Part shown: positions 1-64,000 of the stretch, one piece after another
Position numbering within the stretch: the first letter of the stretch is position 1
Layout: each line of letters starts with the position of its first letter
NCBI GenBank assembly: GCA_016870475.1
Contig: VGBO01000003.1
Coordinates: forward strand, 5,800 to 69,799
Direction of reading: 5' to 3'
DNA: 64,000 nt
Source: Actinomycetota bacterium
Lineage (GTDB): Bacteria; Actinomycetota; Acidimicrobiia; Acidimicrobiales; CAIXPF01
The notes under the pieces: generated by a model
Seen by the model: only the letters and a program-made list of their open reading frames with translations
Told to the model about the DNA's origin: nothing
Databases searched by the model: none
Program-made: the position numbers and the translations under genes

Positions 1-993
1 ACCCGTCCCGCCCTCGCCGCCGTCGACGACGACGAAGTCGGGTCCGCCACCGAGGTCGCCGGTCCGTCGTGCGAGCTCCTGCCAGAACCCGGTGTCGCCG
101 ACGGCCGCCTTCACGCCGACGGGCAGCCCGGTCGCGTCGGCGATCCGCTCCACGAAGGCGATCAGGCCGTCGACGTCGTCGAACGCGCGGTGCCGGTTCG
201 GGCTGATGCAGTCCTGTCCGGCCGGAACGCCTCGGGCCGCGGCGATGGTCGGGGTCACCTTGGCCGCCGGGAGGAGACCGCCGAGGCCGGGCTTGGCACC
301 CTGGCTGAGCTTGACCTCGATCGCCCGCACCGGATGGCGCTCGCACAGGTCGACGAGCCGGCCGAGATCGAACGCGCCGTGCTCGTCGCGCACCCCGAAG
401 TACCCGGTGCCGATCTGGAAGATGAGCTCGCCGCCGTGGGCGTGGTCCGGGGCGAGTCCCCCCTCGCCCGTCGACTGGAGGCAACCGGCGAGCGCCGCCC
501 CGCGGTTGAGTGCCTCGACCGCAGCGCCGGACAACGAGCCGTAGCTCATGCCCGAGATGTTCACCACCGACGCCGGACGGAACGCGTGGCGTCGACCGTG
601 CCGCTCTCCGACGACCTTGGCGACGGGGACGGGGTGCAGGGGGTCGGCGTCGGCGGCGACCGGCGCATGGGGGAACGCGGCGTGCTTCACGATCACGTAG
701 CCGGCCGGCGGACGTTCGAGGTCGTTGTCGGTGCCGAACCCCGCGTAGTCGTTCTCGCGCTTCGCCGTCGCGTACACCCAGGAGCGCTGGTCGCGCGAGA
801 ACGGGCGCTCGTCGTCGTTGGAGGTGACGATGTACTGGCGTAGCTCCGGCCCGACCTTCTCGAGCAGGTACCGCAGGTGCCCGATGAGGGGGAAGTTCCG
901 CAGGATCGTGTGGCGTCGCTGCAGGAGATCGTGCACCACGAGGGCTATGATCGCCGCGGCGAGGACGATGCCGACGACCGTCCAGGTGGGCAT
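1..993 (-). CDS. FMN-binding glutamate synthase family protein (GltB central-domain-like); C-terminus lies outside the window
   Basis: Own minus-strand translation from ATG (complement of 991-993): MPTWTVVGIVLAAAIIALVVHDLLQRRHTILRNFPLIGHLRYLLEKVGPELRQYIV...SQGAKPGLGG...GDLGGGPDFVVVDGGEGGTG. N-terminal TM helix. Absent from the ORF track because no stop lies in the window. Confidence 0.8.
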   Translation of the reverse strand, partial: MPTWTVVGIVLAAAIIALVVHDLLQRRHTILRNFPLIGHLRYLLEKVGPELRQYIVTSNDDERPFSRDQRSWVYATAKRENDYAGFGTDNDLERPPAGYVIVKHAAFPHAPVAADADPLHPVPVAKVVGERHGRRHAFRPASVVNISGMSYGSLSGAAVEALNRGAALAGCLQSTGEGGLAPDHAHGGELIFQIGTGYFGVRDEHGAFDLGRLVDLCERHPVRAIEVKLSQGAKPGLGGLLPAAKVTPTIAAARGVPAGQDCISPNRHRAFDDVDGLIAFVERIADATGLPVGVKAAVGDTGFWQELARRTGDLGGGPDFVVVDGGEGGTG

Positions 994-1061
994 GGAGCGA
1001 CTGTACCGACACGCCCGCTACCGTGCGGCGGTACGGCGAACGCTCGGAAAGGGACGGTCGG

Positions 1062-2114
1062 ATGCGACTTGCGATGGCGCTGGGGTACTCGGGTGGATTC
1101 AAGGAGGCGGTGCGCAAGATCCAGGACCTCGAGAAGGCCGGCCTCGACATCGTCTGGATCGCGGAGGCGTACAGCCACGACGCGATCAGCCAGGTCGGCT
1201 ACCTCGCGGCGATGACGGAACGGGTCCACATCGGCACGGGCATCGTGAACGTGTACTCCCGTTCGGCGGCGCTCATGGGGATGACCGCGGCGGGCTGCGA
1301 CTTTGTCTCCGACGGCCGGTTCATCCTCGGCCTCGGTGCGTCCGGCCCGCAGGTGGTCGAGGGGTTCCACGGGATCCCCTACGAGAAGCCGATGCAGCGG
1401 ATCAAGGAGTACATCGACGTCGTCCGCATGACGCTGCGTCGGGAGCCGCTCGTCTACGACGGCCGTACCGTGCAGTTGCCGCTCCCGGCCGGGCAGGGCA
1501 CGGGGCTCGGCAAGCCGTTGAAGCTGATCAACCACCCGGTCCGACCCGACGTGCCGATCTGGTGGGCGTCCCTGCAGGGGCGTTCGGTCGAGGCGACCGC
1601 CGCCTACGCGGACGGGTGGCTGCCCGTGTTCTTCGAGCCGGAGAAGTTCCAGAGTGTCTGGGGCGACGACCTGAAGAAGGGCCTCGCGAAGCGGGATTCC
1701 TCGCTGCCCCGCCTCGAGATCTCCGCCGGCGGGATGCTGGCGATCGGCGACGATCTCGTCGGCGACGCGCAGGACCGAGTGCTCGACGCGGCTCGGCCGC
1801 AGACGGCGCTGTACTGGGGCGGCATGGGGGCGCGTGACAAGAACTTCTACAACGACGTCGCGCGCCGGTACGGGTACGAGGCCGAGGCCATCGAGATCCA
1901 GGACCTGTACCTCGACGGGCACAAGGACGAAGCGGCGGCCAAGGTGCCGTCGTCGTTCCTGCGGGCGTCGCACCTCGTCGGCACCCCCGGGTTCATCCGG
2001 GAACGCCTCGGTGCCTTCAAGGAGGCCGGGGTGACCGTGCTCAACGTGAACCCCGTCGGTCCCGACGCCGTGCGGACGGTCGAGACGCTGCGGTCCCTCG
2101 TCGACGACCTCTGA
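1062..2114 (+). CDS. LLM-class (luciferase-like) F420-dependent oxidoreductase
   Basis: ORF track 1023..2114. ATG at 1062 (MRLAMALGYSGGF) is preferred. LLM-type stretches IVWIAEAYSHDAISQ, RFILGLGASGPQVVEGFHG and ADGWLPVFF. Confidence 0.8.
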   Translation: MRLAMALGYSGGFKEAVRKIQDLEKAGLDIVWIAEAYSHDAISQVGYLAAMTERVHIGTGIVNVYSRSAALMGMTAAGCDFVSDGRFILGLGASGPQVVEGFHGIPYEKPMQRIKEYIDVVRMTLRREPLVYDGRTVQLPLPAGQGTGLGKPLKLINHPVRPDVPIWWASLQGRSVEATAAYADGWLPVFFEPEKFQSVWGDDLKKGLAKRDSSLPRLEISAGGMLAIGDDLVGDAQDRVLDAARPQTALYWGGMGARDKNFYNDVARRYGYEAEAIEIQDLYLDGHKDEAAAKVPSSFLRASHLVGTPGFIRERLGAFKEAGVTVLNVNPVGPDAVRTVETLRSLVDDL

Positions 2115-2131
2115 GCCCCATTGCCGGCGGC

Positions 2132-2824
2132 TCAGGCGTCGAGCACGCCGTCGCTGATGTGCACCGTCCGGTCGGCGAAGGCGGTGATCCGCTCGTCGTG
2201 GGTGACGACGATCGCCGCGATGCCCCGAGCGGTCATCTCGGACCGGATCAGCTCCATCACCTGTCGGCCGAGCTTGCTGTCGAGGGCCGAGGTCGGTTCG
2301 TCGAACAGTACGAGCGTCGGGTCGTTCATGAGCGCCCGCCCGATCGCCACGCGTTGGCGCTGCCCGCCCGAGAGCTGTGAGGGCAGGTTCTTCGCACGGT
2401 CCGCGAGCCCGAGCTCCTCGAGGAGCTGATCGGCCCGTGCCCGGGCGGGGGCGCCGGTGCGCGCGCCGATCTCGTCGACGACGAGGAGGTTCTCCCGGGC
2501 GGTGAGGAACGGCACCAGGTTCACGGTCTGGAACACGAATCCGACGGCGCGCCGGCGGAACGCGGTCAGCTGCTTGGGCGAGTACCCCGAGATGTCGTCA
2601 CCACCGACGACGATCGTCCCGCCGCTCGCCCGCAGGATGCCGCCGGCGATCGAGCACAGGGTCGTCTTGCCGGAACCGGACGGCCCGACGAGCGCGACGA
2701 TCTCGCCCCGGTCCACGGTGAGGTCGGCACGTTCGAGGGCGACGACCTCACCGTCGGCCATCGGGTACACCTTGCGGACGCCCTCGAGTCGGAGCGCTGG
2801 GGCGTGCGGATCGGTGACGGTCAC
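2132..2824 (-). CDS. ABC transporter ATP-binding protein (MacB/LolD-like)
   Basis: GTG at 2824 overlaps the upstream permease stop (GTGA). Walker A GPSGSGKTT, signature LSGGQRQRVAIGRAL and Walker B LVLFDEPTSALD. The longer 425-aa track ORF is an upstream read-through. Confidence 0.9.
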   Translation of the reverse strand: MTVTDPHAPALRLEGVRKVYPMADGEVVALERADLTVDRGEIVALVGPSGSGKTTLCSIAGGILRASGGTIVVGGDDISGYSPKQLTAFRRRAVGFVFQTVNLVPFLTARENLLVVDEIGARTGAPARARADQLLEELGLADRAKNLPSQLSGGQRQRVAIGRALMNDPTLVLFDEPTSALDSKLGRQVMELIRSEMTARGIAAIVVTHDERITAFADRTVHISDGVLDA

Positions 2825-3930
2825 GAGGAACTCCCGATGGCGGAGGCCGGGTCGACGCGGAGCACCCGGCGCAGCGAGAACGCCGAGCCGGCGACCGCAG
2901 CGACGAGCAGGGACAACACACTGGAGACGATGCGCGGCACGGTGATCGTGACGGGGATCGAGCCGGGCGGGATCGCCGCATCGAGCAGCAGCACGACGAC
3001 GGTCGCGACCGTCGAGGCGATGACCGTGACAACGATCGCCTGTACGACGAGGCCGGCGAAGATCGTCCGCGACCGCGCCCCGATCGCCTTCAGCACGCCG
3101 TAGAGGGCGACCCGTTCGACGGTGAGCAGCGCGAAGAACAACGCGATGACGACGATCGCGATGGCGACGGTCACCCCGATGATCTGGTTGAAGGTCCCCC
3201 GCTGCTCGGCGACACCGGGGATCGCGTTCGCCGTGTCGGCGATCGTGAGCGACAGGGTGGCTCCACCGGTCGCGGCGTCGACGGCGGCGGCGAGGTCGAC
3301 GGGGCTCCCCGATCCGCGCACCACGAGCGACTGGAACACGCCGTCGGCGACGATCTCCGCCGGACGGTTCGCGGCGACGACCGAGCGCCAGGTCGCCGGT
3401 GAACCCCACAGCCCGGCCTGGCCGAGGTAGTTCGTGTCCTCCACGAAGCCGACCACGACGACGGGGCTACGAGCCGGTCCGAGGAGCAGTTCGGTGCCGA
3501 CCCGGACGCCGTCGGCCTCGAGGATCCGGTCGGCCCACACCTCGCCGGTGTCGGGCACGTTCGGCACGCCCCGCGGCGCGATCTCCACGCCGAACAGCGC
3601 GACGTCGGCGAGATCACGGGGGCCGTTGCCCGGTACCCGGGCACCGAGCTGGACGATGCCGAGCCCGCCGACCTCCTCCACTCCGGGTGCCGCCGCGACC
3701 CTGGCCCGGAGGTCGGGGTCGATGCGGCTGCGCAGGAAGGAACTCTGCGACGCCGCGGACGACACGACCACGCCGCCCTGCTGCGCGCGGACGGCGCCCG
3801 TGGAGTTCCGGATCAACCCGTCGAGTAGCCCGCCGAGGAACAGCAGCAGCAGTGCGATGAGGGTGAGGATGACCGTCGCCGTGGCGAACCGACCGGGACG
3901 GCGCCGGAGCTCCCGCAGTGCGATCTTCAT
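2821..3930 (-). CDS. ABC transporter permease, FtsX-like
   Basis: ORF track 369 aa. N-terminus MKIALRELRRRPGRFATATVILTLIALLL is typical of FtsX/MacB-type permeases, with C-terminal TM helices. Overlaps both neighbours by 4 nt. Confidence 0.8.
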   Translation of the reverse strand: MKIALRELRRRPGRFATATVILTLIALLLLFLGGLLDGLIRNSTGAVRAQQGGVVVSSAASQSSFLRSRIDPDLRARVAAAPGVEEVGGLGIVQLGARVPGNGPRDLADVALFGVEIAPRGVPNVPDTGEVWADRILEADGVRVGTELLLGPARSPVVVVGFVEDTNYLGQAGLWGSPATWRSVVAANRPAEIVADGVFQSLVVRGSGSPVDLAAAVDAATGGATLSLTIADTANAIPGVAEQRGTFNQIIGVTVAIAIVVIALFFALLTVERVALYGVLKAIGARSRTIFAGLVVQAIVVTVIASTVATVVVLLLDAAIPPGSIPVTITVPRIVSSVLSLLVAAVAGSAFSLRRVLRVDPASAIGSSS

Positions 3931-5048
3931 CGATCCATCCCCGTTCCCCCGAGCGCCGCGGCCGGGTCGATGGCGACGACCCGACGAGCCGACACGACCG
4001 ACGAGGCGGTTCCGAGGACGAGCAGTGCGATCGACCAGCCGATGACCGCGGCGGTCTCGAAGCGCAGCGTGATCCCGCCGATCCGCTGCACCGACAGCGG
4101 GGCGTAGAGCCCGATCCCGATCGCCAGCCCACCGCCGACGACGAGGAGCACCTGCACCAGCAACGCGGCGACGAGCCGCCCGGCCGGCGCACCGATCGCT
4201 CGGAGCAGGGTGAGCGACGGCGCCTTCTGGAACGTCACGATCAGGAAGAACAGGCCGGTCACGAGGGGGACGACGAGGCCGTAGAGCAGGAAGATCACCC
4301 GGAAGGACTGCTGCACCTGCGCAACGCCGGGCGTCTTCGCTGCGGCGTCCGCCCGGGTGAGGGCGTCGAGGTCGTCGGACGCTGCGTTGATCAGGGCGGC
4401 GGTGTCACCGGCGGAGATGCCCGGTGCGGGCTCGACGGCGAGCACGTTCGGCGGTGGGGTCCCGGCGTCGGGGTTCCGACTGCGCACGGCGTCGAGATAG
4501 GTCTCGTAGGCCACGAAGAGCGTCGGGGCCACGTTGAGCTGGATGTCGTCCGCGAGCCCGACGACCCGCACCTCGAGGCCGCCCGGTTCGATCCGCACGA
4601 CGTCGCCGACGCCGAATCCGGCTGCCTCGTCCGCGGCGCTCGCCACCGCTTCCCCCGGTCCCTGCGGGAGACGGCCGGTCACGAGGGTGGTCGGTGAGCC
4701 GAGCCCTTCCTCCTCGTAGCCGAGGACGGTGGCCTCGGACAGGGCGTCGTCCGCGGTCACGGTGAACGTCCCCTGCCCGATCCGACCGACGCGTCCTCCG
4801 GCGACGGCGTCGCGGACCTGCGCCTCGAGCTCGGGTCCGATCACGGATCCCTGGATGACCCGGCGGCCGTCGACGCTGTAGACGAGCACGGGGGCCGACT
4901 GGTTGCGGACGGCTCCGACGAAGGCGGTGATCAGCCCGTTCTGCAGTGACTGCTGGAAGAGGATGAGGAACACCAGCAGGCCGACAGCGGCCATCAGCAG
5001 CGTGAACCGCACCTTGGCGCGGCGCATCTCCTTGAGGGCGAGGAACAC
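3927..5048 (-). CDS. ABC transporter permease, FtsX-like (second permease)
   Basis: ORF track 373 aa. N-terminus MFLALKEMRRAKVRFTLLMAAVGLLVFLILF, a large periplasmic loop and C-terminal TM helices. Confidence 0.8.
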   Translation of the reverse strand: MFLALKEMRRAKVRFTLLMAAVGLLVFLILFQQSLQNGLITAFVGAVRNQSAPVLVYSVDGRRVIQGSVIGPELEAQVRDAVAGGRVGRIGQGTFTVTADDALSEATVLGYEEEGLGSPTTLVTGRLPQGPGEAVASAADEAAGFGVGDVVRIEPGGLEVRVVGLADDIQLNVAPTLFVAYETYLDAVRSRNPDAGTPPPNVLAVEPAPGISAGDTAALINAASDDLDALTRADAAAKTPGVAQVQQSFRVIFLLYGLVVPLVTGLFFLIVTFQKAPSLTLLRAIGAPAGRLVAALLVQVLLVVGGGLAIGIGLYAPLSVQRIGGITLRFETAAVIGWSIALLVLGTASSVVSARRVVAIDPAAALGGTGMDR

Positions 5049-5108
5049 GCCGCGGACGTTACCGGCGCGGTCCTCGCTACCGGACCGCGGCGCAGCCGCT
5101 GGCGACGG

Positions 5109-6275
5109 TCAGGTGGTGTAGTCGGCGTTGATCCGCACGTAGCCGTCGGAGAGGTCGCACCCGTACACCGTCCAGCTCCCTGCGCCGATGCCGAGCGACA
5201 CGGTGATGTGCACCTCGGCGGCGGCCATCGTCTCGGCGAGCTCGCGCAGCCCCTGCTCGTCGAGGTCACCGGGGAACACCTGCTGTGCGCCGAAGCGGAT
5301 GACGACGCGTTCCTGGTCGATGTCGGTGTCCTCCGCGCACTTGCCGACCGCCATGGCGACGCGACCCCAGTTCGGGTCGGCGCCGTGCACGGCCGTCTTG
5401 ACGAGCGGCGAGTTCAGGATCGACTTGGCGACCCGCTTGGCCTGCAGGTCGTCGCGTGCGCCGTCGACCGTCACCACGAGGAGCTTGGTCGCCCCCTCGC
5501 CGTCGCGTGCGAGCTGGCGGGTCAGCGAGAGGCACACGTCGCCGAGTGCATCGGTGAACGCGTCGACGTCGACGGGTCCGGCGAGCCCGTTGGCGAGGAT
5601 CGCCGCGGTGTCCGAGGTCGACGTGTCCGTGTCGACGCTCAGGCTGTTGAACGTGCGGTCGACGACGTGACGGAACGCCCGGTCGAGCTCGCCCGGGGAG
5701 AGCTCGGCGTCGGTGAACACGAGGGTGATCATCGTGGCCATGTCCGGCTCGATCATGCCGACCCCCTTGGCGAGGCCGACGATGCGGGCGTCGCCGACGG
5801 TCGCCTCGGCGATCTTCGGCACCGTGTCGGTGGTCATCATCGCCGTCGCGGCGGCGAGGGCGTCGGTGGCGGGGTAGGGGGGCGGTCCGAGCGTGGCGAG
5901 GTGCGCGTCGATGCGCTCCATCGGGTACTGGCGTCCGATCACGCCCGTCGAGGCGAGCAGGACGTCACCTTCCGGACAACCGAGCGCCCGGGCCACGCCA
6001 GCGACGACCGCTTCGGCGTTCGCCGTCCCCTGTGCCCCGGTCGCGACGTTCGCGTTCTTCGAGATCACCACGGCCGCCTGCAACCGGCCGTCGGCGATCT
6101 GGCGCCGTGACAGGGTGACGCTCGGTCCGGCGAACCGCGAGCGGGTGAAGGTGGCCGCGGCGCTCGCCGGCACCGACGACGCAACGACGAGGAAGTCGGT
6201 CGTCGTGTCCTTGATGCCGATGTTCGCGATGTGCGCGGTGAAGCCTGCGGGGAGCTGGGTCGTTTCGGGTGCCAC
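5109..6275 (-). CDS. argJ: Bifunctional glutamate N-acetyltransferase / amino-acid acetyltransferase (ornithine acetyltransferase)
   Basis: ORF track 5109..6365. Contains [12 protein letters not shown], the autoproteolysis motif [14 protein letters not shown] and the C-terminal [13 protein letters not shown] at 6275 ([12 protein letters not shown]) is preferred because the ATGs at 6365 and 6338 would overlap the divergent mdh start. Confidence 0.85.
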
Positions 6276-6336
6276 GGGGGGAAGTCTGGCACCCGGTGGT
6301 GGAGTGCCGGTGGCCGACGAACTAGCGTCGCCCGCC

Positions 6337-7329
6337 ATGAAGACTCCCGTGCGCGTCGCCGTCACCGGGGCTGCGGGCCAGATCGGCTACAGCCTCCTCT
6401 TCCGAATCGCGAGTGGTCAGATGCTCGGCCCCGATCAGCCGGTCATCCTGCAGATGCTCGAGATCACGCCGGCGCTCGGAGCGCTCAACGGCGTGGCGAT
6501 GGAGCTCGACGACTGCGCCTTCCCGCTGCTCGCCGGCATGGTGCAGACCGACGACGCCGACACGGCGTTCGGCGACGCCGACTACGCGCTGCTCGTCGGC
6601 GCGATGCCTCGCAAGGCGGGCATGGAACGCGCCGACCTGCTGAACGCCAACGGCGCGATCTTCACAGTGCAGGGCAAGGCCCTCTCCGACTCGGCATCCC
6701 GCGACGTCCGGGTGCTCGTCGTGGGGAACCCGGCGAACACGAACGCGCTGATCGCGATGAACAACGCGCCGAAGCTCGACCCGCGGCGTTTCACCGCGAT
6801 GACCCGACTCGACCACAACCGTGCGCTCGCACAGCTCGCGGCGCGGACCGGTCGTCCCGTCTCGGCGATCCGTCGGATGACGATCTGGGGGAACCACTCG
6901 GTCACCCAGTACCCGGACCTGTTCCACTGCGAGGTCGACGGCTCGAACGCGGCGCAGCTCGTGAACGACCAGACCTGGCTCGAGAACGACTTCATCCCCA
7001 CCGTCGCCAAGCGCGGTGCGGCGATCATCGAGGCGCGGGGCCTGTCCTCGGCGGCTTCGGCGGCGAACGCGGCGATCGACCACATGCGCAGCTGGGCACT
7101 CGGAACCGCCGACGGCGACTGGGTGTCCATGGCGATCCCGTCCGACGGGAGCTACGGCGTTCCCGCGGGCCTGATCTCCTCGTTCCCCTGCGTGTGCAAG
7201 GACGGCGACTACGCCATCGTGCCCGGCCTCGAGATCGACGCGTTCTCACGTGGTCGGATCGACGCGTCGGTTGCGGAGCTCGAGGACGAGCGGAACGCCG
7301 TCCGGGAGCTGGGGCTCATCCCCGCCTGA
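6337..7329 (+). CDS. mdh: Malate dehydrogenase
   Basis: ATG at 6337 inside track ORF 5893..7329. [27 protein letters not shown] (Rossmann fold), [12 protein letters not shown] and [12 protein letters not shown]. Confidence 0.95.
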
Positions 7330-7338
7330 GCAGCAGCG

Positions 7339-7707
7339 TCAGCTGAGCGTGTCGAGCGCCCGGTCGATCGCTCCGAGCAACGCGGCTCGGCCCAGAAGCT
7401 GGGTCGCGTCGCCGATGATCACGACGCTGCCGTCGAGCACCGAGCGTTGCGCCGACCGTTCGCCCTGCGCGATCGCTACCGCGGTCCCGTAGCTCTGGCG
7501 GAACGTGACGGTGGCATCCTCGGCGATCCCGGGCACCACCCGGGCCCCGTCCGGGGTGACCCGGAGCGCGTAGGAGGTGCAGTCCGCCGGCGCATCCTCG
7601 AGCAGGTATTGCACGACGAGCGGGGCTCCCTCGTGGGGGCCGGCGTCCGTGGCGGCGAGCGCCCGGTTGAAGCCGGCGATCCACTCCGGTGTGGCGTAGC
7701 GGGGCAT
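7339..7707 (-). CDS. SCP2 sterol-binding-domain protein
   Basis: ORF track 122 aa. PEWIAGFNRALAA...TVTFRQSYGTAVAIAQGERSAQRSVLDGSVVIIGDATQLL resembles the actinobacterial SCP2-domain family. Confidence 0.6.
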   Translation of the reverse strand: MPRYATPEWIAGFNRALAATDAGPHEGAPLVVQYLLEDAPADCTSYALRVTPDGARVVPGIAEDATVTFRQSYGTAVAIAQGERSAQRSVLDGSVVIIGDATQLLGRAALLGAIDRALDTLS

Positions 7708-7728
7708 CCCGACGGAGGCTAGCGAGCG

Positions 7729-8457
7729 GTGGGCACGACGTCGGTGGCGGTGGGTGAGGATCTCGTGGTCCAGAGCTGGGACCTCTGGGTTCCAGGTGCC
7801 GACCTGTCGGCGTTCGTGGTCGTCGCCCGGGTCCCCCGATCGGGCCGGTGCTGGTACTGGACGGCGGTGGTCGGGACGGCCGCGGCACCGGTCGTCGTCG
7901 TCGCCGACCTCGACGTCCCGTCCCCCGCCCGTGGCCTCGAGCTGCGAACGGACGGCCTGTGGGCCGACGCCAACCTCGAGGAGCCGGACCGGCGCTGGTC
8001 CCTCGGGCTCGAGGCGTTCGCCGTCGGGGTGGACGATCCGGCAGCGTTCCGTTCGGTCGACCCTGCGACGGTCCGTGGTGACCGCATCCCCTACGGGTTC
8101 GATCTCGAGTGGGAGGCCGACGGTGTCGCGCAGACGGGCGGCTCCGACGCTCGTCGGCCGATCTGTGAGGTTCGCGGGGAGTTGCTCGTCGGCACGCGAT
8201 CCTTCGAGCTGCAGGATCTCGGTGCCGTGGGCACCTTCAGTGGTCCGGCGTCGGTGACCGTCATGGCGGGCAGCTCCTGGTGGGGGCTGCTCGCCGCGCG
8301 GTCGGCGGGGGGCACCGGTCCGGCTCCTTTCCCTGCGGAGGTCGCTGTGGAGGTCCCGCTCTGCGTCGCTCCGGGGGTGGACCTCGAGCGCCGGCGCTGG
8401 ACCGTGCCGGGGGCCGAGGGCGGGGACGGCTGGGCCGGCGGCTTCTCGATCAGCTGA
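7729..8457 (+). CDS. Hypothetical protein
   Basis: ORF track 242 aa with a GTG start. Composition looks protein-like (W/D/E/F-containing blocks such as IPYGFDLEWEADGV). No family recognised and the start is uncertain. Confidence 0.45.
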   Translation: MGTTSVAVGEDLVVQSWDLWVPGADLSAFVVVARVPRSGRCWYWTAVVGTAAAPVVVVADLDVPSPARGLELRTDGLWADANLEEPDRRWSLGLEAFAVGVDDPAAFRSVDPATVRGDRIPYGFDLEWEADGVAQTGGSDARRPICEVRGELLVGTRSFELQDLGAVGTFSGPASVTVMAGSSWWGLLAARSAGGTGPAPFPAEVAVEVPLCVAPGVDLERRRWTVPGAEGGDGWAGGFSIS

Positions 8458-9697
8458 TGCCGAGGGCGACCACGGCGAGGATCAGGGCGACGGCTCCCAC
8501 GAAGTCGACCGTCGACGTGACGAGCGGGATCCCGTGGGTGTCGGGGTCGAGTCCGACCCGGGTCGCGGCCATGGTCCCGTAGTAGGCCACGGCGAGCACG
8601 AACGCCACGACCACGAGGCCGGCGAGCAGCGACACGCCGAGGAGCGCGAGCAGCCCCGGGCTTCGCACCCCGAGGACCAGCGCGACGGCGTGGGCTCCGA
8701 CCGCGTTGAACAGCGCGACCGGCGCAGCGAGCATCGCGACGACCAGACCGGTCTCGCGGGCGCGGCGATCCGGCAGCAGGTCCGGCTCGATCAGACCGAG
8801 TTGGAACGCGGTCGACAGCCGACTCGAGAGGATGCCGCCGAGCGCCCCGGCCGAGGACACGAACGCCGGTTGGAGGATCAAGAGCGCGGCGACCGACTCG
8901 AACAGCTCGAGCCGCTTCTCGAGGACGAGGCCGGCGAGCATCGAGAACCCGACCGCGGCGGTGAGCACCGGGGCGGACTCCCGGACTATGCGTCGCAGGA
9001 TGTCGAGCGGGGTGCGCCATGCGAACGCGGAGAGGACCGCCGCCACGGCGACGAGGGCCACGGTCAGCGACTGCGACAGCAGCGGCACGCCGATGAGCAG
9101 CGATGCGACCCACAGCGCAGGGATCGTGACGACGTCGCCGAGGGTCGACACGATGGGTGCGACGAGGTTGTCGAGGTCCCATCCGAACCGCGTCGCCGCC
9201 ACCGAGAGGCCGACCGTCGCGGCCAACACGACGACACTGGCGATCATCCCGCCGAGGATCGACACGAGGAGGAGGTCACCGACATTTGGACGATCGGAGA
9301 CCCCGAGCGCGAGCACGAGCACCGATGCCCCGAGCGCCGCGACGAGGGAGATCCCGAGCGAGAGCACGAGCGATGCGGCGACGTTCTGACCGAACACGCT
9401 GTCGCGCCGGGCCGACACCCGGAAGGTCCCGAGGTGCACGGTGGTCGACAGCCGACTCCCGAGTGCGGAGAACACGTTGCCCCGGAGGCCGATCGCCGCA
9501 GGCACGAGCACGAGGAGCCCGGGCAGGTCCCGGAGCGTCCCGGTGATGGCGCTGAGACTCGCACCGGCGACGAAGCTCGTGAGGCTGTTCAGTGCGAGGG
9601 CGACGAGGGTCTGGCGGGTGCCGGAGGACGGAGCACGCAGAAGACGACGCCGGCGACCGGCGCGAGCCCTTCTCTCCGGTCGCCGACCACCGAGCAC
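8450..9697 (-). CDS. MgtE-family divalent-cation transporter (duplicated membrane domain, no cytosolic domain)
   Basis: ORF track 415 aa, polytopic. LNSLTSFVAGASLSAITGTLRDLPGLLVLVPAAIGLRGNVFSALGSRLST and a second similar half (ILQPAFVSSAGALGGILSSRLST). Confidence 0.7.
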   Translation of the reverse strand: MLGGRRPERRARAGRRRRLLRAPSSGTRQTLVALALNSLTSFVAGASLSAITGTLRDLPGLLVLVPAAIGLRGNVFSALGSRLSTTVHLGTFRVSARRDSVFGQNVAASLVLSLGISLVAALGASVLVLALGVSDRPNVGDLLLVSILGGMIASVVVLAATVGLSVAATRFGWDLDNLVAPIVSTLGDVVTIPALWVASLLIGVPLLSQSLTVALVAVAAVLSAFAWRTPLDILRRIVRESAPVLTAAVGFSMLAGLVLEKRLELFESVAALLILQPAFVSSAGALGGILSSRLSTAFQLGLIEPDLLPDRRARETGLVVAMLAAPVALFNAVGAHAVALVLGVRSPGLLALLGVSLLAGLVVVAFVLAVAYYGTMAATRVGLDPDTHGIPLVTSTVDFVGAVALILAVVALGIS

Positions 9698-9743
9698 GAG
9701 GTGGCACGGTAGCGGTCGACCCGGCAGGTCGGCACCGTTGGCG

Positions 9744-10508
9744 TCAGATGGACTGCGACAGCAGCTGGCGGTTCTTCCGCTTCGACTTCACGTAGTCACG
9801 GTTCATCATCGCGATGAAGTCGACCGAGATCTCCTTCGGGCACGCGTCCTGGCATTCGCCGTGGTTCGTGCACGAGCCGAAGAACTGCTCCATCGTCTCG
9901 ACCATCGCCTCGGTGCGGGCCCAGCGTTCCGGCTGGCCCTGCGGCATGAGGTTGAGGTGGGCGAGCTTGGCGGACGTGAAGAGCTGCGCCGCGGAGTTCG
10001 GGCAGGCGGCCACGCAGGCGCCGCAACCGATGCACTGCGCGGCGTCCATCGAGGCGTCGGCGACCGGCTTGGGGATCGGGATCATGTTCGCGTCGATCGC
10101 CGATCCCGTCGGCGCCGAGATGTACCCGCCGGCCTCGACGATCCGGTCGAACGCCGACCGGTCGACTGCGAGGTCGCGGATGACCGGGAAGGCTGCTGCC
10201 CGCCACGGCTCGACGGCGATCGTGTCACCGTCGCTGAACTTCCGCATGTGGAGCTGGCAGGTCGCCGTCCCTCGTTCGGGACCGTGCGCGACGCCGTTGA
10301 TGATGACGCCGCAGCTCCCGCAGATGCCCTCGCGACAGTCGTGATCGAACACGATCGGCCGGTCACCGGACTCGGTGAGACGGCCGTTCACGACGTCGAG
10401 CATCTCGAGGAAGGACATTTCGGGTGACACGCCCGGCACGTCGACCACCTGGAACCCGCCCTTGTCGGAGGGGTTGTCCTGTCGCCAGACCTTGAGGGTG
10501 ATCCGCAT
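9744..10508 (-). CDS. sdhB: Succinate dehydrogenase / fumarate reductase iron-sulfur subunit
   Basis: ATG at 10508 ([11 protein letters not shown]). Three Cys clusters: [22 protein letters not shown] and [12 protein letters not shown]. Confidence 0.9.
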
Positions 10509-10531
10509 CGTCTGGCCGTGTCCGCTGCCGC

Positions 10532-12459
<1,928 letters not shown>

Positions 12460-12463
<4 letters not shown>

Positions 12464-13344
12464 TTCTTCGCACCTTCCTTTGCAACCGCAGTCGGATCGA
12501 ATTGGGCCTTCGCCTCGTCACCGAGGCAGATGTCGGTCGGCTCGCCGTCGAGCAGGTGGCACGGGGCCGTGCGCTCGTCCTGGCTGACCACGCCGGCGAG
12601 GGTCATGATCGGGAACGACAGGTTGCCGATGAGGATGATCGCCGCGAACCCGTTGGCGAAGGTGCGCCGGGCGGCGTTGAACTTCGGGTTGTTCCACCCG
12701 AGGCTCTGGAAGAGGCTCCACGCACCGTGGCGGAGGTGCACGGCGAGCGCCACGTTGGCGACGATGTAGATGATCGCGACCGGGACGTTCGAGAGGCTCT
12801 GCACCACGTTGTTGTAGACGTCGCCGTAGATGTACGTGTCGGGGAAGATCCGGCCCCACGTGAGGTCGGCGAGGTGGAACAACACGTAGAGGATCACCAC
12901 GAGACCGGTGAGCCGCATGGACCGCGACGACGTGTTCGCCACCCGGTAGCGACGGCTCGCCTGGTAGCGGGTCGGTCGGGCGGCCCGGTTGATCCTCGTG
13001 AGCGTCACGGCGGAGTGGATGTGCAGCGCCACCGCCCCGAGAAGCCCGGCACGCAGGCCCCACAGTGCCCACTCCCGGGGGATGAAGTGCCCGCCCAGGG
13101 TCCGCAGCGCCTCGGCGTACTCGTTGAACTTCGCCGGGCCCTCGTACATGTGGAGGTTGCCGATCATGTGCACGAGCACGAAGCCCATGAGCATGAGGCC
13201 CGTGACCCCCATCACCCACTTCTTGCCGACCGCCGACTGGTAGAGGCCGAAGGGGTACGGGAGGCGCTTCTGCGGCCGTCGGAACGCCGGCTTCACGAGC
13301 CCGCGCGCACTCACTCCCGACGAGCGCACCGTTGTGGTCGCCAC
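12460..13344 (-). CDS. sdhC: Succinate dehydrogenase cytochrome b subunit (single-subunit, b558-type anchor)
   Basis: GTG at 13344 is preceded by GGAGGAG. Five predicted TM helices with conserved His residues ([42 protein letters not shown]). The 568-aa track ORF is an upstream read-through. Confidence 0.8.
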
Positions 13345-13485
13345 GTGTCTCCTCCCAGCCCGCCCCGGGCGGTCTTGCATGCGTCGATGTGAGGGGAACG
13401 GTACCGTCTCGCCGAGGGACGCGGCGAACCGTGTCGGGTCCGGGTCGGTCGACGGTCGCAGGGCCGGGGCAGGGGAGAAATCCGG

Positions 13486-14262
13486 GTGGAACTTCGGGAC
13501 CGTGTCGCGGTGATCACCGGGGGTGGCGGCGGGATCGGGTCGGCGGTCGGTCGCCGGTTCGCCGCCGAGGGGGCGCGGGCGGTGGTGCTCGTCGACCGCG
13601 ACGCAGCCGCGGCCGAGGCGGCGGCCGCACAGCTCGGTCTCGGCGAGCGCGGGTTCGGGGTCGGCCTCGACGTCACCGACGAGGCGGCGGTGGTCTCCCT
13701 CGTGGAGTCGGTGCTCGACCGGTTCGGGCCGATCGACGTGTTCTTCTCGAACGCCGGTGCCGGCGCCGACGGAGGCGTCGAGGCGTCGAATGCGGCGTGG
13801 CAGCGGCAGTGGGACCTGCACGTGATGTCGCACGTGTACGCGGCTCGGGCCGTGCTGCCCTCGATGGTGGCGCGGGGTGAGGGCTATCTGCTGCACACGG
13901 CGTCGGCGGCCGGGTTGCTGCTCGCGATGGGCAGCGCGCCCTACAGCGTGACGAAGGCGGCGTGCATCAAGCTCGCCGAGTACCTGGCGATCAGCCACGG
14001 CGACGACGGCATCCGGGTCTCGGTGCTGTGCCCGCAGGGGGTGAACACCGCGATGGCCCCCCGCCAGCTCGGCGACGGGGCGACGGACGGGATCAAGGAG
14101 CCCGACGACGTGGCCGTCGCGGTCGTCGAGGCGATGCGGGAGGAGCGGTTCATGATCCTGTCGCACCCCGAGGTCGGTGAGTACGTGCGGCGCAAGGCGA
14201 TCGATCCGGATCGCTGGCTGCGCGGGATGCGACGCCTACGGGGTCGTTCGCTCGACCGCTGA
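13486..14262 (+). CDS. SDR family oxidoreductase
   Basis: ORF track 258 aa. TGGGGGIG cofactor motif, NAG, and catalytic YSVTKAA (YxxxK). Confidence 0.85.
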   Translation: MELRDRVAVITGGGGGIGSAVGRRFAAEGARAVVLVDRDAAAAEAAAAQLGLGERGFGVGLDVTDEAAVVSLVESVLDRFGPIDVFFSNAGAGADGGVEASNAAWQRQWDLHVMSHVYAARAVLPSMVARGEGYLLHTASAAGLLLAMGSAPYSVTKAACIKLAEYLAISHGDDGIRVSVLCPQGVNTAMAPRQLGDGATDGIKEPDDVAVAVVEAMREERFMILSHPEVGEYVRRKAIDPDRWLRGMRRLRGRSLDR

Positions 14263-14336
14263 GAGGGCCGAAGGTCCCGTGCTCTCGGGACCTCCGACCA
14301 CTGCGCCGGATCGGACCGCCTCCGTACCGTCGACCC

Positions 14337-14597
14337 ATGGCACTTGCGCAGATCGACATGGCGGCCGACGAGATGCTCGAGCCGGAGGACCGGGCGTTCG
14401 TGCGGACCACGGCGCTTGGCGTCCTCGTCGGCGTCGCGGTCGTGTTCGGGCTGATCACCCTCGCCGTGCAGATCGTCGCCGGCGGTCTCGGGTGGTGGTA
14501 CACGCTCGGCGTGGCGACGTTCGCATCGGTGGTGACCGGCGGGTTCTTCGGTGGCGTGGTGTTCGCCTCACGCCACCTCATTGTCCACGGCCACTGA
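14337..14597 (+). CDS. Small membrane protein, hypothetical
   Basis: ORF track 86 aa with two clear hydrophobic helices (LGVLVGVAVVFGLITLAVQIV; VATFASVVTGGFFGGVVFA). Confidence 0.5.
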   Translation: MALAQIDMAADEMLEPEDRAFVRTTALGVLVGVAVVFGLITLAVQIVAGGLGWWYTLGVATFASVVTGGFFGGVVFASRHLIVHGH

Positions 14598-14603
14598 GCG
14601 GGC

Positions 14604-15572
14604 TCAGCGGCGCAGCGGTGCTGCGTCGCTCCAGGCGAGTCGCTCCTCGACGACGGGGAGTCGGACCTGCCGCCAGGTGATCTGAACGGCGTCGCCGTCG
14701 GCGGGTTCGACCATCAGTTCGAACATGCCGCTCCGTACCTCGTCGCGCGGTCGGGCGAGCAGTTGCAGGAACGCCTCGGCGGCCTCGGTCGTGGCGAGCA
14801 TGCGTGGCTGCCACCTCCCGAACACCTTCTCGTTGTCGGCGTACTCGTCGGTCATGCCGGTGCGGATGAAGGGGAAGAGCACGGAGCACGCCGAGGCGAG
14901 CTCCGCGGCGCGCCCGAGGTTGATGTCGAGGACCTGCGGGAGCTGCAGGACCGCCCAGTTCGAGATCGCGTAGCCGGGGACGGAGGGCCCCGGGTCGATC
15001 GCCTGCCGGGAGGACACGTAGACGATCTGCACGGGCACGCCGTGGTGCACGGCCTCGCCGGCCCAGAGGTGGGTGACGGCGAGGAACCCGTCGATCTTCG
15101 TGTCGAGCACGAGCCGGGACTCCTCGAGGTTGTCGATGAAGTGCTGGCGCACACGGGCCCGCCGCATCGCCGTGGACTCGTCGGGGACCTCGCGCAGCGC
15201 CCGGCCGAAGCTGTAGCCGCGCTCCGTGAGTCCGGAGTTGCAGATGATGAGGTCGGGCGGGAGTCCGCCCATGTGCTCGATGACGTAGGACCGCATCGCC
15301 CACAGGTCGCCCATGTTCGTCACGTCGGCCTGCACGGGGAATGCGTCGACACCTTCCGACCGCAGGCGGTCGACCAGGTCGAAGCCGTCGTGGTAGCTGC
15401 GGTGGAAGTGCACGCCGACGGTCGCCGCGCCGTTCAGGCCGGCGGCGAGAGCGAAGGCCTGACCGATGCCGCCGTCCTTGCCCGCCCCGGTGATCAGCAC
15501 CCGCCGCCCGGTCACCCCGGCGGCGAGTTGCGGGTCGAAGCGGAAGGCGTCGAGGTCGACGGTGAACGCCAT
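14604..15572 (-). CDS. Atypical SDR-like NAD(P)-binding protein
   Basis: ATG at 15572 is preceded by GGAGG. RVLITGAGKDGGIGQAFA Rossmann motif. The expected YxxxK reads YAISN, so the catalytic Lys may be missing. The 771-aa track ORF is a read-through. Confidence 0.7.
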   Translation of the reverse strand: MAFTVDLDAFRFDPQLAAGVTGRRVLITGAGKDGGIGQAFALAAGLNGAATVGVHFHRSYHDGFDLVDRLRSEGVDAFPVQADVTNMGDLWAMRSYVIEHMGGLPPDLIICNSGLTERGYSFGRALREVPDESTAMRRARVRQHFIDNLEESRLVLDTKIDGFLAVTHLWAGEAVHHGVPVQIVYVSSRQAIDPGPSVPGYAISNWAVLQLPQVLDINLGRAAELASACSVLFPFIRTGMTDEYADNEKVFGRWQPRMLATTEAAEAFLQLLARPRDEVRSGMFELMVEPADGDAVQITWRQVRLPVVEERLAWSDAAPLRR

Positions 15573-15659
15573 GGTTGGCCTCCGTGAGCGATGGTGCTCC
15601 GAGGCTAGGTGCCCTGGTCCACGATCTCGCAGCCGTGGGCTCTCGGTTAGCGTGGCCGC

Positions 15660-17078
15660 ATGTCGACCACCGCGCATCCTCCGGCAGCGACCCTCGGACA
15701 GCTCCGGGCGTCCGGCTGGGTCTCCCGGTCCGTGAAGGCCGAGCTCCGCGAGAGCGCGATCGCAAGGATCCGGGCGGGTGAGCCGCTCTTCCCCCGGGTG
15801 CTCGGCTACGAGGACACGGTGGTGCCGCAGCTCGAGAACGCGCTGCTCGCCGGACACGACATCGTGCTGCTCGGGGAGCGCGGGCAGGCGAAGACGCGGC
15901 TGATCCGTGCCCTCGTCGGTCTGCTGGACGAGTGGATGCCAATCGTCGCCGGCTCCGAGATCAACGACGATCCGTACGAACCGATCTCGAGGTACGCCCG
16001 TGATCTTCTCGCCGAGCACGGCGACGACACGCGCATCGAGTGGGTCCACCGGGACCGTCGCTACGGCGAGAAGCTGGCCACGCCCGACACGTCGGTCGCC
16101 GATCTCATCGGCGAGGTCGACCCGATCAAGGTGGCGGAGGGCCGCTACCTGTCCGACGAGTTGACCGTCCACTACGGGCTGGTTCCCCGGACGAATCGCG
16201 GGATCTTCGCCATCAACGAACTCCCGGACCTCGCCGAGCGGATCCAGGTCGGGTTGTTGAACGTGCTCGAGGAGCGCGACGTGCAGATCCGCGGCTACAA
16301 GCTGCGACTCCCGCTCGACGTCGTGCTCGTCGCCTCGGCGAACCCCGAGGACTACACGAACCGCGGTCGGCTCATCACCCCGTTGAAGGACCGGTTCGGT
16401 TCCCAGATCCGCACCCACTACCCGCCGACGGTCGAGATCGAGATGGAGATCGTCGCCCAGGAGGCGGTGCCCTTCGCCGTGGACGGCCTGCGCGTCTCCG
16501 TTCCCGAGTGGATGCGCGAGATCGTCGCGACCGTGTCGCACCTCGCCCGGGCGTCGGGCAACGTCAACCAGCGGTCGGGCGTCTCGGTCCGCCTGTCGGT
16601 GTCGAACGAGGAGACCCTCGTGGCGAACGCAGCACGGAGGTGCCTGCTCGCGGGTGAGGACGAGGTCGTGCCCCGGGTCTGCGACCTCGACGCGATGCTC
16701 GCCTCGACCATGGGCAAGGTCGAGATCGAGTCGCTCGAGGAAGGCCGCGACGTGGCGATCGTCGACCAGTTCCTGCGCCAGGCGACCCTCGCCGTCTTCC
16801 GCGACCGGATCGACCCGGACGTCGCCGGTGCGGTCCTCGACGCGTTCGAGGACGGGCTCACCGTCAGCACCGGGGAAGATGTCTCCTCGGCGGATCTCGC
16901 GGCGGTCGCCGGGGCGCACCCGGCACTCGCCACGGCGGTCGCGACCCTCGACGGCGTCGCCGACTCACCGGCGACGGTCGCCTCGGCCGTGGAGTTCGTC
17001 CTCGAGGGCCTGCACCTTTCGAAGCGACTCAACAAGGACGCCGTGGGGAACCGCGCGAGCTATCGCTCGCGGAGCTGA
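15660..17078 (+). CDS. AAA+ ATPase, Mg-chelatase ChlI / MoxR-like
   Basis: ORF track 472 aa. Walker A LLGERGQAKT and Walker B-like GIFAINELPDL. Overall resemblance to the actinobacterial family annotated as possible magnesium chelatase, which is normally paired with a VWA protein. Confidence 0.85.
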   Translation: MSTTAHPPAATLGQLRASGWVSRSVKAELRESAIARIRAGEPLFPRVLGYEDTVVPQLENALLAGHDIVLLGERGQAKTRLIRALVGLLDEWMPIVAGSEINDDPYEPISRYARDLLAEHGDDTRIEWVHRDRRYGEKLATPDTSVADLIGEVDPIKVAEGRYLSDELTVHYGLVPRTNRGIFAINELPDLAERIQVGLLNVLEERDVQIRGYKLRLPLDVVLVASANPEDYTNRGRLITPLKDRFGSQIRTHYPPTVEIEMEIVAQEAVPFAVDGLRVSVPEWMREIVATVSHLARASGNVNQRSGVSVRLSVSNEETLVANAARRCLLAGEDEVVPRVCDLDAMLASTMGKVEIESLEEGRDVAIVDQFLRQATLAVFRDRIDPDVAGAVLDAFEDGLTVSTGEDVSSADLAAVAGAHPALATAVATLDGVADSPATVASAVEFVLEGLHLSKRLNKDAVGNRASYRSRS

Positions 17079-18280
17079 CGTTCCGCCCGCGCCCGGGCAC
17101 CGAGCTCGACACCGGTCGGACGCAGCGTCCGGTCGCGGGTGAGGAGTCCGAGGCGTGGGCCGAAGCCAATGCTCCCGTCGGTCCCGGCGAGGAGGTCGGC
17201 TGCGGCGATTCGGTAGCCGTCGACGGCGGGCTCCCACAGCCACGCCCGGAGGTCGATCCCGTCACGGCGGGCCGCGTCGACCTGCGCGAGGGCCTCGTCC
17301 AGGCGCTCGAGGTCGGCGGGATCGTCGGCGGCGCCCGCAGCGACGGTCTGACCGAGGACCATCAGCGGCCGATCCGGACCTTCCTCGGCGGCGCGGTGCA
17401 GTGTGGCGAGCAGGTGCTCCGGTCCGTGGCGTCGGTACAGGCCCCCGTCGCCGTCGACGACGAGCTCACCCTCGGGGAACAGCCCGACAACGTCGAAGGC
17501 GTCACGCATCGCCGGGACCTGCACGGGCGGGAGGCGACGGAGGTGGAGGACACCGTCACGGAAGCCTTCCGTCCAGCACCACAGCGTCTCCTCGAGCGCC
17601 CGGGCTCGGCGACTGCTCGTCACCCGCTCGTCGGCGGCCCGGACCGGGCCGACCTCGTAGCAGGCGGCCACCGGCGCACGACCGCCGCGCAGGACTCGCC
17701 AGGACTCGAGCGCGGCGAGGTGCCCGCCGCGGACGGTCTCGATGAACTTCTGGGGGCTACGGACCGCCGGAGGTGCAGTGCCCACGAGGAACGCCGCCCG
17801 TGCCGCTGCGACGGTCCGGGTGATGGGCGCCCACCCGTCGACGAGGTCACCGAAGGCGTCGGCGCAGCGCTCCACGTGCCGCGGCCACAGCAGCGACCGG
17901 GAGGTCCGGTCGCGCCAACCGTTGAGGTCGACGGCGAACCAGCCCGGCAGCACGCCATCGGCGAGGGTGACCCACACGGCGAGGCCGGTCGATCGGATCG
18001 AGGTGATCCGTTCCCGGTAGGTCTCGAGGGCGGCCCGGTCGATGCGCCCCTCCGCCGGTTCGATGCGGGCCCAGTCGATCCCCATCCGGACGAGGTCGAG
18101 GCCGGCGTCGGCGAGTTGGCGGGCGTCGGCGTCGAGATCGGACACGGCCCCATTCCCGTCGGCGCTCGGCGGTGCGGCCCCCGCCTGTTCGTGGGCGAAC
18201 CAGTCCGACGCGAGCGACGCGCCCTCGGCCTGCGTCGCGGACCATGCGGCACCGAGGCGGAGTCCCGGCGGCGGCGTCAT
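17060..18280 (-). CDS. Glycoside hydrolase family 1-like protein, probably catalytically dead
   Basis: ORF track 406 aa. GH1-type blocks GLDLVRMGIDWARIEPAEGRIDRAALETYRERITSIRSTGLAVWVTL and FGPRLGLLTRDRTLRPTG. The NEP acid/base site reads TRT (GWAPITRTV). The I/V-TENG nucleophile site reads LGQTV. Confidence 0.7.
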   Translation of the reverse strand: MTPPPGLRLGAAWSATQAEGASLASDWFAHEQAGAAPPSADGNGAVSDLDADARQLADAGLDLVRMGIDWARIEPAEGRIDRAALETYRERITSIRSTGLAVWVTLADGVLPGWFAVDLNGWRDRTSRSLLWPRHVERCADAFGDLVDGWAPITRTVAAARAAFLVGTAPPAVRSPQKFIETVRGGHLAALESWRVLRGGRAPVAACYEVGPVRAADERVTSSRRARALEETLWCWTEGFRDGVLHLRRLPPVQVPAMRDAFDVVGLFPEGELVVDGDGGLYRRHGPEHLLATLHRAAEEGPDRPLMVLGQTVAAGAADDPADLERLDEALAQVDAARRDGIDLRAWLWEPAVDGYRIAAADLLAGTDGSIGFGPRLGLLTRDRTLRPTGVELGARARAERQLRER

Positions 18281-18346
18281 GGAGTGACGGTACTCGGGGT
18301 GCAGGCGACCCCGGCACAGGCCGGGTTCGGTCGGTACGCTGCCCCC

Positions 18347-20368
18347 ATGACGGCACCGCGTTTCCGGTACTCACGCTGGGACGGCTCGCAGAAGGGATTC
18401 TCCTTCGGAGCGGACGACGTGATGTCGGAGATCACCGACGATCTCCTCTACCACGGCGATCTGAATGCGGCGCTCCGGCGCATGATGCAGCAGGGCATGC
18501 GGAACGCCGACGGCGAGCGCATGCAGGGCGTGCGCGAGATGCTCGAGAATCTGCGTCGTCGTCGGAAGGACGAGCTCGAGCGGTACGACCTCGGTGGTGT
18601 GTACGACGACATAGCGCAGGAGTTGCGCGAGGTCGTGGAGACCGAGCGGGAGGCGATCGAGGACCGGCTCGACGACGTCGCCGCATCGGGCGACGACCGC
18701 CAGAAGGACCTGACGCGTCAGGCGATGGGGGAGCGGAACCTGCAGCTCGACATGCTGCCGCGCGACCTCGCCGGTCAGGTCCGCGGACTGCAGGACTACG
18801 ACTTCGTCTCCGAAGCGGCCGCTCAGCGGTTCGAGGAGCTCGTCGACCAGCTCCGCCAGCAGGTCGTCCAGTCGCAGTTCAACGAGATGGCCGGGGCGAT
18901 GCAGGACATCCGACCCGAGGACATGGCGCGCATGAAGGACATGATGAGCGCGCTCAACGAGCTGCTCGAGGCGCGCAACCGTGGCGAGGACACCCAGGAG
19001 GCGTTCGAGCGGTTCATGTCGGAGTTCGGGGACTTCTTCCCGGAGAACCCGCAGGATCTCGAGGAGCTCCTCGAGCTGATGGCGCGTCGGATGGCGGCGA
19101 TGCAGGCGATGCTCAACTCCATGACGCCCGAGCAGCGCCAGCAGCTCCAGGAGCTGTCGAACCAGCTCCTCGAGGACATGGATCTGCGCTGGCAGATGGA
19201 TCAGCTCGCCCAGAACCTGCAGGCGGCGTTCCCCGACGCCGGGTGGGAGCGCAGCTACGACTTCAGCGGACAAGATCCGCTCGACATGATGTCGGCGTCG
19301 CAGGTGATGCAGGACCTCGGCGATCTCGACGACCTCGAGAACCTGCTGCGGAACGCATCGAACCCGGGGGCGTTGGCTGAGGTCGACGTCGACCGTGCCC
19401 GCGAGCTCCTCGGCGAGGACGCGGCGCAGAGCCTCGAGAACATGGCCCGGGTGGCGCGCATGCTCGAGGAGGCGGGTCTCATCGAGAACCGGGAGGGCAA
19501 GCTCGAGCTGACCCCTCGTGGGTTGCGTCGTCTCGGCCAGAACGCCCTCGCGGAGCTGTTCCGGAAGCTGCGGGTCGACCAGGTCGGACAGCACCAGATC
19601 GAGAAGTCGGGCTGGGGTCACGAGCGCGAGTACTCGACGAAGGCGTACGAGTTCGGCGATCCGTTCAACCTCGACATCAACGAGACCGTTCGCAATGCAA
19701 TCCGCCGGGTGGGGACGGGCACCCCGGTGCGGCTCACCCCGGAGGACTTCGAGGTGGAGCGCACCGAGTCGATGGTGCGGCAGTCGACCGTGTTGATGCT
19801 CGACCTGTCGATGTCGATGCCGATGCGCGACAACTTCCTGCCGGCGAAGAAGGTCGCGATGGCGCTGCACCAGCTCATCTCGTCGGCCTACCCGCGGGAC
19901 TACCTCGGTCTCGTCGGCTTCTCGTCGGTGGCCCGCGAGTTCAAGGCATCGGAGTTGCCCGAGGTCTCCTGGGACTACGTGTACGGCACGAACATGCAGC
20001 ACGGCATGGCGATCGCCCGTCGGTTGCTCGCCCGCCAGTCCGGGTCGAAGCAGATCATCATGATCACCGACGGCGAGCCGACCGCCCATACCGAGGACGA
20101 CGGCACGCCGTACTTCGCCTATCCGCCCGAGCCGGAGACGATCCGCCGCACACTCCGCGAGGTGGGGCGGTGCACGCGCGACGGCATCGTGATCAACACG
20201 TTCATGCTCGACGCGACCAGTTACCTGAAGGCGTTCATCGAGCGTGTGGCCGAGATGAACCGTGGTCGTGCGTTCTTCACGACACCCGAGACGCTCGGTG
20301 ACTACGTGCTCGTCGACTTCATCGAGCAGAAGAAGCGCCTGCTCGGTGGCCGGGCCCGTCGGGCCTGA
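18347..20368 (+). CDS. VWA domain-containing protein (partner of the AAA+ ATPase)
   Basis: ATG at 18347 inside track ORF 17396..20368. Long acidic, Met/Gln-rich helical region. C-terminal VWA domain with MIDAS motif DLSMSM and IIMITDGEPT. Confidence 0.85.
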   Translation: MTAPRFRYSRWDGSQKGFSFGADDVMSEITDDLLYHGDLNAALRRMMQQGMRNADGERMQGVREMLENLRRRRKDELERYDLGGVYDDIAQELREVVETEREAIEDRLDDVAASGDDRQKDLTRQAMGERNLQLDMLPRDLAGQVRGLQDYDFVSEAAAQRFEELVDQLRQQVVQSQFNEMAGAMQDIRPEDMARMKDMMSALNELLEARNRGEDTQEAFERFMSEFGDFFPENPQDLEELLELMARRMAAMQAMLNSMTPEQRQQLQELSNQLLEDMDLRWQMDQLAQNLQAAFPDAGWERSYDFSGQDPLDMMSASQVMQDLGDLDDLENLLRNASNPGALAEVDVDRARELLGEDAAQSLENMARVARMLEEAGLIENREGKLELTPRGLRRLGQNALAELFRKLRVDQVGQHQIEKSGWGHEREYSTKAYEFGDPFNLDINETVRNAIRRVGTGTPVRLTPEDFEVERTESMVRQSTVLMLDLSMSMPMRDNFLPAKKVAMALHQLISSAYPRDYLGLVGFSSVAREFKASELPEVSWDYVYGTNMQHGMAIARRLLARQSGSKQIIMITDGEPTAHTEDDGTPYFAYPPEPETIRRTLREVGRCTRDGIVINTFMLDATSYLKAFIERVAEMNRGRAFFTTPETLGDYVLVDFIEQKKRLLGGRARRA

Positions 20369-20497
20369 CGACCGTCGGCGCTCGGACGCCGAATTCGTTC
20401 GGCCTTGCGACCGCGCCGTCGCTGCGCAATGATGACATCGCTGTAATTACGTGCCCGTCCCCACGGGGCATCCCGGCAAGGACCGGGGAGGAACGAC

Positions 20498-20785
20498 ATG
20501 CGAAACGTCATCGAGAACGAGGATCTGACCTGGCAGCGGCTCGCCAACTGCCTGGGCGTCGATCCCGACCTGTTCTTCCCCGAGCGCGGTGCGTCGACGC
20601 GGGAGGCCAAGGAGGTCTGTCGCGGGTGCGTCGTCCGGGAGAGCTGCCTCGAGTTCGCCATCACGAACGGCGAGAAGTTCGGGATCTGGGGCGGGCTGTC
20701 GGAGCGTGAACGCCGACGGATCCGGCGGGCCCGTGCGGTCGCAGCGGCGAACGTCGTCCCGCTGCGCCGACCGGCCTCGGCCTGA
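20498..20785 (+). CDS. WhiB family transcriptional regulator
   Basis: ORF track 95 aa. Four Cys (NC...VCRGCVVRESC) and the GIWGG turn followed by a basic tail. Confidence 0.9.
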   Translation: MRNVIENEDLTWQRLANCLGVDPDLFFPERGASTREAKEVCRGCVVRESCLEFAITNGEKFGIWGGLSERERRRIRRARAVAAANVVPLRRPASA

Positions 20786-20837
20786 CTCTCTGCCGGCCCG
20801 GGGCGGCACGAACGCCCGGCATCGGTAGGATGCGGGC

Positions 20838-21011
20838 ATGTTCGCATTCATCCAGGGACCCGAGTGGATTCTGGTTCTCGTGGTTCTCCTGCTGTTCTTC
20901 GGCGGGTCGCAGTTGCCCAAGCTCGCCCGGTCGCTCGGGCAGGCGCAGCGTGAGCTGAAGAAGGGCCTCGAAGAGGGCGCCTCCGGGGACACCGACAAGA
21001 AGTCGTCCTGA
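20838..21011 (+). CDS. tatA: Twin-arginine translocase TatA/TatE family subunit
   Basis: Own translation; at 57 aa it is below the ORF-track size cutoff. MFAFIQGPEWILVLVVLLLFFGGSQLPKLARSLGQAQRELKKGLEEGASGDTDKKSS: TM helix, amphipathic helix and acidic/basic tail. Confidence 0.8.
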   Translation: MFAFIQGPEWILVLVVLLLFFGGSQLPKLARSLGQAQRELKKGLEEGASGDTDKKSS

Positions 21012-21068
21012 CGACGACGCACTAGCGTTCCACGGCCGCACCACGCCCTTTCGTCCGGAGAGACACCG

Positions 21069-21335
21069 ATGACCGACACCGCACCCCTCGAGGCGCCGAT
21101 CGCGCACGTGACCATCGTCTACCTCGGACCGGTCGCGCCCCACTGGGAGGTGCGCGGCATCGCCGGCGACCGCAAGGCGATCGACGACTTCCGCAACCGG
21201 GTCGCCGCCCGACTCGTGCTGCTCCCCCCGCACGACCCCCAGTTCCGCCGCAATCGTGAGCGGGTGCAGCGGGACGCCGAGCGCGAGAACATCGCCCTCG
21301 GCTGGGACCTCGGCTACGACGAGCAGGAAAGCTGA
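21069..21335 (+). CDS. Hypothetical small protein
   Basis: ORF track 88 aa. Protein-like composition, ending 14 nt before ppk1. No family recognised. Confidence 0.45.
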   Translation: MTDTAPLEAPIAHVTIVYLGPVAPHWEVRGIAGDRKAIDDFRNRVAARLVLLPPHDPQFRRNRERVQRDAERENIALGWDLGYDEQES

Positions 21336-21348
21336 TCCGGCCGGGGTC

Positions 21349-23403
21349 ATGGTCGCCGAGGCGGCGAAGGACCCCGGGAGGTTCCTGAACCGCGAGCTGT
21401 CCTGGCTCGCCTTCGACGAGCGCGTCCTCGCCCTCGCTGCCGATCCGTCGCTCCCGCTCCTCGAGCGCCTCCGGTTCCAGGCGATCTTCGCCTCGAACCT
21501 CGACGAGTTCTTCCAGGTCCGGGTCGCCTCCCTGCTCGATCGCGTCGCCGGCGGGGTGACGAAGGCGTCGGCCGACGGTCGTCGACCTCGACAGCAGCTC
21601 CGGGAGATCCGCGCCGAGGTGGGTCGACTGACCGACCTGGAGGAGGCGACGTTCCTCGACGGTCTCCTTCCGGCGCTCCGGGCGGCGGGCATCGACCTCG
21701 TCGACTGGGGTGATCTCGACGAGGCCGACCGGAACTGGTGCGCACTCGAGTTCGATGCCCGGATCTTCCCGGTGCTGACGCCGCTCGCCGTCGATCCGAG
21801 CCACCCGTTCCCCTACATCTCCGACCTGTCGCTCAGCCTGGCCGTCCGCGCCCAGCCGGCGGGGTCCGAGGAGATCCGATTCGCGAGGGTGAAGGTCCCG
21901 TCGCTGCTGCCGAGGTTCCTGCACCTTCCCGACTCGGACCGCTTCGTACCGGTCGAGCAGGTGATCGCTGCGCACCTGCACCGCCTCTTCCCCGACGCGG
22001 CGATCGTGTCGGTCGACGCGTTCCGGCTCACGCGCAGCGCGGACCTCGACCTCGACGAGACCGAGGCGGACGATCTCCTCGCTGCGGTCGAGACCGAACT
22101 CCGCCGTCGCAGGTTCAACCGGGCGGTCCGGCTCGACGTGACGTCGACGATGCCGACCGAGGTCCGGACACTCCTCCTCGACGAGCTCGAGCTCTCCGAC
22201 GACGACGTCTACGCGCACCGCATGCTGCTCGGCGGCGCGGACCTCGTCGAGCTGGTGGCGCTCGACCGTCCTGATCTGTTACGGGCACCGCTCCCGGTCG
22301 TCCCGCACCCGCAGTTCGACGCACCGGACGTTGATCTGTTCGCTGCGATTCGGGCGCAGGATCTGCTCGTCCACCACCCGAACCACTCTTTCCGGTCGTC
22401 GGTCGAGGCGTTCGTGACGACGGCGGCATCGGACCCGGCGGTGCTCGCGATCAAGATGACGCTGTACCGGACGTCGGAGGACGGCGAACTGCTGCAGTCC
22501 CTCGTGCGAGCCGCCGAGGAGGGCAAGCAGGTGGTGGTGCTCGTCGAGCTGAAGGCTCGCTTCGACGAGCAGGTGAACATCGTGTGGGCCCGGCGCCTCG
22601 AGGCGGCAGGGGCACACGTCGTCTACGGGATCGCGGGTCTGAAGACGCACGCGAAGACGGTCCTCGTGATCCGGGACGAACCCGGCGGGCTGCGCCGTTA
22701 CGCGCACGTCGGCACCGGCAACTACAACGCCTCGACCGCACGGTTCTACGAAGATCTCGGGCTGTTCTCTGCGGATCCGTCGGTCGGTGACGACCTGATC
22801 GGGTTGTTCAACTACCTCACCGGGTTCGGCACCGAGACGGACTACCGGACGTTGCTCGTCGCGCCGCACCACCTGCGGACCTCGCTCGTGGCGTTGATCC
22901 GCGGCGAACGCGGTGCCGACGGTGGTCGCATCGTAATGAAGATGAACTCGCTCGTGGATCCGCAGCTCATCGACGAGCTCTATGCGGCGAGCGCCGACGG
23001 CGTGCGGATCGACCTCGTCGTGCGTGGGATCTGCTGCCTGCGTCCCGGGGTCCCGGGTCTTTCGGAGAACATCCGGGTGCGCTCGGTCGTCGGCCGGTAC
23101 CTCGAGCACTCCCGCGTGTACCACTTCGCGAACGGCGCCGGTCCGGGCCGACCCGCCGCCTGGATCGGCTCCGCCGACCTGATGCCCCGGAACCTCGACC
23201 GTCGCGTCGAGGTGCTCGTCCCCGTCCGGCCCGCCGCGTTGCGCACCCGGATCGAGGACATGCTCGACGTCCTGCTCGCCGACGACGTCCTCGCGTGGGA
23301 GCTCGATGGAGACGGCCGTTGGCACCGCGTGCGGGATCGGGGAGGAAGCGGCGCGTTCGAGTCGCAGATGGAACTGCATCGGCGGACGATGCAGTGGACC
23401 TGA
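21349..23403 (+). CDS. ppk: Polyphosphate kinase 1
   Basis: ATG at 21349 inside track ORF 21256..23403. FLNRELSWLAFDERVL, RFQAIFASNLDEFF, the catalytic-His region DPSHPFPYIS and two PLD-like modules (HAKTVLV; HSRVYHF). Confidence 0.95.
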   Translation: MVAEAAKDPGRFLNRELSWLAFDERVLALAADPSLPLLERLRFQAIFASNLDEFFQVRVASLLDRVAGGVTKASADGRRPRQQLREIRAEVGRLTDLEEATFLDGLLPALRAAGIDLVDWGDLDEADRNWCALEFDARIFPVLTPLAVDPSHPFPYISDLSLSLAVRAQPAGSEEIRFARVKVPSLLPRFLHLPDSDRFVPVEQVIAAHLHRLFPDAAIVSVDAFRLTRSADLDLDETEADDLLAAVETELRRRRFNRAVRLDVTSTMPTEVRTLLLDELELSDDDVYAHRMLLGGADLVELVALDRPDLLRAPLPVVPHPQFDAPDVDLFAAIRAQDLLVHHPNHSFRSSVEAFVTTAASDPAVLAIKMTLYRTSEDGELLQSLVRAAEEGKQVVVLVELKARFDEQVNIVWARRLEAAGAHVVYGIAGLKTHAKTVLVIRDEPGGLRRYAHVGTGNYNASTARFYEDLGLFSADPSVGDDLIGLFNYLTGFGTETDYRTLLVAPHHLRTSLVALIRGERGADGGRIVMKMNSLVDPQLIDELYAASADGVRIDLVVRGICCLRPGVPGLSENIRVRSVVGRYLEHSRVYHFANGAGPGRPAAWIGSADLMPRNLDRRVEVLVPVRPAALRTRIEDMLDVLLADDVLAWELDGDGRWHRVRDRGGSGAFESQMELHRRTMQWT

Positions 23404-24545
23404 ACCACCCCTCGACGAAGTTCCGTCGGGTCCTCGAGGTGGGCGCGTTGTTCGCCTGGCTGGGGCTCATCGGCTTCGGCGGACCCGCAGCGCACATCGG
23501 GCTCATCCGGCGGGAGGTCGTCGAACGGCGGGGCTGGCTGCGCGACGAGGAGTTCGCCGATCTCGTGGGAGCGTCCGCACTGATCCCCGGGCCGACGTCC
23601 TCGGAGCTGGCCATGCACGTGGGAAAGGTGCGAGCCGGTCTGCCGGGAATGCTCGCGGCGGGTCTCGGGTTCCTCACGCCGTCCGCGCTCATGGTCGGGA
23701 TCATCGCCTGGGGTGCCGCGGTGGCGACGGTCGCCGAGTTCGCCGATCCCGTGCTCGCGGGGTTGCTGCCCGTCGTCCTCGCCATCGTGGTCCATGCAGG
23801 GGCGGGGTTCGGACGCACGGTACTGCGCGGTCGGAGCGCACCGGTCGTGGCCGTCGGTGCGGCCGTGGGCGTGTCGGCCGGATTGCACGAGCTCGTGGTC
23901 CTCGGTTGCGCAGCGGCGGTCGGTGTCGCGCTCGTCCGCGCGCGGCGGCGCCGACCGGGGGTCGCGTCGGTGCTCCCGCTGGGTTCCCTGCTCGCCATCG
24001 TCGACGGCGCGGGATCCGGGTTCCCGCTCGTCAGGATCGCCTGGTCGTTCGTGACGATCGGGGCGACCGTCTTCGGCAGCGGGTACGTCCTCGTGTCGTT
24101 CCTCGAGCGCGAGTTCGTGCAGCGTGCCGGGTGGGCCACGAGCCAGCAGGTGCTCGACGCCGTCGTGGCGGGACAGGTGACCCCGGGCCCGCTCTTCACG
24201 GCGGCCACACACCTCGGCTACCAGTTCGCCGGCATCCCTGGTGCGGTGGTCGCAACGGTGTCGATCTTCCTGCCGTCGTTCCTCCTCGTCGGGTTGCTCG
24301 GGCCGTTGGTCGGCCGGATCCGCCGCAGCGTCTCGGCGTCTGCGGCGCTCGACCATCTGAACGCCGCCTCGTTCGGGATCCTGACGGTCGCGGTGGCCGT
24401 TCTCGGACGGGTCGCGATCGCCGACGTTCCGGCAGCCGTCGTCGGGCTCGTCGCCCTCCTGTTGCTCTGGCGCCGAGCGCTGGGCAGCGGACCGCTGCTC
24501 CTCGGTGGTGTGATGCTCGGGCTCCTCCGCACTGCGGCGATGTGA
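23394..24545 (+). CDS. chrA: Chromate transporter (CHR family)
   Basis: Track ORF 23295..24545; GTG at 23394 preferred. FGGPAAHIGLIRREVVERRGWL and a second half with FGSGYVLVSFLEREFV...AGQVTPGPLF. Confidence 0.8.
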   Translation: MDLNHPSTKFRRVLEVGALFAWLGLIGFGGPAAHIGLIRREVVERRGWLRDEEFADLVGASALIPGPTSSELAMHVGKVRAGLPGMLAAGLGFLTPSALMVGIIAWGAAVATVAEFADPVLAGLLPVVLAIVVHAGAGFGRTVLRGRSAPVVAVGAAVGVSAGLHELVVLGCAAAVGVALVRARRRRPGVASVLPLGSLLAIVDGAGSGFPLVRIAWSFVTIGATVFGSGYVLVSFLEREFVQRAGWATSQQVLDAVVAGQVTPGPLFTAATHLGYQFAGIPGAVVATVSIFLPSFLLVGLLGPLVGRIRRSVSASAALDHLNAASFGILTVAVAVLGRVAIADVPAAVVGLVALLLLWRRALGSGPLLLGGVMLGLLRTAAM

Positions 24546-24576
24546 CGCGGGGCACGAAACGGAGGATTCCGGGATC

Positions 24577-24598
24577 ATTCACCTCACGTTCACCGCGA
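24577..24598 (+). promoter_or_regulatory. PHO box (two 11-nt direct-repeat units) upstream of pstS
   Basis: ATTCACCTCAC GTTCACCGCGA: the TTCACC core repeats with exact 11-nt periodicity, 76 nt upstream of the pstS TTG start. Matches the actinobacterial PhoP/RegX3-type GTTCACC unit. Confidence 0.5.
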
Positions 24599-24673
24599 CG
24601 ACCGGTGGCGGTCACGTGCCCTCCGTACCGTTCGCTCGTCCAACCGACCAGAACGCCCAAGGAGGGCATTCCC

Positions 24674-25792
24674 TTGACGCCGATCCGCCGCCGCTCCGCC
24701 GGCATCCTCGCAGCGACACTCGCACTCGCAACCCTCGCCACGGCGTGCGGTGGCTCCGACTCCACCACCTCGTCCTCGGCTGCCGACACCACGGCCAAGG
24801 AAGCGGCGACCACGACCGCCAAGCGCCCCGAGGTCACCGGCACGCTCGCGGCGTCGGGCGCCACGTTCCCCAAGGCCTTCTACGAGGTCATGATCGCCGA
24901 CTTCAAGAAGGCCCAGCCGAAGGCCACCGTCACCTACGCGGGTGGCGGATCGGGCAAGGGCCGCACCGACCTGCAGAACCAGGTCGTCGACTTCGCGGGC
25001 ACCGACGGGCTCGTGAAGGACGCCGACAAGCCGAACTACAAGGGCGGCGAGTTCTTCTACATCCCGACGGTCGCGGCGCCGATCACCGTGTCGTACAACC
25101 TCGACGGCGTCGACAAGCTGAACCTCTCGTCCGACACGATCGCCAAGATCTTCCAGCGTCAGATCAAGACCTGGGACGATCCGGCCATCGTCGCCGAGAA
25201 CCCCGACGCGAAGGCGAAGCTGACGGGCAACATCACCGTCGCCCGCCGCTCCGACGGATCGGGCACCACCGAGAACTTCACCAAGTTCCTCGTGAAGGCG
25301 TCGCCCACCGCATGGAACCTCAAGTCCGGTTCGACGGTCGAGTGGCCGGCGGACACGCAGGCAGGCAACGGCAACGCGGGCGTCGCCCAGATCGTGAAGG
25401 ACACGAAGGGCGCGATCGGCTACGTGGACCTCGCCGACGCGAAGGCCACCGGCTTGAAGCGGGCCCTGGTCAAGAACAAGGCCGGCAAGTTCGTGGCGCC
25501 GAGCCTCGAGGGTGCCACGGCGTCGCTCGAAGGCATCACGCTGAACGCCGACCTCAGCTACGACCCGCTCTGGGCCGACGGTGACAAGGCCTACCCGATT
25601 ACGGCACCGACCTGGATCATGGTCTACGCCACCCAGACCGACAAGGTGAAGGGCGAGACCGTCAAGGAGTTCCTCCACTACATGCTGACCGACGGTCAGA
25701 AGGTGGCTTCCTCGGTCGACTTCGCACCGCTGCCTGCCTCGGTGATCGAGAAGGCGCTGGCGCAGCTCGACAAGATCAGGATCCCGGCCTGA
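24674..25792 (+). CDS. pstS: Phosphate ABC transporter substrate-binding lipoprotein
   Basis: TTG at 24674 follows AAGGAGG. Lipobox LATACGG. GATFPKAFYE, AGGGSGKGRTD and RRSDGSGTTENFTKFL. Confidence 0.9.
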   Translation: MTPIRRRSAGILAATLALATLATACGGSDSTTSSSAADTTAKEAATTTAKRPEVTGTLAASGATFPKAFYEVMIADFKKAQPKATVTYAGGGSGKGRTDLQNQVVDFAGTDGLVKDADKPNYKGGEFFYIPTVAAPITVSYNLDGVDKLNLSSDTIAKIFQRQIKTWDDPAIVAENPDAKAKLTGNITVARRSDGSGTTENFTKFLVKASPTAWNLKSGSTVEWPADTQAGNGNAGVAQIVKDTKGAIGYVDLADAKATGLKRALVKNKAGKFVAPSLEGATASLEGITLNADLSYDPLWADGDKAYPITAPTWIMVYATQTDKVKGETVKEFLHYMLTDGQKVASSVDFAPLPASVIEKALAQLDKIRIPA

Positions 25793-25892
25793 TCGGATCC
25801 TGAACCCGATCGCTGCTCCTGACCGGGTCGACATGCCGTCTCCCCTTCGGCAACGTCGACCTGGTCGGGATGCGGTAGAACGAGGTACGGGT

Positions 25893-26840
25893 ATGGACGC
25901 ACCTCTCGACTTCCGCGGTAAGGCGGGGATCGCCGACCGACTGTTCGGCTTCGCCGCTCTCGCCGCCGGCACGATCGTCCTCGTGGCGCTCGGCACGATC
26001 GCCTTCACGACGACCCGGCGTGCCTGGCCGGCGCTCGATGCGATGGGGTTCGACTTCATCACGAGCACGCGCTGGGCACCGAACGACGAGGTCTTCGGTG
26101 CGGGGGCGTTCGTCTACGGGACCCTCGTCACGTCGACGATCGCACTGGTGCTCGCCGTCCCGGTCAGCATCGGGATCGCCCTGTTCACCACCCAGGTGGC
26201 CCCGCCCCGCTGGCGGAAGCCGATCGTCTACGTCGTCGACCTGCTCGCGGTGATCCCGTCGGTCGTCTTCGGTCTCTGGGGGATCCTCGTGTTCTCCAAG
26301 CAGGTGCTACCCGTCTACGAGCTGCTCCACGGTTGGTTCGGCGGGATCCCGGTGATCGGGGCGCTGTTCGGTGAGACCGGCAGCGGGAGGAACTTCATGA
26401 CCGCCGGCATCGTGCTGGCCGTCATGATCACCCCGATCATCACGTCGTTGTCCCGCGAGGTGATGGACACCTGCCCGACGACCGACCGTGAGGGGGCGTA
26501 CGCTCTCGGCGCGACCCGGTGGGAGATGATCCGTGGTGCCGTGCTCCCGCATTCGCGCAACGGGCTCGTCGGGGCGGTGATGCTCGGCCTCGGTCGGGCC
26601 ATGGGCGAGACCATCGCCGTTGCCCTCGTGATCGGCTCCACGGTCGGCGTCTCGGCGAACCTGTTCGCCGCCGGCGATGCGTTGCCCGCCCGGATCGCGA
26701 ACGAGTGGGGTGAGGCGGAGGGGAACTGGCGGGCCGCACTCGTCGGCCTCGCCGTAGCGCTCTTCGTGATCACGATCATCGTGAATCTCGCTGCGACGGC
26801 GGTCGTGCAGCGAACCGGCGAACGCGGAGGACGGCGATGA
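25893..26840 (+). CDS. pstC: Phosphate ABC transporter permease PstC
   Basis: Track ORF 25833..26840; ATG at 25893 preferred. EAA-loop region REGAYALGATRWEMIRGAVLP. Confidence 0.9.
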   Translation: MDAPLDFRGKAGIADRLFGFAALAAGTIVLVALGTIAFTTTRRAWPALDAMGFDFITSTRWAPNDEVFGAGAFVYGTLVTSTIALVLAVPVSIGIALFTTQVAPPRWRKPIVYVVDLLAVIPSVVFGLWGILVFSKQVLPVYELLHGWFGGIPVIGALFGETGSGRNFMTAGIVLAVMITPIITSLSREVMDTCPTTDREGAYALGATRWEMIRGAVLPHSRNGLVGAVMLGLGRAMGETIAVALVIGSTVGVSANLFAAGDALPARIANEWGEAEGNWRAALVGLAVALFVITIIVNLAATAVVQRTGERGGRR

Positions 26841-27718
26841 CGGTCGACGGCGGATCGGGCCTCGACCTCTCGCAGCGGCCGTCGTCCCGCACGCGGACGG
26901 ACCGTGCCATGACCGCGGTGATGCTGGTCTGTCTCCTCGCCGTCGTCGTCCCGCTCGCTGCGGTCGTCTACACGCTGTTGAAGAACGGCGCGGGTCAGCT
27001 CTCCGCCGAGTTCTTCACGGCGGACATCCCGACGATCAGCAGGATCGAGGGCCCGGGCATGGGTCCGGCGATCGTCGGCACGCTGCTGATCACGGCGGTG
27101 GCGGCCGCGATGGCCCTGCCGCTCGGGATCCTCGGGGCGATCTACCTGAACGAATCCAGCGCCGGCGGTCGACTCGGGCGCCTGATCCGCTTCATGGCGA
27201 CCGTCATGACCGGTGTGCCGTCGGTCGTCATGGGCCTGTTCGTCTACGTGACCTACACGCTGCGCTTCAAGCAGAACGCGTTCGGTGGAGCGCTCGCACT
27301 CGCCTTCCTGATGCTCCCCGTCGTGATCCGCACGACGGAGGAGATGCTCAAGCTCGTGCCCGACAACCTCCGCGAAGCGTCCGCAGCACTCGGCGCCCGC
27401 CGGAGTCGTACGGTGCTCACCGTGGTGCTGCCCGCTGCACTGCCCGGGGTGGTCTCCGGTTGTCTTCTCGCCGTCGCCCGAGCTGCCGGTGAGACGGCGC
27501 CGATCCTGTTCGTGGTCGGCGCGGCGACGTCGGTCAACACGAACGTGTTCCGCGAGGTCAACACCGCGCTGTCCGCGCAGATCTTCGCGAACGCCCAGCT
27601 CCCCTTCGAAGGCGCGCAGCAGCGTGCCTGGGGGGCGGCGCTCACCCTCGTACTGCTCGCGTTCGTGATCACCTTGATCGCACGCGTCGTCACCGCGCGG
27701 TTCGCGCTCAAGCGTTAG
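26837..27718 (+). CDS. pstA: Phosphate ABC transporter permease PstA
   Basis: ORF track 293 aa, overlapping pstC by 4 nt. [22 protein letters not shown]. Confidence 0.9.
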
Positions 27719-27726
27719 GGAACGTC

Positions 27727-28563
27727 ATGACCGACACACTGCACGACGGTCTGGCCGACGACAGCTCCTCGACCGACGACGCCCCCGTCTTCGTCACGAG
27801 CGACCTCTCGGTCTACTACGGCGCCTATCGAGCGGTCCGCAACGTCTCCATCGACATCCGCCAGAACGAGATCACGTCGTTCATCGGACCGTCGGGGTGT
27901 GGCAAGACCACGGTGCTGCGCTGCTTCAACCGGATGAACGACCTCATCGTCGGCGCACGCGTCGATGGCTCGATCCTCTACCGGGGCATCGACCTGTACG
28001 GAGCGGACGTGTCCGCCGTCGAGGTGCGTCGCCACATCGGCATGGTGTTCCAGAAGCCGAATCCCCTGCCGAAGAGCATCTACGACAACATCGCCTTCGG
28101 ACCGCGCATCAACGGCGTCCGCAAGCGGTCCGAGCTCGACGACATCGTGGAGCGCTCGCTGGTCCGTGCTGCGCTCTGGGACGAGGTGAAGGACCGGGTC
28201 AAGGCGTCGGCGCTCGGCCTGTCCGGTGGTCAGCAGCAGCGCCTCTGCATCGCTCGGACGATTGCGGTCGAACCCGATGTGATCCTCATGGACGAGCCGT
28301 GCTCGGCGCTCGACCCGATCGCCACCGGTCGGATCGAGGAGCTGATGCAGGAACTCAAGTCGGATTACTCGATCGTGATCGTCACCCACAACATGCAGCA
28401 GGCGGCCCGGGTGAGCGACCGGACGGCGTTCTTCACCGTCGAGGTGAACCCGGAGAGCGACCGGCGGACCGGGGTACTCGTCGAGTTCGACAGCACGAAG
28501 AAGATGTTCTCGAATCCCGCCGACGAGCGGACCGAGAACTACGTGACCGGCCGGTTCGGCTGA
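27727..28563 (+). CDS. pstB: Phosphate ABC transporter ATP-binding protein
   Basis: ORF track 278 aa. [34 protein letters not shown], and a C-terminus typical of PstB. Confidence 0.95.
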
Positions 28564-28587
28564 TCCGGGACGATCGAGGAGGATCCG

Positions 28588-29301
28588 ATGACCGAGGACC
28601 TGCGTAAGAACCTGCACCGGGGGATCGACTCGATCCAGCACGACGTCGTCCGCCTGTCGGCGATGGTCGCGGAGGGCGTGGTCGCGGGGACGGCCGCGCT
28701 GCTCGACTCCGACATGGACGCCGCCCAGTCGTTGATCGACGCCGACGACGTGCTCGACGAGTTGACGAACGACCTCGAGGAACGCTGCTTCGCCGTGCTG
28801 GCGCTCGAACAGCCGATGGCGAGCGATCTCCGGTCCGTGACCGGATCGCTCCGTATCGCGAGCGACCTCGAGCGAGCCGGCGACCTCGTCGTGAACATCA
28901 TGAAGGGTGCACGGCGCATGTACGGCCAGGATCTGCCGGTGCGCCTCCGCGGGATCATCCAGCAGATGAGCGAGGAGAGCGCCCGGCTCATCCGCCTCGC
29001 GTCCGACGCGTACGCAGAGCGGAACGGGGCGCTCGGCTCGGCGCTCAACGAAATCGACAACCGTCTCGACGAGCTGCAGCGGGACTTCATCGCAGCGATG
29101 TTCGACGCGCACACCAACGGTGAGTGCGAGCTGCCCCAGGCGGTGCAGCTCGCACTGATCGCCCGGTACTACGAGCGCATCGGCGACCACGCGGTGAACA
29201 TCGGCGAACGGGTCGCGTTCATCGCGACCGGAGCGCTCCCGGACTACGCGGCGATGGGTGCGCGTGGCGTCCCCGGGGCCGGGAGCGCCGAGGAGGAGTG
29301 A
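28588..29301 (+). CDS. phoU: Phosphate signalling complex protein PhoU
   Basis: ORF track 237 aa with two PhoU repeats (ASDLERAGDLVVNI; ARYYERIGDHAVNI). Confidence 0.9.
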   Translation: MTEDLRKNLHRGIDSIQHDVVRLSAMVAEGVVAGTAALLDSDMDAAQSLIDADDVLDELTNDLEERCFAVLALEQPMASDLRSVTGSLRIASDLERAGDLVVNIMKGARRMYGQDLPVRLRGIIQQMSEESARLIRLASDAYAERNGALGSALNEIDNRLDELQRDFIAAMFDAHTNGECELPQAVQLALIARYYERIGDHAVNIGERVAFIATGALPDYAAMGARGVPGAGSAEEE

Positions 29302-30536
29302 GCCAAGCCGCCGTCCTGCTGCTCGGCCTCCTCGCCGGGGTGATCGGCGGCGCCGTGGTCGGCGGCGTCGTGGGAGCCCGCAGGTCCCGTCGGCTCGGGG
29401 CGCGACGCGTCGACGACGAGTTGCGTGCGTCAGGGCTCGAACATCTGACCGGTGGCGCCGACCCGGCAGCGGCGGTGGTCCGTGTCGTCCGAGAGGTCCG
29501 TCGCTCCGCGGCGGAGGAGTCGAGGGCCCGGGCGCTCCTCGTCGACGTCCTCGACGGGTTGCCGCCGGCGATCGTGCTCTTCGACAGCGCGGGTGTCGTC
29601 GTGCTCTCGAACAGCGAGGGAGCCCGGATGCTCGGCGGTCGACACGGCGAGGCGATCGTCGCCCGGGTGGTCCGCGACCTCCTCGCCACGGGTGGCGACC
29701 GCGCGGTGGAGCTCGCCGGGCCGCCGGCACGGCACGTCGAGATCGCCATGCGCGTCCTCGCCGACGGGCATCGGGTCGCAGTGGTCGACGACGTCACGGA
29801 ACGGCGACGTCTCGAGGGCATCCGGCGCGACTTCGTGGCGAACATCAGCCACGAGCTCCGCACGCCCGTCGGTGCGATCGTCGTGCTCACCGAGGCGATG
29901 ATCGATCAGGCCGAACCGGCGGTCCTCGAACGCCTCGGGGCGAAGGTGCACCGCGAGGCCGTGCGGGTGAGCGAGGCGATCGACGACCTCATCGAGCTCT
30001 CCCGTCTCGAGCACGACGCGGGGCTCGACGTCGCGCCGGTCCTCGCCGCGAGCCTCGTGCGTGAAGCGGTCGGCAGGGTGGCGCATGCGGCGGAGGAGCG
30101 GGGCATTGGGTTCCGGTGCGACGTCTCCGGCGGTGTGGACGAGGTGCTGGTCGATGAGCGCCAGGTGGTGTCGGCGCTCGTGAACCTTCTCGACAACGCC
30201 GTGAAGTACTCGCCGGCCGGTTCGGTGGTGACGGTCGGTGTGCGGCCGTGCACCACGGGCGCCGGGGCCCGCGGCGTCTGTTTCGAGGTGGCGGACGAGG
30301 GCATCGGGATCCCGGCCCGTGACCTCGAGCGGATCTTCGAGCGTTTCTACCGGGTCGATCGCGCGCGCAGCCGTTCGACCGGTGGTATCGGCCTCGGGCT
30401 CGCGATCGTGCGCCACGTCGCGCAGAACCACGCCGGGGACATCGCCGTGTCCTCCCGGGAGGGCACGGGTACGACGTTCACCCTCCGCATCCCGACGCCG
30501 GTGGACGGTCCGGCCGACCACGAGGAGACCTCATGA
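29298..30536 (+). CDS. Sensor histidine kinase (SenX3/PhoR-like)
   Basis: GTG at 29298 overlaps the phoU stop. N-terminal TM helix, H-box SHELRTPV, N-box LLDNAVKYSP, G1 DEGIGIP and G2 GGIGLGLAIV. Confidence 0.85.
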   Translation: MSQAAVLLLGLLAGVIGGAVVGGVVGARRSRRLGARRVDDELRASGLEHLTGGADPAAAVVRVVREVRRSAAEESRARALLVDVLDGLPPAIVLFDSAGVVVLSNSEGARMLGGRHGEAIVARVVRDLLATGGDRAVELAGPPARHVEIAMRVLADGHRVAVVDDVTERRRLEGIRRDFVANISHELRTPVGAIVVLTEAMIDQAEPAVLERLGAKVHREAVRVSEAIDDLIELSRLEHDAGLDVAPVLAASLVREAVGRVAHAAEERGIGFRCDVSGGVDEVLVDERQVVSALVNLLDNAVKYSPAGSVVTVGVRPCTTGAGARGVCFEVADEGIGIPARDLERIFERFYRVDRARSRSTGGIGLGLAIVRHVAQNHAGDIAVSSREGTGTTFTLRIPTPVDGPADHEETS

Positions 30537-31255
30537 CGACGCGCGGGCCGACGGTGTTCGTCGTCGAGGACGAGGACAGTTTCGTGGACGCGTTGACGGT
30601 CGGGCTCGAACGGGAGGGGTTCCGGGTCGAGGTCGCCATGGACGGGATCGAGGCGTGCGAACGCTTCGACGAGGTCCGCCCCGACATCGTGCTGCTCGAC
30701 GTGATGTTGCCCCGGCGTTCCGGTATCGACGTCTGTCGCGAGATCCGCAAGCGCTCGCAGGTGCCGATCATCATGGTCACCGCTCGGAGCGCTGAACTCG
30801 ACACGGTGGTCGGCCTCGAGGTCGGCGCGGACGACTACGTCAGCAAGCCGTACCGGCTCCGTGAGCTCGTCGCCCGGATGCGGGCGGTGATGCGCCGGAC
30901 TGCCGACCGGCAGGTGGCATCGGCTGAGGGCACCGAGGGTTCGGTCGGGCGGCTCGCCGCCGGCGACGTGGTCGTCGACCTCGATCGTCACGAGGTCGAG
31001 GTCCGGGGCACACCGGTCCGGCTCCCGTTGAAGGAGTTCGAGTTGCTCGCCCTGCTCGTCGCGAACGCCGGACGGGTGCTGCCCCGGGAGACGCTCATCG
31101 ATCGGATCTGGGGGTCGGACTACGTGGGCGACACGAAGACCCTCGACGTCCATGTCAAGCGGCTCCGGGCCAAGGTCGAGGTCGACCCGTCGAACCCGGA
31201 GCACATCGTCACGATCCGGGGCCTCGGCTACAAGTTCGTCGCCACCGGGGCCTGA
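30533..31255 (+). CDS. OmpR-family response regulator (RegX3/PhoP-like)
   Basis: ORF track 240 aa. Receiver domain with LLDVMLP and MVTAR. Winged-helix C-terminus IVTIRGLGYKF. Confidence 0.9.
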   Translation: MTTRGPTVFVVEDEDSFVDALTVGLEREGFRVEVAMDGIEACERFDEVRPDIVLLDVMLPRRSGIDVCREIRKRSQVPIIMVTARSAELDTVVGLEVGADDYVSKPYRLRELVARMRAVMRRTADRQVASAEGTEGSVGRLAAGDVVVDLDRHEVEVRGTPVRLPLKEFELLALLVANAGRVLPRETLIDRIWGSDYVGDTKTLDVHVKRLRAKVEVDPSNPEHIVTIRGLGYKFVATGA

Positions 31256-31269
31256 GTCCCGCCCCTACC

Positions 31270-32556
31270 ATGGGGTCGATGTCCGGATCCGGATCGGCGA
31301 GGCCACCGATGTCCCGCGCACGGGCCTTCAGTCGCCTGGCGCGGACCCATGCCGCGGCCGCCGCCGGCGACGCGTCTGTCGCCGTCGCCCTCGCCGGATC
31401 GTTGTTCTTCTCGATCGACTACGACGCGGCGCGTTGGCGTGTCGTCCTCTATCTCGTGCTCACGCTGGCGCCGTTCGCGGTCGTCGCCCCCCTGCTCGGA
31501 CCGGCGATCGATCGGGCCCGCGGTGGTGCCCGTTGGCTCATCGTCGGAAGTGTCGCGACCCGGACGGCCGTCGCACTCCTCCTCGTCAGCCACCTCGATT
31601 CGCTGCTGCTGTTCCCCGAGGCGTTCACGCTGCTCGTGATGGGCAAGAGCTACCAGGTCGCGAAGAGCACCTATCTGCCGACGGTCGTCGAGTCGGACTC
31701 GGCGCTCGTGGCCACGAATGCACGGATGGCGCTGCTCTCGGCGGTTTCTGGCGGCGTCGGCGCGATCCCGGCGGTGATTTGTTCCCGACTGTTCGGCCCG
31801 CACGCCGCGATGGCCGTGGCGATGTGCTGGTTCGCGCTCGCGACCTGGTGCTCGTTCATGATCCCCCAGCCTCCGTCGACGAAGGTCGGCCAGCCGACCG
31901 TCGAGGAGCGTGCCGAGCTCGCCTCCGGGGGGATCCGGGTTGTCGCCTCCGCGATGGGGGGACTGCGCAGCGCCGTCGGATTCCTCACGTTCTGGATCGC
32001 GTTCGAGCTACGGGCCCAGAGCGCCGCTCCCGTCGAGTTCGCGTTGGTGCTCGGACCCATCGCGGCAGGGGCGATCACCGGGTCGCTCGTCGCGCCGCGC
32101 GTCCGCCGGGTGCTCAAGGAGGAGCAGATGCTCGCCGGTGCGCTCATCGTGGTCGGCGCAGCGGCAGCGCTCGCAGCGTTCATCGGTGGGCTGCGCGGCG
32201 CCGGACTCCTCGGCGCGGGTGTCGCCGTGGTGAGCGCCTCGGCGAAGCTCGCATTCGACTCCCTCGTCCAGCGTGACGCTCCGCACGCCGACAAGGGCCG
32301 GGCGTTCGCTACCTACGAGGCCCGGTTCCAGCTCCTCTGGGTGATCGGTGCGTTGGTCGGGGTGCTCGTCCCGCTGCCGTTGCGGGCAGGGTTCGTGCTC
32401 GTCGCGGTCGGTGCGGCGTTGGCCGGTCTGCGCGTGGTCCACGGTCGGCGGGCTGTGGCGGCGGGGAAGTCCCCGCCGACCTTGCCCGATCTCGTGCACC
32501 GGGTGCTCCACGACCCGACGCCTCTCGTCGGTCGCGGCCGGGGCGGTCCGCCGTGA
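31270..32556 (+). CDS. MFS transporter
   Basis: ORF track 428 aa with about 12 hydrophobic segments and an MFS-type loop GPAIDRARGGARW. Confidence 0.7.
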   Translation: MGSMSGSGSARPPMSRARAFSRLARTHAAAAAGDASVAVALAGSLFFSIDYDAARWRVVLYLVLTLAPFAVVAPLLGPAIDRARGGARWLIVGSVATRTAVALLLVSHLDSLLLFPEAFTLLVMGKSYQVAKSTYLPTVVESDSALVATNARMALLSAVSGGVGAIPAVICSRLFGPHAAMAVAMCWFALATWCSFMIPQPPSTKVGQPTVEERAELASGGIRVVASAMGGLRSAVGFLTFWIAFELRAQSAAPVEFALVLGPIAAGAITGSLVAPRVRRVLKEEQMLAGALIVVGAAAALAAFIGGLRGAGLLGAGVAVVSASAKLAFDSLVQRDAPHADKGRAFATYEARFQLLWVIGALVGVLVPLPLRAGFVLVAVGAALAGLRVVHGRRAVAAGKSPPTLPDLVHRVLHDPTPLVGRGRGGPP

Positions 32557-33047
32557 CCGTCCGGGCGCTCGTCGTGTCGGACACCCATCTCCGGTCGGGC
32601 GCGGATCTCCCCGTGGCGCTCCTCCCTCTCCTCGGGCTCGCCGACGTCGTTCTGCACGCCGGGGACATCACTGCGGCGGGTGTGCTCGATCGGTTCGCCG
32701 AGTTCGCGCCGGTGCACGCCGTGCTCGGCAACAACGACGCCCCCTACCTCGGCCTGCTGCCCGAACGTCGCTCGGTCGACCTCGACGGCGTCGCGGTCGG
32801 GATGGTGCACGACAGCGGGCCCGTGGCGGGCCGGGCCGTTCGGCTGCGGCGGTGGTTCCCCGCCGCCGACGTCGTGCTCTTCGGGCATTCGCACCTGCCC
32901 GTCGTGGAGCGGGTCGACGGCGCACCGGTGTTGGTGAACCCCGGGTCGCCGACGCAGCGTCGACGTGCACCGACGCACACGGTCGCGTGGTTGTCCTGTG
33001 CCGAAGCGAAGGTCATCGGCACCGAGATCGTCGATCTCGGGCCCTGA
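32553..33047 (+). CDS. Metallophosphoesterase (YfcE/MJ0936 family)
   Basis: ORF track 164 aa. Motifs VVSDTH, HAGD, GNND, GHSH and NPGS in the canonical order. Confidence 0.8.
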   Translation: MTVRALVVSDTHLRSGADLPVALLPLLGLADVVLHAGDITAAGVLDRFAEFAPVHAVLGNNDAPYLGLLPERRSVDLDGVAVGMVHDSGPVAGRAVRLRRWFPAADVVLFGHSHLPVVERVDGAPVLVNPGSPTQRRRAPTHTVAWLSCAEAKVIGTEIVDLGP

Positions 33048-33058
33048 GGAGGATCGCC

Positions 33059-34228
33059 TCAGCTGAACTCGAGGCGGGCGAGCCAGAGACCGGGGGCGTC
33101 GACCTCGGCCGGGGTCGGCAGCGATCGATCGTCGTTCCAGAGACGGGTGAGAGCGTCGACACCGCCACGGTCGATCACGCCGGTGACGAAGGCCCCGCCG
33201 CGGCGGTAGGTCTCCTCGGTGAGCTCGAGACCGAGGAGGCGTTCCACGAAGCGGTCGGCGTCGGAGACCTCGACGCGGCGTCGACGGAGCGCCTCGCCGA
33301 GGCGACCGTTGCCGAGGAGTCGGGCGGTGAGCGTGTCCATCGTGTGATCCACCCAACCGGCGATGGTGGCGACGAGCGCGTCGAGCTGGGGGACGATGGC
33401 GTCCTGTTGTGGTGTGCGCGCCGCCCCGAGGAGCACCGCCGGATCGCCGAGCAGGGCTCGGAGTCCGTCGGGGTCGCCGAGTTGCGTCGGGTCGAGCGTC
33501 CCGAATGCGTTCTCCAGTGCCCCGGCGTCCGGACGGAACGCACCGACGTAGCGCTCGAGCAGGTGCTGCAGCCGAGCGGCGACGTGCGGTCGTCCGAGCA
33601 CCGCGTGGTGGGTGAGCTCCGACAGGCAGACCCACAGCGCCACGTCGTCGAACTGCAGCTCCCAGTCGTCGGCGAACGCCTCGACGTTCGGCACGACGAG
33701 CTCGAGGCCGCTCCCGACCGGTCGCGGAAGGGGAAGGTGGTAGGTGCCGAGCGCCCGGCCGGCGAGATGGCCGATCATCGACCCGGCCGTCATGCCGAGG
33801 AGCATCGGGGCGAGCATGCGGGTGAGGTTGCCGAACATCGCGGCGAAGGGATCGGTCGGTGGGTCGTCGTCGGGCGGTGGCGTCTGGGTGAGCGCGGTGG
33901 CGAGACGTTCGAACAGGTTGCGGTGGTCCCGCAGGGCGTTCGTCGCCCAGGTGGAACGGTTCACGGCGACGATGTCGGCGGTGAGGGCGGTGTCTTCGAC
34001 GAGCGCCCCGACATGGAAGGTGGCGAGCCGGGCGAGGTCGGTGACGGCGATGCGTCGGGTCGGATCGACGTTGCGTTCCGGTTCTCCGTCGGTGGCGATC
34101 GAGACGGCGAGCTGACGGGCAGCGTCCCACGGTGCCGTTCCCGATGCCGACCCGCCGAGCAGCCGGGCGAGGTCCCCGAAGATGGGGATCCCGGCGAAGG
34201 GGTTCTCCGAGGGGTCGGGCTCGGTCAC
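33059..34228 (-). CDS. Zinc-dependent metalloprotease-like hydrolase (actinobacterial family)
   Basis: GTG at 34228 inside track ORF 33059..34492. Contains LSELTHHAVLG (HExxH-like) and the conserved N-terminus NPFAGIPIFGDLARLLG. Confidence 0.7.
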   Translation of the reverse strand: MTEPDPSENPFAGIPIFGDLARLLGGSASGTAPWDAARQLAVSIATDGEPERNVDPTRRIAVTDLARLATFHVGALVEDTALTADIVAVNRSTWATNALRDHRNLFERLATALTQTPPPDDDPPTDPFAAMFGNLTRMLAPMLLGMTAGSMIGHLAGRALGTYHLPLPRPVGSGLELVVPNVEAFADDWELQFDDVALWVCLSELTHHAVLGRPHVAARLQHLLERYVGAFRPDAGALENAFGTLDPTQLGDPDGLRALLGDPAVLLGAARTPQQDAIVPQLDALVATIAGWVDHTMDTLTARLLGNGRLGEALRRRRVEVSDADRFVERLLGLELTEETYRRGGAFVTGVIDRGGVDALTRLWNDDRSLPTPAEVDAPGLWLARLEFS

Positions 34229-34325
34229 GTGGCCGATGGTATGCGGGCACGGCGGCGAACCGTCAGGGCCCGGAACGGCCGGGAGGTCCGCCGCTGCGCC
34301 GCTGCGCCGCTCTACGATCGGAGAC

Positions 34326-34793
34326 GTGCAGCCACCGGCACATGGCGAGAGCTGGCTCGGGCTGACGGAAGCCCCGCTCCCCGTCGACGACGCGTCGGCA
34401 TGGGTCGTTCGCCCCGACTGCGGCGCCGTCGTCCTGTTCTCCGGCACTGCCCGGGACCACGCGGACGGCCGACCGGACGTTTCCCTGCTCACCTACGAGG
34501 CGTACGAGTCCCAGGTGGTGCCGCGGCTCGCAGCGGTCGACGAGGAGCTCCGTCGCCGGTGGCCCGCCGTCGGACGGGTCGTGCTGCTGCACCGGACCGG
34601 CGAGCTCCGCGTCGGCGAATCGGCGGTGGTGGTCGCCGTCTCCGCTCCGCATCGCGACGAGGCGTTCGCCGCGGCACGGTTCGGCATCGACACGGTGAAG
34701 GCGACCGTGCCGATCTGGAAGCAGGAGACGTGGGCAGGCGGCGAGAGCTGGGGTCTCGAAGCCCAGCACATCGTCGAGGCGGAGGTCGGTTGA
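34326..34793 (+). CDS. moaE: Molybdopterin synthase catalytic subunit
   Basis: GTG at 34326 inside track ORF 34182..34793. GAVVLFSGTARD...LTYEAYESQV...VVAVSAPHRDEAFAAARFGIDTVKATVPIWKQE. Confidence 0.8.
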   Translation: MQPPAHGESWLGLTEAPLPVDDASAWVVRPDCGAVVLFSGTARDHADGRPDVSLLTYEAYESQVVPRLAAVDEELRRRWPAVGRVVLLHRTGELRVGESAVVVAVSAPHRDEAFAAARFGIDTVKATVPIWKQETWAGGESWGLEAQHIVEAEVG

Positions 34794-35149
34794 TGGGCAA
34801 CCTCTGGTACCTCGTGCCCGTGGTCGCACTGTCCGTGCTTGGTGGCGCGGCGGTCTGGGCGTTCAGGAACCGGCCTCGTTCGATGCAGGCGTCGATGGAC
34901 GCATTCCACCGGGAGCTCGACGCCATCGCCCCTCGACGTACGGGCTCGGAGCCGTCGACTCGCGTCGGTGAGGGCGCTGCCCACCTCGACGACGTCCACC
35001 CGACCCCCTTGCGGCGGCGAGCGGACGCGACCGGTTCCGGCGGTCTGTCCCCGACCGGGGCCGCCGTTGCCGGTGGCCGCATGCCGGACCACGATCGAGA
35101 CAGTTCCGCCCGACCCCTCGGGCGGCGGCCCGGACGACCGATCGCGTAG
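34793..35149 (+). CDS. Hypothetical membrane-anchored protein
   Basis: ATG at 34793 overlaps the moaE stop (TGATG). MGNLWYLVPVVALSVLGGAAVWAF TM helix followed by a disordered tail. Lies in the frame of the long spurious track ORF 32348..35149. Confidence 0.4.
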   Translation: MGNLWYLVPVVALSVLGGAAVWAFRNRPRSMQASMDAFHRELDAIAPRRTGSEPSTRVGEGAAHLDDVHPTPLRRRADATGSGGLSPTGAAVAGGRMPDHDRDSSARPLGRRPGRPIA

Positions 35150-35161
35150 CGGGCTGCATCG

Positions 35162-36163
35162 TTGTCACGCGACATCGCAATCGATCTCGGCACGGCGAAC
35201 ACGCTCGTGTACGTGCGTGGAGAGGGCATCGTGCTCAACGAGCCCTCCGTGATCGCCGTGAACACGTCGACGCGTGAAGTGCTCGCAATGGGGCACGAGG
35301 CCTGGCGGATGATCGGCCGGACCCCGGCGAACATCGTGGCCGTGCGCCCGCTCCGCAAGGGCGCCATCACCGACTTCGACATCACGCAGCGCATGATCAG
35401 GCTGGTGTTGCAGCGCGCCGGGGTGAACCGCTTCAACCGGCCGAAGGTCGTCGTGTGCGTGCCCTCCGCGATCACACCGGTCGAGCGGCGCGCCGTGATC
35501 GAAGCCGCCCGGCGCGCCGGGGCGGCGGAGGCCCAACTGCTCGACCAGCCGATGGCCGCAGCGATCGGCGCGGGTCTCCCGATCCACGAGCCGGTGGGCT
35601 CGCTGGTCGTCGACATCGGGGGCGGCACGACCGAGACGGCACTGATCTCCCTCGGTGGGATCGTCGCACTCGAGGCGGTGCGGGTCGGCAGCTTCGACAT
35701 CGATGCGGCCATCGCGACGCACATCCGGCGCACGTACGGCATAGCGATCGGCGAGCGCACGGCCGAGGCGATCAAGATCGCGACCGGGTCGGCGGATCCG
35801 ACGCCGGATGAGCTCGCGGCAGAGGTGCGGGGCCGTGAACTGACGAGCGGGCTCCCGAAGACCGTGCTTCTCTCGGCCGCCGAGGTCCGCGAAGCGGTCC
35901 ACGAGCCGGTCGCGGCGATGGTCGAATCGGTGCTGCGATGCCTCGGTGCGACGCCGCCGGAGCTCGCTCGCGACCTGATCGCCGGCGGGATGCACCTCGT
36001 CGGCGGTGGAAGCCTGCTGCGGGGTCTCGACGTGCGGCTCGCCCGCGAGTCCACCATCCCGGTCCAGCAGGTCGACACGCCGCTCGAGTGCGTGGTGCTC
36101 GGCGCCGGACGCTGCGTGGAGTCCTACGACATGCTGCGGGCGCTGCTCCGTTCCCGCCGCTGA
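35162..36163 (+). CDS. mreB: Rod shape-determining protein MreB
   Basis: ORF track 333 aa with a TTG start. IAIDLGTANTLVY, RPLRKGAITDFD, VVDIGGGTTE, and C-terminal GGGSLLRGLD. Confidence 0.9.
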   Translation: MSRDIAIDLGTANTLVYVRGEGIVLNEPSVIAVNTSTREVLAMGHEAWRMIGRTPANIVAVRPLRKGAITDFDITQRMIRLVLQRAGVNRFNRPKVVVCVPSAITPVERRAVIEAARRAGAAEAQLLDQPMAAAIGAGLPIHEPVGSLVVDIGGGTTETALISLGGIVALEAVRVGSFDIDAAIATHIRRTYGIAIGERTAEAIKIATGSADPTPDELAAEVRGRELTSGLPKTVLLSAAEVREAVHEPVAAMVESVLRCLGATPPELARDLIAGGMHLVGGGSLLRGLDVRLARESTIPVQQVDTPLECVVLGAGRCVESYDMLRALLRSRR

Positions 36164-36173
36164 GCGGGTCGGT

Positions 36174-36809
36174 TCAGTCCTCGAACGCGAGCAGGTCCTC
36201 GGCAGCCTGGCGGACCTGCCAGTCCCGGTCGGTCGCTGCGTTGTCGAGTGCCGCGCGGATGTCCTCGCCCTCGAAGGGGGCGAGCGCGAGCACGGCGCGC
36301 CGGCGAACGGCGGCGACGTCGCCCATCGCCGCGAGCACGCCGGCCCGACCCTCGGGGAGCTCGAGGGCGCCGATCGACGCAGCGGCCGCCTCGCGGACGA
36401 GCGCGTCGGCGTGCCCGGTGCACAGCGCCACGAGCGTCGCCCGCTCCTCGGCGTCGACGCTGTCGATCGGACGCTCGCCGAGTGCCCAGGCAGCCATCTC
36501 CACGACGCTCGGGTCCGGGTCGAGCAGCGCGGTGCGGAGGGGTGGAGCGGTCGTCGCGCCGGCGAGTTCCACGGCGCGACGGCGGACCCCGGGGTCCGGA
36601 TCCGTGATCCCCCGGGTGAGCACTGCGACGTAGTCGGCGTGGCGCTCGTCGAGGGGGTCTCCGGCGATCCTGGCGAACGCACCGAGCGCCGCCGTGCGAA
36701 CCGGTGCGCTCGGGTCGTCGAGGTGGGCGAGGACGATGGCCAGATCGCCGGCATGGCCGGCGAGCACCACGGTCCGGCGGCGTTCGGCGTCGACGGGGTC
36801 CGTCGTCAT
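36174..36809 (-). CDS. HEAT-repeat protein
   Basis: ORF track 211 aa. Recurrent D-P-x-x-x-VR-x-A-A units (DDPSAPVRTAAL, DPDPGVRRRAV, DPDPSVVEMAAWAL, DRDWQVRQAA). Confidence 0.7.
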   Translation of the reverse strand: MTTDPVDAERRRTVVLAGHAGDLAIVLAHLDDPSAPVRTAALGAFARIAGDPLDERHADYVAVLTRGITDPDPGVRRRAVELAGATTAPPLRTALLDPDPSVVEMAAWALGERPIDSVDAEERATLVALCTGHADALVREAAAASIGALELPEGRAGVLAAMGDVAAVRRRAVLALAPFEGEDIRAALDNAATDRDWQVRQAAEDLLAFED

Positions 36810-37063
36810 CCGGTGAGGAACCGGAACAGGGTGAGCAGCGCGGCCGCGCCGGCGCCGCCGATCGCAAAGGCGGCGAAGAGGCCGAGCACGACGACGAGCA
36901 GCAGCAGCAGGATCGCCCCCCGGATCCGTTCGAGCGGGGACGGCGTGACACGGACACGTTCGCGTCGGCGACGGTCCCTAGCGTCGTGCGGTGCGGCGTC
37001 CGCCGGGGGCGCCACGTGCTCGGGAGCCCGAAGTGACCACGACTCGGCATTCGGAACCGTCAT
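36806..37063 (-). CDS. Small membrane protein, hypothetical
   Basis: ORF track 85 aa. Its stop overlaps the HEAT gene start by 4 nt. One strong TM helix (ILLLLLVVVLGLFAAFAIGGAG). The start is uncertain and overlaps the divergent PDZ gene start. Confidence 0.4.
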   Translation of the reverse strand: MTVPNAESWSLRAPEHVAPPADAAPHDARDRRRRERVRVTPSPLERIRGAILLLLLVVVLGLFAAFAIGGAGAAALLTLFRFLTG

Positions 37064-38121
37064 CGCCGACGAGCGTAGCGGCGCGCCGTGGGTTCTCCCG
37101 CCCGAAGCTCGTCGCGGTCGTCGTGCTGTGCTTCGTGGTCGGCATCGGTGTCGCCGTCACGCCGGTGCCGTACTACACGTTGGGCCCCGGGATGGTTCGG
37201 CCGACTGCCGAGCTGATCGACCTCGGTGGTGCCGACCGCGATCCCTCGCAGCAATCGGTTGCGTTCGTGACCGTGTCGGTACTCGGCCGGGCGTCGATCG
37301 CGCAGGCGGTGCTCGGTTGGCTGCGACCGTCGGTGGACGTCGTGCACGAGGACGAGTTCCTCGGCGGTCAGACCCCCGCGGAGAACAAGGAGTTCAACGA
37401 GGAGCTGATGCAGGGGTCGAAGTCGGTAGCGGTCCAGGTCGCGCTCGGTGTGCTCGGGTACTCAGAGCCCGTAGGTGCCCGGGTCGTCGCCCTCGTCGAG
37501 GGGGCGCCGGCAGCGGACGTGCTTGCGGTCGGGGACGTGGTCGTCGCGCTCGGCGGCGTTCCGGTCGCCGATTCCGTCACCGCGGTCCGGATGATTCGGG
37601 CGCTCGAGCCCGGCGTGGCGGTGGAGGCCGAGGTGCTACCCGCCGGTGGCACGACGAGCGTCGTGCGACGCCTCGTGCCGCAGCGGAACGCGGACACGGG
37701 AACGACGTGGATCGGGGCGAGCGTGACCACCGAGTACGAGAGCTCGTTCCCCTACGAGGTCTCCATCGACAGCGCCGGGGTCGGTGGACCGTCCGCCGGG
37801 CTCGCGTTCACGCTCGGGGTGATCGACCTGCTGACCGCAGGGGATCTCATGGGCGGATCGTTCGTCGCCGCCACGGGGGTGATCCGGGCGGACGGTTCGA
37901 TCGGACCGATCGGCGGGGTCGCGCAGAAGGCAGCCGCCGCGCGCCGCGACGGCGTGGACCTCCTGCTCGTCCCGGCGGAGCTCGCGCCCGAGGATCTCGA
38001 GCGGGCCCGGGAGCTTGCGGGCGACCGGACCCGGGTCGTGGCCGTTGCGACCCTCGACGACGCGCTGCGCGAGTTGTCGACGCGGGGCGGCATCCCGGCC
38101 GATCTCGCACGTGCGGCATGA
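36991..38121 (+). CDS. PDZ domain / Lon-type S16 serine protease (YlbL/SdrC-like)
   Basis: ORF track 376 aa (alternative GTG at 37033). TM anchor, PDZ region (GDVVVALGGVPV) and Lon catalytic block GVGGPSAGLAFTLGV. Confidence 0.8.
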   Translation: MRRPPGAPRAREPEVTTTRHSEPSSPTSVAARRGFSRPKLVAVVVLCFVVGIGVAVTPVPYYTLGPGMVRPTAELIDLGGADRDPSQQSVAFVTVSVLGRASIAQAVLGWLRPSVDVVHEDEFLGGQTPAENKEFNEELMQGSKSVAVQVALGVLGYSEPVGARVVALVEGAPAADVLAVGDVVVALGGVPVADSVTAVRMIRALEPGVAVEAEVLPAGGTTSVVRRLVPQRNADTGTTWIGASVTTEYESSFPYEVSIDSAGVGGPSAGLAFTLGVIDLLTAGDLMGGSFVAATGVIRADGSIGPIGGVAQKAAAARRDGVDLLLVPAELAPEDLERARELAGDRTRVVAVATLDDALRELSTRGGIPADLARAA

Positions 38122-38235
38122 GACGGTCCGGTCCTCGACGACTGGGCCCCTTGCGTTGGGTGGTCCCACGCCCACACTGCGTGGGGACCTAGCATCGAAC
38201 TGCATCGCGTCGGAACGGATCACGACGGTCGCAGC

Positions 38236-39969
38236 GTGGAGGAGACCGAGGTGGCGTCTGGGAGCGGGGACCCACTGACCCCGGAGCGGGTCGCGGATGC
38301 GGAGTTCAAGAGCGCGTTCCGGGGTCTCGACCCGATCGAGGTGCGGGCGTTCCTCCAGCGCGTCGGGGACGAGTTGCGGGCCGCAGATGCGCGAGTCGCC
38401 GAACTCCGGGCCGAGGTTGAGCGACTCGCCGACCGGCCACCTCCGCTGATCGCGGACCTGCCGACCCCGGAGCTCGCTGCGCAGCTCGGCCGGGAGACGG
38501 CCCGGGTCGTCGAGGCGGCGCGTGACGCAGCCGACGAGATCCGGCGGAACGCCGAGACCGCGGCGGCGGCGATGCTCGCCGAGGCCGAGGCGACGGCCGC
38601 GGAGTTGCGGGCGACGGTCGAAGCGGAGGTCACGGAACTCCGCACGGCGACCGAGGCGGAACTCGATGCGGCGCGTGCGACCGCCGGGGAGGAGTCGTCG
38701 GCCCTGCTGGCTCGGGCCGAGACGCTGCTCGAGGAACGTACCGCCGAGGCCGAGGCAGCAGCGGCGACGCTCCGCGACGAATCGGAGCAGGCCTCCGCGG
38801 CGATGCGCGCCGAGGCCGAGACCCTGCGGGACGACGCGCGAGCGAAGGCCAACGGCCTCCTCGAGCAGGCGACCGCCGAGGCGGAGGCGACGCTCGAACA
38901 GGCGCGCCAGGAGGGCCGGCAGATGGTCGCCGAGGCCCGCGCCGTACGGGAGCGGATCCTCGGCGACATGGCGGCGAGACGCGACCACGCACGCCGCCAA
39001 CTCGAACGGGCGCGAGCGGCACGCGAACGACTCGTCGCCGCCATCGAGGATGTCGACGCGCACGTCCGACGAGCGAAGGACGAACTGCACGGGTCGCTCG
39101 CGGCAGCGAAGCTCGCCGGTGATCGTGCTGCTCTCGCCGTCCAGCCCGACGACGAGGCCCTCCTCGTCGCCGATGACGATGCCGTCGGCGCGCCGCGGGA
39201 GACGGCCGGCGACCTCGGCGGGGCGACCGAGGACACGGCCGACGCGATCGACACCGTGACGGAGGCCGTAGTGGCCGCCGACGATCCGGTGCCGACCCCA
39301 GTGGTCGTGGTAGCCGACCGCCCGGTGAGCCCGACGCCGATCGCCTCCGACGCGACGTCGCGACGGTCGGCGCCGGTGTTCGGACGTGCGAGGTTGCCGG
39401 AACCGGTGGCGGTCGGTGAGGTCGCGGGCCGGGACGGGGACGCCGAGGAACCGGTAGCCGACGTCGAGGCGGACGTCGACGTCGAGGTTGAGGTCGATCC
39501 GACTCGCCTCGAGGAGCTGACGGCTGCCGGGCAGCTCGGCCCGGTGGTCCGTGACCTCACCCGGGCGTTGAAGCGGGCGCTCGCCGACCAGGAGAACGCG
39601 TTGCTCGACTCGGCCCGCAGAGGTGACGCGCCGGTGCTCGACGATCTCGACCGTCCCATCCGCGACGCGGCCGCCGCCGAGCTGGTGGTTGCCGCTCGCC
39701 TCGGTGCGAGCGTCGTGTCCGATGCCGGTGCCGACCGCGTCGACGCGGAGACGGTCGCCGGTGTCGCCGACGAGGTCGCCGCCGAGCTCGCCGGAGCGGT
39801 GCTGGAGCGCCTCGACCGACCCGCCGAGGGAGGCGACGACCCCGACGTCCTCGATGCGAGGATCCGCGGTCTGTTCCGCGAGTTGCGCAACCGGCGGGTC
39901 GGTGCGCTCGCCGAGCAGGCGGCGCAGCGGGCCTGGGCGGCCGGCGAACTGGCGGCCGTCACCGACTGA
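38236..39969 (+). CDS. DivIVA domain-containing protein with a long Ala/Glu-rich coiled coil
   Basis: ORF track 577 aa. N-terminal DivIVA motif LTPERVADAEFKSAFRGLDPIEVRAFLQRVGDEL, followed by an extended A/E/R heptad-like region. Confidence 0.75.
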   Translation: MEETEVASGSGDPLTPERVADAEFKSAFRGLDPIEVRAFLQRVGDELRAADARVAELRAEVERLADRPPPLIADLPTPELAAQLGRETARVVEAARDAADEIRRNAETAAAAMLAEAEATAAELRATVEAEVTELRTATEAELDAARATAGEESSALLARAETLLEERTAEAEAAAATLRDESEQASAAMRAEAETLRDDARAKANGLLEQATAEAEATLEQARQEGRQMVAEARAVRERILGDMAARRDHARRQLERARAARERLVAAIEDVDAHVRRAKDELHGSLAAAKLAGDRAALAVQPDDEALLVADDDAVGAPRETAGDLGGATEDTADAIDTVTEAVVAADDPVPTPVVVVADRPVSPTPIASDATSRRSAPVFGRARLPEPVAVGEVAGRDGDAEEPVADVEADVDVEVEVDPTRLEELTAAGQLGPVVRDLTRALKRALADQENALLDSARRGDAPVLDDLDRPIRDAAAAELVVAARLGASVVSDAGADRVDAETVAGVADEVAAELAGAVLERLDRPAEGGDDPDVLDARIRGLFRELRNRRVGALAEQAAQRAWAAGELAAVTD

Positions 39970-40038
39970 CAGGCGGCTGCACGCCGTCCCGACGATGCCG
40001 GATCGTTACCAGACACCCGGTCAGTAATATCTCGCACC

Positions 40039-43008
40039 ATGCGCGCCCCCGACGCCGGCCGGTCCGGTCCACGTCGCCGTCTGTCGCCGAAGGGCCGTGT
40101 CGGCCTGTCGGTGCTCGTGGCCACACTCGTCGTGTTGTTCCTCTCCCTCCGGGGGATCGCCGGCATCTACACCGATTTCCTCTGGTTCTCGAGCGTCGAT
40201 CTGTCGACGGTGTGGACCGGAATCCTCGGCGCTCGGTTCGCCCTCGGCGCGATCTTCACGGGTGCGTTCTTCGTGCTGCTCTGGGCGAACCTCCTGATCG
40301 CCGAACGGCTCGCCCCGCGGTTCCGGCCGATCGGACCCGAGGAGGAGCTCCTCGAGCGCTACCACGCCGTGGTCGGCAGACGGAAGGGCATCGTCCGAGC
40401 GGCGGTCGCCCTGCTGTTCGCACTCGTCGCCGGCGTCGGGGTTTCCGCGCAGTGGGAGTCGTGGCTGCTCTTCACGAACCGCACGGAGTTCGGGGTCACC
40501 GACCCGCTCTTCGGTCTCGACATCGGCTTCTACGTCTTCCAGTTGCCGTTCCTGAGCTTCCTCGTGGACTGGCTGTTCGCAGCGTTCATGATCGTGCTCA
40601 TCGTGACGGTCGCAGCGCATTACCTGAACGGCGGGATCCGCGTCCAGGTGCCAGGGCAGCGGGTCACGGCCCAGGTGAAGGCCCACGTCTCGGTCCTGCT
40701 CGGCATGTTGGCGCTCGTGCGCGCCGGAGGGTACCTGCTCGCCCGCTACGAGCTGACGGTCTCCCAGCGCGGCGTCGTCGACGGCGCGAGCTACACCGAC
40801 GTGAACGCGCAGCTCCCTGCGCTGAACCTCCTGGTGCTGATCTCGCTGTTCAGCTTCGTGTTGCTGCTGTTCAACATCAAGCGACGCGGTTGGGCGCTCC
40901 CGGTGGTGGGTGTCGGCCTTTGGTTGCTGTCCTCCGTTGTCGTCGGGACGACCTACCCGTGGTTCGTGCAGCGGTTCCTCGTGGAGGCGCGGGGCGAGTC
41001 GGCGAAAGAGCAACCGTTCATCGAACGGAACATCGTCGCGACGCGTGACGCGTACGGTCTCGCGGACGTCGACGAGGTCGACTTCCCCGGGAGTGGGCAG
41101 GTCGCCACATCCGACGTGGAGGACGCTTCGGAGATCGGGGTGTTCCGCAACGTGCGCCTCGTCGACCCCGATCTCGCATCTCGGGTGTTGAACCGCCGAC
41201 AGGCCAAGTTCGGCTACTACGAGTTCCCCGACACGCTCGACGTCGACCGGTACCTGATCGACGGTGTCTCCACGCTCTCGCTGATCGGGAGTCGGGAGCT
41301 GAACCCGGCGGGGATCCCCCAGCAGTCGTGGGAGGGGCAGCGGCTCATCTACACCCAGGGGTACGGGGTCGTCGTCTCCCCGCTCGGGGAGTCGGTGAAC
41401 GGCGAGCCGTCGTACACGATCGGTGATGTCACCCCTCCGCCGATCTCGGACCGCTCGGGGCGGAGCGACCTCACCGTCGACCAACCCCGGCTCTACTTCT
41501 CCGAGTCGAGTGCCGGCTACGCGGTCGTGACCACCACCCGCGACGAGATCGCCTTCGAGGGTGACCGGTTCTCCTACGACGGATCGGGCGGTGTGCAGCT
41601 CGGGTCGATCCTCCGTCGCGGAGCGTTCGCGCTGCGGTTCGGCGAGTTCAACCTGTTCGCGTCGGGGTTCGTGACGCCGCAGAGCCGCATCCTGTACCAC
41701 CGCGAGGTCCGGGAGCGGGCTGAGAAGCTCGCACCGTTCGTGCGGTTCGACGGGAACCCGTACCCGGTCGTGGCCGACGGTCGGATCGTCTACGTGATCG
41801 ACGGGTACACGACGACGGACCGCTATCCCTATGCGCAGGTCACCCGGGCCGACAACGTGACCGATGCCGGTGGGCTGCGCAGTCGGTTCAACTACGTGCG
41901 CAATTCGGTCAAGGCGGTCGTCGATGCCTATGACGGTTCGGTCGACCTCTATCTCGTCCCCGGCGCCGACGGGCAGGTCGAGCCGATCGCCCGGGCGTAC
42001 GCATCGGCGTTCCCCGATCTCTTCCGTCCCCTCGCCGACATGCCCGAGTCGATCCGGGACCACCTCCGCCATCCCGAGGACCTGTTCACGGTGCAGACGG
42101 CGATGTTCGCCACGTACCACGTGACCGACGCGGCGAGCTTCTACAACCGGACCGGCCGCTGGGTCGTCGCCCCGGCGCCGATCACGGACGTGTCCGATCG
42201 CACGGTGGCGGCCCCGCCCCCGACGACGTTGCTCGGCGACGCCGTCTTCAGCGGCGTGGCGACCTCGACCCCCAGGGTGGCGCCGCAGTACCAGCTCGTC
42301 CGACTCCCCGGCGAGGACGAACTCTCATTCTCGCTGCTGCGGCCGTTCGTGCCGGTCTCCGAGCGGGGTGCGCGCGAGGAGATGACGGCCTTCATGGCGG
42401 CGAAGCCGGACGGTTCGCTCGTGGTGTACCGCCTGCAGTCCACCGACGCGCCGGGGCCGTCGCTCCTGACCTCGAGGATCCTCTCCGATACCGAGATCAG
42501 TCAGCGGATCACCCTCCTCGGGAGCACCGGCTCGCAGGTCCTGCTCGGCAACCGGGTCCTGCTCCCGGTCGGTGATGCGCTCGTCTGGGTGACCCCGATG
42601 TACGTGAGCGCCGCGTCGGCATCGGCGAGCGTGCCGGTGCTGACGGAGGTGATCGTGACCGTGGGGACCACGATGGTGATGGCGCCGACGTTCGACGAGG
42701 CGTTGCGTGAGGCGTTCGGGGCGAACGTCGACATCGACACCCTGACGGGTACGGCACCGAACGCTGCGGCACCCGCCGCCGGCACCGGGAACGTGGGAAC
42801 CACGCCTGCACCGACGACCACGACCGTGCGGTCGTCGGGTGCGACGACCACGGTGCCCGGCACGACGATCACCGACGCGCAGGCGTTGCAGCAGGCAGCC
42901 GTGCTCCTCGAGGAGGCGGACGCAGCGCTGCTGCGCGGCGATCTGGCGACCTACCAGCGCAAGGTGAACGAGGCTCGGGCACTGCTCGCGACCAAGACGA
43001 CGCGCTAG
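40039..43008 (+). CDS. UPF0182 family membrane protein
   Basis: ORF track 989 aa. N-terminal multi-TM region with YTDFLWFSSVD and FGLDIGFYVFQLPF, and a large extracytoplasmic domain. Length and motifs match the family. Confidence 0.85.
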   Translation: MRAPDAGRSGPRRRLSPKGRVGLSVLVATLVVLFLSLRGIAGIYTDFLWFSSVDLSTVWTGILGARFALGAIFTGAFFVLLWANLLIAERLAPRFRPIGPEEELLERYHAVVGRRKGIVRAAVALLFALVAGVGVSAQWESWLLFTNRTEFGVTDPLFGLDIGFYVFQLPFLSFLVDWLFAAFMIVLIVTVAAHYLNGGIRVQVPGQRVTAQVKAHVSVLLGMLALVRAGGYLLARYELTVSQRGVVDGASYTDVNAQLPALNLLVLISLFSFVLLLFNIKRRGWALPVVGVGLWLLSSVVVGTTYPWFVQRFLVEARGESAKEQPFIERNIVATRDAYGLADVDEVDFPGSGQVATSDVEDASEIGVFRNVRLVDPDLASRVLNRRQAKFGYYEFPDTLDVDRYLIDGVSTLSLIGSRELNPAGIPQQSWEGQRLIYTQGYGVVVSPLGESVNGEPSYTIGDVTPPPISDRSGRSDLTVDQPRLYFSESSAGYAVVTTTRDEIAFEGDRFSYDGSGGVQLGSILRRGAFALRFGEFNLFASGFVTPQSRILYHREVRERAEKLAPFVRFDGNPYPVVADGRIVYVIDGYTTTDRYPYAQVTRADNVTDAGGLRSRFNYVRNSVKAVVDAYDGSVDLYLVPGADGQVEPIARAYASAFPDLFRPLADMPESIRDHLRHPEDLFTVQTAMFATYHVTDAASFYNRTGRWVVAPAPITDVSDRTVAAPPPTTLLGDAVFSGVATSTPRVAPQYQLVRLPGEDELSFSLLRPFVPVSERGAREEMTAFMAAKPDGSLVVYRLQSTDAPGPSLLTSRILSDTEISQRITLLGSTGSQVLLGNRVLLPVGDALVWVTPMYVSAASASASVPVLTEVIVTVGTTMVMAPTFDEALREAFGANVDIDTLTGTAPNAAAPAAGTGNVGTTPAPTTTTVRSSGATTTVPGTTITDAQALQQAAVLLEEADAALLRGDLATYQRKVNEARALLATKTTR

Positions 43009-43052
43009 GCGCCGGGTAATGTCGTCTCGACGACGCAGGGGGGGGCGACGAC

Positions 43053-44975
43053 ATGACGGTGATCGACGAATCCAGCTACGCCGAGGCGCTCGAATCGGCG
43101 AACATCCCGACGCTGCTGATGGTGCTCGTGCAACTCACCGGTGAGACGCACTGGCTCAAGGCGCCGTACGCGCCGAAGCGGGCGACCGGGCTGGGCGACA
43201 ACGATTCCGGTGGCCTGTCGCCGGAGTTGCAGCGGGAGGTCCGCGACGCAGCCCTCGAGGCGATCGTCGCCTGGAAGCAGGGCCGCCCGATGGCGATCCC
43301 CACGCCGTCGAACGAGCTGTTCGTGCGCATGCTGAGCGTGTCGATGGCCGAGGCGGTGCCGGAGGAGTACGGGGAATTCACCGCTGCGCAGTTCGGAGCG
43401 GTGAAGTTCCTCGACCACGAGCGGTATCCGGTGCCGGAGGGCTTCAAGGTCTTCATCATCGGCGCCGGGGTGTCGGGCCTCTGCGCGGCGATCAACCTCG
43501 AGATGGCCGGGGTCCCCTTCGAGATCGTGGAACGGCATCCGACCGTCGGTGGCGTGTGGTGGGAGAACCGCTACCCGGGCGCCGGCGTCGACACGCCGAA
43601 CCACCTCTACTCGTTCTCCTTCGCGCCGTACGACTGGAAGAACTACTTCTGCCTGCGCGACGAACTGCACGGCTACCTCGAGCACGTCGCCGACGAGTTC
43701 GACGTGCGCCGTCACATCGAGTTCTCCACGACCGTGACCCGCATCGAGTACCAGGCCGCCCGGCAGATGTGGCGGATCGAGACGACGGACGCGAACGGTG
43801 CGGTGCGCACCCGTGAGGCGAACGTCGTGCTGAGCGCGGCGGGGTTGTTCAACCCGCCGGTCGAGCCCGACATCCCCGGCCTCGACGGCTGGACGGGCGA
43901 GAAGTGGCACACGGCGCGCTGGCCCGCCGACGCGTCGGTGCAGGGCAAGCGGGTTGCGATCATCGGGAACGGGGCGAGCTGCATGCAGACCGCACCGGAG
44001 ATCCAGCACGACGTGGAATCGCTCACGATCTACCAGCGGTCGAACCACTGGGCGGCACCGTTCGAGCGGTTCCGGCAGGTCGTGCCGGAAGGTCTGCGGT
44101 TCCTGTTCCAGGAGGTGCCGCTCTACCGGGCGTGGTACCGGACCCGCCTCGGTTGGACGTTCAACGACCGCATCCACTCGGTGCTGCACAAGGACCCGGA
44201 CTGGGAGCACCCGGACCGTTCGCTGAACGCCACCAACGACGCACACCGGGCGTACTTCACGCAGTACGTGATCGATGAGCTCGGCGAGCGGGTCGACGAG
44301 CTGCTCCCGAAGGTGCTGCCGACGTATCCGCCGTTCGGCAAGCGCATGTTGATGGACAACGGCTGGTACCGGATGCTGAGCCGGAACCCGAAGGTCGATC
44401 TCGTCACCGACCGGGTCGCGCGGGTCGAGGGGAACCGCGTCATCGCCGAGGACGGCACCGAACGTGAGGCCGACGTGCTGGTGCTCGCCACCGGGTTCGA
44501 CGTGCTGCGGCTCATCAACACCTACGAGGTGGTCGGCAAGTCGGGCGTGTCGCTGCGCGACGCGTGGGAGGACGACGACTGCCAGGCGTACCTCGGCACC
44601 GTCGTGCCGGATTTCCCGAACTTCTTCATGCTCTACGGCCCGAACCTGCAGCCCGGCCACGGCGGCAGCCTGATCTTCGTCGTGGAGATGCAGGTCCGCT
44701 ACATCATGGACATGATCCGCACGATGGTGGAACGGGGCATCGGCGAGGTCGATGTCCGCCGCGACGTCCACGAGCAGTACAACGCCGACATCGCCGAGCG
44801 CCACACGCAGATGGTGTGGTCGCACCCGGGTATGTCGACCTACTACCGGAACGGTCGTGGACGGATCACGATCAACTCGCCGTACCGGAACGTCGACTTC
44901 TACGAGATGACCAAGCGCGTCGACCTCGACGACTACACGACGGAACCGTCGGCGCAGCACGCACTGGTCGGCTGA
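43053..44975 (+). CDS. Baeyer-Villiger-type flavin monooxygenase (HAPMO-like, with N-terminal extension)
   Basis: ORF track 640 aa. FAD motif IIGAGVSGL, GGVWWENRYPG, BVMO fingerprint variant WTGEKWHTARWP and a second Rossmann motif VAIIGNGASC. Confidence 0.85.
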   Translation: MTVIDESSYAEALESANIPTLLMVLVQLTGETHWLKAPYAPKRATGLGDNDSGGLSPELQREVRDAALEAIVAWKQGRPMAIPTPSNELFVRMLSVSMAEAVPEEYGEFTAAQFGAVKFLDHERYPVPEGFKVFIIGAGVSGLCAAINLEMAGVPFEIVERHPTVGGVWWENRYPGAGVDTPNHLYSFSFAPYDWKNYFCLRDELHGYLEHVADEFDVRRHIEFSTTVTRIEYQAARQMWRIETTDANGAVRTREANVVLSAAGLFNPPVEPDIPGLDGWTGEKWHTARWPADASVQGKRVAIIGNGASCMQTAPEIQHDVESLTIYQRSNHWAAPFERFRQVVPEGLRFLFQEVPLYRAWYRTRLGWTFNDRIHSVLHKDPDWEHPDRSLNATNDAHRAYFTQYVIDELGERVDELLPKVLPTYPPFGKRMLMDNGWYRMLSRNPKVDLVTDRVARVEGNRVIAEDGTEREADVLVLATGFDVLRLINTYEVVGKSGVSLRDAWEDDDCQAYLGTVVPDFPNFFMLYGPNLQPGHGGSLIFVVEMQVRYIMDMIRTMVERGIGEVDVRRDVHEQYNADIAERHTQMVWSHPGMSTYYRNGRGRITINSPYRNVDFYEMTKRVDLDDYTTEPSAQHALVG

Positions 44976-44976
44976 G

Positions 44977-46422
44977 GTGCGACGGCACGCCGTCCGCCGC
45001 CGGACCCTCGCTGTCGTCGCCGGGCTCGCCGCGCTGTGCGGCATCGTCACGGCGGCGCCTGCGGCGACGGCCGGGTAGACCGGTGCGCCGCTGGCGTGGG
45101 TGCAGTTCGGCGGGGCCGACTCGGATATCGGGCGGACCGTCGTACCGCTGCCCGACGGCGGGCTCGTGGCCGGTGGGTTCTTCGGGTCGACGATCACGTT
45201 CGGGTCGACGACGCTGACCTCGGCCGGCTCCGACGACGCGTTCATCACCCGCCTCGACGCGTCGGGCGACGTGGTGTGGGCGATCGGCTTCGGCGGGACG
45301 TCGAGTGACCTGGTGGCCGACCTCGCGGTCGACGCCTCCGGAGCGATCACCGCGGTCGGGTTCTTCGGCAATTCGCTCACGATCGGCTCGACGACGCTCA
45401 CGTCGGCCGGCTCGCGTGACGGGTTCGTCGCCCGGTTCGATGCGAACGGGAACGCCCAGTGGGCGCTTCGCTTCGGCGGTACCGCCGTGGATTCGGCGCT
45501 CAGTGTCGTCCCAGCGGCGAATGGCGACGTGATCGTCGGCGGCTTCGTTGACAATGCAGCGACGTTCGCCTCGAGTGTCAGCGTGCCCGTCGGAGCGGGT
45601 CAGGGGAGCCGGGACCTCATCGTCGTCCGGCTCACGTCGGCCGGCGGAATCGTGTTCCTCGAACGCCTCGGCGGCACGGGCATCGACGGGTTCGGTGGCC
45701 TCGACATCGGACCGTCGGAGGAGGTTTTCGTCGGAGGGAACTTCGCGTCGCCGACCGTCGCGATCGGGTCGTCGACGCTCGTGAACGTCGGGAACATCGA
45801 TTTGCTGCTCGCCAAGCTCGGTGCCGACGGCGTGCCGTTGTGGGCGACCTCGTGCGGTGGTGCGGGTGCCGACGGCCTGCTCGACGTGACCGTCGACGGA
45901 GCGGGTGGTGTGTACCTGTTCGGCGAGGTCGAGGGTGCGGCCGTGTGTGGCGCCGGTGCGGTGGGAACGCCGCAGGGCGGTGCCGACCTGCTGGTGGCCC
46001 GCGTCGACGGGAACGGCACGGTGACGTGGGCGCAGCGCCACGGCGGCGCACTCGACGAGGCCGCACGCCAGTCAGCCCGTGGCCCGGACGGCGGGTTGGT
46101 GCTTGCCGGGGCGACCGACATCGCAGGGTCCGGTACGGGCGATGCGTTCCTCGTCGCCGTCGGTCCGGATGGGACGCTCCGGTGGACGGGAACGATGGGC
46201 GGCTCGGGCTACGACATCGCCCAGGGCGTTGCCATCGACGCCGAGGGCTATGTCTTCGTGACGCTCCGCTTCGAGGGCGGCGACCTCGATCCGGGAACCG
46301 CCGATCTGCAGGTCACGACCGCTGGACTGTCGGACGTGGTGGTTGTGACTCTCACCCCCGACGGGTCGCTGGCACCCATCGTCCGTCCTCGGCCGCCGGT
46401 CGCACCCGCCTACACGGGCTGA
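44977..46422 (+). pseudogene. Secreted SBBP-type beta-propeller repeat protein, interrupted by an in-frame TAG at 45076-45078
   Basis: GTG at 44977 encodes VRRHAVRRRTLAVVAGLAALCGIVTAAPAATAG (signal peptide), then TAG. The same frame continues TGAPLAWVQFGGADSDIGRTV into track ORF 45100..46422. That ORF has repeated G-x-D-x-G / VTxxGxF blocks. Confidence 0.6.
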
Positions 46423-46437
46423 TGGTCGATCCCGATG

Positions 46438-46466
46438 TTGTGACGCCCCCGGCGGTGGGGTAGGTT
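46438..46466 (+). promoter_or_regulatory. Putative promoter of the tRNA gene
   Basis: TTGTGA (46438-46443), a 17-nt spacer, then TAGGTT (46461-46466), ending 13 nt before tRNA position 1. Confidence 0.35.
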
Positions 46467-46479
46467 CTCGGTCTCACAC

Positions 46480-46556
<77 letters not shown>

Positions 46557-46569
46557 AGCAAAGAACCAG

Positions 46570-46609
46570 GTCAGAGGCCCTTTCCGGGAAGTCGGGAAGG
46601 GCCTCTGAC
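46570..46609 (+). terminator. Perfect 13-bp stem hairpin downstream of the tRNA
   Basis: GTCAGAGGCCCTT (46570-46582), a 14-nt loop, then AAGGGCCTCTGAC (46597-46609). There is no U-tract. Confidence 0.5.
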
Positions 46610-46697
46610 GTTCCGAAGGGGCCGGGATGGGAACAAAACGCGAACACGCCGTCGGAAACGTCATCCAGGGCCCCTGGAGCGCACCAGCGCCCACGGG

Positions 46698-46835
46698 AGG
46701 GACTGCCGCGCGAGGAGGGGACATCTGAGCTGGCTTGCCCGAGAGGGTGGCCTGGAAGGATGTTCCAATACCCAAGCCCTATCCGCAGGAGTTCCGCGAC
46801 GATGTCGTGAAGGTCGCTCGGCGTCGACCGGAGCG
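46698..46835 (+). mobile_element. Relic left end of an IS3-family-like element (copy X)
   Basis: Reads IPKPYPQEFRDDVVKVARRRPE from 46768, resembling the MPKPYPxEFRxDVV N-terminus of IS3-family OrfA, but with ATA in place of ATG and no continuation. The upstream about 70 nt are colinear with copy Y at 54739. Confidence 0.4.
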
Positions 46836-46932
46836 AGCATCGCTTCGAGTCGCTCGGCCTGCGCGGCCCACCGCCGGGAGGTCTCACCAGCCCAATCAGC
46901 ACTCGCCAAACCCGGCGCGCCATCGGACCCGG

Positions 46933-47196
46933 TCATCGGTGATCCCTGTGGTCGTGTTGCCGGTGGCTGCGGGTGGCGACGGGCCGCCCGGCGAGTTCGC
47001 CAACGGCGTGCAACACATGATCAGGCACCACGGCTCGCGGTGGGTCGACGTGCCCGGTCGCCGGGTCGATCACGATCGTCACGGCGCCGCGCCGGATGCG
47101 GACTCGCCCGTCGACGAGCAGCGTGAGAGTGTGTTCGACGCGACCTTGGCAGTCGAGCAACTCGGCGCCCGCAAGGTAACGATCGAGGTCACTCAT
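46933..47196 (-). CDS. Hypothetical protein with a His-rich C-terminus
   Basis: ORF track 87 aa ending SHRQHDHRDHR. Lies 129 nt downstream of palindrome copy A. No family recognised; it may be a relic. Confidence 0.3.
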   Translation of the reverse strand: MSDLDRYLAGAELLDCQGRVEHTLTLLVDGRVRIRRGAVTIVIDPATGHVDPPRAVVPDHVLHAVGELAGRPVATRSHRQHDHRDHR

Positions 47197-47324
47197 GTCG
47201 GCCGACCGCCTGATCGGGGGCGACGCACTCGGTCGCCCCGAACGAGATGTTCGATGCTTCCGGAGGTGGTCTCCAGGCGCGGCCCACGGTTGACATGCAA
47301 CGACATGGGCAGATTCTAGCTGCG

Positions 47325-47343
47325 AATCGGAACGATTCCTATC
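47325..47343. promoter_or_regulatory. Metal-cluster palindrome, copy A
   Basis: AATCGGAA CGA TTCCTATC. Confidence 0.4.
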
Positions 47344-47372
47344 GACCGGTCGGCGATCCGTGGAGCGTTTTG

Positions 47373-47828
47373 TCAGGAGGCGCAGTCGGCGCAGATCCCG
47401 ACGGCGTCGAGTCGGTGTCCGGTCGGCCGGAACCCGGTCTTACTGAGCGCCCTTTCGAGGGCCGCTGCGAGTGACCGCTCTGTGCTCGCCGGCACCACGA
47501 AATCGTCGATCGAACCGCACTCGATGCAGATGCTGTGGTGGTGGTGGCCGATGAGGTCCTCGTCAAGTTCGTAACGAGTGTGCTCATCGGTACCAATGAC
47601 CTTCTGCACGACACCGACAGCTTCGAGGTCGGCCATGTTCCGGTACATCGAGCTGAGTGTCAGCTTGGGTCGTTGCTCGACGAGTTCGGGCATGGTGGCC
47701 GGTCTGGACAGCCCAGCGAGCAGCCCGACGAGTTCCCGCCGTCCTTTGGTGAAGACGAGTCCGGCAGCGCGAACTCGTTGCTCCGCGAGCTGATGAAGTT
47801 CGCTCGTGTCGACGGCCATGCCGACCAT
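47373..47828 (-). CDS. Fur-family metalloregulator (Zur-like)
   Basis: ORF track 151 aa (alternative ATG at 47819). Winged-helix N-terminus, then HHHHSICIECG and CADC (a CxxC...CxxC structural site plus a His cluster). Confidence 0.85.
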   Translation of the reverse strand: MVGMAVDTSELHQLAEQRVRAAGLVFTKGRRELVGLLAGLSRPATMPELVEQRPKLTLSSMYRNMADLEAVGVVQKVIGTDEHTRYELDEDLIGHHHHSICIECGSIDDFVVPASTERSLAAALERALSKTGFRPTGHRLDAVGICADCAS

Positions 47829-47852
47829 GATACGCCGGTGTCAACGATTTTG

Positions 47853-47871
47853 AATCGGAACGAGTCCGATC
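47853..47871. promoter_or_regulatory. Metal-cluster palindrome, copy B
   Basis: AATCGGAA CGA GTCCGATC, 25 nt upstream of the Fur-family gene ATG at 47828. Confidence 0.45.
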
Positions 47872-48031
47872 TCACGCCCAGGTTGGTGGCATCGAAAGCG
47901 GTGACGGGACCAGGTTATGACGAGTTCGCCGAGGACCTGGTCGGGGTGATGCCGATCGATCGGCAGCGATGCTTGCCGCCCGAAACGTCACGTGGTCGTA
48001 CTGGCGATCGGATCCGCCCAGGGGCACCGGT

Positions 48032-48953
48032 TCAGACCGAGGCGGAGAATGCTGTCGCGGTGCACGTGATGGTGAAGCCGAGTCGCTCGTACAGCCCGAG
48101 AGCGGAGGTGTTCGCAGCATCGACGAACAACATGGCCCGCTCGATCCAGCGGTCACGAAGGGACCGCAGGCCGGCCTCGGCCAGGGAGCGACCCACACCG
48201 CGGCCGTGATGGGTTGGCCTCACCGCGAGGACGTAGATCTCGCCGATCGGCGAGCTTGGCGAGCGGTGAACCTTCGTCCAACAGAATCCGAGCATGGTGC
48301 CGCAGTCGTCGACGTGAAGCAGCAGCCCGGTCGGATCGAACCAATCGCTGGCGAAGCCAGCCTCGAGTGACGCGTGTGTTCAGTTGCCCTGGTCGGAATG
48401 ACGCTCGAAGGCCAGGTTGTTCACCTCGAGGAGTGCTGATTCGTCGACGCCTGCCACGAACTCGCGGGTGGGGAGCGTTGGGCGCGTCGGGGCGGCGCCG
48501 AGTTGCGTCTGCATCTGGTGCAACTGACGCGTTGGCAGCAAGCCATGTCGTTCGGCGGTCGCCCGATCGGTGGCGGTGGCCTCGTGACACCACCACCGCA
48601 CGCTCCGGGCGTTGCGCGCGGACCCACTCGATAGCAGCGCCACACGCGGTGTCGAGAATGCGGGCACGATCGGCGCGGCTGTGAGGATCGACTGCGATGT
48701 CGAGGGTCTAGGTGGTGGAAGGTTCCGCCGTGGGAGTCGCCTGTGCGTATGCCGCAGGGTTCAGCGATCGATCGAGAACGGCGAGCGCTCGTGCGATGAG
48801 CGTCCGATGAGTGGCTGCGCTCAACGCGTGGTCACTGAGCGGGGGTCGGCCATCGACGTCCTGGCATCGATCGAGCAGCTCGCGAACCGACGACCGGCTG
48901 ATCGCGTCGAATGCGTCGATGTCGATGACCGAGTACGGCGATGGCGCGGTCAT
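48032..48953 (-). pseudogene. mshD: Mycothiol synthase (MshD)-like GNAT acetyltransferase, disrupted
   Basis: Three collinear pieces. (1) 48953-48711 MTAPSPYSVIDIDAFDAISRSSVRELLDRCQDVDGRPPLSDH..., then an in-frame TAG at 48708. (2) LDIAVDPHSR..., with a frameshift near 48610-48650 into ...VRWWCHEATATDRATAERHGLLPTRQLHQMQ...LLEVNNLAFERHSDQGN, then a TGA at 48380. (3) THASLEAGFASDWFDPTGLLL...MLGFCWTKVH...GEIYVLAVRPTHHGRGVGRSL. Confidence 0.7.
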
Positions 48954-49768
48954 GTGCGTCGGCGCAAGGTCGTCACGGTGGCGACTGCGAAGCAGGCCAC
49001 GGTGACCAGCGCAATGGTCGGGCCGGGCGGGGTGGCGAGGTGATAGCTGGCGGTGAGACCAACGAGCGCGGAGAGCACTCCGATTGCGATCGCGACTGCG
49101 GTCATGGTCTCGATTCGCTGCGTCAGGAGGCGTGCGGTCGCCGCTGGGGTGATGAGCATCGCAACGCTCATCAGCAGCCCGACGGTGCCGAGACTGACGA
49201 CGACGGTGATGGAGATCAGCACGATCAGCACGAGCCGTAGCGGACCAACCGGGATGCCCACCTGACGGGCGTGGCCGGCGTCGAAGGTGACGTTGCGCAG
49301 ATCGGAGAACGTGAATGCAACGATGCACAAAGCCACGGCCGTCAACCCGCTGTTGACGATGATGTCGCTGCGTGTCGTGGTGACGATCTGGCCGAGCAGG
49401 AAGTGGGTGAGGTCGACGCCGATGCGGTCGTTGCGCGAGATCAGGATGAGGCCTGTTGCGAACATCAGCGTCTCGGCCACTCCGATGGCGCTGTCGTGTC
49501 CGAGTCGTCGCTGCCTGTCGAACAAGGCGACCAGGAGCCCCATGGTCACTCCCGCTGCGAGCGCGCCGACGGTGATGCTGATGCCGGTGAGGTAGGCGCC
49601 GGCGACACCAGCGAGGATTCCGTGGCTCATTGCGTCGCCGAGGTAGGCGAGGCGCCGCAGGACGACCCACACGCCGATGGTGGGGGCGAGCACGCCGATG
49701 AGTAGTGCGGTGATTGCCGCGTGCTGCATGAATTGGGTCCGGTAGGGGTCGGTGAACCAGTCGATCAT
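48950..49768 (-). CDS. Metal (Zn/Mn) ABC transporter permease, ZnuB/TroC-like
   Basis: ATG at 49768 overlaps the ATPase stop (ATGA). MIDWFTDPYRTQFMQHAAITALLIG...LAYLGDAMSHGILAGVAGAY. 272 aa, polytopic. Confidence 0.85.
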   Translation of the reverse strand: MIDWFTDPYRTQFMQHAAITALLIGVLAPTIGVWVVLRRLAYLGDAMSHGILAGVAGAYLTGISITVGALAAGVTMGLLVALFDRQRRLGHDSAIGVAETLMFATGLILISRNDRIGVDLTHFLLGQIVTTTRSDIIVNSGLTAVALCIVAFTFSDLRNVTFDAGHARQVGIPVGPLRLVLIVLISITVVVSLGTVGLLMSVAMLITPAATARLLTQRIETMTAVAIAIGVLSALVGLTASYHLATPPGPTIALVTVACFAVATVTTLRRRT

Positions 49769-50520
49769 GCGGCGCTGCTCGATCTGGGGGCCGTGCCGAA
49801 GGTGGCCTCGATGTGATCGGAGTCGAGTGCCTGCCCGGGTGGGCCGTCGCCCACGAGCCGCCGGTTGACGGCGAGGCAGCGACTGAACCGCCTGCGGGCC
49901 AGCGAAAGGTCGTGTGTGGCGACCAGGAGGGACGTGCCAGACGCAGCGAGGTCGGCGAACAGGTCGAACAGGGCTTCGGTGCGGGGTTCGTCGACACCGC
50001 TGAGGGCTTCGTCGAGCAGGATCAGGCGGGCTTCCTGGGCGAGTGCGCGAGCCAGGAAGGCGCGCTGCATCTGACCGCCTGACAGCGTCCCCAGTGGACG
50101 CCGGCGCAGATCGGCCAATCCGACGCGTTCGAGTGCGTCGTGCGCGGCTTGACGGTGCCGTTGGCCGGGTCGTTGCCCGAGGCGCAGGAACCTGCGTCGG
50201 CCGGCGAGTACGAGCTGGCCGACGGTGATCGGGAAGTCGACGTCGAGATCGCTGCGCTGGGGGATGTAGGCCGCTCCGAGCCGGTCGCGCTGATGGTGGC
50301 AGTGGTTGCCGCACAGCTCGACCGAGCCGTGGTGGTTGACGAGTCCGCTGATGGCTTTGAACAGCGTCGATTTACCGGCACCGTTGGGGCCGACGACGGC
50401 GATCAGCTCACCGACGTCCACCTGGAACGACACGTCAACGAGTGCCTCGGTGGCGGGCGGGTAGGTGACGCCGACCCCTGTGAGCTGCAGGATCGGATGG
50501 TCTCGAGGTGCGTCGTTCAT
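49765..50520 (-). CDS. Metal ABC transporter ATP-binding protein, ZnuC-like
   Basis: ATG at 50520 overlaps the binding-protein stop (ATGA). GPNGAGKSTL, LSGGQMQRAFLARAL and LILLDEALSGVD. Confidence 0.9.
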   Translation of the reverse strand: MNDAPRDHPILQLTGVGVTYPPATEALVDVSFQVDVGELIAVVGPNGAGKSTLFKAISGLVNHHGSVELCGNHCHHQRDRLGAAYIPQRSDLDVDFPITVGQLVLAGRRRFLRLGQRPGQRHRQAAHDALERVGLADLRRRPLGTLSGGQMQRAFLARALAQEARLILLDEALSGVDEPRTEALFDLFADLAASGTSLLVATHDLSLARRRFSRCLAVNRRLVGDGPPGQALDSDHIEATFGTAPRSSSAA

Positions 50521-51488
50521 CCGGCGCATTCGAGGCCGGCTGCGAGCCGGCGCAGGTTGTCACGCATGATCGATGCGTAGGTGTCGCCAGCGTCGAGCTG
50601 GTCCTGGGTCAGGCCCTCGATCGGGTCGAGCAGGTCGAGCTCCGCGCCGATCTCACGGGCGACCGTCTTCGCCAGGTCCGGCGGCGCGATCGACTCCAGG
50701 AAGATCGTGGTGACGCCCTCGGCTTTCGCCTCGGCGGCGATGGCTTTCAGGGTGCGCGGGTCAGGTTCGACATCGGGGGAGATGCCGGCGATCGGGATCT
50801 GGCGGAGGTCGTAGGTGTCGGCGAGGTACCCGAAGGCGCGATGACTGGTGACGATCACGCGTGAGCGGCACTTGGCCAGGCCGGCGCGGTACTCGCGGTC
50901 GAGCCCGCGCAGGTCGGTCAGATACGTCTCCGCGTTGGCGCGGTACGTGTCAGCGTTGTCCGGGTCGATCTCCGCGAGCGTGTTCGTGATGGCGTCCACC
51001 ATGGTGATCATCCGACTCGGGTCGAGCCACACGTGCGGGTCGACGTCGCCCTCCAGCACCTCACCGTCCACCTCGCCCTCAGTACCGGCGAGTTGCTCGT
51101 CGACCCCAAGGAGATCGACCGAGTCGAGGAGGTCGAGCCGGGTCACGCCTGCTGGCGAGTTGGCGAGTGCGGCCTCCACCTGCGGCTGGAACCCGCGGCC
51201 GAGATAGATCACCACGTCGGCCTCTTCGAAGGCGCCCATCTGAGCCGGCTGTAACTCCAAGTCGTGAGGTCCCTGCCCAGGCGGCGTCAGATCGGTCACC
51301 GAAACCAGGTCGCCGCCCACGCCCCTGGCCGCCTCGCCGAGGGGATAGAACGCGGCGAGCACGGTCAACGTCGGCTGCGAGCCACCCGTGTCGTCGCTAC
51401 CGCACGACGCAACAACCAGGCTCGCCGACACGGCGAACATGGTGAGGGAAGTGCGGATCGGCCGGATGCGGAGCGGAGAAGATCTCAT
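50517..51488 (-). CDS. Metal ABC transporter substrate-binding lipoprotein, ZnuA/TroA-like
   Basis: ORF track 323 aa. Lipobox VVASCG. Cluster A-I hallmarks GQGPHDLELQP, DPHVWLDP and VTSHRAFGYLA. The flexible loop is acidic rather than His-rich (EGEVDGEVLEGDVD). Confidence 0.85.
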   Translation of the reverse strand: MRSSPLRIRPIRTSLTMFAVSASLVVASCGSDDTGGSQPTLTVLAAFYPLGEAARGVGGDLVSVTDLTPPGQGPHDLELQPAQMGAFEEADVVIYLGRGFQPQVEAALANSPAGVTRLDLLDSVDLLGVDEQLAGTEGEVDGEVLEGDVDPHVWLDPSRMITMVDAITNTLAEIDPDNADTYRANAETYLTDLRGLDREYRAGLAKCRSRVIVTSHRAFGYLADTYDLRQIPIAGISPDVEPDPRTLKAIAAEAKAEGVTTIFLESIAPPDLAKTVAREIGAELDLLDPIEGLTQDQLDAGDTYASIMRDNLRRLAAGLECAG

Positions 51489-51504
51489 GGCCGCATCGTA
51501 TCAG

Positions 51505-51523
51505 AATAGGACAGATTCCGATT
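51505..51523. promoter_or_regulatory. Metal-cluster palindrome, copy C
   Basis: Reverse strand reads AATCGGAA TCT GTCCTATT. Lies 17 nt upstream of the binding-protein ATG (51488) and 111 nt upstream of the divergent ArsR-family gene. Confidence 0.45.
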
Positions 51524-51633
51524 TGATAGCCGATCCGTTCTGTGGGTCGCTGGGTGAGGCGGTGCACGGTCAGTTGCGCGGTTCGCACGAATCGACGCTG
51601 GACGATGACCCAACCGAGCAGACGCGTGCACAC

Positions 51634-51963
51634 ATGCGAATGTATGCATATGAGCGAGAGGTGACGTCGCCTCCCCCGGTCTCGATCGCTCGGGGTGCCG
51701 AGCTGCTCAAGACTCTGGGCAGCCCGGTTCGACTCGGGGTGATCTTGCAGCTGCAGGCTCACGGTGAGCAGTGCGTGCACGAGTTGGTGGCCTCACCCGA
51801 GGTGTCCCAGCCACTCATTTCGCAGCATCTTCGGGTGCTTCGCGACGCGCGGCTCATCGTCGGTCGGCGCGCTGGCAAAGAGATCCGCTACTCGATCGCA
51901 GACGATCACGTCTCACACATCGTTCACGATGTAATTCGACACGCCGAGGAGGAACTTCCATGA
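51634..51963 (+). CDS. ArsR/SmtB-family metalloregulator with an intact alpha5-type site
   Basis: ATG at 51634 inside track ORF 51388..51963. HTH LGSPVRLGVILQL...CVHELV...SQPLISQHLRVLRDARLI. C-terminal IADDHVSHIVHDVIRHAEEE gives D-x-H, then H 11 residues later, then x-x-E, as in SmtB/CzrA alpha5 Zn sites. Confidence 0.85.
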   Translation: MRMYAYEREVTSPPPVSIARGAELLKTLGSPVRLGVILQLQAHGEQCVHELVASPEVSQPLISQHLRVLRDARLIVGRRAGKEIRYSIADDHVSHIVHDVIRHAEEELP

Positions 51964-52109
51964 CCATGACACATACGGTCCACGACGACCATCAGCACGA
52001 GCACGGCCCCAACTGTGGCCATGCCGCGACCGAGCACGACGGCCACACGGACTACTTCCACGATGGTCACGTGCATCACCAGCACGACGGTCATTGGGAC
52101 GAGCACTGA
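51960..52109 (+). CDS. 49-aa histidine-rich metal-binding peptide
   Basis: ATG at 51960 overlaps the ArsR stop (ATGA) and follows GAGGAGGAA. MTMTHTVHDDHQHEHGPNCGHAATEHDGHTDYFHDGHVHHQHDGHWDEH has 15 His, 10 Asp/Glu and 1 Cys. Confidence 0.6.
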   Translation: MTMTHTVHDDHQHEHGPNCGHAATEHDGHTDYFHDGHVHHQHDGHWDEH

Positions 52110-52162
52110 CTTGTCGGTGCCACCGGCCAGCTGAAGGTGCACGCCCTCACTGGGAAATCGCC

Positions 52163-52570
52163 TCAGCTCCGCAGCCCTGACAACGCGACGCTGACACTCG
52201 GTGGGGTCGAGCCGTTCGAGAACACCCGTGCCGCGACCGCTGCCGGGGCCGGGGTGACGGCGTCGGCGGCGATCCAGTCGCAAAGCTGGTCGACGATCTC
52301 GTCGTCGAGCACACCACCGACCCAAACACGATCAGTCGAGATCCCGGCCGGTCGCACGATCACGACGTTCGACCGCTCGCACGCGCCGACGCACCCGACG
52401 ACCCGGCTTCGACCGCCCGCGGAGACGGCGGCAGCGTCGATGCGCTCGCGGATGGCCGCGTGGTCGACGCCGGGGTGTTTGCGGTCGGTACCGCAACAGC
52501 ACCCGTCGCACACCTGGACCCGAATGTTCAACCAGCGTTCTCGACGGGCTGCACCAGAGCGTGTCGTCAC
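52163..52570 (-). CDS. Cys-rich thioredoxin-like [2Fe-2S] ferredoxin-like protein
   Basis: GTG at 52570 overlaps the WD40 stop (GTGA). VQVCDGCCCGTDRKHPGVDH...VVGCVGACERSNVVIV. 135 aa. The longer 340-aa track ORF is a read-through. Confidence 0.65.
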   Translation of the reverse strand: MTTRSGAARRERWLNIRVQVCDGCCCGTDRKHPGVDHAAIRERIDAAAVSAGGRSRVVGCVGACERSNVVIVRPAGISTDRVWVGGVLDDEIVDQLCDWIAADAVTPAPAAVAARVFSNGSTPPSVSVALSGLRS

Positions 52571-53616
52571 CGCTGCTCCAGCGACGTCTCGTGAACAGGT
52601 CGACGTTCCAACGTGCCATCGGCGCGTCCGACAAGGAGCGAGCCGCCTGCGGGATGCCAGACGACCGTGGCGACGGCGACGTCTCCGTTGTGCACGTCGT
52701 CGGGTGTCAGCGGTCGCTTGACCGTGCGTGGCGACGGCCAGAGCGCGAGGCGGCCGTCGGCGCCCCCACTGCACAGTCGCGTGCCGGCGGGTTCCCAGGC
52801 GAGGCAGCTGATGTGCCTTTCGTGGGCGTTGCCGGTGGCTGGCCTCGTTCCCTTCGGGCCCTTGCCCGAGAAGTCCCACACGGTGAGCTCGTCGAGGCAC
52901 GCCGAGGCCATCCAGTGGCTGTCGTCGCGGAAAGCGAGGTGCTGGATCTTGGCGGGGTAGCCCGACATCGAGAGGTCGTCGCCCGACCACAGCCGCCACA
53001 GATGGATGCTCGAGTCCTGGAACCCGGCGCACGCCCACTTGCCATTCGGTGCCAGCACGAGCGCGAGTGGTGACCCCTTGAACTGGTGAGTTCGTGACGG
53101 CGTTCCGGCGTGCAGCCGTTCGGGGTCGTACCAGGTGATGCCCCCGTACGAGGTGACACCGATCCGTTTGCCATTCGTCGCCCACGCGACCGCGGTGATC
53201 GTCGACGAGACCGCCGGATACCGCTGGAGCCTTGCCCCGTCACGGTCGCAGAGAACGAGGTGCCGTCCGTCTGCCACCGCCAGGAGCGCACCGTCGGGCG
53301 ACCAAGCGACATGGGGGATCCATGCCGTCCCGAGATGCGCCGCCAGCTCGTGCCCTGTTCGGTCGTAGACGCGGATCACGCCGTCCTGGCCGCCGATCGC
53401 GAGTCGCGAACCGTCAGGCGACCACGCGCCGCACAGCACACCCATCGGGTGCTCCGCCAACTTGCAGACCACCAAACCATCGACCGTGACGATCGCCGCA
53501 TCGCCTCCGAGCGAACCGGCGGCGAGCAGATCTCCGTGCGGAGAGATAGTCAGTGCTGTGACGTAGTCGCCGAGCTGCATCTCCCATTCGACGGGGCCGA
53601 TCATCGGACCAGACAC
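52567..53616 (-). CDS. WD40 repeat beta-propeller protein
   Basis: ORF track 349 aa. An alternative ATG at 53604 forms ATGA with the upstream stop. Seven to eight repeats of the type xAWSPDGxxLAxGGxDGxIRVYD. Confidence 0.8.
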
Positions 53617-54590
53617 TCCCGGAAACTGCGCTCCAACGCAGCACGTTCGAGGTTGCGGCCGATGAACACCAGCTTGTTGCTGCGCGCCTCATCTGGCCGC
53701 CATGGTCGGTCGGCTTGACCGTCGAGGAGCATGTGCACGCCCTGGAACACATATCGCTCGTTCATGCCGGCAATCGACAAGATGCCCTTGGAGCGAAAGA
53801 TGTCCGTGCCCTGCTCCGCGAGAAGTCGTCCGAGCCACTTGTTCAGCCGATCGCCGTCCAGATCCCCGTCGGCCTGGATGCCGACCGAAGTGACCGTGGC
53901 GTCGTGCTGGTGTTCGGCATCAGGATCGAGGAACGCCGGGTCGTCGATCAACACACGATCGAGATCGAATGCGCCCACGTCGAGGATCAGGTCGAGATCC
54001 ACCTGACCGTGGCTCGTGTGGATGAGCGGCGCCAATGTGTTGATTTCGCAGATCCGGCGTTCGACCTCGGCGAGCTGAGGGGCGTCGACGAGATCGACCT
54101 TGTTGATCACCACTCGGTCAGCGAACGCCAACTGCTCCACGGCTTCGTTCTCGACGCCGTCGGCCTTGATCTCATCGAGGTGCAGCAGGAGGTGCTTCGC
54201 ATCGACCACCGTCACGATCGCATCGAGCCGTAGCTGTGCCGATACCTCAGGATCGACGAAGAAGGTCTGCGCCACCGGGGCGGGATCGGCGAGTCCGGTC
54301 GTTTCGATCACGATCTGATCGAAACGGTCCTTGCGCTTCATGAGATTGCCGAGGATTCGGATCAGGTCGCCGCGAACGGTGCAGCAGATGCAGCCGTTGT
54401 TCATCTCGAAGATCTCTTCCTCGGCCTCGAGCACGAGCGCGTCGTCGATGCCGACCTCACCGAACTCGTTCTCGATCACGGCGATCCGCTTGCCGTGCTG
54501 CGCAGTGAGGATGTGGTTCAGCAGCGTCGTCTTGCCCGCCCCGAGGAACCCGGTGAGCACGGTGACAGGTACCTTCGAGTCGATTGCCAT
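53601..54590 (-). CDS. COG0523-family GTPase metallochaperone (CobW/YciC/ZigA-like)
   Basis: ATG at 54590 inside track ORF 53601..54671. Walker [13 protein letters not shown], metal motif [14 protein letters not shown], and a C-terminal CobW_C-like domain. Confidence 0.9.
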
Positions 54591-54595
54591 GACGA

Positions 54596-54614
54596 AAGCA
54601 TAACGGGTCCTATT
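54596..54614. promoter_or_regulatory. Metal-cluster palindrome, copy D (weaker left half)
   Basis: AAGCATAA CGG GTCCTATT, 6 nt upstream of the COG0523 ATG. The right half is identical to that of copy C. Confidence 0.35.
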
Positions 54615-54738
54615 CCGAGAGGACACGGTGATGATCCTCGGAGGGGCTCGCGAGACTCGGCCTCGTGCCACCCCAATGGCTTGTGTCGGTGACGGTCAAA
54701 GACTGCGCGGTTCTGCCGGTCGAAAAGTGCGCGGTGTA

Positions 54739-54870
54739 GGGCCTGCCGCGGGTGGGGGTGACATCTGATCTGTGGTGCTGGGGAGTGCCGCGGGAGAGGA
54801 TGTGTTCCATGTCGAAGGTCGTTCGGATGGAGCGCTCCGCAGGCCGAGTTGGTAGGCCGGGCGGCGTTCC
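54739..54870 (+). mobile_element. Relic IS-like end (copy Y), colinear with copy X
   Basis: Shares the blocks CTGCCGCG, GACATCTGA, AGGATGT and TTCCA with 46698-46767. Block spacings are identical (17 and 37 nt). It is followed by a short ORF, MSKVVRMERS..., at the position of the OrfA-like start in copy X. Confidence 0.35.
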
Positions 54871-54990
54871 ATGATCTGCCGGGGACCGACGCCCAGAGGC
54901 GTCGAACGGGGCAGCTGGCGGGGCCTCCGGGTCAGCGTGGCTGGTCGGCGACTAGCGCGTGGTGATGGAGTGGTCGCTCGCCTGCGGGCG

Positions 54991-55464
54991 TCAGCGAGGC
55001 GGGTTGTCGGACATCGTCACCGGGACGTCGAGCGTTCGGCCCGAGGAGAACCGGAGGGTGGCGGTGAAGGTGTCGCCGCTCTCGAGCGGGCCCGCAAGGT
55101 CGACCAGCATGATGTGGTTGCCGCCGGGTCGGAACTTGACGGTTGCGCCGGCTTCGATGACGACTTCGGCGACCTGCTCCATGGTGACGGTGCCACTGCC
55201 GACCGCGCCGTGTTGGTGGCCGTCGCCCCCGGCAGCATCGGATGTGTGGAGCTCGGCACGTCCGGCGATGTCGGTTGGCACGTCGGCAGCGACGAGCACG
55301 TCGCGGACGTCGCTACTGAGCTCGAGGTAGATCACCCCGTTCGTGGCCCCGGCTGGTGTCGGGCGGGCCCAGGCTCCCGACGCACCGAAGGCGATCTGGT
55401 CGCCGCCGCAACCAGCAAGCATCCAGCACGCGACGAACAGAGCGGCGGCGCGGTGCCTCCTCAC
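54991..55464 (-). CDS. Copper chaperone PCu(A)C lipoprotein
   Basis: GTG at 55464 overlaps the upstream stop (GTGA). Lipobox MLAGCGG. AELH...M...GNHIML fits the H(M)x10Mx21HxM motif. Confidence 0.8.
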   Translation of the reverse strand: MRRHRAAALFVACWMLAGCGGDQIAFGASGAWARPTPAGATNGVIYLELSSDVRDVLVAADVPTDIAGRAELHTSDAAGGDGHQHGAVGSGTVTMEQVAEVVIEAGATVKFRPGGNHIMLVDLAGPLESGDTFTATLRFSSGRTLDVPVTMSDNPPR

Positions 55465-56993
55465 GCCTGGCCGAACGTGCGGCGCAGCGGTGAAACGCTC
55501 TGGATGACCAACTTGTCGAATGCAACGATGACCAGCGCGACTGCTGCCCACAGCGGGTAGACGATGCCGAGCAGGACCGCGGCGCCGACGAGCTTCCATG
55601 TCAGGCGTGGGTCGGCGGGTCGGCGTGGGAGGCCGAGGGTGCCGGGCCGGCGACGCCTCCAGAACATGACGAAGGCGCTGATCACCGACCAGATTGACAG
55701 GACACACAGCAGTGTCATGAAAATGCGGCTGACCAATCCGAGCTGGGTGCCCATGTGGGTGCTCACGAGGTAGTCCATGCCGACGCTGATGGTACCGACT
55801 CCGTAGATCCGCTGTTCGTCGAGCGTGGCCCCGGAGAACTGGTCAACGAAGACGTTGCGTGCCTCGCCGGTCTGACGTGGCCACGAGTTGTAGAGCGTGA
55901 AACTGCCATAGACGGGGTTGCCGGCTTCGTCGGTCTCGTTGGCCGGGAACGAGATCGTGTAGCCGGGCTTCATTCCCTCGTCCTCGGCGATGCGTACCGC
56001 ACTGTCGAGGCTCATCGGGGACGGCATCGTGCCATCGACAGCGACGGGGGCATAGCTCGCAGGGATCACGAAGTCGCCGGTCGCCCACGGGATCTGGTTG
56101 CCGAACCGGTCGAGATCGCCACGGGTCGCGCTGGTGCTCGCCGTGTTCTCAGCTGCACTCCCCGGCGTGACCCGTTCGGCGAGAGAACTGAACCCGTCCG
56201 CCCAGTACGACGACCAAGCCATCCCGGACACGATCGTGAGCACCATGACCGGGATCATGACGAACCCGGTCAGACCGTGCAGGTCACGCCAACGTGCCCG
56301 TCCCCCGGCTGCCCACCTGACGCCGATCAACCGCCGTGCACCCTTGGAACCCTGGCTCTGACTCGACCGCCGCGGCCAAAACAGGTACAGCCCTGAACCG
56401 ACCAGCACCAGAGTCCAGACGCCGAGGACTTCCAGGACCAGATCACCCACGACGTACTCACGCATCACCGGTCCGTCGCTCCACAACGCCGCGACCGCAG
56501 GCAGCGTGACGGTGAGCGAGTCGTTGTTCAGGAAGCCGTGCAGACGATTCGACAGCCCGATCACTGCACCGCCAGGCTTCGAGACCCCGAGCACCTCAGC
56601 GGTGTAGGGGTCGACGAAGACGTGGAGGCCGCTGGCGCTGCCGTCATCGACGAAGAACCGTGTGGTCGCCTCCCGATCCGCTGGCGGGGTCAGATCGGAC
56701 ACGGTGCCGTCGGGGTAGGCGGCTGCAACAGCCTCTGCCTGCTCGTCGAACGACACGTACTCGGTCGAGCGCGATTCGGTCGAGCGGATGTCACCCTCGG
56801 TCGCTTGTTGGATCGGATCGGTGTACAGGATGACCGGACCTGTGACCGCCATCAGCAAGATGAACGGCATGGCGAACATGCCCGAGTAGAAGTGCACCCG
56901 CCACAACGAACGCCACTGACGACTCGACGAATCCCCGGACGACGCTGTCGGCGAAGTCGCCTCATCCCTGTTGGTCACGTTCGGCTCGCTCAC
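55461..56993 (-). CDS. PepSY-domain / PepSY-associated TM helix membrane protein
   Basis: GTG at 56993 is preceded by GAGGAG, inside the 653-aa track ORF. WRSLWRVHFYSGMFAMPFILLMAVTG, WRDLHGLTGFVMIPVMV and C-terminal TM helices. Confidence 0.75.
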   Translation of the reverse strand: MSEPNVTNRDEATSPTASSGDSSSRQWRSLWRVHFYSGMFAMPFILLMAVTGPVILYTDPIQQATEGDIRSTESRSTEYVSFDEQAEAVAAAYPDGTVSDLTPPADREATTRFFVDDGSASGLHVFVDPYTAEVLGVSKPGGAVIGLSNRLHGFLNNDSLTVTLPAVAALWSDGPVMREYVVGDLVLEVLGVWTLVLVGSGLYLFWPRRSSQSQGSKGARRLIGVRWAAGGRARWRDLHGLTGFVMIPVMVLTIVSGMAWSSYWADGFSSLAERVTPGSAAENTASTSATRGDLDRFGNQIPWATGDFVIPASYAPVAVDGTMPSPMSLDSAVRIAEDEGMKPGYTISFPANETDEAGNPVYGSFTLYNSWPRQTGEARNVFVDQFSGATLDEQRIYGVGTISVGMDYLVSTHMGTQLGLVSRIFMTLLCVLSIWSVISAFVMFWRRRRPGTLGLPRRPADPRLTWKLVGAAVLLGIVYPLWAAVALVIVAFDKLVIQSVSPLRRTFGQA

Positions 56994-57530
56994 GGTGTTC
57001 GCTCTCCTCGGTGGGGTTGGCGGGTTCGCAGGGCCCTTGCACCTGACGGGTAGACCGGCGTGCGGTTCCAAAAGTTCCCTCGTGCTCCCGGCGTTGAGCT
57101 TCGGTGGCAACGACGCAATCCCGTCGAACTGTCGACGGGGCCCGTGGTCGACTTGCGCAGCGCCGATCCCCGGGGCCTCGGTGAGGTCCCAGGTCTGGGC
57201 GAACTCGTCGGTGGTGTAGGTCATGTCGACGGCAGCCTCGAAGGACAGTCGTCCGGGTGGGCAGCAGTCATCGACGCGTTCCGTCGTCGCCGGGTTGTCG
57301 AGGCTGGCATCCACGGCATCGCGCACCGCTACCCAGGCGCCCACCAGGTCGGTCTCGACAGATAGAAGGTCGGTGTCTCGATGCCCGCACGCTTCGAGCA
57401 GGGCCTCGGCCCTGGGATCCACTCAACGAGATGCCGCACGACGCTGCAAGACGTCTCGCGCCGCCCATCCTGGACACGGTGACAGCGGTCGACCTGATGA
57501 GTCAGGACGTTCGCCGTCACTTGCACGTAT
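56994..57530 (-). pseudogene. DinB/MDMPI-like (mycothiol-dependent maleylpyruvate isomerase N-terminal domain family) relic
   Basis: SPCPGWAARDVL at about 57450-57485, an in-frame TGA at 57423-57425, then VDPRAEALLEACGH...TYTTDEFAQTWDLTEAPG. There is no own stop, so it runs in frame into the PepSY gene. Confidence 0.35.
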
Positions 57531-57555
57531 TGCGTTTGTGGGATAGGGCCGACCT

Positions 57556-57990
57556 ATGTCGAGTGCTGTGGAGATCAGGCCCGGCTCCGTCGAGGCGCGG
57601 GAGTTGGCGGTGATCGAGCGGGCGCTTGCTCGTGATGGTGAGGTGGCGGCCCGGTTGGTGGATGCGCGCGGTGACACCGTGGATGTGCCAGCTGAGCTGG
57701 TGGGGGTGCTGTTGGCGATCGTGCAGCACTTGAAGGCTGGGCACGGAGTGACGGTGGCGTCTGTGCAGGCCGAGCTGACGACGGTCGAGGCTGCCGAGCT
57801 GTTGAACGTGAGCCGGCCTCATCGGATCAAGCTCCTCGAGGGTGGTGCGCTGCCGTTCCGGATGGTGGGAACACATCGCCGGCTGCGGCTCGTGGATGTA
57901 CTCGCCTACCGCGACCGCCAGGACGCTGCTGCTCGTGAGGCGCTCGGCGAGTTGACCCGCCAAGCCGAAGATCTCGGCCTGTACGACTGA
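57556..57990 (+). CDS. Helix-turn-helix (excisionase-type) DNA-binding protein, probable type II antitoxin
   Basis: ORF track 144 aa. TTVEAAELLNVSRPHRIKLLEGGALPFRMVGTHRRLRLVDVLAY. Followed after 7 nt by a PIN-like ORF. Confidence 0.75.
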   Translation: MSSAVEIRPGSVEARELAVIERALARDGEVAARLVDARGDTVDVPAELVGVLLAIVQHLKAGHGVTVASVQAELTTVEAAELLNVSRPHRIKLLEGGALPFRMVGTHRRLRLVDVLAYRDRQDAAAREALGELTRQAEDLGLYD

Positions 57991-57997
57991 ACCTGCG

Positions 57998-58294
57998 GTG
58001 GTGTCTGGCCGTGTCGTGGTCGTCGACGCGAATGTTTTCTACTCAATCGAGTTGACCGACCTGCTCGTGACGTTCGCAGCACACCGGCTTGTCCGCCGGC
58101 ACTGGTCATCGACGATCCTCGACGAAGTCGGCCGCAACCTCGCGAAGCGTGCCGACCTCTCCCCGGTCGCAATCGCCCACCGGATCGGGCGGATGGACGC
58201 CACGCCGGATGGAACCGGTTCGTCGACGCCGTTCACATCCCCCTGTTCGGTGCATGGACGGCCGGCACGATGGTCGCGTGCATCCCGCATCTGA
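57998..58294 (+). pseudogene. PIN-domain toxin, truncated
   Basis: VVVVDANVFYSIELTDLLVTFAAHRLVRRHWSSTILDEVGRNL is a PIN N-terminus. Family-like sequence stops around codon 70 (about 58200) and the frame then drifts into unrelated sequence. Confidence 0.5.
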
Positions 58295-58881
58295 GCGGGT
58301 ACGCGTCACCCACGATGGAGCGCCTCGGCGTCGTCGAGCTCGCCGCGCTGGGCACCCTTGCGGTGCGGTACGCAGTGGAGAACGTTGCACGGGTCTCCGT
58401 GGCGGAGCGGCTCGGCGCGGTCGAGGTCGGCGAGCTGCCTGAGCCGTCGGCGGTCCAGCGGCACCTCTCGGCGTTGGTGCGATCGGCGTTGTTCGTCTTC
58501 GTCGCGGCCGTGTTCATCGAGGCGAGATGGGCGCTCTGGCTGGGTGAGGCGATGTTCCTCGTCCCGAAGCTCGTCGAACAGTTCGCGGAACGGTTCCCGA
58601 ACTTCGGCGAGGCGTACCGATGGGTGCCCCGGAACCACTTCCGGATCGTTGCCATGTTCTTCGTGATGCTGTGGTGGGGAATCGCGCTGGCAGATGCGGT
58701 CGAGGGTCCGGACGGCGTCGCTCGCGGTTTCGTATTGATGAGCGTGCCGGGATTGCTGCTCGGTGGGCTCGACTGGTTCGTGCGTGACGGATCTCGGTGG
58801 CCGTCGAATGCGCTGAGTCGGCTCCTCGGTGTGGCGCCGTTCCTGTTCGGTGTCGCGCTCGTCCGGGGCCTGGTGCTCTGA
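58270..58881 (+). CDS. Hypothetical membrane protein (about 4 TM helices)
   Basis: ORF track 203 aa (alternative ATG at 58315). Hydrophobic helices ALFVFVAAVFIEARWALWL, IVAMFFVMLWWGIALA, FVLMSVPGLLLGGL and LLGVAPFLFGVALV. Confidence 0.5.
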   Translation: MVACIPHLSGYASPTMERLGVVELAALGTLAVRYAVENVARVSVAERLGAVEVGELPEPSAVQRHLSALVRSALFVFVAAVFIEARWALWLGEAMFLVPKLVEQFAERFPNFGEAYRWVPRNHFRIVAMFFVMLWWGIALADAVEGPDGVARGFVLMSVPGLLLGGLDWFVRDGSRWPSNALSRLLGVAPFLFGVALVRGLVL

Positions 58882-58915
58882 CCCGCCGTCCCAGAGGTTG
58901 CCGGCACGAACCGGG

Positions 58916-59170
58916 TCACTCCTCCGGGTGCCGCCGGTCCGCATCGGACCAGTTGCACGCCGTGCATCGCACCGTGGGGTCGTAGCCGGGGGAGATGACA
59001 CAACCACCGAGGACGACGTCGCCTCGCTCGTAGGCATCCGCCAGCTCGCTACCCGGATAGCCGAAGACGACCGGCACCACGCTCCGTCGACCGCATTCGG
59101 GACAGTCGGCCCGGTCGCCGATCTCTCTCGGCCATCGCTCGTCGCGTTGGTCGTTGCTGTTCTCGCGCAT
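58916..59170 (-). CDS. Small zinc-ribbon-like protein, hypothetical
   Basis: ATG at 59170 is preceded by GGAGG. MRENSNDQRDERWPREIGDRADCPECGRRS...VRCTACNWSD carries CxxC...CxxC. Confidence 0.5.
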   Translation of the reverse strand: MRENSNDQRDERWPREIGDRADCPECGRRSVVPVVFGYPGSELADAYERGDVVLGGCVISPGYDPTVRCTACNWSDADRRHPEE

Positions 59171-59358
59171 TGTCGCACCTCCACGCACGACCCTACGGGC
59201 GACCCGGGACACGGTTCGCGGGCGCCGATCGTGGGTATGCCGCGCGCGTGCCACCCCTTCGACGGTCGGATCGGCGCAGCGTGCGCGCCCCTGCAGAGCG
59301 CTCCCGGCGGACGTCGGCACCCTGGCACATCCACGTGCCGACGAGGCGACACCCGGGT

Positions 59359-59553
59359 GTGCGGTCGGTCGCCGAGCTCACCCCCGGTGAGCGCGCTGCG
59401 GACTGGCTGCGCAACCGCATGGGGTCGTGGGGCTTCGTGTTCTGGGCGCTCGTCTTCCTCGCCGGCTGGATGGCGGGGGCGATCCGGCTCATCGCAGCTC
59501 AGTCGACGAACCGCATGGCGAGTGATCCACCGACGGCGAGCAGGAGCACATAA
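59359..59553 (+). pseudogene. DUF1003-family membrane protein stub
   Basis: LTPGERAADWLRNRMGSWGFVFWALVFLAGWM matches the family N-terminus. Similarity ends near 59470-59480, and the frame runs into the 3' end of the convergent antiporter gene. Confidence 0.45.
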
Positions 59554-60641
59554 GCGGCAGCGAACCCACCGAGGCGAGGCTCGATCCCGGCGGCGGTGCC
59601 GAGTCCGGCGATCACCACCGAGAACTCGCCTCGTGGGATGAGCGACGCTGCGGCGCGTCGTCGGCCACGGATCCCGATGCCGGCGCGACGTGCTGCCCAC
59701 CAGCCGGTGCCGGCCTTCGATGCGGCACCGACGACGGCGAGAGCGAGCGCGGGAAGGACCACCGGCGGGAGCTCGCCGATGTCGACCTGCATCCCGAAGA
59801 AGATGAAGAACAACCCGCCGAACACGTCCCGGATCGGTGTGAGCAGCGCCCGACCTCGCTCGGCCATCTGCCCGGACAGCATCACGCCGATCAGGAACGC
59901 GCCGACGGCCGCCGAGACGCGGACCCGGTCGGCGAGACCTGCGGCGAGGAGCGTGACCCCGAGGACCGTGAGCAGCAGGAGTTCCGGCGACGGTGAGTCG
60001 AGGAGTCGGCTCACGAGGGTGCCGTGGCGGAACGACACGAGGAGGGCGACAGCGACGACGCCGAGAGCGATGGCGACGGAGACGCCGGCGTCGGTGAGCG
60101 ATGAGCCGACGAGCAGCACGCCGGCGACCGGGAGGAACACCGCCATCACGATGTCCTCGATCACGAGGACCGAGAGCACCGTGGAGGTCTCGCGGTTGCC
60201 GAACCGGTCGAGGTCGCCGAGCAACCTCGCGACGATGCCGGACGATGTGATGTAGGTGACGCCGCCGAGGAGGAACGCGGCGACGGGGTCCCATCCGAGG
60301 AGGAACCCTGCAGCGAGGCCCGGCGTGAAGTTCGCGACCACATCGAGCGCACCGGCCGACCAGTCACGCCGGATTCCCGTGCGCAACTCCTCCGGCGTGT
60401 ACTCGAGCCCGAGAAGGAGGAGCAGGAGCACCACACCGAGGTCCGCACCGATACGGATGAAGTCCGTGCTCCCCTCGAGCCCGATCGGGCTCCCCTCACC
60501 GAGCAGCAGACCCGCGACGAGGTAGAGGGGGATCGACGGCAGGCCGACGCGCGCGGCGAGTCGGCCGCTGACGGCGAGCACGAGCAGCACGGCACCGAGT
60601 TCGACGAGGACGGCCCCGGCCGTCGATGCGGCGAGGATCAC
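59499..60641 (-). CDS. Cation:proton antiporter (CPA2, KhtU/Kef-like)
   Basis: GTG at 60641 inside track ORF 59499..60848. RVGLPSIPLYLVAGLLLGEGSP, LLLLLLGLEYTPEEL; polytopic. Confidence 0.85.
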   Translation of the reverse strand: MILAASTAGAVLVELGAVLLVLAVSGRLAARVGLPSIPLYLVAGLLLGEGSPIGLEGSTDFIRIGADLGVVLLLLLLGLEYTPEELRTGIRRDWSAGALDVVANFTPGLAAGFLLGWDPVAAFLLGGVTYITSSGIVARLLGDLDRFGNRETSTVLSVLVIEDIVMAVFLPVAGVLLVGSSLTDAGVSVAIALGVVAVALLVSFRHGTLVSRLLDSPSPELLLLTVLGVTLLAAGLADRVRVSAAVGAFLIGVMLSGQMAERGRALLTPIRDVFGGLFFIFFGMQVDIGELPPVVLPALALAVVGAASKAGTGWWAARRAGIGIRGRRRAAASLIPRGEFSVVIAGLGTAAGIEPRLGGFAAAYVLLLAVGGSLAMRFVD

Positions 60642-60654
60642 GACGCGCCGACCG

Positions 60655-61134
60655 TCAACCGTGCAGCAGTTGCTGAGCGGCGAGCACGCCGTCGTGGGAG
60701 CCGACGACGAGCGCAACGTCGCCCGCCTCGAGCACGAACTCCGGTCCCGGTCCGGGGATCGAGGCGTCACCACGGAGGACGGCGACGACGGATGCGCCGG
60801 TTGCGGTGCGGATGCGACCGTCCCCGATGGTTCGTCCGGCGAGCCCACGCCCGGCTTCGAGCGGCACCCATTCGATCGACAGGCCCTCGACCTCGTACAT
60901 GAGATCTGCGATCCGTTCGGTCACCTTCGTGCCGCCGAGGAGTTCGACGAGAGTTGCGGTCTCCTCGCCCGACATCATGACGGTGTCGCGGCAGGAATCC
61001 GGGTCACGCTTGTCGTACAGGACGAGCTCGCGACGCCCGTCACGACGAACGATGACACCGAGACGGTCGCCGGCTGCGCTCGTGAACTCGTAACGGACCC
61101 CGACTCCGGGCAGAAGGGTCTCGAACAGCTCCAC
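60655..61134 (-). CDS. Cation:proton antiporter regulatory subunit (TrkA-C domain, KhtT-like)
   Basis: ORF track 159 aa. LPGVGVRYEFTSAAGDRLGVIVRRDGRRELVLYD plus C-terminal TrkA-C (LAGRTIGDGRIRTATGASVVAVLRG). Sits 13 nt upstream of the antiporter gene. Confidence 0.85.
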   Translation of the reverse strand: MELFETLLPGVGVRYEFTSAAGDRLGVIVRRDGRRELVLYDKRDPDSCRDTVMMSGEETATLVELLGGTKVTERIADLMYEVEGLSIEWVPLEAGRGLAGRTIGDGRIRTATGASVVAVLRGDASIPGPGPEFVLEAGDVALVVGSHDGVLAAQQLLHG

Positions 61135-61168
61135 GGCACGTCACCCTACCGTCCCGGTGCGAGGTCGC

Positions 61169-61954
61169 TCAGTGCGGAACGGACGTCACGGCGAACCGGG
61201 CCTGACCCGGGTCGTCCTCGCCGAACCCGGAGAACCGTCGTTGGGTGGTCAGGAACCGCACCGTCGGTTCGCGCTCGGGAGTGACGACGAGGATGCGACC
61301 GTCGTCGACGAGGACGGTGCGGCCGTCGGGCGCCCAGAACGCGGCCACGATCCGGTAGAGGTAGTCACCGGGCCCCTGAGCGGACAGCACGGTGGTGCGC
61401 CGTCCCGATGCGTCGGTGCGGAACACCTCGACCTTGCCGGTCTCCTCATCGGAGCGGAACGAGAGCCGGTCGCCGGCGTCGTTCACGAGCGGCCTGGTGC
61501 CGAGATCCGCATATGCGGCGCGTCGTTCCGGCGGCACGTCCTCGACCGCTCCGGTCGCGGGGTCCACGAGGCGCTGCCAGGAAACGGCGAACGCCGGCCC
61601 CGAACGTTCGTCCATGCGGAGCATCGTCACCTCGAGCCGGCCGTCCGCCGCCCACAGGAGTTGCGGGCCGACCGGCTTGCCGAACCGTTCGGCCTCCGTC
61701 ACGTCGAAGCCGCTCGCCTCCGGTGGGCAGTAGAGCTCTCGTTGCGGGCCCCCGCCGAGGGAAATCAGATGGACGCACCCCGATGCCTCGTCGACGTTCG
61801 CGACCGTGCCGACGAGCGTCGGGTCCGGCGACGCGACGAGTGAGGGAAACCGCGGATCGTTCCGCTGCAGGAGCGTGCTGGCGATCCCGACCGAGCTGAG
61901 GGTTGCGACGAACACCATGGCGGCGGCGACCACGGCGAGTGCTCGGGGGTACAC
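61169..61954 (-). CDS. Hypothetical membrane-anchored or secreted protein
   Basis: ORF track 261 aa. N-terminal TM/signal helix ALAVVAAAMVFVATLSSVG, then a beta-rich-looking body. No family recognised. Confidence 0.55.
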   Translation of the reverse strand: MYPRALAVVAAAMVFVATLSSVGIASTLLQRNDPRFPSLVASPDPTLVGTVANVDEASGCVHLISLGGGPQRELYCPPEASGFDVTEAERFGKPVGPQLLWAADGRLEVTMLRMDERSGPAFAVSWQRLVDPATGAVEDVPPERRAAYADLGTRPLVNDAGDRLSFRSDEETGKVEVFRTDASGRRTTVLSAQGPGDYLYRIVAAFWAPDGRTVLVDDGRILVVTPEREPTVRFLTTQRRFSGFGEDDPGQARFAVTSVPH

Positions 61955-62048
61955 GAGATGATCCTCCCACGATCGGCGGCGGGGCGAGATCTACCCGCTG
62001 CCGAACCTCAGTAGGCCTCAGCTCGCAGGTCGTCGACCGGACCGACGC

Positions 62049-63098
62049 TCACGTCGACGCCCCGTCATCCCCGATGTCGTCGAGAGCATCGATCGATCCG
62101 ATCCAGGGCGCCGCGGTCGGGTCGAAGTGGATGCGGAGCCAGCCGGCGCTCTCGGCGGGATCCGCAGCGGTGATCTCACCGGCGTCGGCGCCGACGGTGT
62201 CGGGCGGGCCGACGATCAAGGGGTCGGGCGACCCGACGATGTCGAGCCGCTTGTCGGGGTAGTCGAGCCCGGCGAGGACGAAGCGCATCGCTTCGAGGCG
62301 CGCCCGCTTCTTGTCGTTCGTCCTGACGACAGTCCATGGCGCGAGGTCGTGGTCGGTTCGTCGGAACATCTCGACCTTCGCGGCGGTGAAGTCGTCCCAA
62401 CGGTCGAGGGTCGCGAGATCGTTGGCGCTGAGTTTCCACTGCCGCACGGGATCGATCCGGCGGATGAGGAACCGCGTGATCTGCTCATGGCGCGACACCG
62501 AGAACCACAGTTTCACGATGCGCACACCGGATTCGACGAGGAGTCGCTCGAAGGTCGGCGCCTGCTGCGCGAACTCCTCGTACTGTTCCTCGCTGCAGTA
62601 CCCCATAACGCGCTCGACGACCGCTCGGTTGTACCAGGATCGGTCGAACAGGACGATCTCACCGTTGGTGGGCAGATGTTCGACGTACCGCTGGAAGTAC
62701 CACTGCCCGGTCTCGCGCGCCGACGGTGCCGACAGCGCGATGACCCGAGCGCCGCGTGGGTTCAGGTGCTCCATGAACCGCTTGATCGTCCCGCCCTTCC
62801 CTGCGGCGTCACGACCTTCGAACAGCACGATCAGACGACCGCCGCTCTCCTGGATCCACGTCTGCGCCTTGAGCAGTTCGATCTGGAGGAGGCGCTTCTG
62901 GCCCTCGTAGTACTCCCGGGTGAGCCGGTGGTCGTAGGGGTAGCCCTCACGCCAGGTCTCGACGACCCTCCCGTCGGGGCCGATGAGGACTGGGTCGTCG
63001 ACGGTACCGAACGTTCCTTCGACGGTGAAGCCGAGCGACGCGAGTTGCGCATCGGACATCGTGCGGAGCGTCGAGATCACCTCGCTGAGGGGGATCAT
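62049..63098 (-). CDS. ppk2: Polyphosphate kinase 2
   Basis: ATG at 63098 (or 63059) inside track ORF 62049..63476. Walker A FEGRDAAGKGGTIKR, FDRSWYNR and lid-region WKLSANDL. Confidence 0.9.
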   Translation of the reverse strand: MIPLSEVISTLRTMSDAQLASLGFTVEGTFGTVDDPVLIGPDGRVVETWREGYPYDHRLTREYYEGQKRLLQIELLKAQTWIQESGGRLIVLFEGRDAAGKGGTIKRFMEHLNPRGARVIALSAPSARETGQWYFQRYVEHLPTNGEIVLFDRSWYNRAVVERVMGYCSEEQYEEFAQQAPTFERLLVESGVRIVKLWFSVSRHEQITRFLIRRIDPVRQWKLSANDLATLDRWDDFTAAKVEMFRRTDHDLAPWTVVRTNDKKRARLEAMRFVLAGLDYPDKRLDIVGSPDPLIVGPPDTVGADAGEITAADPAESAGWLRIHFDPTAAPWIGSIDALDDIGDDGAST

Positions 63099-63123
63099 CG
63101 GGGCGGGAACGTACAGGTCGCCG

Positions 63124-63504
63124 ATGAACGCCAGGTGGCCGAGACGTGGCGGAACCGGGAACAACGAGGGCAAACCGTTTCCTCGGCGTGGTCCCCGGGG
63201 CACGCGGTCCACGGGGTCGGGAACCGCCCGGCCACCATGGAGGTGGATCACGAGGAAGCGGAAGATCGCAGCAGCAGCCGGTGGGGGGAACGGTGGTGAC
63301 ACCGAGACCTGGAAGGCGGCGACGGAGAAGTCGTACCTGTCGGACTGCCTCGACAAGGCCTTCAAGTCGAGGTACACGGCGGAGGAGGCCACAGCGATCC
63401 TCGCCCAGGCGAACTGCGACCACTGGGGTCCGTGGATCATCTGTGAGGTCGACCCGGGCAACTCCGCGACCCACAACAGCGCGCCGGGAGACGACGACCG
63501 CTGA
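63124..63504 (+). CDS. Hypothetical small protein with a four-Cys C-terminal domain
   Basis: Part of track ORF 62983..63504; the first ATG clear of ppk2 is at 63124. The last 65 codons look coding (WKAATEKSYLSDCLDKAFKSRYTAEEATAILAQANCDHWGPWIICEVD). The N-terminal part is Arg/Gly-rich and doubtful. Confidence 0.3.
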   Translation: MNARWPRRGGTGNNEGKPFPRRGPRGTRSTGSGTARPPWRWITRKRKIAAAAGGGNGGDTETWKAATEKSYLSDCLDKAFKSRYTAEEATAILAQANCDHWGPWIICEVDPGNSATHNSAPGDDDR

Positions 63505-63524
63505 GTCGAGCTCGCCGGCCCGGG

Positions 63525-64000
63525 TCAGCGTGCGGCGAATCGAGCGATCCGGATCTCGAACGGTCCGGTCTGCTCGTCCACCACGTACACGGTGAACTGT
63601 ACGACCCGGGCCGGGTCGAGCGGCGCGTCCGCGACACGCCGGTTGAGTCGAGAGGTGACCGGTTCGAACCCCGCCACGGGGAGTTCGTGCCCGACGAGGG
63701 TGCCTGCGGTCGTGCGGAACCGTTGCACCCAACGTCCCCCGTCGCGGTCGACGACCTGCAGGAGGTAGGTCGTGCCGTCCCCCTCGGCGTCGACGATGAA
63801 CGCCGTCGCACCTGCGGCGCCAGCGCTGAGATCCGCAGCCGGCCCCCGAACCGAGGAGAACCCGCCGTTGTTCTCGAGCGACACCGTGCCGCGGAAGCGG
63901 AGTCGACCGTCCTGCCAGTCGACGGTGCTCAGCGACACCCCGCCCATCACCCGGTCGTCGACCGTCGACCAGCCGGCGATCGACGAAGGATCGGTGAATC
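63525..64000 (-). CDS. CIA30-family (complex I intermediate-associated protein 30-like) protein; N-terminus outside the window
   Basis: Track ORF 63525..63950. The frame stays open to the window edge and reads FTDPSSIAGWSTVDDRVMGGVS, the family hallmark (W..v.DrVMGG.S). Confidence 0.7.
   Translation of the reverse strand, partial: FTDPSSIAGWSTVDDRVMGGVSLSTVDWQDGRLRFRGTVSLENNGGFSSVRGPAADLSAGAAGATAFIVDAEGDGTTYLLQVVDRDGGRWVQRFRTTAGTLVGHELPVAGFEPVTSRLNRRVADAPLDPARVVQFTVYVVDEQTGPFEIRIARFAAR

Follow-up and report, generated by a model that had tools for sequence, protein, structure and literature searches.

Bacterial COG0523 proteins are established zinc-starvation responders whose clients and partners are mostly unknown. 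The nearest described systems are the subfamily 5 gene clusters of Haas et al. (2009; BMC Genomics 10:470; PMC2770081), in which Zur boxes precede clusters of COG0523 genes with WD40 genes and znuABC; the same study placed the eukaryotic COG0523 proteins in subfamily 5 and gave no mechanism for the COG0523-WD40 link. The literature searched contained no mechanism or functional follow-up of this link since 2009, and the only work found on COG0523 together with WD40 or propeller proteins was Haas et al. (2009) and that on AztD and DUF34.

A 64-kb stretch of Acidimicrobiia DNA (the window) that carries a locus of this kind was analysed. Like the subfamily 5 clusters, it has a WD40 gene directly after a COG0523 gene, with znuABC nearby and a candidate Fur-family (Zur-type) box in front. 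Whereas the clusters of Haas et al. come from Alphaproteobacteria and Cyanobacteria, the window is from Acidimicrobiia and its box has another sequence; in addition, a ferredoxin-like third gene is present, and sapB and COG1402 are not. The arrangement is a variant of a cluster already described, though mechanistically unexplained, and not a new kind of system. The first-pass annotation of this DNA had been unable to place the partnership in any described pathway; the pairing of COG0523 subfamily 5 with WD40 and znuABC had, however, been reported in 2009.

The three genes lie on the minus strand and encode a COG0523 GTPase (53601-54590, ATG at 54590, 329 aa), a WD40 protein (52567-53604, 345 aa) and a Cys-rich protein (52163-52570, GTG start, 135 aa). 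Inspection of the sequence confirmed that, as first described, they are linked by 4-nt stop/start overlaps: at ATGA (53604-53601) the COG0523 stop codon TGA shares bases with the WD40 ATG, and at GTGA (52570-52567) the WD40 stop codon shares bases with the GTG start of the Cys-rich ORF, a start that is also used by its 135-aa homologues. The COG0523, WD40 and Cys-rich genes form one operon. A simple sigma-70 consensus scan of 51300-55100 did not find a promoter, and no second copy of any of the three genes was found in the 64-kb window. The dN/dS ratio was below 1 for all three genes (COG0523, 0.07-0.15; WD40, 0.24-0.32; Cys-rich, 0.35-0.46), which excludes the possibility, raised beforehand, that the WD40 and Cys-rich ORFs are relics.

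The first gene had been assigned to COG0523 (G3E GTPases), and Pfam profile searches recovered both expected domains (PF02492 cobW, 2.1e-62; PF07683 CobW_C, 2.6e-27), together with the P-loop (Walker A) GFLGAGKTT, the CxCC motif GCICC and the linker EHQHD. The equivalog identities CobW, ZigA, YjiA and MRF were rejected, since all scores fell under the curated NCBIfam cut-offs (YjiA/PRK11537, 248 against 361; CobW, TIGR02475, 228 against 332 bits; ZigA, 212 against 600; MRF, 37 against 375). Sequence identity was 57-71% to WD40-partnered orthologues, those of other phyla included (57-63% for Cyanobacteria and Proteobacteria), and 25-39% to paralogues. Gene context and these identities point to membership of Haas subfamily 5, the group of eukaryotic ZNG1. 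The arrangement of P-loop, CxCC motif and CobW_C domain is common to the window protein and ZNG1 (CBWD), the zinc transferase for METAP1. Eukaryotic ZNG1 has an N-terminal client-binding extension; the window protein has only 7 residues ahead of its first strand and therefore lacks an extension of this type. We know of no WD40 partner described for ZNG1, and in the window a separate WD40 protein may supply client docking in place of the extension.

Conservation of the gene pair was assessed in 77 species loci and 80 metagenome loci. The COG0523 and WD40 genes were adjacent in 73 of the 75 evaluable Acidimicrobiia loci, and the pair was also found in Streptomyces, Paraburkholderia, Pantoea, Dolichospermum, Lichenicola and Sinorhizobium. 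This frequency, with the recurrence in other phyla, bore out the earlier claim that the partnership is fixed. Some neighbours are merely syntenic within one clade, such as an alpha/beta-hydrolase-like ORF that lies downstream of the pair in 20 Poriferisodalis-type loci, and the adjacency of the pair could likewise be inherited synteny without functional coupling; this is extremely improbable, however, because the two genes stay together, with overlapping codons, in four or more phyla and also on plasmids, where the surroundings are otherwise unrelated. No fusion of the two genes was found; a 438-aa candidate (P0074) proved to have a frameshifted C-terminus, and a second (L077) was a WD40 gene truncated at its N-terminus. 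Gene order suggests that the GTPase and the WD40 protein may be in physical contact. A WD40 propeller that is kept with one highly conserved COG0523 subfamily in at least four phyla is the most obvious candidate partner, and the window adds to the earlier report the tightness of the pair in a broad sample.

The WD40 protein scored 110.9 bits against PF00400 (cut-off 27), and its Pfam matches were to generic WD40 families. Its AF2 model (pLDDT 90) contained 32 strands, corresponding to eight blades of four, and in Foldseek searches it aligned with the eight-bladed propellers ODA16, TBLR1, Rsa4 and Ika8 at TM 0.85-0.87, and more poorly with seven-bladed propellers (TM 0.61-0.68). The second gene, initially described as encoding seven to eight WD40 blades, is confirmed as a WD40 gene, and the model and Foldseek comparisons favour the higher number; the protein is predicted to be an eight-bladed propeller. 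Two loops are specific to the family, MSGYPAK (213-219) and GKGPKGTRP (247-255), and the signature motifs are retained in the Paraburkholderia and Pantoea orthologues. Residues 214-218 are conserved and have low pLDDT, a combination that suggests an interface. The prediction of eight blades, together with conserved loops that are candidate interfaces, is a further addition to what had been described.

In the alignment, the WD40 residues conserved across phyla included no Cys and no Cys/His cluster, and the His and Asp residues that are conserved fit the canonical structural tetrad of WD40 proteins; these observations suggest a scaffold rather than a metal site. The N-terminus, read by eye, lacks a hydrophobic signal sequence, and the protein is predicted to be cytoplasmic. 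The same features bear on the proposal that the WD40 protein is a zinc-binding metallochaperone or store, loaded or unloaded by the GTPase, in the manner of AztD. AztD is also a beta-propeller of zinc homeostasis, has been demonstrated to transfer zinc, and is often encoded near CobW-family genes. Unlike the window protein, however, it is secreted (periplasmic or cell-surface), is not built of WD40 repeats and has defined zinc sites, and no AztD chain was among the best 60 PDB sequence matches or the best 50 fold matches listed. We regard a zinc-carrying role of this kind as highly doubtful.

An adaptor function is the reading that we prefer for the WD40 protein, by analogy with the accessory proteins of other G3E GTPases. 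In the UreG-UreF/UreD, HypB-HypA and MeaB-mutase systems, the GTPase has an adjacent, dedicated, non-enzymatic partner and hydrolysis is linked to metal delivery. None of the partners UreF/UreD, HypA or the mutase is a WD40 propeller, and the likeness is an analogy drawn from what is established for those systems. CIAO1, a WD40 protein of the cytosolic Fe-S targeting complex, shows that a propeller can be a docking platform in metallocofactor delivery; this, too, is an analogy only, there being no specific sequence relationship between CIAO1 and the window protein.

Upstream of the operon, a 20-nt candidate Fur/Zur-type operator box (GGAATAGGACCCGTTATGCT; 54597..54616, minus strand; PWM score 17.0 bits) stops exactly 6 nt ahead of the COG0523 ATG. 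An operator-like palindrome had been proposed at this position; the position and the presence of a conserved box were confirmed, whereas the palindromic symmetry is poor here. The box had more than 6 mismatches against the idealised palindrome and poor dyad symmetry of its own, and an inverted-repeat search of 54560-55010 found none. Taken alone, the site is weak and its palindromic character poor, and the term palindrome is defensible from conservation only. In the window and seven relatives (8 loci), GAAT..GTTA..T was invariant and at a fixed distance from the ATG. In 49 of 68 loci, the palindromic consensus ATGAGAAT-N-ATTCTCAT lay no more than 40 nt from the COG0523 start, a zone that held 51% of all consensus hits in 0.3% of the sequence; across the 77 loci the box was strongly enriched ahead of COG0523, and in 44 of 61 loci 6-7 nt separated its end from the start codon. 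By these comparisons, the box is a conserved Fur/Zur-type footprint across Acidimicrobiia, and it resembles published Zur boxes such as that of S. aureus yciC (TAAAaCGgAATtATTcCtATTTA). Its 3' part, TATGCT (54602-54597), resembles a -10 hexamer; at 6 nt from the ATG, a hexamer here would make the COG0523 mRNA leaderless or nearly so.

When the 64-kb window was scanned with the PWM (threshold 13.7 bits), only five hits were obtained, all at 47.3-54.6 kb, beside the COG0523 gene, znuA and a Fur-family gene. The Fur-family regulator (47373..47828, minus strand, 151 aa; Pfam FUR, PF01475, E 2.2e-15) carries HHHHxxCxxC (HHHHSICIECG) and a C-terminal CxxC (GICADC) in its translation. Its NCBIfam scores were all under the equivalog cut-offs, the best of them being for Fur and not for Zur, and it is a candidate Zur by gene context. 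One box (47851..47870, plus strand, 14.8 bits) lies just upstream of this gene and suggests autoregulation. The top-scoring box (47323..47342, plus strand, 20.6 bits) is a perfect 6-3-6 dyad, GAATCG-GAA-CGATTC, and lies a short way past the 3' end of the Fur-family gene, ahead of two small minus-strand ORFs for which a Pfam search gave no match. Between the divergent znuA and arsR genes, hits on both strands (18.7 bits on the plus and 13.7 bits on the minus strand) were found at 51500..51522, stopping about 11 nt short of the znuA ATG. In 16 loci, and also in Streptomyces, an orthologue of the Fur-family gene immediately preceded COG0523 or followed WD40.

The neighbouring znuABC genes (48950..51488), which encode a cluster A-I metal ABC importer, comprise znuA (50517-51488; Pfam ZnuA, 1e-78), znuC (49765-50529; ABC_tran, 4e-28) and znuB (48950-49780; ABC-3, 2e-65), all on the minus strand. 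The ZnuA translation has three His at positions read as zinc-type (PHD, DPHVW, TSHRAF), and a znuABC set adjoined the COG0523-WD40 pair in 10 of the 77 loci. Paralogues of the ribosomal proteins L28, L33 and L31 are a classic marker of the Zur regulon, and at locus L087 the same families adjoin an operon of these paralogues. The conserved Fur/Zur-type box, with similar boxes near znuA and the Fur-family gene, makes the locus read as a zinc-limitation regulon island. The zinc link that had been proposed is backed by znuABC, the Zur-type regulator and the shared boxes, and from this context we infer that the metal is zinc. Zur would repress the operon, which is probably switched on at zinc shortage. 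Clustering of every ORF located up to 2.5 kb from the pair in the 77 loci revealed no consistent client gene; only ABC importer, Fur-family and Cys-rich genes were recurrent, and the remainder were clade synteny or spurious high-GC ORFs.

The third protein, with its motif VCDGCCCGT...GCVGAC, had been likened to thioredoxin-fold [2Fe-2S] ferredoxins. It had no significant Pfam match, and its score for PF01257 was 15 bits (E 0.023), below the cut-off of 24.8, and that for NCBIfam fdxn_Clost 18.9, below 150; a PDB sequence search gave chance matches only, so that fold and profile searches were needed. The top PDB hits of its AF2 model (pLDDT 85) in Foldseek were dominated by thioredoxin-like [2Fe-2S] ferredoxin domains (HydB/C, FdsG, NuoE, 1M2B, 9JN8), with probability of about 1.0, E 4e-3 and TM up to 0.65. 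Alignment of 35 homologues showed C21, C24, C25, C26, H32, H37, C60 and C64 to be invariant, and in profile alignments C21-x4-C26...C60-x3-C64 coincided with the Cx4C...Cx3C ligands of HydB and Fd4, at weak E-values (0.07 and 0.32). Fold and Cys pattern thus agree with the original comparison, and a thioredoxin-like [2Fe-2S] ferredoxin fold is predicted.

The Cys-rich gene was less constant than the pair. It lay directly after the WD40 gene in 6 of 72 WD40-centred species loci and elsewhere within 6 kb in 24; in the remaining 42, no copy was found in the flanking DNA, of which up to 6 kb was covered. Loci centred on the Cys-rich gene instead showed the tandem trio at about 16 distinct sites, so its absence from every related genome, which the first-pass annotation had envisaged as a refutation, was not what was found. 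Carriers of the tandem trio include Streptomyces and a divergent clade represented by unclassified metagenome contigs only, and in 21 tandem loci the WD40 stop codon and the first conserved Cys codon were 42-100 nt apart. The Cys-rich protein thus joins the COG0523-WD40 pair in several actinobacterial lineages.

A model in which the three proteins make up a single, fixed stoichiometric complex, with the Cys-rich protein as obligate metal acceptor or zinc-independent replacement, was weighed against this distribution. The stop/start overlaps in the window, L001 and Streptomyces (L093), the tandem loci in divergent clades, and the presence of a WD40 homologue in 27 and of an orthologous COG0523 in 25 of the 43 loci that are centred on the Cys-rich gene and at least 5 kb long all favour such a complex. 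The 6 of 72 immediate neighbours argue against it, and the trio as a fixed partnership was not sustained. The gene also has other homes. One is a neighbouring, sometimes divergent, operon with FecCD, Peripla_BP_2 and ABC ATPase genes (L020, L085 and several metagenome loci); in L020 this operon and COG0523-WD40 are divergent and the region between them contains boxes, and in L030 and L059 boxes lie near a FecCD-type operon bearing the gene. It also occurs after rpmB2-rpmG2-rpmE2, and its second conserved home is after the cobalt transporter genes cbtB-cbtA, with no COG0523 or WD40 match in the flanks examined. Many homologues are instead fused to DUF6925, for which no PDB relative by sequence and no literature were found. 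A Pfam search of ORFs of no assigned family beside the Cys-rich genes of L020, L082 and L085 gave nothing. We consider a fixed complex unlikely, and prefer a role for the Cys-rich protein as an optional metal-handling accessory. That the ferredoxin-fold family shifts between zinc-limitation and cobalt-uptake (cbtBA) operons is the third addition made by the window.

The tie to cobalt uptake means that the metal handled by the Cys-rich family need not be zinc, and the operon might serve cobalt or B12, in the manner of CobW, or nickel. In cobalamin operons, CobW is accompanied by DUF1636, and the window resembles this arrangement in pairing a COG0523 GTPase with a small thioredoxin-like, Cys-rich 'metal-binding' protein. 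DUF1636 has been modelled on the same Aquifex ferredoxin fold and a role in cobalt insertion was suggested, which the ferredoxin-like protein could share. A cobalamin riboswitch precedes cbtBA and the Cys-rich gene in L082, the sole such locus scanned; the GTPase scores 228 bits with the CobW model; and HoxN-type transporters occur near some subfamily 5 genes (PMC2770081). The Cys-rich protein of the window gave no hit to DUF1636 (PF07845), and 13 of 35 family members matched it weakly (E <= 1, best 3e-4), which makes the family at most a distant relative; the motif of the window's Cys-rich protein, CxxCCCGTxRKHPxVDH, is distinct. Furthermore, the CobW score is under the 332-bit cut-off, so that the GTPase does not qualify as a CobW equivalog; scans for a cobalamin riboswitch in the window and in loci bearing COG0523-WD40 (L020, L038, L087, L093) found none; and the context is one of zinc and not B12, with znuABC, its zinc-type ZnuA, a Fur-family regulator and, in L087, the zinc-regulon ribosomal paralogues. 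A cobalt, B12 or nickel function for this operon is very unlikely.

Built on the gene identities, the operon structure, the conservation of pair, box and neighbourhood, and the fold assignments documented above, the reading that we favour, with moderate confidence, is a zinc-limitation operon within a Zur-type regulon island, in which the WD40 protein is a dedicated GTPase adaptor and the Cys-rich protein a lineage-variable accessory. The island would comprise the Fur-family regulator, znuABC and the three-gene operon. With sufficient zinc, the repressor would occupy the box overlapping the -10 element before the COG0523 start and block transcription; as zinc falls, the operon and znuABC would be expressed together. 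The GTPase, through its CxCC site and GTP, would pass scarce zinc to client proteins, and the propeller would most likely be a docking adaptor, linking the GTPase cycle to a client or metal source. The Cys-rich protein would handle an imported divalent metal, either with a [2Fe-2S] cluster or by binding Zn or Co directly through its Cys6His2 set, its gene being part of the COG0523-WD40 operon in certain lineages and linked to metal importers elsewhere.

A broader proposal, which we offer tentatively and consider doubtful as a whole, is that in all bacteria the WD40 protein is an obligate client-docking or GTPase-regulating subunit of ZNG1-type COG0523, replacing the ZNG1 N-terminal arm, and that the CxxCCC...H...H...CxxxC protein is a hitherto unrecognised cytoplasmic relay of Zn(II) or Co(II) from ZnuABC-, FecCD- or CbtAB-type importers onward, to COG0523 in the case of zinc. 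If this were true, the WD40 subunit and the Cys-rich relay would make up a complete import-to-client zinc delivery chain. Streptomyces sp. N50 is a cultivable carrier of the full set, which makes the question directly testable.

Between znuA and the operon, an ArsR/SmtB repressor gene (Pfam HTH_5, 1e-11; NCBIfam HTH_metalloreg, 1e-22) and a gene for a 49-aa His-rich peptide (together 51634..52109, plus strand) converge on the three-gene operon. The repressor gene starts at 51634 or 51661, its alpha5 motif DxHx10Hx2E is complete, and it is joined to the peptide ORF (51960-52109) by an ATGA overlap. The two genes may represent a neighbouring zinc-excess arm, whose belonging to the system is uncertain. 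The pair recurs beside COG0523-WD40 in L001, L004, L069, L124 and Streptomyces (L093), and the His-rich peptide without ArsR recurs in Paraburkholderia (L078).

The COG0523 gene (54590-53601), the WD40 gene (53604-52567) and the gene for the 135-aa Cys-rich protein (52570-52163) were confirmed as an overlapping operon on the minus strand, as described in the first-pass annotation: the first stop codon (TGA) runs into the second start codon (ATG) within ATGA at 53604-53601, and the second stop codon (TGA) into the third start codon, a GTG, within GTGA at 52570-52567. All three genes were under purifying selection. The first product was a COG0523 protein, as proposed, matching the Pfam profiles cobW (2e-62) and CobW_C (3e-27) and carrying the motifs GFLGAGKTT and GCICC in its translation. 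It fell below every cut-off of the NCBIfam YjiA, CobW, ZigA and MRF models; its nearest relative with a solved structure was E. coli YjiA. We consider it reasonably probable that the operon is repressed by a Zur-type regulator and transcribed without a leader, that the COG0523 protein would be a zinc chaperone of the ZNG1 type with the propeller as its adaptor, and that the Cys-rich protein would be an accessory metal-handling or redox factor.

A 20-nt box, GGAATAGGACCCGTTATGCT, lies on the minus strand at 54616-54597 and ends 6 nt before the ATG of the COG0523 gene. This position agreed with the palindrome reported earlier, but its symmetry was not convincing from its own sequence, either in an inverted-repeat search or by mismatch count against an idealised palindrome; conservation carries the support. 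Across 77 Acidimicrobiia loci with an orthologous WD40 gene, the consensus before the COG0523 start codon was GGAATGAGAAYCATTAYCAT, with the core ATGAGAAT-N-ATTCTCAT, an 8-1-8 dyad, and the box ended 6-7 nt from the start codon in 44 of the 61 scored loci. The idealised palindrome, with up to four mismatches, matched 105 times in 835 kb, and 54 of these matches fell within the 40-nt zones before COG0523 genes, which make up 0.3% of the sequence scanned. In the nearest relatives of the window the leader could not be aligned except for a common variant of the box, GGAAT-N-GGA-NNN-GTTATGAT. The box is similar to known Fur and Zur sites, for example those given for Zur of Firmicutes by Haas et al. 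2009 (PMC2770081). Its 3' end (TATGCT in the window, TATCAT or TACCAT in other loci) resembles an actinobacterial -10 hexamer, from which transcription would begin at or beside the ATG. Such a leaderless arrangement would explain the fixed spacing between box and ATG, and a -10 element within the box would mean repression through promoter occlusion.

When the whole 64-kb window was scanned with the position weight matrix of the box, five sites and no more exceeded 13.7 bits. One is the site before COG0523, and two overlap on opposite strands (51500-51522), approximately 11 nt before the znuA start; znuABC (48950-51488, minus strand) sits between the operon and a Fur-family gene (47373-47828, minus strand; PF01475, 2e-15) that is the candidate Zur. 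The Fur-family gene has one plus-strand box just upstream (47851-47870) and another just downstream (47323-47342), the latter being the top-scoring site in the window and a perfect 6-3-6 dyad, GAATCG-GAA-CGATTC. This last box precedes two minus-strand ORFs, 47193-47306 (37 aa) and 46933-47196 (87 aa), which share an ATGA overlap and had no Pfam match; they may be non-coding, or genes of the regulon that escaped annotation. A tRNA-Met (CAT) gene (46480-46556, plus strand) lies just beyond this island.

The same metal genes recurred elsewhere. In 16 loci and in Streptomyces, an orthologue of the Fur-family gene immediately flanked the pair, on the COG0523 side (upstream) or on the WD40 side (downstream); of the 77 loci, 10 had a znuABC set adjoining the pair. 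In the metagenome locus L087, the neighbours of these families are znuABC, a second COG0523 gene and an operon of L28, L33 and L31 paralogues, a gene set by which a Zur (zinc-limitation) regulon is typically recognised. The link to zinc starvation drawn previously was thus retained, and membership of the regulon is the part of our reading that we hold with most confidence.

An ArsR/SmtB gene (51634-52109 on the plus strand, together with a His-rich peptide gene) runs towards the operon from the opposite strand; its product is predicted to have a full SmtB/CzrA-type alpha5 zinc site, DDHVSHIVHDVIRHAEE (DxHx10Hx2E). The two genes overlap in an ATGA (51960-51963), and for the 49-aa His-rich peptide, MTMTHTVHDDHQHEHGPNCGHAATEHDGHTDYFHDGHVHHQHDGHWDEH, no Pfam or NCBIfam family was found. 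The peptide recurred beside COG0523-WD40 in L001, L004, L069, L111, L124 and the Streptomyces locus L093, sometimes as a tandem two-repeat protein, and in Paraburkholderia (L078) it occurred without the ArsR gene. These two genes look like a zinc-excess arm, in which the peptide may be a His-based, metallothionein-like buffer of the same system. The next genes upstream of the operon, transcribed the same way, encode a PepSY_TM membrane protein and a PCuAC (LpqE-like) copper-chaperone-type protein (54991-57422, minus strand), families that recur near the pair in L001, L096, L097 and L087.

The GTPase and propeller genes proved to be a fixed pair, as had been suggested. Of 75 evaluable loci, 73 had the WD40 gene next after COG0523 and transcribed in the same direction; the exceptions were L077, where the pair overlaps and the WD40 gene is truncated, and L023, where no GTPase was found within 6 kb. 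The GTPase was far better kept (approximately 80% identity) than the propeller (approximately 45-50%). More distant WD40 homologues (28-38% identity) also directly followed a COG0523 gene, commonly with overlapping codons, in replicons of Paraburkholderia, Pantoea, Dolichospermum, Lichenicola, Sinorhizobium and Streptomyces, and retained the signatures WKGS, QDxSIHLW, MSGYPxK and WDFxGKGPxGTxP. Since WD40-partnered GTPases were 57-71% identical to that of the window, compared to 25-39% for COG0523 paralogues of the same loci, they form one orthologous subfamily with a dedicated propeller partner.

The partnership could not at first be placed in any described pathway; however, the association was already reported, without a mechanism, by Haas et al. 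2009 (PMC2770081). In that study, the gene clusters of prokaryotic members of COG0523 subfamily 5, which contains most eukaryotic homologues, included znuABC and genes for WD40-repeat and creatinase-like proteins, and several were preceded by Zur sites; the supplement listed, among others, znuCBA-COG0523-5-WD40-sapB in B. japonicum, with further cases in Nitrobacter, R. palustris and Synechococcus WH8102 (PMC2770081). As no later paper on the WD40 partner was found in the literature searched, the pairing is a known genomic association with an unexplained mechanism.

Several loci departed from the common arrangement. In L087 (8771-11773), two WD40 paralogues (339 and 329 aa) stand in tandem after COG0523, and the second COG0523 gene is divergent from an rpmB2-rpmG2-rpmE2-Cys-rich operon. 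The WD40-partnered COG0523 proteins of Paraburkholderia (L078, 3868-4971) and Pantoea (L079, 3619-4971) have approximately 120 aa inserted ahead of CobW_C, after the GTPase domain; the gene annotated in the former has no N-terminal P-loop region, perhaps through truncation or a wrongly assigned start. On a Pantoea soli plasmid (L094, 3496-4764) the pair seems to have decayed, as the WD40 gene is split and 96 aa remain of the GTPase. It adjoins a nickel transporter, a Fur-family repressor, zigA and a QueD-like gene, which suggests that a genome with ZigA can lose the pair. Two JGI metagenome contigs, L095 (Ga0194123_10011138) and L096 (Ga0169931_10026073), carry the whole locus of the window, WD40 gene to znuB and zur, in near-identical form (96-100% at the protein level); the organism or a very close relative has therefore been sampled repeatedly.

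The WD40 protein matched Pfam WD40 with 110.9 bits. Seven to eight blades had been counted originally; the AlphaFold2 model, built with 18 orthologues as input, gave eight (32 strands, pLDDT 90). On superposition the model matched the eight-bladed ODA16, TBLR1, Rsa4/Notchless and designed Ika8 (TM 0.85-0.87) better than the seven-bladed WDR5, PkwA and WRAP-T (TM 0.61-0.68). Cys was missing, as read by eye from the alignment, among the residues conserved across phyla, and the His and Asp among them fit the canonical WD40 structural tetrad, so no conserved Cys/His cluster is present. The conserved loop 214-218 fell in a low-confidence region of the model, as would be expected of a partner-binding loop. 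Physical pairing of GTPase and propeller is, in our estimate, slightly favoured. AztD, a zinc-transferring propeller frequently near CobW-family genes, was rejected as the identity of this protein: AztD is periplasmic, whereas the WD40 protein has no hydrophobic segment at its N-terminus.

In contrast to the pair, the trio was not a fixed partnership. The Cys-rich gene directly followed the WD40 gene in 6 of 72 WD40-centred loci, lay elsewhere within 6 kb in 24 and was absent from the fetched flank (up to 6 kb) in 42. The trio is nevertheless kept as neighbours in other genomes, as had been anticipated, with the tandem order in approximately 16 distinct loci, including Streptomyces sp. N50 (zur-COG0523-WD40-Cys-rich-arsR-His-rich protein-arsR); it is recurrent but optional. 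Only 42-100 nt separate the WD40 stop codon from the first conserved Cys codon in tandem loci, leaving no room for a separate promoter. Among 80 Cys-rich-centred metagenome loci, the 43 of at least 5 kb included 27 with a WD40 homologue and 25 with the orthologous GTPase. In L020 the Cys-rich gene is last in a FecCD/Peripla_BP_2/ABC-ATPase operon divergent from COG0523-WD40, with two boxes in the common intergenic region; FecCD-type linkage was also seen in L085 and several metagenome loci.

The second conserved context was directly after cbtB-cbtA: in L082 (4847-6363) a cobalamin riboswitch stands just ahead of cbtB, cbtA and, overlapping by 4 nt, a Cys-rich homologue, and cobalt linkage recurred in L137, L144, L145, L150, L153-L156, L162, L166, L167, L169, L170 and L173. 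The Cys-rich protein is thus a variable add-on of the operon with another setting in cobalt uptake. That it occurs with zinc as well as with cobalt genes speaks for a part in handling divalent metal after import and against a function specific to zinc; alternatively, it may provide a ferredoxin function common to the two. Any specific role is put forward only tentatively.

The proposed likeness to thioredoxin-fold [2Fe-2S] ferredoxins was borne out by the predicted fold. The protein had no significant Pfam match, and its model (pLDDT 85) gave top matches that were nearly all thioredoxin-like [2Fe-2S] ferredoxin domains (probability approximately 1, E 4e-3), among them HydB/C, FdsG, NuoE, Aquifex Fd4 and the R. 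capsulatus Trx-like ferredoxin. C21, C24, C25, C26, G27, T28, R30, K31, H32, P33, D36, H37, C60, C64, S67 and N68 were invariant in the homologues, and in the family profile C21/C26/C60/C64 aligned with the Cx4C...Cx3C cluster ligands. A putative [2Fe-2S] cluster and putative direct Zn/Co binding are both compatible with these data. DUF1636, itself modelled as a thioredoxin-like ferredoxin fold, matched weakly in 13 of 35 family members. The family comprises approximately 556 representatives at 50% clustering. DUF6925, for which neither literature nor a solved relative by sequence was found, is fused to many homologues of approximately 340-420 aa in which the Cys-rich domain is N-terminal (for example P0189, P0194, P0202, P0203, P0216, P0245, P0284 and P0297).
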